Positions 1 through 25,978 of a stretch of 25,978 bases of DNA are shown piece by piece (position 1 is the first letter of the stretch; the number at the start of each line of letters is the position of its first letter). Made by a program: the position numbers and the translations under genes. Under the pieces are notes generated by a model. It was not told where the DNA came from, did no database searches, and saw only the letters and a program-made list of their open reading frames with translations. Source of the stretch: a virus. Taxonomy: Duplodnaviria; Caudoviricetes. The stretch lies in the IMG/VR virus record IMGVR_UViG_3300029448_000371, positions 1-25,978 of that record; one strand, given 5' to 3'.

Positions 1-72
1 CGCAACCTTTTTATTTTTCTCGACAACATCTCCAACTTTTTTGATGTCAGTAAAAATCATAAGTAATTTCAT
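1..72 (-). CDS. 5' end of a gene running off the window (MKLLMIFTDIKKVGDVVEKNKKVA...), unknown product
   Basis: ATG at 72-70 overlaps the TAA of the upstream gene (TAATG). AAGGAGG RBS precedes it and the frame is open to position 1. Confidence 0.7.
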   Translation of the reverse strand, partial: MKLLMIFTDIKKVGDVVEKNKKVA

Positions 73-296
73 TATGCTACCTCCTTAAATTGTTGCATCA
101 TTTTACCAGCCTCTTGTACTAAGTTTTTGAATGGATTTGGTTTTTTTTTATTTCCAAACTCTCCCCAAAGCTGGTTATATTTTACCCAGCTGCTGCTCCA
201 GTAACCAAACATTTCAAACTTATATCTGGCTAAACTGTCGATAGCCTTGTCATAGGCTTCATTCATTTTTTGTTCTAAGATATCGTTTTTATCCAT
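72..296 (-). CDS. hypothetical phage protein (74 aa)
   Basis: ORF track; TAATG coupling with both neighbours. Confidence 0.75.
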   Translation of the reverse strand: MDKNDILEQKMNEAYDKAIDSLARYKFEMFGYWSSSWVKYNQLWGEFGNKKKPNPFKNLVQEAGKMMQQFKEVA

Positions 297-511
297 TATT
301 GCTTGACCTCACTTTCTTGCCAGGAGTTACCCCTAGCAATACTTTTTTCATTAGCCTTACCGATCAATCTGTATTGTTTGCCTGGCTGCGGTTTGTTGGG
401 ATCATAAACAGTATCTTTGACCAGTTCTGGCTTACCAGAATTACTGTCGTAGACATATTCTCTAACTCTAACGATAGGATCTGGCTTGATGTTATAGACA
501 ACTTTTTTCAT
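296..511 (-). CDS. hypothetical phage protein (71 aa)
   Basis: ORF track; TAATG coupling; AAGGGAG RBS-like sequence upstream. Confidence 0.75.
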   Translation of the reverse strand: MKKVVYNIKPDPIVRVREYVYDSNSGKPELVKDTVYDPNKPQPGKQYRLIGKANEKSIARGNSWQESEVKQ

Positions 512-756
512 TAGTTTACACTCCCTTTTATATTTGTAATGTTCCAGAATTTTTCTTTAAGAAGAATTGACTTCTTTGTTCTCTCAATATTTTTTCTAGC
601 TTCATCATGTGACCAAACTTTATAATAATCATTCCATTTATTCTCATTATGAAGTTGTGCTTGAAGCCAAAATAATCTTTCATAATCAAGTGAAAGATCT
701 TCCCATGCTTCTTTCTTTTCTTCTTTGGTAAAGCCAGACCAATCATAGTTTTTCAT
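511..756 (-). CDS. hypothetical phage protein (81 aa, start revised to MKNYDW)
   Basis: AAAGGAGTACAACATG gives a strong RBS before the ATG at 756. The ORF-track start at 792 lies inside an operator palindrome. Confidence 0.7.
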   Translation of the reverse strand: MKNYDWSGFTKEEKKEAWEDLSLDYERLFWLQAQLHNENKWNDYYKVWSHDEARKNIERTKKSILLKEKFWNITNIKGSVN

Positions 757-783
757 GTTGTACTCCTTTTGACCTTTCTGTTT

Positions 784-826
784 TATTAGCATCTATTGCT
801 AATATAATATCCTTTACTCACAATTC
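784..826 (-). promoter_or_regulatory. operator TAGCA-N5-TGCTA (787-801) just downstream of a probable leftward promoter
   Basis: TATTAGCA-TCTAT-TGCTAATA has perfect 8-bp arms. Sigma70-like hexamers (TTGAAT-16-TATATT) lie adjacent on the - strand. Confidence 0.65.
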
Positions 827-876
827 AAGTCTATTTATTAATTTTAATTGCTAATTGGCTGCGACATAGGCTACAC

Positions 877-899
877 AAACTTGACCAAAACTTGACCAA
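877..899. repeat. tandem 11-bp direct repeats (AAACTTGACCA x2), arm-type integrase site candidate
   Basis: AAACTTGACCAAAACTTGACCAA, identical to 1057-1079. Confidence 0.75.
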
Positions 900-941
900 G
901 CCTTAAAACAGCTCCAGAATTATTGTATATAGGGATTAATG

Positions 942-955
942 GAGGACTGAAAATC
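942..955 (+). other. putative attP core GAGGACTGAAAATC matching a tRNA-Phe(GAA) anticodon arm
   Basis: Contains the anticodon loop CTGAAAA. It shares GACTGAAAATC with the tRNA at 1181-1257 and lies between the two arm-type repeat pairs. Confidence 0.6.
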
Positions 956-1056
956 AGAACATAATAATAAAAGTCATTGATTATCAATACAAGTAGCTAC
1001 ACGCAAATAAATTTATTTTTTTAAAAAAGTATTGAAAAATATAGAACTGAAAAAAT

Positions 1057-1079
1057 AAACTTGACCAAAACTTGACCAA
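1057..1079. repeat. tandem 11-bp direct repeats (AAACTTGACCA x2), arm-type integrase site candidate
   Basis: Exact 23-bp copy of 877-899, 180 bp away, same orientation. Confidence 0.75.
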
Positions 1080-1137
1080 AAAAAAATTAACAAACAATTT
1101 AAAAAGCGATCAATAAAAAATATTTATTGTAAATTAA

Positions 1138-1166
1138 TTGACCATAGCAGATGTTGCTAAATTAAT
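1138..1166 (+). promoter_or_regulatory. operator TAGCA-GATGT-TGCTA (1145-1159) within a possible rightward promoter
   Basis: Perfect operator consensus preceded by TTGACC (1138-1143), with ATTAAT at 17-bp spacing. Confidence 0.5.
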
Positions 1167-1180
1167 CTAGTTAATCTGAA

Positions 1181-1257
1181 TGGTGGTCACACCTGGACTT
1201 GAACCAGGGACACCTAGATTTTCAGTCTAGTGCTCTACCGAGCTGAGCTATGTGACC
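1181..1257 (-). tRNA. tRNA-Phe (GAA) with encoded CCA
   Basis: Acceptor stem GGTCACA/TGTGACC, D arm GCTC-AGCTCGGTA-GAGC, anticodon arm CTAGA-CTGAAAA-TCTAG, T arm CCTGG-TTCAAGT-CCAGG, 3' ACCA. Confidence 0.97.
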
Positions 1258-1285
1258 ACAACTTTATCGACTGGAATTTTATATC

Positions 1286-1402
1286 TTATTTTTTTGAATT
1301 TATCTTGTGTAATTTTTTGCGGAGCTCACGCAGCTCATCCATTTTTGTAGCTAATCTTTTAACTAGCCATTTTATTATCTGATCTTTTGTAAAATCTGCC
1401 AT
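1286..1402 (-). CDS. small basic helical protein, 38 aa (MADFTKDQIIKWLVKRLATKMDELRELRKKLHKINSKK), not in the ORF track
   Basis: Hand translation. It fills the gap between the Zn-ribbon gene and the tRNA and has an amphipathic pattern. Confidence 0.5.
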   Translation of the reverse strand: MADFTKDQIIKWLVKRLATKMDELRELRKKLHKINSKK

Positions 1403-1553
1403 TATAACAACGAATACAATAGTGTTTTGGCTTGTTGTATCCTCCAATGGTTATCATATTGATTTCTAAATATTTTTTTTTGCAGTCTATACATTTATCG
1501 TATTTAATTCTGTATTTGATTGTTTGGCATCTATTTTTGTATCTTCTCTGCAC
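1359..1553 (-). CDS. small zinc-ribbon protein
   Basis: CIDC...CIRC cysteine pairs; start uncertain. Confidence 0.6.
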   Translation of the reverse strand: MQRRYKNRCQTIKYRIKYDKCIDCKKKYLEINMITIGGYNKPKHYCIRCYNGRFYKRSDNKMAS

Positions 1554-1917
1554 TACAGCACAGCTCCTGGAGACTCTTTAAATAATTTACCCAATCAACA
1601 ACTCTGGTAATTTTCCAATGAGATGAAACATAAGGAGAAAATTTTTTTATTCTAAAATTAATAATTTTATCTGATTTATCTGTGTTGTATAAAACGACAT
1701 ATCCAGGAACTTCTAATCTATTTGCAATATACTGGCACAAGGTAAAAGATTTGTATGTCTGTCCAACATCTTTTGCAGTCTCTATGATTGCCAAAGGCTT
1801 ATAGCATTTGATACAACACTCAACGCTATCAACATCAATATAGGCGATGCCATCATACTGCCTATGCCATTTTGAATAAATGTCCTGGGGTAAATCACTA
1901 TACCATTCTCTACTCAA
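1531..1917 (-). CDS. hypothetical protein, possible PD-(D/E)XK/restriction-endonuclease-like fold
   Basis: YIDVDSVE...LAIIETAK and VPGYVVLY pattern. Confidence 0.6.
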   Translation of the reverse strand: MSREWYSDLPQDIYSKWHRQYDGIAYIDVDSVECCIKCYKPLAIIETAKDVGQTYKSFTLCQYIANRLEVPGYVVLYNTDKSDKIINFRIKKFSPYVSSHWKITRVVDWVNYLKSLQELCCSAEKIQK

Positions 1918-2312
1918 TTTTCGTCTGGTGGTGGATCATCTACTTCTGGAATTATGTCATCACCAGTAAAAGTTGGAGCATCTTCTGTAAACATTGGATG
2001 CTTGACAGTTTCTTTAAGGATATCTAATTCATCAGCTCTAAGAGCTCCAGCGATAGCTACATAACTTGTTGCATCAACAAAATTATCTTCATTGTAAACC
2101 ATTCCATTTTTTACCCTGGATAATTTTACAAGAGCTAACATTGCTGCAACCTGGCTAGGCTTAATTGCAATTGATAAATACGATGACCAGAAAGCTGCTA
2201 TCGTTCTATGATTTTCTGCTACATCACCATGAGTTTTATGTCTATCGTTAAGACAAATATCTTTGGCAGTATTGGTAAGTTTTAAAATGTGATCGTATAT
2301 TTTTTTATTCAT
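1914..2312 (-). CDS. DUF6378-like phage protein (start revised to MNKK)
   Basis: RHKTHGD..ENH..IA.FWS.YL, MLALVKLSR and DNFVDATSY motifs; ATGA overlap with the upstream gene. Confidence 0.8.
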   Translation of the reverse strand: MNKKIYDHILKLTNTAKDICLNDRHKTHGDVAENHRTIAAFWSSYLSIAIKPSQVAAMLALVKLSRVKNGMVYNEDNFVDATSYVAIAGALRADELDILKETVKHPMFTEDAPTFTGDDIIPEVDDPPPDEN

Positions 2313-2512
2313 AACAATCCTTTTTTTATCATCCACTCCTGGAGCTTCTGCTCTGATATTTTCCAACGACCAAGAACTTTGACAGCTGGTAAATTGTCTT
2401 TGGTCCTTAAATATTTTAACCTCTGGTTAGCATGACTGGGATTGCAAGTTTTACCAGATATAACCTGGATAACCTCAACACATCCCAGTAACCGAATATT
2501 ATTCAAAGTCAT
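2309..2512 (-). CDS. excisionase-like (HTH_17/Xis) DNA-binding protein (start revised to MTLNN)
   Basis: LPAVKVLGRWKISEQKLQEWM matches the Xis winged-helix C-terminal motif. Confidence 0.7.
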   Translation of the reverse strand: MTLNNIRLLGCVEVIQVISGKTCNPSHANQRLKYLRTKDNLPAVKVLGRWKISEQKLQEWMIKKGLL

Positions 2513-2759
2513 CAGTAACGCTGCTTCCACCGCCAGTATATGGCTGCCAGGGTTGTATTTGAATACTGACACTTGCATTACCAGCTTTTGTTGTTCCACT
2601 CCATCCAGTAAGTTCGTAGGTTTCACCAGCTTTTAAAACAATATCTTCTAATGGTGTAAATCCTTTACTGTGTGATTTTATTAATGGTTTTTTGGGGAAG
2701 CTGCTCATGGCTTCCTTTAGCTCGTCACTTGGAAACAAATTTAAATATTGTTTACTCAT
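2499..2759 (-). CDS. hypothetical protein, possibly ssDNA-binding
   Basis: Beta-rich with a Gly linker and acidic tail (DDFE); follows the annealing-protein gene. Confidence 0.6.
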   Translation of the reverse strand: MSKQYLNLFPSDELKEAMSSFPKKPLIKSHSKGFTPLEDIVLKAGETYELTGWSGTTKAGNASVSIQIQPWQPYTGGGSSVTDDFE

Positions 2760-3465
2760 GGTTTACTTTTCCTTTTCTAAATGCTGTAATTTCTTGCAGC
2801 TGTTTTCTGATGGCATTATCAACATGACCATACTGTTTTGGATTTAGTAATTTTATCCAATCATTGTACTTGGTCATAAATTCATTGATCTTACCTGGAT
2901 TTTTAATGGACTTAACTTCAGCAGCAAAAAAATTATATTTTTCTTTGCCAGTAAAATTTTCCCATTCAGGTGTAGGAAGCTCCTTTGCAGTATGCGGAGG
3001 AGACTCTGTTTTGATTGGAGCTTCCAAATCACCTTCCTTGCGGTTAGCTGTAATAATTTCATCTTTCGATGCATATTGTTCGCCACCACCAAGATTTAAA
3101 GCAGCAAGAGCTCTACCGATAGCACTTGTCTCGCAATTTTCTATGTATGAAGTCATATTGACCATGCTGCCGCTATGTCTAAACTCTTCAGCAATGCCAG
3201 TAGCCATTGTTTTGCCATCTATAATTATGGCAGCCTTAATGACAACAACTTGGGTATTAATTTTTTTACCTTTGCTTTCTATTTCCATTGGCTCATTACT
3301 TACAATGGTAGTTTCAATTTGAGCATCTGGGAAAAATTTTCTAAATGATTGTAAGCGATGGATAACTTCAACATATTTTTTTCCAGCTCTTTGTTTAACT
3401 GCTAGATCTTTAACTTTGCCATTTAGATCTTTGACAGCTGCTTCTAATTTTTGAGCTGTATTCAT
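2752..3465 (-). CDS. putative ssDNA-annealing recombinase (Rad52/Sak-like; start revised to MNTAQ)
   Basis: KYVEVIHRLQSFR, ATGIAEE and ENCETSAIGRAL motifs; near the nuclease gene; ATGA overlap. Confidence 0.65.
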   Translation of the reverse strand: MNTAQKLEAAVKDLNGKVKDLAVKQRAGKKYVEVIHRLQSFRKFFPDAQIETTIVSNEPMEIESKGKKINTQVVVIKAAIIIDGKTMATGIAEEFRHSGSMVNMTSYIENCETSAIGRALAALNLGGGEQYASKDEIITANRKEGDLEAPIKTESPPHTAKELPTPEWENFTGKEKYNFFAAEVKSIKNPGKINEFMTKYNDWIKLLNPKQYGHVDNAIRKQLQEITAFRKGKVNHE

Positions 3466-3653
3466 GTGATACACAACCATATTAATTTAATTTCTTTTGC
3501 TGTTAATTTTTGTTGCAACCTATCCTGGCACTCTTGTTTAAATTTTTTTTCCCTGGCTTTTCTTATATCTTTTGCGATTTTGACATAAGGAAAATCATAA
3601 ATATTTTTTGGCTGCTCTATGTAATTATTAATTTTTAAAATTTTAGCTCCCAT
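3462..3653 (-). CDS. hypothetical protein (63 aa)
   Basis: ORF track; overlaps both neighbours in operon style. Confidence 0.6.
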   Translation of the reverse strand: MGAKILKINNYIEQPKNIYDFPYVKIAKDIRKAREKKFKQECQDRLQQKLTAKEIKLIWLCIT

Positions 3654-4530
3654 AATAAAACTCCTTTACTTCTTTAAGCTCCTCCTCTGTGTAAGAATAA
3701 AAATTAATATCTTTCCAATTTGGTGTGATAATTTTTTTTATATCGTTTACATCATCAGAAATTTTAATTAGATTTTGCCTGGCTAAAGCCTCATGCTTTA
3801 ACTGCAAATTGTTTTCATAATGAGCATCGTTAGTTAGCTCATCACAATTCTCACCATTCAATATGCTGTAATCAGATGCACTAGCGTAAACTATTACGCC
3901 AGGCTTTTGGTTTGTTGCTATATTGTAAAATGAAACTTGTTTTGCATGGTTCATTTCAAATTGACCAATGCTTGTTGGACACTTTACTGCTTGATAATAA
4001 TACTCATCTTTTTTTGGTCTTTTTTTTCTCTTGGACCATTTACTTTTGAACTCGATATAAAAAGGCTCAACCTCTAAATCTATTTTTCCAAAAGTTACGA
4101 CATGAACTCCATCGTAATAAAATTCAACATTTCTTTCACAGTTAATATCTTTGTATTTTTTAATTTCTAAATCTTTTAAAGCCTGGATACCATTAAGGAC
4201 AGTATCTGGCATATCATCTAAACATTTTTCCCAATTTTCTATTTGGACATCATTACCTAGAAAATATTTTCTCTTTTTTTTGTAATCATTTATGGCAGCC
4301 TTAACTGCAACTTCTTCATGTTTGTTTTCAAGAGCATAAGCCTGGTATCCGACTGCAAAAGAATTACCAGCTAACAAAGAAGCTGTTGGAGCTTTTCTTT
4401 TTCTCCAATCTTGATCTTTAACAACATATTCATAAAACCAAGAGCTCATGGATTTATTTAACTGCGATGGGGAAAAATGAGTTAGACCATGAGCCTGGTA
4501 ATAAGAAGGTATTAGCGATATTCGTTCCAT
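3643..4530 (-). CDS. PD-(D/E)XK exonuclease (RecB/Cas4-like phage nuclease)
   Basis: HFSPSQL, E..., FGKIDL, IEFKS and QVSFY motifs. Start taken at ATG 4530 because the TTG at 4548 lies in the operator. Confidence 0.8.
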   Translation of the reverse strand: MERISLIPSYYQAHGLTHFSPSQLNKSMSSWFYEYVVKDQDWRKRKAPTASLLAGNSFAVGYQAYALENKHEEVAVKAAINDYKKKRKYFLGNDVQIENWEKCLDDMPDTVLNGIQALKDLEIKKYKDINCERNVEFYYDGVHVVTFGKIDLEVEPFYIEFKSKWSKRKKRPKKDEYYYQAVKCPTSIGQFEMNHAKQVSFYNIATNQKPGVIVYASASDYSILNGENCDELTNDAHYENNLQLKHEALARQNLIKISDDVNDIKKIITPNWKDINFYSYTEEELKEVKEFYYGS

Positions 4531-4538
4531 TACTATGG

Positions 4539-4566
4539 AAACTAGCAATATATGCTAACTTGTCAA
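4539..4566 (-). promoter_or_regulatory. PL-like early leftward promoter with operator TAGCA-N5-TGCTA (4543-4557)
   Basis: TTGACA (4566-4561), 16 bp, then TAGTTT preceded by TG (extended -10), with a perfect operator in the spacer. Confidence 0.7.
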
Positions 4567-4595
4567 ATTATATTGTGATTAAATGCTAATAGTTT

Positions 4596-4619
4596 TGCAT
4601 ACACTTGCACTTGTATGCA
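4596..4619. other. hairpin right after the repressor stop codon (possible terminator or 3' stabiliser)
   Basis: TGCATACA-8nt-TGTATGCA; no clear U-tract. Confidence 0.35.
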
Positions 4620-5273
4620 TTAAAATATTCCATGATAAGAATAGTTAGTTGCAATTTTAACAATCGCAACCGCTTTTATTTTTATGTTTCTAATAGGAGC
4701 TGTTGATCCAATTGGCATTACAGTAGCTCTATTTTCTTCAGTTGGATTTTTTAATGTCATGCCACAAATTAAATTTTCTGCTTCTGTTAATACTAAACAA
4801 AAACGATTATCAAAATGTTTTTCAAGCTCATTTTTTTCAATGTATTTTCCATCAAAAATTAAAATATCATAATCAGCAGTTGCTGGATTTGCATCTCTTT
4901 GTATTCTTGGCATAAGATAAGATCTTAAACAAATATAACCTGGTGAAATTGGGAATTTACACATTATTTTTGGTCTTTCTGCTTTAAATAAAGTTACATT
5001 TTCCATTGGAAACATCTCACCAATACATTCTATTTCTAATGGTGGAAATAAAATTTCTTGTGGAGTTAAATTAAATTCTGGAATTGATGATAATTTTTTT
5101 GACAGATCCATAGTCACATCGGCTTTACCATTTAAAACTTTATTTAAATGAATTTTATTTATGCCAATCTTATCTGCGACTTCTTCCTGGGTGTAATCCA
5201 GGTGCTCTATTAAAGATTTTAAATGTTTATTTATTTGGTTATCCACTCTACTGCGTTCCGTATGATTAATCAT
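4620..5273 (-). CDS. cI-like repressor (N-terminal XRE HTH)
   Basis: YTQEEVADKIGINKIHLNKVLNGKADVT HTH; divergent from a small cro-like gene. Confidence 0.85.
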   Translation of the reverse strand: MINHTERSRVDNQINKHLKSLIEHLDYTQEEVADKIGINKIHLNKVLNGKADVTMDLSKKLSSIPEFNLTPQEILFPPLEIECIGEMFPMENVTLFKAERPKIMCKFPISPGYICLRSYLMPRIQRDANPATADYDILIFDGKYIEKNELEKHFDNRFCLVLTEAENLICGMTLKNPTEENRATVMPIGSTAPIRNIKIKAVAIVKIATNYSYHGIF

Positions 5274-5281
5274 AATGGTTA

Positions 5282-5370
5282 TAGAATTTAATGCTATTGT
5301 CTATAAATGCAAGTAAATTAATTTAAAAAACTAATTTTTTTTGACAGTTAGCATTAAAAGTGTAGATATT
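5282..5370. promoter_or_regulatory. immunity-switch intergenic region: operator 5282-5296 (one mismatch), TTGACA 5341-5346 and half-operator 5349-5358
   Basis: TAGCATTAAA occurs inverted at 5287-5296 and 5349-5358; TTGACA-18-GATATT precedes cro. Confidence 0.65.
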
Positions 5371-5376
5371 ATAGCT

Positions 5377-5574
5377 ATGAAATTGGAAACTTTTAGGGTT
5401 CAAAACAACCTAACTTATGGAAAACTCGCTATTTTCTTGGGTTTTGGTGAAAAATCAAATGCAGCCAGACTTGTCCACCGATGGTGCAAGGGGGAAACAT
5501 TACCAACCAGGAATAATATAAAACAAATCAAATCAAGAACACTTGACAAGGTTTCAGCCAATGATTTCTTCTAA
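5377..5574 (+). CDS. Cro-like HTH regulator (start revised to MKLETF)
   Basis: LTYGKLAIFLG...VHRWCKGETLP...DKVSANDFF is a typical Cro-like pattern. The ORF-track TTG start is the -35 hexamer. Confidence 0.85.
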   Translation: MKLETFRVQNNLTYGKLAIFLGFGEKSNAARLVHRWCKGETLPTRNNIKQIKSRTLDKVSANDFF

Positions 5575-5884
5575 ATCAAATCCAAGATTTGGAATATTTT
5601 ACTGGGAAGATCCGATGGAAGATACTGTCGGATGGAAAGAATTAAAAGACTCATCTATCAGCTTAGCTCCAGCTTTTTCAACTGGCTGGATTATTGAAGA
5701 GCATCGCACTTATTGGGTGGTGGCAGCTGATCTCATAGTTTTAAAGGGGGAGATTACAGATACTGGCAGAAGGCAAAGTATTTATAAATCGTCTTTTACA
5801 AAGTTTAAGGAAATAAAATTTAATATTTATGATCCACAAATGGAAACTACTAAAACTTGTCAATGCGGAAAGAGGATTAAATGA
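5561..5884 (+). CDS. conserved-type phage hypothetical protein
   Basis: YWEDP...GW...STGWIIEE pattern; ATG 5561 overlaps the end of cro. Confidence 0.7.
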   Translation: MISSKSNPRFGIFYWEDPMEDTVGWKELKDSSISLAPAFSTGWIIEEHRTYWVVAADLIVLKGEITDTGRRQSIYKSSFTKFKEIKFNIYDPQMETTKTCQCGKRIK

Positions 5885-6470
5885 TGCTGCGAGAAGAGTT
5901 ATGTTTTATTTATTAGATAGAGAAAATAATAAAACACGAGCACTTTTTCCGTCACATCAACGACTCGCAGAGGACACTAACTTATCCCTAAGAAGCGTAT
6001 CCAGGGGGATAACATCACTCGTCACATTTGGCTACCTTAGAATTAAAAAAAAAGGTTATCCAGGAAGAGCTACTGATTATGAGATCATTTACAAAGATCA
6101 ACACACGCCACAATTGACAAGAACACACGCCACAATTGACCAAAATAACACGCCAGATATGACACACCAATTAACTAATATAATTAAACATAATGAATTA
6201 ACTAAGAAAGAAAATATGAACCAGGATGTAAAAAATATAATTAATAAGTTTACTAAGAATTTAAATATTAATTACAGAGCTGTTAGCCAGGATAAAAAAC
6301 TAGCTTACAACTCACCAGAGGCTATTAGAAGAAGGTATATGAAAAAAACAGAGAGCATGGAAAAGACACAAGATTGGTACAGTAGATATCTTAATCCAGA
6401 GACAAGTAAACAAGCATGGGAGGAAGCAGTTTTTTTGGGGATCGTAAAATCTTATGCTAAGAAAGGTTAA
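5829..6470 (+). CDS. HTH (HTH_36-like) replication initiator, lambda O analogue
   Basis: LFPSHQRLAEDTNLSLRSVSRGITSLVTFGYL; internal iterons. Confidence 0.75.
   Translation: MIHKWKLLKLVNAERGLNDAARRVMFYLLDRENNKTRALFPSHQRLAEDTNLSLRSVSRGITSLVTFGYLRIKKKGYPGRATDYEIIYKDQHTPQLTRTHATIDQNNTPDMTHQLTNIIKHNELTKKENMNQDVKNIINKFTKNLNINYRAVSQDKKLAYNSPEAIRRRYMKKTESMEKTQDWYSRYLNPETSKQAWEEAVFLGIVKSYAKKG
6100..6163. repeat. iterons, putative replication origin
   Basis: AACACACGCCACAATTGAC at 6100 and 6122 (22-bp period), a degenerate third copy ACACGCCAGATATGAC at 6148, then an AT-rich tract. Confidence 0.75.
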
Positions 6471-6882
6471 TCTTACTGTGTTAGATCAGTTTTTTAGTGA
6501 GGCAGCTCGTACTGATAGACGATTACCTGGTGTTATAAAAAATCAAAAGATGTCTAGTTGGGTAGATTATCACAAGCTGGATTGGTTAGATAAAGGCTAT
6601 AATACTCGTAAAATAGTCATCAGACCGACTCCCAGACAGATAACCAGGTGGTGGTTTAGCCAGATAATATTACTAGAGTTTGTAGAGTCTAATGAAATAA
6701 GAAAACTTATTTGGTTAAGAGCTAAGAGATATCCCTGGACTCACATTGGAAGAGCTCTTGGCATGGACCGAAGAAAAGTTAAAAACAAATATGAAGAGGA
6801 ACTAATTTATTTATCTTTGCTGTTAGAAACAAACAGAAGAGATAAAAAGATAGTAGACATAATTGACAAGATACTATACTAA
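6454..6882 (+). CDS. putative late-gene regulator (DUF6362-like C-terminal HTH)
   Basis: RPTPRQITR...RKLIWLRAKRYPWTHIGRALGMDR; occupies the Q position before the packaging genes. Confidence 0.65.
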   Translation: MLRKVNLTVLDQFFSEAARTDRRLPGVIKNQKMSSWVDYHKLDWLDKGYNTRKIVIRPTPRQITRWWFSQIILLEFVESNEIRKLIWLRAKRYPWTHIGRALGMDRRKVKNKYEEELIYLSLLLETNRRDKKIVDIIDKILY

Positions 6883-6905
6883 ATTAGATACACTACCGAA
6901 TATCT

Positions 6906-7142
6906 ATGGTAGGTAGACCATCCAAAAAAATATTCTGCCAGGCTTCTCGTAAATACGATGGTAATCAATGTAGAGCAAAAGGCATCTTAAAAAAAAATGG
7001 TCGGTATCTATGCAGATTGCATGGCGGATTATCGGATGGTCAAAAAACATTAGAAGGCAAAATCAAAGCCAGGATGAACTTAAAACAATATAAAGATAAA
7101 TCGTATGAAGAAATCAGAGAAAGTATTATTAGAACTCATTGA
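6906..7142 (+). CDS. HGGxSTG-domain protein
   Basis: CQA...QCR...NGRYLCRLHGGLSDGQKTLEGK. Confidence 0.8.
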   Translation: MVGRPSKKIFCQASRKYDGNQCRAKGILKKNGRYLCRLHGGLSDGQKTLEGKIKARMNLKQYKDKSYEEIRESIIRTH

Positions 7143-7575
7143 TCGACTGGAGCTCGGTAATACATTGACATCAATTTGTAAATCAAATGAAATGCCAGGA
7201 CTATCGACAGTCAATGCCTGGTGTAAAAATGATAACAAGATTAAAGAGAGAATACTTGATGCCAGGCGTATGGGAGCAATGACCTGGTTAGATAAGATGC
7301 AAGATCTCTTAGATACTGAAGTAGAGCCTAGCCAGGTGCAATGGAATAGAGAACGATTACATCATGCCAGGTGGGTAGCTAGTAAACTTGTTAGTGTATT
7401 TGGTGATAAGCAGACTGTAGTTAATGAAGGAGATAATGTCATTACTGTAGTTTGGAAGGATGAAGAAGCTGCTAATGATCCCAGTACGATAGGCAAACAA
7501 GCAGCTCTCGCGCACACATCAAGAGGTTCGAAACCTAAAATTGACCAGAAGATTGACCAATCTGACATAAACTAA
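7105..7575 (+). CDS. terS: terminase small subunit (Sf6-type)
   Basis: GNTLTSICKSNEMPGLSTVNAW HTH and RWVASKL...FGDK; upstream of TerL. Confidence 0.8.
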   Translation: MKKSEKVLLELIDRLELGNTLTSICKSNEMPGLSTVNAWCKNDNKIKERILDARRMGAMTWLDKMQDLLDTEVEPSQVQWNRERLHHARWVASKLVSVFGDKQTVVNEGDNVITVVWKDEEAANDPSTIGKQAALAHTSRGSKPKIDQKIDQSDIN

Positions 7576-7725
7576 TAAATACAATACAGATTAAAGGACA
7601 TCATATCTACAGTTCAGCCTGGAGCTGCTATAAAGACAAAAAAATCAGATTAAAAAGAACAAAATACAAACAAAACAATGACCAATACCCCCAAATTCTG
7701 GGGTGCATTTTTGTATATATATATC

Positions 7726-7926
7726 ATGGGATCAAAAGACACTCACACAGACACAGACGATAACAGGCTAACCGCAGAGCTTTACATCGATGAAAAATCC
7801 AGAACATTAATTTTAAAAATTAGAGATTTTAGAGATGATGTATCAGCAGTTGTAGCTGCCAGGTTAATATGTGAAACGCTGGGTATAGATTTTGTTGATC
7901 CTAGCATAAGAGATACAGTTCATTGA
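7726..7926 (+). CDS. hypothetical protein between terS and terL (start uncertain)
   Basis: ORF track 7678-7926; the N-terminal extension runs through a hairpin and a TA run, so the later ATG is preferred. Confidence 0.55.
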   Translation: MGSKDTHTDTDDNRLTAELYIDEKSRTLILKIRDFRDDVSAVVAARLICETLGIDFVDPSIRDTVH

Positions 7927-9215
7927 AGATTATAGAAATACCTTACAAGCCAAGACCACAACAATTAGATTTACATAATGCTTTAGGTAAGTACCGCTTT
8001 GCTGTAGCTGTCATGCACAGAAGAGCTGGTAAAACTATTTTTGCTCTTAATCACAGCATAAAACTGGCATTAACTTATAAATTAAAGAATTTCAGAGGAG
8101 CTTTCTTTTCTCCAACTAGGGTGCAGTCTAAATTAGTTGCCTGGGATGCTTTAAAAGAATTTTCCAGGAAGATACCTGGTATTAGATTTAACGAAACAGA
8201 ATTACGAGCAGACTTTCCTACTGGTGGTCGAATACAATTGTTTGGTGCAGAAAATGTGGATGCAGCCAGAGGACAGTATTTTGACTTTGTTGTTTGTGAT
8301 GAATATGCACAAATGGATGCCAGGATGTTTCCAGAAGTTATTAGACCAGCGATGTCTGATAGAGCTCCTCATTCCAGGGTGCTGTTTATTGGAACTCCGC
8401 AAGGAATGAACTCGTTTTACGATTTATATGAACAAGCTAAAACAGATGCTGAATGGTTTACTTGTGTTCATAAGGCTTCTGAAACTGGATTAGTGGATGC
8501 TGGGGAACTAGCAGCTGCTAAGAAGATGATGACTGATGACCAGTACCAGCAAGAGTTTGAATGTTCCTGGACCGCTAATATTAGTGGATCTGTTTATGGA
8601 AAAATTTTAGAAAAAATGGATAACGAAAAACGACTTGGTCGTTATCCGTATGATCCAGGATACCCTGTAGATGTGATTTTTGACCTGGGTATATCTGATG
8701 CAACAACAATTTTATATACGCAACAAATTGGAAGAGCTTTGTTTGTAATCGATTGTTATACCAATAATAATCAAAGCCTCGATCACTACGCAGATATTAT
8801 TAGAAAATCTGATTACAATATTAGAAATTATATAATGCCACACGACATAGAGCATAGAGAAATGTCTACTGGTCATACTCGTAAAGAGTATGCCATGAGT
8901 ATGGGTATGAGACCAATAAAAGTATGTCCAAAACTACCAATAGAAGATGGACTCCACGCTGGACAAATACTCTTAGCAAAATCTTACATTGACAGAGAAA
9001 GATGTAAGCCATTTATAGATGCCATGAGATGGTATCATCGCAAATGGTTAGAAAAACAAAAAATTTTCTCTAAACCAGTTCACGATCATTCAAGCCATTT
9101 TGCAGATGCCTGGAGAACTTTGGCAGTTGCAATACAAGAATTAGATTTAGAGAACACAAGACCACCGCAAAGATTTGCAGAAGGTGTAAATTATAATCCA
9201 TTAGGAAGGAATTAA
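7923..9215 (+). CDS. terL: terminase large subunit
   Basis: Walker A HRRAGKT, Walker B VVCDEYA, GTPQG, nuclease DLGISD and HDHSSHFADA. Confidence 0.95.
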   Translation: MKIIEIPYKPRPQQLDLHNALGKYRFAVAVMHRRAGKTIFALNHSIKLALTYKLKNFRGAFFSPTRVQSKLVAWDALKEFSRKIPGIRFNETELRADFPTGGRIQLFGAENVDAARGQYFDFVVCDEYAQMDARMFPEVIRPAMSDRAPHSRVLFIGTPQGMNSFYDLYEQAKTDAEWFTCVHKASETGLVDAGELAAAKKMMTDDQYQQEFECSWTANISGSVYGKILEKMDNEKRLGRYPYDPGYPVDVIFDLGISDATTILYTQQIGRALFVIDCYTNNNQSLDHYADIIRKSDYNIRNYIMPHDIEHREMSTGHTRKEYAMSMGMRPIKVCPKLPIEDGLHAGQILLAKSYIDRERCKPFIDAMRWYHRKWLEKQKIFSKPVHDHSSHFADAWRTLAVAIQELDLENTRPPQRFAEGVNYNPLGRN

Positions 9216-9217
9216 AG

Positions 9218-9469
9218 ATGGGATCATTATTTAGAAAACCAAAAATGCCGCCACCTCCTCCACCAGTTCCAGATCCAGTTCCGCTGCCACCAACGCAGCC
9301 AGATGAAGAGTATGTGTCATCAGAAACTGGAGAAACAACTACTTTAGAAAAAGAGGCTGAAGCGAGTATGAAGAGGAAGAAAAAAGGCTATACCAATACA
9401 ATATTAACTTCAAATAAAGGTGTTACTGATCCAGCTAATACTTTTAATAAAACTTTATTAGGTCAATAA
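9218..9469 (+). CDS. small proline-rich virion-associated protein
   Basis: MGSLFRKPKMPPPPPP...TILTS...KTLLGQ; typical of genes preceding podoviral portals. Confidence 0.75.
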   Translation: MGSLFRKPKMPPPPPPVPDPVPLPPTQPDEEYVSSETGETTTLEKEAEASMKRKKKGYTNTILTSNKGVTDPANTFNKTLLGQ

Positions 9470-9470
9470 C

Positions 9471-10073
9471 ATGGGATCAGAAGCAGCATCAAAATCAAGA
9501 GAACAGAAAAGAACAGCGAACACGCAAGAGCTCATGTCAAATATCATGTCTCCAGGAGCTGGTGAGATTTCAAAAAAAAGAGAAGCTGAATTACAAAAAG
9601 CAGCTAACGCTGGTAGAGGTGTTCAATTTATACCAGGATCTCCGACAGTTGGAAATTTATATGATAAAGATGGTAAACCAATTTTAAGAACTAACGCAAC
9701 AGCTGCGGATTATACTGGAAGAATAACTGCTAATGCTCCTACATTTCGTGAAGCAGTAGGAGATGCTGGTAGAGCTATCTTTGGTGGCAAAGCAAAAGAT
9801 CCAGAATATTTACGAGGTGAATTACAATCTGCACCAGGTAAGAAAACAACAAACTACGCTAAATTTTTACCAAAAACAGAAAAGGTAAAAGGATTAATAC
9901 CTACAATGGCTGAAGCTGGAGGAACTCCCTTTATGATTGCTATGAACGCTATAACTGGAAATAAAAAAGATAAACCAATGTCTATGAATGAAAAATACAA
10001 CAAAGGTGTCACTACCTATGCAAATCTATTAAGTGGATCTGCAACAAAGAATAGAAATAAATTAATCAGATGA
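9471..10073 (+). CDS. hypothetical basic protein (possible virion component)
   Basis: ORF track; ATGA coupling to the portal gene. Confidence 0.75.
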   Translation: MGSEAASKSREQKRTANTQELMSNIMSPGAGEISKKREAELQKAANAGRGVQFIPGSPTVGNLYDKDGKPILRTNATAADYTGRITANAPTFREAVGDAGRAIFGGKAKDPEYLRGELQSAPGKKTTNYAKFLPKTEKVKGLIPTMAEAGGTPFMIAMNAITGNKKDKPMSMNEKYNKGVTTYANLLSGSATKNRNKLIR

Positions 10074-11665
10074 ACGCAAAAGAAGTAGCTGCTAGTTTTC
10101 AGCAAATAAAAAGCAAAAGAAAAAATTGGGAAGAGCATTGGCAAGAAATATCCGATTTTGTTTTACCCAGAAGAGCTGATGTTACAACTGTAAGATCAAA
10201 AGGCGATAAAAGAACTGAAAATATTTTTGATGGTACAGCCATGCATAGTGCGGAGCTGCTATCATCATCGCTACATGGGATGCTAACAAACGCAGCTTCC
10301 CCCTGGTTTAGCATGAGATATAAAGATGAAGCTATATCTGCAATGCAAGAAAACAGAGAATGGTTAGAGGCGTGTACTGATACAATGTATATGGCTCTAG
10401 ATAGATCTAATTTTCAGCAAGAAATACACGAGCTCTATACAGATTTAGTTGTGTTTGGTACTGGCTGCATGATGATTGAAGAAGATGACCAGGATTTTGT
10501 AAGATTTTCTACCAGGCATATTAATGAAATTTATATATCTGAAAATGACAGAGGTATAGTTGATGTAGTTCATAGAGAATTTAAGATGACAGCAAGAGCT
10601 GCATACAATCAATTTGGAGAAGATTTACCCAAAAGAATTTTAGATGTATTAAAGGCAAATCCTTATGATGAAGTAACTTTATATCAATGCATTAAACCAA
10701 ACGATAAATTAAATCCTTACAAAATGGATAATAAATCCATGCCATTTGTATCTATCTATTATGATGGTGAGGATGAGCACATAATATCTGTTTCTGGATT
10801 TAATGAGTTTCCATTTGTTGTTCCAAGATGGTTAAAATCATCGACAGAGGTCTATGGCAGATCTCCGAGTATGACTGCCTTACCAGACATTAAAATGATT
10901 AACAAGATGTCTGAAACTACCATTAAAGCAGCACAAAAAATGGTAGATCCCCCTTTATTAGTTCCAGATGATAGTTTTATTTTACCAATAAGAACACAGC
11001 CTGGAGGATTAAATTTTTATAGATCTGGCACAAGAGATAGAGTTGAGCCATTGACTATTGGAGCAAATACTCCGCTAGGTTTAAATATTGAAGAGCAAAG
11101 ACGAACAGCTATCAAACAAGCATACTTTGTGGACCAATTGTTAATGTCACAAAACATAACAATGACAGCTACTGAAGTGATGCAGCGTAACGAAGAAAAA
11201 ATGAGATTACTAGCTCCAGTTCTTGGTCGGATGCAATCTGAAATGTTGCAGCCATTAATTAATAGAGTTTTTAATATTTTATTAAGAAAAAATATTTTAC
11301 CAGTTCCACCAGAAGAGCTGCAAGGTCAATCAGTAGATATTGAATATGTATCTCCATTAGCAAGATCTCAAAAAGTAGGAGATGTCCAGGCTATTATGAG
11401 AACATTAGAAGTTGTCATGCCATTATCACAAACAGAACCAATTATGGATTATATTGATAGTGATAGGCTGGTAACACATCTGGGTGATGTATTAGGTGTA
11501 CCAAGTAAAGTTATGAGATCTGCACAAGAAGTACAAGCCATTAGACAACAAAGAGCACAAGCTCAACAAGAACAACAAAACCAACAACAAATGATGGAAG
11601 CTGCACAAGCTGGAGGACAAGTTGCACCGCTAGTCAAGGAGTTAAATGGACAGCAAGGAAGTTAA
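10070..11665 (+). CDS. portal / head-to-tail connector (T7 gp8/BPP-1-like)
   Basis: DLVVFGTG, PFVVPRW...YGRSP, MTATEV and IEYVSPLA motifs; 531 aa. Confidence 0.95.
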   Translation: MNAKEVAASFQQIKSKRKNWEEHWQEISDFVLPRRADVTTVRSKGDKRTENIFDGTAMHSAELLSSSLHGMLTNAASPWFSMRYKDEAISAMQENREWLEACTDTMYMALDRSNFQQEIHELYTDLVVFGTGCMMIEEDDQDFVRFSTRHINEIYISENDRGIVDVVHREFKMTARAAYNQFGEDLPKRILDVLKANPYDEVTLYQCIKPNDKLNPYKMDNKSMPFVSIYYDGEDEHIISVSGFNEFPFVVPRWLKSSTEVYGRSPSMTALPDIKMINKMSETTIKAAQKMVDPPLLVPDDSFILPIRTQPGGLNFYRSGTRDRVEPLTIGANTPLGLNIEEQRRTAIKQAYFVDQLLMSQNITMTATEVMQRNEEKMRLLAPVLGRMQSEMLQPLINRVFNILLRKNILPVPPEELQGQSVDIEYVSPLARSQKVGDVQAIMRTLEVVMPLSQTEPIMDYIDSDRLVTHLGDVLGVPSKVMRSAQEVQAIRQQRAQAQQEQQNQQQMMEAAQAGGQVAPLVKELNGQQGS

Positions 11666-11867
11666 GGAATTAAAAACTAATTATAAATTAACATTTGGAT
11701 CACAAAATGGAGAAAAAGTATTAGAAGATCTTTTAAAAAGATTTCATTACCACACATCAACTTTTTCTAAAGATCCAAACGAAACAATGTTCTTAGAAGG
11801 ACAGCGGAGTGTGATTTTGTTTATACAAAACATTATAAATCAAAAGGAGAAAATAACGAATGAGTGA
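11646..11867 (+). CDS. small conserved protein downstream of the portal (Bbp19-like)
   Basis: YKLTFGSQNGEKVLEDL...FLEGQRSVILFI. Confidence 0.8.
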   Translation: MDSKEVKELKTNYKLTFGSQNGEKVLEDLLKRFHYHTSTFSKDPNETMFLEGQRSVILFIQNIINQKEKITNE

Positions 11868-12642
11868 AGATCAGACAACTGCTGATACTCAGCAATCTGT
11901 GACAGAAACATTTACAGATACACTACCAGAAGATATAAGAAATGAACCATCATTAAAAAATTTTACTAATGCTGGTGATTTAGCAAAAAGCTACCTACAC
12001 GCCAATAGAATGGTGGGATCAGATAAGATAGCTATACCAGGTAAACACTCTACCGATGAAGATTGGCAGCAAGTTTATAGTAAACTGGGTAGACCAGAAA
12101 AATCAGATGGCTATGAATTTAATTTTGAAATACCAGAAGAAAATCAACAAATAATAAATAATTTTTCTGATATTGCTCACAAAAATGGATTAACTAATAA
12201 CCAGGCTAATGCTGTATTAGATTTTTATAATCAAATACAAACAGATGCTAATCAATCAGCCGAAACACTAGCTCAATCAAATTTAGTAGAAAAAGATACA
12301 GAGCTGCGTAAAGAATGGGGATTGAACTACGATAAAAATTTATCTATTGCAGATAATGTTTTTAAAGCACATTTTGCTGAAGGCATGAACACTTTGACTT
12401 TAGAAGATGGAACAATGCTAGGTAATCATCCAGAGTTTATAAAATCATTAGTAGCTCTTGGTAAAAATTTTAGTGAGGACCAACTTACTAAAGAAAATTC
12501 ACCAGGTATTTCACCAGCTGATGCTCAAAGAGAAATTGCAAAGCTCCAGGCAAGTGAGCCATATATGAATAAAAACCATCCAAATCACGAGATGGCAGTA
12601 CAAGAGGTTGCTCAACTGTATAAAGTGCAGTTTGGGGAATAG
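11860..12642 (+). CDS. capsid scaffolding/assembly protein
   Basis: Acidic; LAKSY, KLGRPE...Y, LRKEWG..YD and GNHPEFIK motifs; precedes the capsid gene. Confidence 0.85.
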   Translation: MSEDQTTADTQQSVTETFTDTLPEDIRNEPSLKNFTNAGDLAKSYLHANRMVGSDKIAIPGKHSTDEDWQQVYSKLGRPEKSDGYEFNFEIPEENQQIINNFSDIAHKNGLTNNQANAVLDFYNQIQTDANQSAETLAQSNLVEKDTELRKEWGLNYDKNLSIADNVFKAHFAEGMNTLTLEDGTMLGNHPEFIKSLVALGKNFSEDQLTKENSPGISPADAQREIAKLQASEPYMNKNHPNHEMAVQEVAQLYKVQFGE

Positions 12643-12770
12643 AAGAACAATCCGATAGGACTCTTCGTGACTATGGGAAAGACCATCACCCACCAGGTGT
12701 AAAATGTAGGACAAACCTCATTCGAGATAATTTTTCCAATTTTTTCACATAACAACTAACAACAAGGAGG
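12642..12770 (+). ncRNA. candidate structured leader RNA upstream of the major capsid gene
   Basis: Consecutive hairpins GAAGA/TCTTC enclosing TCC-GATA-GGA, ATGG-GAAAGA-CCAT, CACC-CACCA-GGTG and CTC-ATTC-GAG, then an AAGGAGG RBS. Confidence 0.45.
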
Positions 12771-12778
12771 ACATTTAA

Positions 12779-13651
12779 ATGTCAAATCAAATAACAACTG
12801 CGTTTGTTGAACAGTATAAGAACAATGTTTCTTTACTTTCTCAACAACAAGGTTCAAGACTACGATCTGCTTGTGATGTTGAAACAATAACTGGAAAAAA
12901 CGCATTTTTTGAACAAATCGGTTCTACAAGTGCACAAGTCAGAACTTCCAGGCATGGTTCGACTCCCCAAATAGATACTCCACACGACAGAAGAAGAGTA
13001 TCTTTAGCAGACTACGAGTGGGCTGATCTCATTGACGATCAAGACAAAATCAGAATGTTAATAGATCCAACATCTACATACTCAAAGGCAGCTGCGGCAG
13101 CTATGGGTAGATCAATGGATGATGTTATCATTACTGCATTAGGCGGTACTGCTGCAACTGGAGTAAGTGGAGCAACTTCTACAGCTCTTGGTGCTGGTCA
13201 AAAGCCTTTCAGCTCATCTCAATCTGATGGCTTAACAATTACTAAACTATTAAAAGCAAAAGAATTAATGGATTTAGCGGATGTTGATCCCTCATTAAAG
13301 AGATACTTTGTATGTGGAGCTAAACAGATGACAGATCTTTTAGCAACTACAGAGGTAAAATCATCAGACTTCAATACTGTTAAAGCATTGGCACAAGGAC
13401 AACTAAATTCATTCTTAGGTTTTGAATTTATTATGTCTAACAGATTGCCATTTGACGCAACAAATACTGATGACAGACTTTGTTACGGATTTACTGAAGA
13501 TGCTATTAAATTAGCAGTTGGTAAAGATGTAACAGCTAAAATAACAGAACGAGCAGATAAATCTTATTCTACCCAAGTGTACTATTGTATGTCAATTGGT
13601 GCTGTAAGAATGGAAGAAGATAAGGTTGTTCAGATAGCTTGTGACGAGTAA
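12779..13651 (+). CDS. major capsid protein
   Basis: FVEQY..NV.LLSQQQGSRLR, DTPHDRR, AMGRSMDDVII, FLGFEFI and GAVRMEE motifs; strong RBS. Confidence 0.92.
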   Translation: MSNQITTAFVEQYKNNVSLLSQQQGSRLRSACDVETITGKNAFFEQIGSTSAQVRTSRHGSTPQIDTPHDRRRVSLADYEWADLIDDQDKIRMLIDPTSTYSKAAAAAMGRSMDDVIITALGGTAATGVSGATSTALGAGQKPFSSSQSDGLTITKLLKAKELMDLADVDPSLKRYFVCGAKQMTDLLATTEVKSSDFNTVKALAQGQLNSFLGFEFIMSNRLPFDATNTDDRLCYGFTEDAIKLAVGKDVTAKITERADKSYSTQVYYCMSIGAVRMEEDKVVQIACDE

Positions 13652-13667
13652 TAGGAGAAAATAAAAA

Positions 13668-14117
13668 ATGGCAAGTGTTAAAAGTGTAAATGTAACTAAC
13701 CTAGATGCGACTCCTAGTGTAATGGTAGATGCAGCCAGTAATACTGGCTCTCTTCATGTCCATTATGATACTTATGAAGCGTCATCTTTAACGTCTGGCT
13801 CAGACATCACAATCGCAAGATTGCCTGTTGGAGCTACAGTTCACAATGTAATCTTAAAATGTGATGCATTAGGAGGTTCTTCTACTTTAAAAGTTGGAGA
13901 TGCTTCTGATGATGATCGTTATATGGCTGCGGTGGGAACTTGGAATGTCGCTGGACAAACTCAATCCATGTTAGCTGGAAGCTCTGCTGGAGCTGCACAA
14001 ACACCAGTAACTGGACTTGGTTATGTAATTACCTCATCAACAACTGATTTGGTTATTACAACTGGCGGTGCAACTATATCTGGATCTATCCATTTATGGG
14101 TTCACTACGCATACTAA
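13668..14117 (+). CDS. capsid decoration/cement-like protein
   Basis: Beta-rich (ARLPVGATV, TLKVGDASDDDRY); between the capsid gene and the terminator; AGGAG RBS. Confidence 0.7.
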   Translation: MASVKSVNVTNLDATPSVMVDAASNTGSLHVHYDTYEASSLTSGSDITIARLPVGATVHNVILKCDALGGSSTLKVGDASDDDRYMAAVGTWNVAGQTQSMLAGSSAGAAQTPVTGLGYVITSSTTDLVITTGGATISGSIHLWVHYAY

Positions 14118-14130
14118 TTAAATAAAAAAT

Positions 14131-14160
14131 GCCAGGGGGATATCTCCCCCTGGTTTCTTT
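14131..14160 (+). terminator. rho-independent terminator after the capsid genes
   Basis: GCCAGGGGGA-TATC-TCCCCCTGGT followed by TTCTTT. Confidence 0.9.
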
Positions 14161-14180
14161 CAAAAAATTTAGGAGAAATT

Positions 14181-14339
14181 ATGGCAAAACCTGGACTATA
14201 CGCAAACATCCATGCTAAACGCAAAAGAATAAAAGCTGGTTCTGGAGAAAAAATGCGTAAACCTGGAAGCGAGGGAGCTCCCACAGCTGCTAATTTTAAA
14301 AGAGCAGCAAAAACAGCTAAGAAAACATTGGTAGGATAA
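14181..14339 (+). CDS. small basic protein, 52 aa (MAKPGLYANIHAKRKRIKAGSGEKMRKPGSEGAPTAANFKRAAKTAKKTLVG), not in the ORF track
   Basis: AGGAG RBS; hand translation. Confidence 0.85.
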   Translation: MAKPGLYANIHAKRKRIKAGSGEKMRKPGSEGAPTAANFKRAAKTAKKTLVG

Positions 14340-14340
14340 A

Positions 14341-14481
14341 ATGACTTATAAAACAAAAAAACCAAAAACAAAAAATCAAAACCTGGCGGCTATGTATGGC
14401 AACAAAAATGAAATTACTCGTGGAGATGTAATAACAGCTGCTATCAAAAACAAAAAAAAGAAAAAAACTCTAGTAGGTTAA
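14341..14481 (+). CDS. small basic protein, 46 aa (MTYKTKKPKTKNQNLAAMYGNKNEITRGDVITAAIKNKKKKKTLVG), not in the ORF track
   Basis: Hand translation; 1-nt gaps to both neighbours. Confidence 0.75.
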   Translation: MTYKTKKPKTKNQNLAAMYGNKNEITRGDVITAAIKNKKKKKTLVG

Positions 14482-14482
14482 A

Positions 14483-15070
14483 ATGACATCAATTGTAGAG
14501 ATATGTAATTCTGGACTTAATATGCTTGGTGCAAATAATATTACTTCATTAACTGAAGATAGTAAAAATGCCAGGCTATGTAATCAACGATTTAGTTCAG
14601 TTAGAGATAGTGTATTTAGAGAGCATTTATGGAATTGTTTAATTAAACGAGTACAACTTGCTGTGGAGTCTGAAACTCCAACACATGAATATATCCATCA
14701 ATATACTCTACCTAGTGATTGTATTCGTGTAATACGAATAGGCGGCACAGCTGATGGATCATCATCTGATTTAAATGGTGGTCAAGTTTTTAAAGTAGAA
14801 GGTAGAAAAATTTTAACAGACGAGGATACTGTTTATTTATTGTATGTAGCTAGGATTACTGATCCTAACGAATACGATACTTTGTTAGTAGAAACACTTG
14901 CAACAAGATTAGCAGCTGAATTAGCCTACGCTATTACAAACAGCAATCCTTTAGCTAATGCTTTAAAAATCGAATATCGAGAAAAATTATCTATCGCTAG
15001 ACATACTGATGCTTCAGAGGGTAGTGCTGATTATTTAGATAGCAGCTCTTACATCAATGCGAGATATTAA
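14483..15070 (+). CDS. tail tubular protein A / adaptor (T7 gp11-like)
   Basis: VEICNSGLNMLG, HLWNCLIKR, YTLPSDCIR and LAAELA motifs. Confidence 0.88.
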   Translation: MTSIVEICNSGLNMLGANNITSLTEDSKNARLCNQRFSSVRDSVFREHLWNCLIKRVQLAVESETPTHEYIHQYTLPSDCIRVIRIGGTADGSSSDLNGGQVFKVEGRKILTDEDTVYLLYVARITDPNEYDTLLVETLATRLAAELAYAITNSNPLANALKIEYREKLSIARHTDASEGSADYLDSSSYINARY

Positions 15071-17592
15071 TGGCTAAACAAACTTTTGCATTTACAAATT
15101 TTACAGCTGGAAAACTATCTCCCAGGTTAGATGGTCGTACAGATTTAAATAAATATTATAATGGATGCAAAACTTTAACAAATTTTACAATACAGCCACA
15201 TGGCGGAGCTACTCGTAGACCAGGTACTAGATTTATCCACGAAGTTAAATCAAGTGCAAGTGCTGTACGATTAATACCTTTTGAATTTTCAACAACACAA
15301 ACTTATGTCATGGAGTTTGGAAATAGCTATATAAGATTTTATAAAGATAAAGGAATAATAACAGAAGGTGATAAAAGCATTTCTGCAATTACCCAGGCTA
15401 ATCCAGCGGTTGTTACTTCCAACTCACATGGTTATACAGATGGAGATCATGTCATTATTTCTGGTGTTGTAGGAATGACAGAATTAAATGGCAAAACATT
15501 TATTGTAGCCAATAAAACAACAAATACTTTTGAATTACAAAATGTAGACGCAGCAAATATTAATTCATCTGGGTTTACTGCCTACGCTTCAGCTGGAACA
15601 ATTAATAAAATTTATCAAATTACTTCGCCTTATGGAACTGCGGATCTACCAGATATAAAATTTGCACAATCCGCTGATCTAATGTACCTGGTGCATCCTA
15701 GCCATGCTATTAGAACTTTAACAAGAACTGGACATACATCCTGGACCTTAGCGACACCTTCGCTAACTGGATCAGTATCTCCAGCTCTAAACACAACTAC
15801 AGATAAATATCCTAGCTCTGTATCTTTTTTTGAACAGCGATTAGTGTTTGCTGGATCTAATGATAATCCTCAAACATTATGGTTTTCTAAAACTTCTGAT
15901 TATAATAATTTTACAACTGGATCTAATGATACAGATGCAATGGTCTACACTATTGCTAGTAATAAAGTTAATGCTATTAGATATCTATCAGCTCAAAGAA
16001 CTTTGATTGCTGGAACAGTTGGTGGAGAGTTTGTTGTAAGTGCTTCTGGTACTACATCCCCTCTTACACCGACTAATGTTCAAATCCAAAAACAGACAAA
16101 CTATGGATCTGCAAATGTTGATGCAGTACAAATTGCAAATGTAACCATGTTCTTACAAAGAGCTAAAAGAAAATTAAGAGAAATGGCATACAGCTATGAT
16201 TTTGATACTTATGTAGCTCCAGACATGACAATTTTATCAGAAGATATTACTGAAAGTGGTATCAATGAAATGTCTTACCAACAAGAGCCAGATAGTATTT
16301 TATGGTGTACTAGAACTGATGGAAAACTTATTGGACTTACTTATCAAAGAAACGAAGAAGTTGTGGGATGGCATGAACATCAAATTAGTGGCAAAGTAGA
16401 TACAACTAAAAATATTATTGCTCAAGGTATTGCATTTACCAGTAATAGCAGCAATGTATCTACCACAAATAATACTATTACAAAATCTAGTCATGGATTA
16501 TCTACTGGAGATGTCGTTTATTATTATGCAGCTTCCAATACTATTGGTGGTCTTAGTAATGGTATTTTTTATTATGTGATAGCTACTGATAGTAATACTG
16601 TAAAACTTGCAACAAGTGCAGCTAATGCTACCGCTGGAACTGCGATCTCATTAACATCTACCCCGGAAAATGATACAACTCAGTATTTATATCAAGGCGT
16701 AAATATTGCAAACAATACTCTTTTTTCTGCATCACATGGTTTTGAAACTGGAGATGAAATTTATTATGAAACATCTGGTACAGCTATAGGCGGTTTACAA
16801 GAAAATTTAAAATATTATGTAAAAAGAATTAATTTGAATGAATTTAAATTAAGCACGACAAAAGATTTAAAAAATATTGTGGTTTTAACTTCAGCTCCGA
16901 CAACTGAACAAACAGATAATATTTTTGCAAATGCTGTAGTAGAAAATATTGCAACAATACCAGGAGATGCTGATGAAGATGATCTTTACATGGTTGTTAA
17001 AAGAACTATTAACGGAGCTACACGCAGATATGTTGAATATTTAACAAGCTATGATTATGGAGAAACCATAGATAATGCTTTTTATTTAGACTCTGGATTA
17101 TCTTATTCTGGTGATCCTATTACATCAATTTCTGGACTCGATCATTTAGAGGGGGAACAAGTCACTATACTAGCAGATGGTTCTACCCATAGTGCAAAAA
17201 CAGTCAGCTCAGGAGCTATCTCCTTAGACCGATCTGCTAGTACCATACAAATTGGTTTAGGTTATGAAAGTATTTTGCAAACAATGCGTATTGAAGCTGG
17301 AGCTCAACAAGGTGTGGCTCAATCCAGAATTAAAAGAATACACGAAATAACATTAAGATTATTTAGATCAGTTGGTTTAGAAGTAGGATCTAACCTGGCT
17401 GATATGGAAACCATCCCATTTAGGACCAGCTCCGATGCGATGGATGTTGCAACATTAGAGTTTACTGGAGATAAAGACATAGAGTTTAGAGGAGATTTTG
17501 AAACTGATGGATATATATACATAAGGCAAACTCAGCCTTTGCCTACCAATGTTATAGGTATCTATCCTAGAGTTACTACGAATGAAGGGTAA
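15070..17592 (+). CDS. tail tubular protein B / nozzle (T7 gp12-like) with inserted beta domains
   Basis: NFTAGKLSP, GGATRRPGT, RLIPFEFS, FFEQRLVFAG, VVGWHEH and QTQPLP motifs. Confidence 0.9.
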   Translation: MAKQTFAFTNFTAGKLSPRLDGRTDLNKYYNGCKTLTNFTIQPHGGATRRPGTRFIHEVKSSASAVRLIPFEFSTTQTYVMEFGNSYIRFYKDKGIITEGDKSISAITQANPAVVTSNSHGYTDGDHVIISGVVGMTELNGKTFIVANKTTNTFELQNVDAANINSSGFTAYASAGTINKIYQITSPYGTADLPDIKFAQSADLMYLVHPSHAIRTLTRTGHTSWTLATPSLTGSVSPALNTTTDKYPSSVSFFEQRLVFAGSNDNPQTLWFSKTSDYNNFTTGSNDTDAMVYTIASNKVNAIRYLSAQRTLIAGTVGGEFVVSASGTTSPLTPTNVQIQKQTNYGSANVDAVQIANVTMFLQRAKRKLREMAYSYDFDTYVAPDMTILSEDITESGINEMSYQQEPDSILWCTRTDGKLIGLTYQRNEEVVGWHEHQISGKVDTTKNIIAQGIAFTSNSSNVSTTNNTITKSSHGLSTGDVVYYYAASNTIGGLSNGIFYYVIATDSNTVKLATSAANATAGTAISLTSTPENDTTQYLYQGVNIANNTLFSASHGFETGDEIYYETSGTAIGGLQENLKYYVKRINLNEFKLSTTKDLKNIVVLTSAPTTEQTDNIFANAVVENIATIPGDADEDDLYMVVKRTINGATRRYVEYLTSYDYGETIDNAFYLDSGLSYSGDPITSISGLDHLEGEQVTILADGSTHSAKTVSSGAISLDRSASTIQIGLGYESILQTMRIEAGAQQGVAQSRIKRIHEITLRLFRSVGLEVGSNLADMETIPFRTSSDAMDVATLEFTGDKDIEFRGDFETDGYIYIRQTQPLPTNVIGIYPRVTTNEG

Positions 17593-18031
17593 ATTAAAAT
17601 TAATACCTTTTAAAAAAGAACACGCACAGTTTTTATCAAACAATCTTATGAACGATCCCAGGGTTCAAATTGATAAAAATTTTGTAAATAATTTTAAATA
17701 TTTAGAAGAAGATAATTTAAGTTTTTCTGCTGTTTATAAAGATACCCTTGTTGTAAGTGGAGGTATTACTCCTTTATGGGAAGGTGTTTATGAAGGATGG
17801 GTAATGGCTTCACAGGAAATTTGGAATTTTAAATTAGAAGCTGCTTATATTATTAAAAAAAAAACAGAGGAGCTTTGCAAAACTAATAATGTTGTCAGAT
17901 TGCAAACAGCTGTAAAAAGTGATTTCAAACTTGGTCATCGATTTGCAAGTTGGCTAGGATTACAAAAAGAAGGAATAATGAAAAAATATATTTTAAATCA
18001 AGATCATATTAGATATGCGAGGGTAAAGTAA
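17582..18031 (+). CDS. GNAT-fold protein (T7 gp13-like position)
   Basis: GGITPLWEGVYEGW, RLQTAV and RFASWLGLQKEG motifs. Confidence 0.75.
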   Translation: MKGKLKLIPFKKEHAQFLSNNLMNDPRVQIDKNFVNNFKYLEEDNLSFSAVYKDTLVVSGGITPLWEGVYEGWVMASQEIWNFKLEAAYIIKKKTEELCKTNNVVRLQTAVKSDFKLGHRFASWLGLQKEGIMKKYILNQDHIRYARVK

Positions 18032-18531
18032 TGGCAGTCACTCCCTTATTAATGGCAAGTGCAGCTGTTACAACTGTAGCTACTATCCAATCTGCAAACG
18101 CTGCTAGTGCAGCTGCTAATTATGAAAATAGTATTTTAGATAGAAATGCAAAAGTTGCAGAACAAAATGCAGAGCAATCTATCAAAAGAGGTGAATACCA
18201 AGTTGATAGATTTAAAAAAGAATTTGACAGCTCCCTGGCATCGACAGAAGCAAACTATGCTATTTCTGGTATTCGATTAGATGAAGGAACACCAATACAA
18301 GTAATGAAAGATGCATTTGTAGAAGCAGAAGTAGAAAAAGAAAGCATTATGTATAATGCAAAAATAGAGTCTGGTGAATTTAAAGAGTCAGCTATAAATG
18401 CCAGGTTACAAAGAGATGCTAATACATTTAGAGCTCGACAAAACAGAACTGCATCATTTTACAGAGTTGGACAAACATTATTGGGAACAGCATCCCAGGT
18501 AAGCATGATTAATAAATATGGAGTTACATAA
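18031..18531 (+). CDS. internal virion/ejection protein (gp14-like)
   Basis: Ala-rich N-terminus, YAISGI..EGTP motif; synteny. Confidence 0.75.
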   Translation: MAVTPLLMASAAVTTVATIQSANAASAAANYENSILDRNAKVAEQNAEQSIKRGEYQVDRFKKEFDSSLASTEANYAISGIRLDEGTPIQVMKDAFVEAEVEKESIMYNAKIESGEFKESAINARLQRDANTFRARQNRTASFYRVGQTLLGTASQVSMINKYGVT

Positions 18532-20861
18532 TGGCACAAATACCTACTTATAAATCTCAAAGTGGTTTGAGAGCTGGAACTGGTAATACACAGCTTAGTG
18601 TTCCTGGAGGATTACAAGAGGCAGCCGCAGCTCCAGCTAATGCTCTAGCAGAGCTTGGTAAAACTGGTATGGATATGTCAGTTAAGTTTTTTGCACAGCA
18701 AAAAGCAATAGAACGAGAAAATTTATTAGCTGCTAATTATGAAAAGTTTTTAATTGGTGATGATAACAATCAAGGTTTCAATTTAATCAAAGCAGATGCA
18801 ATGTCTAAAGGAGATACCGCAGCTCTTGAAAATTTTAAAATGTTATCTGAAAATTATTACAATCAAATTTTGTCTACTATTGATGATGATGTTGTAAAAA
18901 GAGCATTTCAAGAAAAATACAATGATACTTTTGCCTCTAATTTTATTGATGTTCAATCCCAGGTTTATCAAAATAATATTGATAAAGGAAAAGAAACTCT
19001 GGCACAAAATATCAACAACTCAACAAATCGATTTGTAAATGGTTTTAATCAGTCAGAAAAAAATAAAGGTTTTAGTGAAATAGAACTAGAAATAGACAAA
19101 GCGATAGAATTGGGAATTGTAGATCCAGGCAGCAAAGATAAAATTTTATACGCAGCTCATGAGGTTGCATACAAAACAGATTTAAAACAACAAATAAATA
19201 CAAATCCCCAGGCAGTAATAGATAAAATAGAAGGCGGACTCTATAATGATTTAATTAATGCTGAGGATTTAAGTACAATAAAAAATTCTGCTCTATCTGC
19301 TGTCAGTAAAAACAACACAGAATATATTACAAATTTAACAACTAATGGTGATATTAAAAAAGAAAAATTAGAGGGTTATATAGAGTCTATAGAATTATTT
19401 GAAGCTCCAGATATGGAAAGAGTAAATGCTTTAGTTACAGAATTAGCATCAATAGACCAAGCTCGTGTTGCAGTTGGCAAAACACCAAAATATACAGATA
19501 CTATTGAAGATTATAAAGATGCTGTATTTGCATTTAATTATTTAGAAGGTATTAAAAATAATCCATCATTAGCAGATGAAATTGTTGCTCAAATAGAAAA
19601 AGAAATATCTGATGACAGAGCATTAGGTAACGATCCAAACAATTCATTAATCAAAGCCAGAGACAAGGCTATTGTTTTAAGAGATAAAATTAATAAAGAG
19701 TCCATAACCGATAATAATGTTTTACAACAAGAATTAGGAAATCCAGGATTACCAGATGTAGATTTTTTTTCAGATCCAATAACTTTTCAAACACAAATTA
19801 AAGGTGATGGAGCTGGTAGTTATAAAGAAATTATAACTAATAATGCTAATCGTATGAATATTGGTGTTCAATATTTTACAGACAATTCATTTAATAAAAT
19901 TGAAGAAAAATTAAAAACAGCTAACTATGATGATTTTGTAAATTTTTTTACAAATATTTCTAATGTAGCTGGTAAAGATACCATTGATATTTTTAATGAA
20001 TTTAAAGATTTAGATCCAGGCTTAGCTCATATTGGAATGATAATAAATCAGAATGATGGCAAAATTACAAAGCCAATGCAAAGTGCTATTAAGGGTTACA
20101 TATCTGGAAGAGATCAGAATAACAAAGATGTTTTTAGTAAGATGCCTGATGATTGGAAAATTGAAATTAACAATGAATTTTTTAATTCTGCATACGATGA
20201 AAAACAAATGCTTGGACTTAAAGATCAAATATTACAAGCTGGTAATTATATATTTTTAGATAAATTAAAAGAGTCTGATTATTTTAATGAAATGGCAAAA
20301 TCTGATTTTGCAACTGGAACATCATTTAATTTAGATGGAGATGATAAATTTACAAATTTATATAAAGACTCATTGCAAGAGGCAGCTGGTCGAATACAAA
20401 AAAATGGTCTTTATTATGGAGGCTTTCTAGAGCATGGACCAAACAATTTTATAATTATTCCAAATAACATTAGAAATGATTTTGATATTACAGATGCATT
20501 AGAAGAAGGATTGACAGATGAATTATATAACATGGCTACATTTGTTATTAGACCAAGAGTGCCAATGCCTGGCAATTTAGAAACTGAGTCTACAGAATTT
20601 GCAGCTGATTTTACAGAAACACCACAAGGACATTTTGATGGACAACCAATAGATGATTGGAAAGATTTTTTCTTTGAAAAAGAAAGTATTTACTTTTCTA
20701 ATTATGAAGAAGCTAATGGTGTTTATTATATTCACTATAACAATCCCAATGAGCCTGGATCAAAAATTTATACTGATAAAGAAGGTAGACCAATATTATT
20801 TGATCTTGCCAATATATACGATGAATTAAATAAAAATTTAGATGAATTGCAATCCAAATGA
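18531..20861 (+). CDS. internal virion/ejection protein (gp15-like)
   Basis: MAQIPTY start, long helical acidic protein; synteny. Confidence 0.7.
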   Translation: MAQIPTYKSQSGLRAGTGNTQLSVPGGLQEAAAAPANALAELGKTGMDMSVKFFAQQKAIERENLLAANYEKFLIGDDNNQGFNLIKADAMSKGDTAALENFKMLSENYYNQILSTIDDDVVKRAFQEKYNDTFASNFIDVQSQVYQNNIDKGKETLAQNINNSTNRFVNGFNQSEKNKGFSEIELEIDKAIELGIVDPGSKDKILYAAHEVAYKTDLKQQINTNPQAVIDKIEGGLYNDLINAEDLSTIKNSALSAVSKNNTEYITNLTTNGDIKKEKLEGYIESIELFEAPDMERVNALVTELASIDQARVAVGKTPKYTDTIEDYKDAVFAFNYLEGIKNNPSLADEIVAQIEKEISDDRALGNDPNNSLIKARDKAIVLRDKINKESITDNNVLQQELGNPGLPDVDFFSDPITFQTQIKGDGAGSYKEIITNNANRMNIGVQYFTDNSFNKIEEKLKTANYDDFVNFFTNISNVAGKDTIDIFNEFKDLDPGLAHIGMIINQNDGKITKPMQSAIKGYISGRDQNNKDVFSKMPDDWKIEINNEFFNSAYDEKQMLGLKDQILQAGNYIFLDKLKESDYFNEMAKSDFATGTSFNLDGDDKFTNLYKDSLQEAAGRIQKNGLYYGGFLEHGPNNFIIIPNNIRNDFDITDALEEGLTDELYNMATFVIRPRVPMPGNLETESTEFAADFTETPQGHFDGQPIDDWKDFFFEKESIYFSNYEEANGVYYIHYNNPNEPGSKIYTDKEGRPILFDLANIYDELNKNLDELQSK

Positions 20862-21388
20862 ATAAAATACAATGGGATTTTATAAGTGAATGTGAAGGTA
20901 AAGGAATAACAGTTGGTTATCAGCCTACTAATAATTCTGGTGTTACAATAGCTACTGGTTTTGATTTAAAAGAAAAAGATGATGTGTTTTGTAGATCTAT
21001 TGGTATTTCAGAACCTATTATAGAAAAATTTATAAAATATTTTGGATTGTCTGGATCTCATGCAGCTAAAGTTGCAAAAAATTTAACGCTAAGTGAAGAA
21101 GAAGTTTTTGAAGTTGATGTCTGTAGTAAAAAATATTATTCCAAAAATTTAATTAAACAATTCAATAATTTTAAGCCAGTAAAAAAATTTGAAGAATTAA
21201 CAAGTGAACAACAAACTGTATTGGCATCAGTTGGATTTCAATATGGATCTTACTCCAGGACTCCAACTTTTATTAAATACGCAGCTCATGGTGAGTGGGA
21301 TAATGTGATAAATGAACTTAATAATTTTGGTGATGCTTATGAAACCAGAAGAAAAAAGGAAGCAGCATTTTTAAATGGCAAGATTTGA
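20858..21388 (+). CDS. pesticin C-terminal-like muramidase (T4-lysozyme-type fold)
   Basis: WDFISECEG...GYQP..NSGVTIATGFDL, QTVLASVGFQYG and RRKKEA motifs. Confidence 0.82.
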   Translation: MNKIQWDFISECEGKGITVGYQPTNNSGVTIATGFDLKEKDDVFCRSIGISEPIIEKFIKYFGLSGSHAAKVAKNLTLSEEEVFEVDVCSKKYYSKNLIKQFNNFKPVKKFEELTSEQQTVLASVGFQYGSYSRTPTFIKYAAHGEWDNVINELNNFGDAYETRRKKEAAFLNGKI

Positions 21389-24300
21389 AATTGGCAAACA
21401 AGACAAAAAATCTTTTTTTACAGATACCAAAACATCAGCATATAATTTTTTTGGTGATAAAACAGCTGTAGCTAAACCGACTGAATATCGTAAAGCTCTA
21501 AATTTTATACCTATCTCAGATACCGCAGAAAAAATACAATCACAATTTCGAAATTCTATATCAGAAATATCTAATGTTGCTGATGATTTAGAAAAATCCA
21601 ATGATGATTTTTATGCTGTGTCTGGTATTCGTTTGCCTGGATTGCTTGATTATGTAGCAGAAGTAGACGATCAATTTATGGAAAAAACTTTTTTGAGTGA
21701 GACACAACAAAGAGTTTTAAGTGATGCTGATGGTCGAGAAACATTTGGAGGTACTATTACTTCAGATGCACATAGAGATGCAAAAATAGCCTGGATTGAA
21801 AATGAAAAAGAATTATGGCATCAATCAAATCGTGATAAATCTTTTCAGCCTTATAGTTATTATTATGATTTAACAAAAAAAGAATTAGCAAAATTAGAAC
21901 AGCAATTGGCAATTGAAAGCCAATATGCAGATGAAGGATCATTGTTGCCAAACATGATGGGTTCATTAAAAGGTGTTCATAAAGATCCCTTAATACTTGC
22001 TCAATATCCTTTAGCATTATCTTATGGTGGTAATTTTAAAACCTGGGGTAATGTTGCTAAAATGGCATTTACTGAATTTGCCATTGCAACAAGTTTTGAA
22101 ACTGCCATACAAAGTAAAGTTGTTTCATATAACCAGGAATTAGGATCTGATTATAACTGGACCGATGCGATGAAAGTTATTGGTCTAACTGGTGTGGGTG
22201 CAGCTGCTGGTGTTGGAGGTATTGGAGCTACTGTTAAAGGAACTGCTGCTGCTTACACAAAAATTTTTAAAAGTTCAAAAAATGCAAAAATAAAAGATAT
22301 TGCAAAAGAGTTAAATAAAAATATTGATGCTGGAAATATTAATGACTTTGAGGCTTTTTTTAGATTTATCGATGAAAGTATGTCAGATTTTAATGCTAAG
22401 GATTATTCTGATTTGCTGGAGCTCGTGCCAGAAAAAACAAGCACAGCTAATAATGTAGAACAAGTATTAAAAGCAGAGTCTATAATTAATGATAGTAATC
22501 CCTTTCCAGATACTCCAAGTGCACAGCTTGAACATATTGATAGAGCTAACAAAGCCAATAAAAAATTATTAAACGATCACAATGATGTTATTTCAGATGA
22601 AACAATCCATGAAATAAATCCAAACACAACACCAAGTAAATTTGAAATATTAGATCCAGATGATATAGAAATAGATGCTGATTTTTTTCAATTTAAAACA
22701 GATCCCTCACAAGATGAGTTTGGTGTTTCTAAAAAATTACAAGGTATTACAAAATGGAATCAAGACGCTGCTAATGTAATTTTAGTTTGGGAAAGAGCTG
22801 ATGGAGTTAAATTTATTGCAGATGGTCATCAACGATTAGGATTAGCTAAAAGAATAAAAGCTCAAAATGATGGTCAAAAAATAGAGCTTAGAGCTAGTGT
22901 TTATCGTGAGGTAGATGGCTATAACAGAGAAGATTTATTTGTAAAAGCTGCGGTTGTTAATGTTATTAATGAAACCGCTGAAGCTGCGGACCTGGCTAAA
23001 GTTGTAAGACAATATGGATCTGCATCTACTGCGTATGCTTTTGAAGTAGCTCCTCGTAATAGTATTTGGAGAACTGCTAATGACCTAGCAGAGCTAGATC
23101 CAATGGCTTGGAATTTTTATTTGAATAATAAAATTGATGATAAGGTTGCAGCTGCGGTTGGAAGGCTTGTTAAAGATAAAGATTTACATATCCAGGCATT
23201 GGAATATTTATCCAAAAATAAATATCCTAATCAAGTACAATTAGAGTCAGCCATAAGTGATTTATTAAATGCTGGTCAAACAGTATCTAAAACAGAAGAT
23301 TTATTTGGTGAGCAAGTTGTAAAAGAATTTTTAATTAATGAAAGAGCTGCGGTATTAGATAGAGGTATAAAACAACTTCAAAGAGATAAATCAATATCTG
23401 GTTACTTAGTTAAAAATGACGAAGCAATACAAAAAGGCGGTAAGAACAAACTTAACAATGAATACAATAAAAAAATTCACGATGAAACCGCTATAACACT
23501 AGAAAAAATAATCAAACTAGCTAAAATGAAAGGAGAGCTGTCCGATGAATTAACAGCGGCAGCAAAATTATATAAAGATGGCAATAAAAAAGAAGCAATT
23601 AGATATTTTAAAGAAGCTGCCAGAAGGTCGATTGGATCAGATGATCTTAGAGGGATTAGCACAAGTGGAAGCGAACGGCTACCAGTATCTGAGGGATATC
23701 AACAACCGAAACCAAAAGATCCTCCAAAATCAGAAACCACCAAAAGTTTAGACGAATTTGAAGATCCCCATGATGGGAGCTCTGCTTTAAAAATTGCTGA
23801 TGATGAGTTAGAAGATTTAGTTGAAAATCAGTCTAAAAGATCTGGTGATCTAGCTACAGCTGCTAGATCTATTCCGCCTTCTGGTGAAATAAGCCAATCT
23901 CCAGTTTTAGGATCTCGTGCTACTACTACAGACGAGCCATCAACTGTTTTTGCCAATGCTACTGCAATCCCATTAAAATCTCGTATCGAGGTTACTAGTT
24001 CTATTGGTGATGTGAGTTCCATTTCTGGTTTAAGAATACTTCAAATAACAGATAATATCAATGATCTTTACAAATTAGCCAAAAAAAATATTAAAGGTAT
24101 AAAAAATGAACTGCAATCTGTGGCTAAAAATTATGAAAAAACTAATGTTATAGCCAATTTAAAAGAAAAAAATACTTTACTCGAGAATATAGCTATAAAG
24201 CAAAAAACTTTTAAAAATGCTTCTGCGGCTAACGAACCAGATATTGCTAGAGGAGCAATTCTAGTTGAAAATTTATCTGATATACCAAATATTATAAAAG

Positions 24301-24758
24301 ACATAGAAGCAAAATTTAAAGTTACAAAAGAACCTAATAATTATTTTTTAAGACCAAAAAGAGGTTATCGTGCAGTTCATATTCAGTTATTGACTAAAGA
24401 TGGATTGGGTTTTGAATTACAAATACATCATAAAGATTTATTTAAATTATATAAAGTTCAAAGAAAAAGAGAAGATGGATATAATGCCTATAAAAAATTA
24501 CGAAAACCTACACCAGAACAAGAAAAAAGATTTGAAGCAGCTGCGTTAAGAGATAAAGCTGAAACAAGCGATCTATTTAAAAAAATACAGGATGAAGAAG
24601 ATTTACAAACAATACAAAAATTAGATGAAGATTATGAAATTGAAGTCACATTAGATGATGGAACGATGATGAATAAAACAACAAGAGAGATGTTTGATGA
24701 CATCCAGGATGATCGAAAAATCATTGACACTCTCGCTGCTTGTCCAGGGATACAATAA
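21375..24758 (+). CDS. large multidomain ejection-type protein with a Gly/Ala hydrophobic segment, ParB-like domain and RelA/SpoT-like domain
   Basis: ParB-like ILVWERADGVKFIADGHQRL (about 22780-22840). RelA/SpoT-like LKEK...DIARGAILV...NYFLRPKRGYRAVH...FELQIH (about 24160-24430). Confidence 0.8.
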   Translation: MARFEIGKQDKKSFFTDTKTSAYNFFGDKTAVAKPTEYRKALNFIPISDTAEKIQSQFRNSISEISNVADDLEKSNDDFYAVSGIRLPGLLDYVAEVDDQFMEKTFLSETQQRVLSDADGRETFGGTITSDAHRDAKIAWIENEKELWHQSNRDKSFQPYSYYYDLTKKELAKLEQQLAIESQYADEGSLLPNMMGSLKGVHKDPLILAQYPLALSYGGNFKTWGNVAKMAFTEFAIATSFETAIQSKVVSYNQELGSDYNWTDAMKVIGLTGVGAAAGVGGIGATVKGTAAAYTKIFKSSKNAKIKDIAKELNKNIDAGNINDFEAFFRFIDESMSDFNAKDYSDLLELVPEKTSTANNVEQVLKAESIINDSNPFPDTPSAQLEHIDRANKANKKLLNDHNDVISDETIHEINPNTTPSKFEILDPDDIEIDADFFQFKTDPSQDEFGVSKKLQGITKWNQDAANVILVWERADGVKFIADGHQRLGLAKRIKAQNDGQKIELRASVYREVDGYNREDLFVKAAVVNVINETAEAADLAKVVRQYGSASTAYAFEVAPRNSIWRTANDLAELDPMAWNFYLNNKIDDKVAAAVGRLVKDKDLHIQALEYLSKNKYPNQVQLESAISDLLNAGQTVSKTEDLFGEQVVKEFLINERAAVLDRGIKQLQRDKSISGYLVKNDEAIQKGGKNKLNNEYNKKIHDETAITLEKIIKLAKMKGELSDELTAAAKLYKDGNKKEAIRYFKEAARRSIGSDDLRGISTSGSERLPVSEGYQQPKPKDPPKSETTKSLDEFEDPHDGSSALKIADDELEDLVENQSKRSGDLATAARSIPPSGEISQSPVLGSRATTTDEPSTVFANATAIPLKSRIEVTSSIGDVSSISGLRILQITDNINDLYKLAKKNIKGIKNELQSVAKNYEKTNVIANLKEKNTLLENIAIKQKTFKNASAANEPDIARGAILVENLSDIPNIIKDIEAKFKVTKEPNNYFLRPKRGYRAVHIQLLTKDGLGFELQIHHKDLFKLYKVQRKREDGYNAYKKLRKPTPEQEKRFEAAALRDKAETSDLFKKIQDEEDLQTIQKLDEDYEIEVTLDDGTMMNKTTREMFDDIQDDRKIIDTLAACPGIQ
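23828..24022 (-). CDS. nested antisense gene (64 aa), candidate antitoxin/immunity protein
   Basis: Protein-like sequence while the + frame is a Ser/Thr-rich linker; dedicated promoter directly upstream. Confidence 0.6.
   Translation of the reverse strand: MELTSPIELVTSIRDFNGIAVALAKTVDGSSVVVARDPKTGDWLISPEGGIDLAAVARSPDLLD
24033..24061 (-). promoter_or_regulatory. sigma70-like promoter for the nested antisense gene
   Basis: TTGATA (24061-24056), 17 bp, TATTCT (24038-24033), 10 nt before ATG 24022. Confidence 0.55.
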
Positions 24759-25978
24759 TGAGTTTACAAGAATGTATAGTTAGAGCTGCTGATGCTGGTA
24801 TAATTAATGATGCAAAACAAGCTGATTTATTAAATGATTATCAATCAAACTATCAAAAATATTTAGACGAAGGTTTATCTACAGATGACGCTGCTAAAAA
24901 AGCTGGGATAGATACATTTGATGAATTAAAATTTAAATCTGCACAAAAGACCAGGAGAGCTGTATTAGATTATAAAATAAAAAAACAATTTGAATTTGAT
25001 GCTCAAAGATACCTAGAAGAAAATCCAAAGAAAAAAGGATTGTTTGCATTTTTACAAGAAAAAGTTTTTTTTACTGAAGTAGCTGAAGGTAGAACAAAAA
25101 CATCATCTGTAGAAGAAAGAATAAATATTACACAAGGTAGATTAGACGAAATATTTATAAATGTTTTACAAAATTTTAGACACAATTTATTAGGTACAAA
25201 TCGTAATAAAGCAACAATGCGATTGATGGGAAAAGAAATATTTGAGCCAGGATCTACTGGTAACAAAGCAGCTGAAGAATTAGCCAAAGCCTGGATAGCA
25301 GCTGCGGAGGAAGCTCGTAAATTATTTAATGCAGCTGGTGGTTCTATTCCTAGATTTGAAAGATGGCATTTACCACAAAAACATAATGAATTGTTGATAA
25401 AAGATACTGGTTACGATGCCTGGAGAAAATTTTTAGATGATAACGATATTTTAGATGTTGATAATATGATTGATTATTCTACTGGTAAAAAATTTACAAA
25501 AGCAAAATTAGAAATGGCTCTTACTGATGTTTACAACACTATTGCAACACAAGGTCATTCTAAAAATAAAAAAATAATTAATGGTAGCAGTTTTGCTAAT
25601 CGAAGAACAGATCATCGATTTTTACAATTTAAAAATTATGATGCCTGGGAAACCTATAATAATAAATTTGGCAAAGGTAATGTTTTTGACTCTATGGTTG
25701 GTCATATAAAAACTATGGCTAGAGATATAGGTACAATGCAAATTTTAGGCACAAATCCAAAGAGAATGTTGGAATGGATGGGTGAGTTTGATGTTGCACA
25801 AATAAATAAAAATCAAAAATTATCTGGAAAAGAAACAGATAAATTATTACAAAAAAATAATAGAGCACAAAGAATATTAAATGATGCTTATAATTTTTAT
25901 ACTGGCACACTCAATGATCCAGAAAATGTTGCAGTTGCAAAGTTTTTTGGAGGTATGAGAGATCTTACTTCTGCCATG
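24758..25978 (+). CDS. large internal virion/ejection protein (gp16-like), truncated by the window end
   Basis: TAATG coupling; MSLQECIVRAADAG..., WHLPQKHN, HRFLQFK and ARDIGTMQILGTNP motifs; no stop noticed. Confidence 0.8.
   Translation, partial: MSLQECIVRAADAGIINDAKQADLLNDYQSNYQKYLDEGLSTDDAAKKAGIDTFDELKFKSAQKTRRAVLDYKIKKQFEFDAQRYLEENPKKKGLFAFLQEKVFFTEVAEGRTKTSSVEERINITQGRLDEIFINVLQNFRHNLLGTNRNKATMRLMGKEIFEPGSTGNKAAEELAKAWIAAAEEARKLFNAAGGSIPRFERWHLPQKHNELLIKDTGYDAWRKFLDDNDILDVDNMIDYSTGKKFTKAKLEMALTDVYNTIATQGHSKNKKIINGSSFANRRTDHRFLQFKNYDAWETYNNKFGKGNVFDSMVGHIKTMARDIGTMQILGTNPKRMLEWMGEFDVAQINKNQKLSGKETDKLLQKNNRAQRILNDAYNFYTGTLNDPENVAVAKFFGGMRDLTSAM

Follow-up and report, generated by a model that had tools for sequence, protein, structure and literature searches.

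The stretch of viral DNA analysed here (25,978 nucleotides, hereafter the window) probably carries the attP of a temperate HTVC010P-like marine podovirus, whose crossover would fall within a host tRNA-Phe gene, in its anticodon loop, and leave that gene unrebuilt, with the tRNA-Phe of the phage as its likely replacement. A sequence-only reading of the window had already proposed that the phage breaks the host tRNA-Phe and complements it with its own copy. The anatomy of the site, an adjacent integrase, candidate host genes containing the core and the lack of a rebuilt tRNA in modeled junctions speak in favor of this proposal, against which stands the fact that no junction with a host chromosome was found. 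The module appears to belong to tRNA-dependent lysogeny, a strategy that has already been published, also for SAR11 phages, and what is new is the Phe isotype, the phage group, and the presence of an operator-like palindrome at the site.

Anatomy of the predicted attachment site and its integrase

The features considered in the window are the following, the relatives L008 and L005 being described below.

1 to 74, minus strand: beginning of the small ORF situated, in L008, before the tyrosine integrase gene (90% identical to L008:5033-5105)
787 to 801, no strand: exact operator-like palindrome TAGCA-N5-TGCTA, lying over the promoter predicted for the small-ORF/integrase operon and conserved in L008 and L005
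877 to 898, plus strand: the two predicted arm sites for the integrase on the left, with TTGACCA at 881-887 and 892-898
942 to 955, plus strand: predicted attP core, tRNA-Phe 5' anticodon stem and loop, with CTGAAAA (947-953) as the likely 7-bp overlap; TGAAAATCA is invariant in the window, L008 and L005
970 to 982, minus strand: IHF-like site AATCAA-N4-TTT, at the same place in three lineages
1057 to 1078, plus strand: the two predicted arm sites on the right, with TTGACCA at 1061-1067 and 1072-1078
1138 to 1159, plus strand: fifth TTGACCA box (1138-1144) with the adjoining second operator-like palindrome (1145-1159); TTGACCATAGCA is invariant in three lineages
1181 to 1257, minus strand: complete tRNA-Phe(GAA) with encoded CCA, inverted with respect to the core and closing the leftward early operon
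4543 to 4557, no strand: exact operator-like palindrome, the third in the window, situated upstream of the leftward early operon whose last gene is the tRNA
4620 to 5273, minus strand: divergent cI-like HTH gene (PF01381 and PHROG repressor matches)
5282 to 5296, no strand: palindrome with one mismatch, between the cI-like and cro-like genes
about 5341 to 5574, plus strand: small cro-like ORF, so labeled from its position only

We confirmed the two pairs of 11-bp repeats described around the core, with exact copies of AAACTTGACCA at 877-887, 888-898, 1057-1067 and 1068-1078, and a fifth exact copy was noticed on the minus strand at 14779, within a tail gene. The alignment with relatives indicates that the repeat unit kept in the arms is TTGACCA and not the full 11-mer; in the three-way alignment of the window, L008 and L005, these boxes are invariant in the three lineages and the spacers between them are variable. 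On the tRNA strand, a hairpin is predicted for the stretch from 1138 to 1159 (z -3.4).

Between the repeats, the lone tRNA-Phe anticodon arm of the earlier reading is indeed present (GAGGACTGAAAATC, 942-955, loop CTGAAAA at 947-953). Simulation of 100,000 inter-arm spacers yielded a chance match of 11 bp to the anticodon arm of the phage's own tRNA in 0.015% of the cases, and the 7-bp loop alone in 7%. The IHF-like site, too, was found where it had been reported (AATCAATGACTTT, 970-982, minus strand), with one mismatch to the consensus of the IHF binding site; since one-mismatch matches are frequent in the window (2.6 per kb), its support comes from the conservation in three lineages. Genes of the HU/IHF family occur in all five candidate host genomes examined, three in each. 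The layout is thus that of a lambda-type attP, with direct-repeat arms on both sides of the core and an IHF-like site between them, the binding itself being predicted, and we regard the region 877-1078 as very likely an attP.

The exact 22-bp arm pair is also found next to tyrosine integrases in two unrelated contigs (L001:10001-10022 and L002:3744-3765), in the latter with an overlap at the integrase gene's 3' end. A search elsewhere for the arm together with the exact core returned two matches, both in coding DNA and attributable to chance.

The same elements could be read as an internal switch or replication element, for instance one that inverts the segment from the core to the tRNA of the phage itself, instead of a chromosomal integration site. 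The two share an inverted 11-bp sequence, 261 bp apart, and the Asn group of sister phages described below is inverted as well; against this, no strand-changing joint appeared in eight read-run comparisons, the contigs of the window and its relatives all have one orientation, and the core of the window and of L008 agrees better with host tRNA (13 to 15 bp) than with the phage's own (11 bp). The association of the 22-mer with tyrosine integrases in unrelated contigs and the location of a replication-initiator-like gene elsewhere, at 5829-6470, also argue against an internal element, to which we assign a minimal probability.

None of the 36 ORFs scanned in the window encodes an integrase. A tyrosine integrase, which was to be sought elsewhere in the genome, is found in the relative L008 (L008:5196-6416, 406 amino acids, PF00589, 77 bits), directly after a 53-amino-acid ORF whose start is 90% identical to window positions 74 to 2. 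In read run X9, a 1346-nt contig with a depth of 9.06 covers window positions 1-299, and a contig of equal length and depth spans L008 5033-5263 and 5519-5836, which include pieces of the integrase; because these two contigs are taken as one, the integrase of the window would start about 365 bp to the left of position 1. The catalytic residues R229, H336, R339, H362 and Y371 are conserved in four aligned homologues, the close homologues found for the integrase amounting to only three proteins, and the catalytic domain is preceded by about 200 residues that matched no arm-binding Pfam family. The small ORFs lying between attP and integrase (window 72-792) vary among relatives and strains: the contigs of X5 and X6 omit positions 513-766, and the 74-amino-acid ORF at 72-296 is 93% identical in L168, a more distant relative.

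Candidate hosts and the predicted fate of the host tRNA-Phe gene

In the order of a Pelagibacteraceae single-cell genome, the tRNA-Phe pattern was matched in 226 of 251 genomes. Among the 150 of these 226 matches that were listed, a tally that includes the unpublished genome G186 (nothing claimed here depends on it), about 97 have the anticodon stem GAGCC, which leaves only the loop in common with the core. The stem is TCGGA, together with a T-loop, in 14 others and AAGGA or TAGGA in 26. Most Pelagibacteraceae tRNA-Phe genes have, in fact, just the 7-bp loop in common with the core, and the AAGGA/TAGGA group corresponds to one SAR11-order family of 60 genomes, that of G307. In this family, the expectation that candidate host tRNA-Phe genes contain the core was borne out, with AGGACTGAAAATC in 52 of the 60 genomes and a control pattern in none; it is single in 51 of those 52, the genomes being incomplete, and all 30 loci fetched proved to be tRNA-Phe.

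The core has 13 bp (window) or 15 bp (L008) in common with the tRNA-Phe of G307 and 14 bp with the GAGGA-type alphaproteobacterial tRNAs. At the level of the class, the exact 14-mer occurs in the tRNA-Phe of 15 of the 112 matching genomes (a count that leaves out the unpublished G479), including the low-GC genomes G472, G557 and G519, and some of its carriers are both small and low in GC. On these sequence matches, the host is likely a low-GC alphaproteobacterium, the best candidate being the SAR11-order family of G307. The assignment of a host by tRNA likeness, for which G416 ranked first (59 versus 44 to 58) with a T arm identical to that of the phage tRNA, was not decisive.

In the proposed sequence of events, the TTGACCA boxes would, as in lambda-type systems, be occupied by the integrase, which would assemble on attP aided by an IHF-type bend; the strands would be exchanged within the 7-nt loop CTGAAAA; and the modeled products would be an attL with the 5' half of the host gene only and an attR with its 3' half only. 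Since the host usually has one tRNA-Phe, the cell would then need the copy of the prophage.

In silico reconstruction of attL and attR for three hosts gave no tRNA-Phe at the default threshold of ARAGORN. It is possible to hypothesize that the crossover nonetheless restores the function of the host, through a usable tRNA at attR or a spare host copy, the phage tRNA being accessory. With relaxed settings, a pseudogene-like tRNA is called at the modeled attR for the window and L008, and 3 of the 112 matching class-level genomes have two exact tRNA-Phe pattern matches. However, the relaxed call has two acceptor mismatches, is absent for L005, and survives only to a threshold of 92, at which 165 of 2000 random joins were also called, whereas intact host and phage tRNAs pass a threshold of 115; the occurrence of a single core in nearly all the core-bearing G307-family genomes also speaks against a spare copy. 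We therefore consider a restoring crossover very improbable, and integration at tRNA-Phe without restoration of the gene likely.

The sequence-only reading had suggested looking for chimeric reads or contigs that switch from the phage to a host tRNA at the core, and no such switch was seen in the material covered, with no loose end at 940-956 in X5, X6, X9 and X19 and none among the contig placements listed for the further read-run comparisons, eight comparisons in all. Similarly, no split GGA-type tRNA-Phe was present in 301 alphaproteobacterial genomes, and no related integrase in 401 Pelagibacteraceae genomes, 60 G307-family genomes and a scan of the genome collection, nor did an integrase scan of viral collections reveal a junction, these genomes and samples being ones that need not contain lysogens.

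Other insertions occur near host tRNA-Phe genes. In G323 (L145, G323:C2:89403-90543), a 1.1-kb island with a 250-amino-acid ORF lies in the anticodon arm of tRNA-Phe, where the 5' half of the tRNA is repeated, the gene is restored, and an IHF-like site is found beside the junction; since the island is inserted there, the anticodon arm of tRNA-Phe can be considered to serve as an attB. In L254 (G018:C3:41996-44121), 38 bp of tRNA-Phe are duplicated at a distance of 2.1 kb from the complete gene, probably as the end of another island. Moreover, tRNA-His follows tRNA-Phe by 5 nt in 25 of 30 G307-family loci (L131 to L160), so that integration in tRNA-Phe would part tRNA-His from its promoter; in L138, L139 and L141, inserts are found between the two genes. 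A plus-strand promoter-like match at 892-920 was considered as a driver of the host tRNA-His and set aside: the likeness of the arm box to a -35 element confounds it, and the scan gave 7 matches versus 5.3 expected.

The phage tRNA-Phe, related cassettes and a likely repressor control

The full tRNA-Phe(GAA) on the opposite strand, 225 bp from the core, was recognized at 1181-1257 by both ARAGORN and Rfam (71.8 bits) and is the sole tRNA and the sole Rfam match in the window. Across nine phage and host tRNA-Phe genes, the stems pair in 98.9% of cells, and both-side (compensatory) changes affect 12 of 21 stem pairs; since pairing is kept through compensatory changes, the gene looks maintained. 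Phe codons make up 4.1% of the codons in the window. The promoter scan of the window found no clear promoter belonging to the tRNA alone, and the RNA run X19, whose share was small, gave no contig over it, a result that by itself carries no weight.

Its anticodon stem is CTAGA/TCTAG, as described, and the earlier reading had supposed that this altered stem prevents self-targeting. This supposition is unsupported, since all the variable stems differ, as in known cases: compared to the tRNA-Phe of G307, the differences concern 4 pairs out of 7 in the acceptor stem, 3 out of 5 in the anticodon stem and 2 out of 5 in the T stem. Furthermore, the L005 core matches its own tRNA and that of the host G168 equally, with 10 bp each. 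General divergence accounts for the differing stem, avoidance of self-recombination being a possible factor. At the first base of the loop (base 32), core and tRNA agree in each case, with C in the window and L008 and T in L005.

Relatives were found by means of the gene adjoining the tRNA, which yielded one viral and five metagenome loci (L005 to L010); tRNA, arms and core are kept in all six. Their identity to the window is 99.7 to 99.8% for L006 and L007, 80% for L008, and 76% for L005, L009 and L010. An alignment of the neighboring gene led to 159 viral loci, and the best 80 of these 159 were examined, with integrase calls based on our own profile, which may miss divergent integrases. Within these 80, a tRNA is present in 8, an integrase in 8, and both in 7; the latter seven, in the genomic slot that the Phe cassette occupies in the window, combine an integrase with a tRNA-Asn(GTT), arms of the CTGACA type and, flanked by these arms, a single CTGTTAA loop in inverted orientation to the tRNA (L257 to L260, L262, L267 and L268 in the spacer between tRNA and integrase; L163:460-830). 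The pairing of the core with a tRNA of the same anticodon, anticipated for relatives, thus holds for both cassettes, Phe core with tRNA-Phe and Asn core with tRNA-Asn. The Asn integrases form three subtypes (42 to 100% alike, and 23 to 26% like the Phe-type integrase), so that the seven loci are not seven independent cases; compared with the tRNA-Asn genes of five sampled hosts, their cores match mostly in the loop only. In one locus, L269 (1540-1640), the slot is without a tRNA, and the integrase is accompanied by a 49-bp 3' part of tRNA-Pro (read by eye), which would restore the host gene; L256, which is the L005 contig, ends ahead of any integrase. The remaining 71 loci have neither tRNA nor integrase, the sequence downstream extending at least 1 kb in 56 and at least 3 kb in 34.

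With regard to the control of these genes, the exact palindrome TAGCA-N5-TGCTA occurs at 787, 1145 and 4543, and all three copies are kept in L008 and L005. Nine matches to the palindrome were counted in the window versus 1.44 expected, a number reached in 0 of 100 shuffles; the palindrome sits at four non-coding control points of the window. The copies of the Asn group are situated 16 bp upstream of the tRNA and overlap a conserved promoter-like stretch. TAGCA-N5-TGCTA is likely a repressor operator, a site for cI or Cro. The promoter-like matches at 833-801 on the minus strand are, taken alone, at chance level.

These observations bear on the possibility that the attP is real and breaks the host tRNA-Phe but the phage tRNA serves mainly lytic growth, or a transient program in which the phage integrates and then lyses. 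The tRNA of the window ends a leftward early operon headed by the operator-like palindrome at 4543, the palindrome of the Asn group lies on the predicted tRNA promoter, none of the genomes searched yielded a prophage, and Zhao et al. (10.1101/410191), in the accessible text, raise lyso-lysis and leave the stability of integrated pelagiphages unsettled. On the other hand, the tRNA tracks the integrase with a short core rather than lytic genes, its isotype matches the core, and none of the 71 integrase-less loci carries a tRNA, 56 of them with downstream sequence as given above. A mainly lytic role seems unlikely to us, and a role of the phage tRNA as a replacement in lysogens is the probable one.

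More tentatively, and with doubts prevailing, we could imagine that this clade swaps whole cassettes (integrase, arm code, loop-only core and spare tRNA) in one slot, that the palindrome connects the spare tRNA and an arm site to the repressor, and with them tRNA supply and recombination to the lysis-lysogeny switch, and that, at tRNA-Phe, the prophage would also drive the host tRNA-His, resulting in a dependence on two tRNAs.

Known systems and affiliation of the phage

The comparisons that follow refer to the accessible portions of the cited papers. tRNA-dependent lysogeny was defined by Guerrero-Bustamante and Hatfull (mBio 2024, PMC10865867) in actinobacteriophages, among which Fionnbharth (K4), LeBron (L1) and Gaia (X) resemble the window in having a tyrosine integrase, paired arm-type sites and a core over the anticodon loop. 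Their cores measure 8 to 17 bp, no tRNA is rebuilt, and the phage tRNA is a divergent one of the same isotype; relatives switch isotype or use restoring cores, as do the sister phages of the window (PMC10865867). The actinobacteriophage cases were, however, shown by genetics in Mycobacterium, for the isotypes Lys, Ile2 and Leu, with a proven promoter for the Fionnbharth tRNA (PMC10865867), whereas the system of the window is known from its sequence.

Closer in host type are HTVC019P (tRNA-Cys) and HTVC025P (tRNA-Leu TAG), which resemble the predicted module of the window in a SAR11-type host, a short core in the middle of the tRNA and the splitting of the host gene, and for which Zhao et al. 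(10.1101/410191) stated that the phage's own tRNA of the same isotype is "likely used instead." The tRNA-Cys of HTVC019P also has an anticodon stem unlike that of the host. Different from the window, where the tRNA is inverted, both have the tRNA on the same strand as the core; moreover, they are T7-like Autographiviridae with sequenced junctions (10.1101/410191), whereas the window belongs to an HTVC010P-like podovirus with a cI/cro-like switch and the Phe isotype.

The temperate HTVC010P-type phages (HTVC028P, subgroup II; Du et al. 2021, PMC8477408) are like the window in their virion and packaging genes, in a tyrosine integrase and in an attP core from a SAR11 tRNA. However, HTVC028P has a 40-bp core that restores tRNA-Asn (PMC8477408), different from the short, presumably non-restoring Phe core, and its integrase barely aligns with the Phe-type one (21% over 82 amino acids). 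In the accessible part of that paper, eight attB tRNAs are given, none of them Phe (Table S4), and the isolates are without tRNA (PMC8477408). The loop-only cores considered here (7 to 13 bp) are shorter than the 14- to 43-bp matches used for attB assignment in this group, so that temperate phages of this kind would be missed or left unassigned.

Among alphaproteobacterial hosts, two Sinorhizobium meliloti prophages like vB_MloP_Lo5R7ANS (PMC11476347) also break a tRNA in the middle of the gene and bring a replacement; they differ in using tRNA-Leu(UAG), in their soil host with 52 tRNAs, and in having been observed as integrated prophages. For another prophage group, the accessible text of PMC12429752 reports no case of a replacement tRNA. 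Our literature search, in which subscription journals were thinly covered, retrieved no report of pelagiphage integration at tRNA-Phe or, besides the cases cited above, of a phage-encoded tRNA in pelagiphage lysogens. The module of the window would extend tRNA-dependent lysogeny to a second, unrelated SAR11-type phage group, with tRNA-Phe and tRNA-Asn as further isotypes. A prophage holding the sole tRNA-Phe of a streamlined host, where tRNAs number about 32, could not be lost by simple deletion.

As for the phage itself, its capsid and terminase are 59 to 65% and 47 to 49% identical, respectively, to those of HTVC010P-type pelagiphages, and portal and tail tubes are alike too. In a tblastx comparison, the virion module matches that of HTVC028P and the early genes are mostly unmatched; the label HTVC010P-like is based on capsid, terminase and this comparison. 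The G+C content of about 33%, with early and late regions on opposite strands, fits the HTVC010P-type range of 29 to 36%. In the virion region, the ORF at 20858-21388 contains a lysozyme-like Pesticin C-terminal domain (PF16754), and the tail tube B gene (15070-17592) features an inserted PF16190-like segment at residues 115 to 180.

Follow-up and report, generated by a model that had tools for sequence, protein, structure and literature searches.

The window analysed here, the whole 25,978-nucleotide stretch of the IMG/VR virus record IMGVR_UViG_3300029448_000371 (Duplodnaviria; Caudoviricetes), raises the question of whether a short reading frame running antisense inside a virion protein gene is itself a gene and, if so, whether its product protects against the enzyme domain encoded beside it. 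A preliminary description had proposed such a hidden gene, with its own promoter, as the immunity half of a pair with a RelA/SpoT-like domain. The frame was located in the ORF listing at 23828..24022 on the minus strand, with an ATG at 24022-24020 and a stop codon at 23830-23828. Its 64-aa translation is the one quoted in that description, as is the sense-strand peptide opposite to it. We consider this ORF to be very probably a real nested gene, and a reading in which the product of this conserved antisense gene is a predicted immunity or antitoxin protein for the adjacent domain is somewhat favoured.

The surrounding gene (21375..24758, plus strand; 1127 aa) matches phrog_10691, a profile of 3925 positions, and lies within a structural module that includes portal, capsid, tail tube and a phrog_684 virion protein. 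In this marine phage, its product is a pelagiphage-like virion protein of the internal or ejected type, in the style of polyvalent proteins, with a swappable C-terminal cassette. The accessible portion of Iyer et al. (2017, PMC5512222) describes polyvalent proteins as large, virion-associated multidomain proteins with ParB-like and RelA/SpoT domains and extensive domain shuffling. Similarly, ddrB-ParB and LPD38 are found in proteins that carry relatives of the window's domain. In the window protein, Pfam identified no second domain, and its own ParB-like region was left undetected.

The sense stretch opposite the ORF had been portrayed as a low-information linker, which is correct for only part of it. 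Residues 816-855 (23820..23939, plus strand), opposite the C-terminal half of the antisense product, are disordered (pLDDT 29-39, below 50) and weakly constrained, with NS/SS of 0.5-0.9 vs 0.0-0.3 in the enzyme domain. In contrast, residues 856-895 (23940..24059, plus strand) form an N-terminal extension of the enzyme domain, with the conserved pattern PPSTVFA.A..P...SIG and a confident model (pLDDT 84-93). This extension stands opposite the N-terminal half of the antisense product and its promoter.

The enzyme domain comprises residues 896-1082 (24060..24620, plus strand) and is assigned as a RelA/SpoT-like small alarmone synthetase (toxSAS-like) from its relatives, a profile search and its predicted fold, although Pfam PF04607 (RelA_SpoT) gave no hit in the window protein even at E<=10. 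Among 30 phmmer relatives, 24 contain PF04607 at E<=0.001, 21 of these with at least 27 bits. The profile of the enzyme alignment (A2) matched RelP (6ewz, E 3.3e-11), as well as RelQ, Rel and, at 0.012, Tas1. Foldseek placed the domain near RelQ (5DED, E 5.9e-8) and CapRel (7ZTB, 6.8e-7), with 73 matches at E<=0.001. D141, G182, Y183, H187, E199 and Q201 are invariant in A2, and R146 and R184 nearly so; these residues (the D..G.R strand, GYR..H and E.Q) align with RelP motifs. We take them to be the catalytic motifs of synthetase domains. A phmmer search of the C-terminal 255 aa against the PDB returned no match, and neither a single-protein search of viral contigs nor tblastn of the C-terminal part against named phages found relatives. 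The C-terminal tail (24621..24755, plus strand; ...LDE.YEIEV...CPGIQ) is common to relatives with a Zeta-toxin cassette, gives blast hits in loci without a RelA/SpoT-type cassette, and marks the right edge of the swapped cassette.

Taken on its own, the window offers little that distinguishes the ORF. In the wobble-sharing antisense frame, 17 stop-free runs of at least 64 codons occur over the 6228 codons of plus-strand genes, and the 1127-aa gene itself contains three that equal or exceed the candidate. When the window's own segment was resampled synonymously, the antisense frame stayed open in 40% of cases. A promoter scan of the window gave 26 hits at >=9/12, against 23.8 +/- 5.8 in shuffled sequences. 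ORF length and promoter score are thus ordinary within a single sequence, and only the comparison with relatives reveals an excess over chance.

Among homologous cassettes with 27-51% amino-acid identity to that of the window, the antisense frame is open in all 80 distinct examples; a first, smaller comparison had found it open in 13 of 14. Frame-breaking stops, which would have spoken against the gene, were not encountered in these 80. The ATG start is present in 77/80 homologues, in the same alignment column in 64, opposite sense residue 883, and the antisense stop codons fall opposite residues 802-819. When 14 full-length genes were aligned, residues 820-884 (60 occupied columns) formed the longest run without an antisense stop in any member, the next longest being 33.

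Codon usage at specific sites follows the same frame. Against a background frequency of 8.6% for C at third positions, a wobble C precedes an invariant sense Gln in 80/80 homologues, producing TGG (Trp) on the antisense strand, and it is the majority base in 13 of 13 clusters defined at 70% nucleotide identity. The C is kept even though the sense residue varies (T51, S13, I9, F4, N2). A second sense Gln is preceded by a wobble C in 61/67 homologues, and a wobble C underlies the antisense ATG in 64/78. These C-ending codons before Gln codons yield an antisense Trp where a stop would otherwise be read. The window's own copy lacks the first of the conserved Trp residues and has Arg in its place. 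As judged from the alignments, the antisense frame keeps its start, the location of its stops and its Trp and Met codons across diverged homologues.

Selection on the minus frame, a check suggested in the preliminary description, was measured over 36 independent pairs by comparing substitutions that are silent in the virion protein and amino-acid-changing in the antisense frame (SN) with those silent in both (SS). In the ORF region, SN changes amounted to 22/320 and SS changes to 283/915 (SN/SS 0.22; Fisher 1e-20), whereas the control region, consisting of the adjacent enzyme domain and tail, gave 0.92 (p=0.14). Antisense-changing, sense-silent substitutions are thus suppressed about 5-fold, a signal of purifying selection on the antisense frame that is separable from the sense frame. 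Divergence at sites silent in both frames was 0.31 in the ORF and 0.38 in the control; since these sites diverge nearly as fast as the control, the constraint does not act at the nucleotide level. The signal extends from residue ~804 to ~890, matching the positions of the antisense stops and start, and synonymous divergence is lower just upstream in the sense gene (residues 700-800). This substitution pattern supports the antisense ORF as a conserved gene whose own frame is subject to purifying selection. The two frames also constrain each other: the 80 antisense proteins contain 3 Tyr, 0 His and 0 Gln in 6311 residues, and this near-absence keeps the sense frame open.

A promoter-like element was found where it had been described, at 24033..24061 on the minus strand, with a -35 box TTGATA (24061-24056), a 17-nt spacer and a -10 box TATTCT (24038-24033) that ends 10 nt before the antisense ATG. 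The idea of a dedicated promoter gains from the relatives what the window alone does not give: in 54/80 homologues a corresponding element in this position reaches >=9/12, vs 3.5% at random anchors, while the score within the window does not exceed that of shuffles. In most relatives the element lies 6-12 nt upstream of the antisense start, and the G of the -35 box matches a sense wobble C in 55/80 homologues. A Shine-Dalgarno-like word precedes the antisense start in only 1/80. Given the position of the -10 box, a leaderless or near-leaderless mRNA is predicted. No terminator-like site was detected in 21000-25978.

Short contigs from three metatranscriptome runs in two studies map to a common segment (23780..24014), at 23780-24005, 23782-24009 and 23837-24014, and carry no strand or end information. 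Contigs from DNA runs span all 30 bins and continue past both ends of this segment. Outside it, the RNA runs gave no cover save two 22-nt pieces of one unrelated X20 record; in contig data, such missing cover cannot be read as silence of the late gene. The short contigs describe a discrete RNA species and hint at expression of the segment in ocean samples; a stable sense-mRNA fragment and a non-coding antisense RNA are both possible sources.

The predicted 64-aa product is acidic, with four beta strands and one helix, and AlphaFold2 modelled it with a pLDDT of 93.3 and a pTM of 0.77, bearing out its earlier portrayal as a compact beta-rich protein. Across the family, median pI is 4.2 for the acidic antisense protein and 9.3 for the basic enzyme domain. 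No Pfam family matched the antisense protein, and a sequence search against solved structures in the PDB was likewise negative. Foldseek reached a best E of 0.66 in the PDB and 0.14 in BFVD, with no PDB match at E<=0.001, and a wide VIA-align search gave a best Z of 4.5, the match being a propeller blade. The Foldseek and VIA matches listed for the model include no known antitoxin entries, which does not count against a fold of the pZFD kind. The ESM Atlas returned weak, uninformative matches only, with recognition under the level usual for that tool.

Some protein-database relatives carry the core with extra N- or C-terminal parts, or within proteins of 183-366 aa (P0188, P0190, P0115/P0142/P0150/P0152). 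Two long hits are assembly chimeras, containing parts of an ATP synthase (P0187) and of FlhA (P0189). Viral-contig scans for the DNA context of the extended relatives matched the core only in nested copies, or found nothing, and a search of named phages gave no match. A genome scan for the antisense family recovered one nested copy, on a contig of a Pelagibacter MAG (L198), and one false GC-rich hit (L199).

The proposal that domain, promoter and antisense gene form one swappable cassette agrees with the distribution of the family. An HMM of the antisense protein matched 16/16 sources with a RelA/SpoT-type cassette and 0/65 without one. This co-occurrence arises partly by construction, as the ORF physically overlaps the N-terminal extension of the cassette; the association persists through 13 deeply diverged clusters. 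At the corresponding junction, sister phages have Zeta-toxin cassettes that lack the antisense ORF, and ART-PolyVal cassettes likewise occur at this position. Among 30 Zeta-type or other cassettes, no conserved antisense frame was found, the longest all-open run being 14 columns.

In the mechanism that we propose, the promoter inside the DNA that encodes the enzyme would be used by host RNA polymerase at times when late genes are off, in the lysogen or early in infection, and the antisense gene would be transcribed as a leaderless mRNA. The acidic product would inhibit the synthetase by binding to its basic domain, so that phage-carrying cells would be protected from effector ejected by kin virions, or the producing cell would be protected during assembly. 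Nesting would hold effector and immunity together through cassette exchange. We infer this immunity role for the 64-aa protein at about an even chance. That an ejected enzyme needs an immunity protein at all is argued on conjectural grounds. No integrase is encoded in the window, an incomplete 26-kb contig, and expression in the lysogen is consequently a conjecture. The arrangement may have originated when read-through of the immunity gene fused a virion protein to the enzyme, a route made possible by the fact that a protein lacking Tyr, His and Gln leaves the frame on its opposite strand open as a matter of course. The complete scenario, with a virion-delivered synthetase-type effector, a leaderless immunity gene nested antisense and expressed while late genes are silent, kin immunity, a single indivisible cassette and an origin by read-through fusion, is tentative and falls somewhat short of an even chance.

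A possible but rather unlikely explanation is that the gene is real but serves a purpose other than neutralising the RelA/SpoT-like domain. Its product could be a moron expressed in lysogeny, for superinfection exclusion or host modulation, a chaperone in packaging or assembly of the virion protein, or a regulator, and the gene would sit in the linker simply because that stretch tolerates overprinting. All of the evidence for the reality of the gene applies equally to this explanation, which also accommodates the lack of resemblance to any known antitoxin, the physically forced co-occurrence with the cassette, and the extended or 183-366-aa database relatives, which hint at uses outside the nested setting. 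Some of the long database hits are chimeras, however, and the persistence of the association over the 13 clusters, the absence of the ORF from every sister cassette and the opposite charges, which fit a binding pair, weigh on the side of immunity.

The remaining explanations dispense with a functional protein. An antisense RNA of ~230-270 nt, driven from the promoter in the enzyme-coding DNA and acting on the late mRNA by repression or processing, as type I/III antitoxins do, or by transcriptional interference, with the ORF incidental, would fit the conserved promoter-like element, the discrete short RNA (whose contigs carry no strand) and the missing Shine-Dalgarno motif. Selection acts at the codon level, however, with changes silent in both frames almost free; the ATG, stop positions and Trp and Met codons are conserved, and the peptide folds at pLDDT 93. 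An RNA-only function is therefore improbable and was rejected, although an RNA role alongside coding could exist. Still less probable is a functionless shadow ORF produced by the sense composition (few Tyr/His/Gln, a Ser/Thr/Ala-rich linker) in a wobble-sharing frame. The ordinary length, the resampling result and the promoter score of the window would all be expected from it, but the comparative data contradict it: the frame is open in every homologue, the wobble C gives Trp rather than stop or Cys in 80/80, SN/SS differs between ORF and control with a signal that ends at the ORF boundaries, and nothing comparable exists in Zeta-type or other cassettes. Chance was rejected on these grounds. 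A nucleotide-level element (a structured RNA, a signal for recombination or packaging, or a site of cassette exchange) has a very slight probability. The segment is locally richer in GC (0.40-0.43 vs 0.23-0.30 nearby) and synonymous divergence is also reduced just upstream, but such an element would constrain the sites silent in both frames too, and these are nearly unconstrained.

The favoured reading, a nested antisense gene with a predicted immunity product, can be compared with characterised systems. According to one source (PMC11782079), small proteins serve as the cognate neutralisers of toxSAS enzymes, the known antitoxins being small folded proteins that block the active site, and YXXY is the neutralisation motif of the ATfaRel2/pZFD antitoxins. 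Like the FaRel2-ATfaRel2, CapRel, PhRel and Tas1-Tis1 pairs, the locus combines a synthetase domain, whose fold resembles small alarmone synthetases and CapRel, with a small, compact and tightly linked protein. Unlike in those pairs, the candidate immunity gene lies antisense inside the frame of the putative effector and is not a neighbouring same-strand cistron, and the synthetase is a C-terminal virion-protein cassette rather than a free toxin. The antisense protein also has no detectable likeness to pZFD, Tis1, SAH or Panacea, and no YXXY motif, which it cannot carry for want of Tyr (none in the window's copy). For polyvalent proteins, the accessible portion of PMC5512222 describes neither an embedded antisense gene nor an immunity partner.

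Antisense overlapping genes of E. coli and Pseudomonas, as presented in the available parts of PMC9927249, PMC8850804 and PMC7457138, share the embedded antisense ORF, the wobble-sharing frame, dismissal by gene callers and the criterion of purifying selection on the alternative frame; conservation here reaches over 13 deeply diverged clusters and is not confined to one species. The window's gene further differs from the bacterial examples in residing in a phage structural gene and in being tied to one exchangeable effector cassette. Lambda cI transcribed from PRM is a leaderless phage gene expressed during lysogeny. The antisense gene resembles it in having a promoter within ~10 nt of the ATG, no Shine-Dalgarno motif and proposed expression while late genes are off; here, unlike in lambda, the leaderless start is predicted and lysogeny conjectural.

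Protein-coding genes that lie antisense to another gene and are deeply conserved are very rare and disputed, and the present case brings comparative evidence with an internal control and clean boundaries. It also offers a concrete example of mutual codon constraint between two frames. If the immunity role is true, the locus would represent a new toxin-antidote wiring, in which the two partners occupy opposite strands of the same DNA and the promoter of the antidote lies inside the coding sequence of the toxin. It would then explain how effector cassettes can be safely swapped in phage virion proteins, and it would mean that functional partners of phage effectors are routinely missed by gene callers.

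The minus-strand ORF proposed in the preliminary description (23828..24022, 64 aa, ATG start) is present as described, nested opposite the linker of the 1127-aa virion protein gene, and the TTGATA-17-TATTCT element is found at 24061..24033 (-). Judged from the window alone, both would be unremarkable. The third codon positions of the antisense ORF coincide with sense third positions, and stops in this wobble-sharing frame need a sense Tyr, His or Gln codon after a suitable wobble base; with so few ways to make stops, long shadow ORFs are common. Accordingly, 17 stop-free runs of at least 64 codons occur in this frame across the 6228 codons of the + strand genes of the window, and the 1127-aa gene alone contains antisense runs of 78, 73, 70 and 69 codons. 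When the window's own segment was resampled synonymously, the antisense frame was still open in 40% of cases, and the promoter is one of 26 such sites, compared with 23.8 ± 5.8 in shuffles.

Among the first 14 loci, the antisense frame was stop-free over the aligned region in 13, and L030 had a single stop, at the edge. When 14 sequences were codon-aligned over their full length, the longest all-open antisense stretch covered residues 820-884 (60 occupied columns), followed by one of 33 columns, and the other two antisense frames reached at most 17 columns. Another 28 viral and 80 metagenomic loci (108 in total) came from cassette-specific scans, and of these 106 gave an HMM match and 104 covered the linker; together with the window, these represent 105 sequences, 80 of them distinct over the first 360 nt. 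The antisense frame was open in all 80 distinct sequences. The homologous antisense ORFs comprise 59-85 codons, with three running off their locus, and begin with ATG (77) or GTG (3). Of the starts, 64 share one alignment column, another 15 lie three codons further upstream and one lies five codons further upstream. Allelic variation was also observed in two DNA sequencing runs: X6 contained a pair of 135-nt contigs at 23816-23950, one of them carrying 8 differences, and X5 a pair of 140-nt contigs at 23860-23999, one of them carrying 13, corresponding to two alleles in each case.

Most antisense residues are fixed by sense residues because the wobble positions coincide, and only special sites can therefore tell the two frames apart. 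The codon before an invariant sense Gln ended in C in 80/80 sequences, with the encoded residue varying (T51, S13, I9, F4, N2), against a third-position C background of 8.6%. Here, C-CA produces the antisense TGG (Trp), whereas T would create a stop and A or G would encode Cys. The codon before the second sense Gln was C-ending in 61/67 sequences and the codon completing the antisense ATG in 64/78; in the first set of sequences, 30 of the 31 pre-Gln codons in the region ended in C. Grouped into 13 clusters at 70% nucleotide identity, C was the majority in 13/13 clusters for the first Gln, 7/12 for the second and 9/12 for the ATG. At the other wobble columns of the region, A and T are mixed.

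A wobble test in the style of OLGenie was applied to 36 pairs, each sequence being used once, and considered only sites with flanking bases identical in both sequences. Sites were classified as silent in sense and amino-acid-changing in antisense (SN), silent in both frames (SS), or amino-acid-changing in sense and silent in antisense (NS). The test supported selection on the minus frame: in the ORF region, SN differences were found at 22/320 sites and SS differences at 283/915 (SN/SS 0.22, Fisher p 1e-20), compared with 217/618 and 773/2013 in the enzyme domain and tail used as control (SN/SS 0.92, p 0.14). The all-pairs counts displayed the same pattern in all four divergence bands. A boundary test with 110 more upstream codons (76/80 sequences, 35 pairs) showed that the low SN/SS spans residues ~804 to ~890; the antisense ORFs start at residue 883 and have their stop codons at residues 802-819. 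Doubly silent sites diverge by 0.31 in the ORF region versus 0.38 in the control, which places the constraint on codons and not on nucleotides. Within the enzyme domain, the wobble-sharing frame contains an additional antisense ORF of 57 aa (24131-24304, -), directly preceded by a promoter-like site that scores 10/12 (24320-24291, -); this ORF looks like an ordinary shadow ORF, since SN/SS is ~1 in the part of the alignment that holds it.

The sense frame is under selection too. NS/SS was below 1 in the ORF region (0.66, p 0.001; 0.18 in the control), and the sense Gln is always CAR and never CAY, though the antisense frame is indifferent there. The antisense proteins contain 3 Tyr, 0 His and 0 Gln in 6311 residues, and this near-absence keeps the sense frame free of stops. 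These codon patterns indicate that the stretch is genuinely dual-coding and that over residues 816-855, the linker, the antisense frame is more strongly constrained than the sense frame.

The cassette overlapped by the antisense ORF is one of several found in this position. A word-index search with residues 760-1127 as query retrieved 32 proteins, with PF04607 (RelA_SpoT) in 20 and Zeta_toxin/AAA_33 in 4. Up to ...DEFE[DN]PHDGSSALKIADEELEEL (about residue 815), identity between the Zeta-type relatives and the window reaches 91%, and these relatives rejoin the window protein at ...LDE.YEIEV...CPGIQ; between these two junctions, the protein sequences contain either the Zeta cassette or the linker with the RelA/SpoT cassette, which shows a swap within a virion protein. 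The junctions of the Zeta_toxin/AAA_33 cassette, represented by proteins P0006-P0009 and by loci L003, L004, L008, L010, L011, L023, L034, L040, L042, L044, L064, L070 and L077, map to 23819/23820 and ~24600 in the window. A profile scan of viral contigs, from which the best 80 of 438 relatives were kept (L001-L080), identified the RelA/SpoT-type cassette in 15 of these 80 loci (14 by blast, plus L037). Among 30 other C-terminal regions scanned, Zeta_toxin was present in 13 and no Pfam family in 17; in L064, a weak ART-PolyVal match lies beside Zeta_toxin. Upstream of the cassette junction, at 23475-23775 (sense residues 700-800), wobble columns at residues 701, 712, 717, 722, 749, 756-760, 764 and 775 are fixed as G or C in 14 relatives, and synonymous divergence is low (pSS 0.10-0.25 versus ~0.3 in the cassette). 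The window also has a 73-codon antisense run here (23480-23698), but some relatives have stops in that frame. The region may be a flank that recombination has homogenised during exchange of cassettes.

The preliminary description asked whether the antisense gene occurs only with the RelA/SpoT domain. When 81 sources (the window and L001-L080) were searched with an HMM of the antisense protein, 16 matched; these were precisely the sources that contain the RelA/SpoT-type cassette, and 0/65 of those without it matched. In addition, across 30 cassettes of the Zeta type or other types, the longest antisense stretch open in every sequence spanned 14 occupied columns. The co-occurrence thus holds in the counts, but co-inheritance is partly forced, because the antisense ORF overlaps the cassette's own N-terminal extension. 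The informative part is the pairing kept across 13 deeply diverged clusters.

The AlphaFold2 model of the antisense protein, based on an alignment of 34 peptides, reached a pLDDT of 93.3 and a pTM of 0.77, with strands at residues 14-16, 19-26, 31-36 and 43-45 and a helix at 53-58, in agreement with the beta-rich protein anticipated in the preliminary description. The family is acidic (median pI 4.2, net charge -5.5). No informative match was found in Pfam, in PDB by sequence, or with Foldseek against PDB or BFVD, and the best VIA-align wide hit (Z 4.5, to one propeller blade) was uninformative. For the sense cassette, the AlphaFold2 model had a pLDDT of 79.5: residues 816-855 scored below 50, residues 856-895 (pLDDT 84-93) formed extended segments packed against the enzyme domain, and the remainder adopted a small-alarmone-synthetase fold. 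Foldseek matched the cassette to RelQ 5DED (E 6e-8), RelP 6EWZ and CapRel 7ZTB/9ERV, and the alignment profile matched RelP at 3e-11 and Tas1 weakly, at 0.012. Pfam detected RelA_SpoT in 24/30 relatives, some within proteins with ddrB-ParB and LPD38, and did not detect it in the window's own copy. The enzyme domain is basic (median pI 9.3). Iyer et al. 2017 (PMC5512222) regard RelA/SpoT domains as specific to phage-type polyvalent proteins and propose that they trigger an alarmone-like host response.

Expression signals were sought with a promoter search anchored on the antisense start, requiring a -35/-10 pair with a 16-18-nt spacer and a -10 ending 5-14 nt before the start. Scores of 9/12 or better were obtained for 54/80 antisense starts versus 3.5% of random anchors on the same strand and loci, and 8/12 or better for 74/80 versus 20%; the mean best scores were 8.79 and 6.71 ± 1.0, respectively. 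The 80 sequences are related, so these counts are not independent, and all major clusters take part. TATAAT was the commonest -10 (28 sequences), and the -10, whatever its sequence, most often ended 10 nt before the start (39 sequences). In 55/80 sequences, the G of the -35 lies opposite a C in the wobble position of a sense codon for Phe, Val, Ile or Tyr. A 4-nt Shine-Dalgarno-like word precedes 1/80 antisense ORFs versus 6/17 + strand genes of the window, which suggests that the antisense mRNA would be leaderless or nearly so.

Among the 24 sequencing runs listed, 17 DNA runs held at least half of the sampled words and three metatranscriptome runs from two studies (X18, X19 and X20) small shares. 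Over 22600-25400 (30 bins), the RNA runs had depth in 3, 3 and 5 bins, respectively, where a part without cover proves nothing, and four DNA runs covered 30/30 bins, with contigs bridging both ends (X2, 22600-24164; X7, 22631-24259). X18 yielded one 226-nt contig at 23780-24005, X19 one of 228 nt at 23782-24009, and X20 a 268-nt contig with 178 nt at 23837-24014; its other 90 nt, left of 23837, are unlike the window, and this contig comes from a variant phage that differs beyond the end of the antisense ORF. X20 also contained two 22-nt pieces of an unrelated record. The contigs, which give neither strand nor true ends, hint weakly at a discrete RNA species, one end of which would be near 24005-24014; this position would fit transcription of the minus strand from a start shortly before the ATG (24022).

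The alignment of antisense peptides matched 74 proteins in an index of 5.8 billion, most of them encoded on short contigs that truncate the long sense ORF. Some of these carry additional parts rich in Tyr, His and Gln: one C-terminal extension is common to four diverged cores (P0115, P0142, P0150 and P0152), a different extension is common to P0161, P0162, P0163 and P0172, N-terminal extensions occur in P0138, P0178 and P0188, and the 366-aa P0190 has the core in the middle. In the extended proteins, the core lacks Tyr, His and Gln and the extensions contain them, as would be expected if the core alone is overlapped; a wider family with extended members is a lead to follow. Three further proteins lie on contigs of 560-1361 nt and are most likely assembly chimeras: P0187, with the core joined to an ATP-synthase beta part (PF00006), and P0189, with the core joined to FlhA (PF00771), are clear cases, and in P0143 the core is joined to a C-terminus ending in EEVD, which we take to be a eukaryote-like Hsp70.

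The window, which is the entire 25,978-bp contig, carries a podovirus-type structural module on the + strand, including small and large terminase, portal, scaffold, major capsid protein, tail tubes A and B, internal virion protein, a pesticin-like lysozyme (20858-21388), the 1127-aa gene (21375-24758) and a phrog_684 virion structural protein. The lysozyme gene and the beginning of the 1127-aa gene share 14 nt. Some relatives have the two joined in one frame, with the lysozyme domain at the N-terminal end of the homologue: in P0035 (1423 aa), Pesticin occupies residues 4-154, and L012, L017 and L029 contain stop-to-stop ORFs of 1423-1447 aa. Left of the module, a divergent HTH_3 regulator (217 aa; 4623-5273, -) adjoins the replication-initiator gene, with a 270-nt gap (5273-5543) before the divergent replication and structural genes; regulator and gap look like an early or lysogeny switch. 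No integrase was found within the 26-kb window. The host is probably SAR11, because the portal shares 57-60% identity with HTVC010P-type Pelagibacter phages and one relative of the locus sits on a contig binned as a Pelagibacter MAG. Some HTVC010P-type phages are temperate, with integrase and regulator (PMC8477408).

Together, the relatives and sequencing runs reveal a dual-coding cassette in which the antisense protein is under selection, a promoter-like element is conserved and an RNA species occurs locally, and we consider it very probable that the antisense gene is real. That its product is an immunity or antitoxin protein is a predicted role to which we would give roughly even chances. 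The charges of the two partners would suit such a role, in which the acidic beta protein would bind and block the basic synthetase domain; however, the antisense protein resembles no known antitoxin and lacks the YXXY motif carried by the ATfaRel2/pZFD class (PMC11782079). The arrangement is a variant of antisense overlapping genes and of toxSAS-partner pairs, both already known, and no report of the antisense-nested form was found in full-text searches of freely accessible literature, judged mainly from titles and the openings of abstracts. The cassette may have arisen by fusion, when the sense frame read through the strand opposite a small gene that lacked Tyr, His and Gln. Transcription by host RNA polymerase would begin within the DNA that encodes the enzyme, while late transcription is off, and the antisense product may confer immunity to an effector delivered by kin virions or hold the enzyme inactive while virions assemble.
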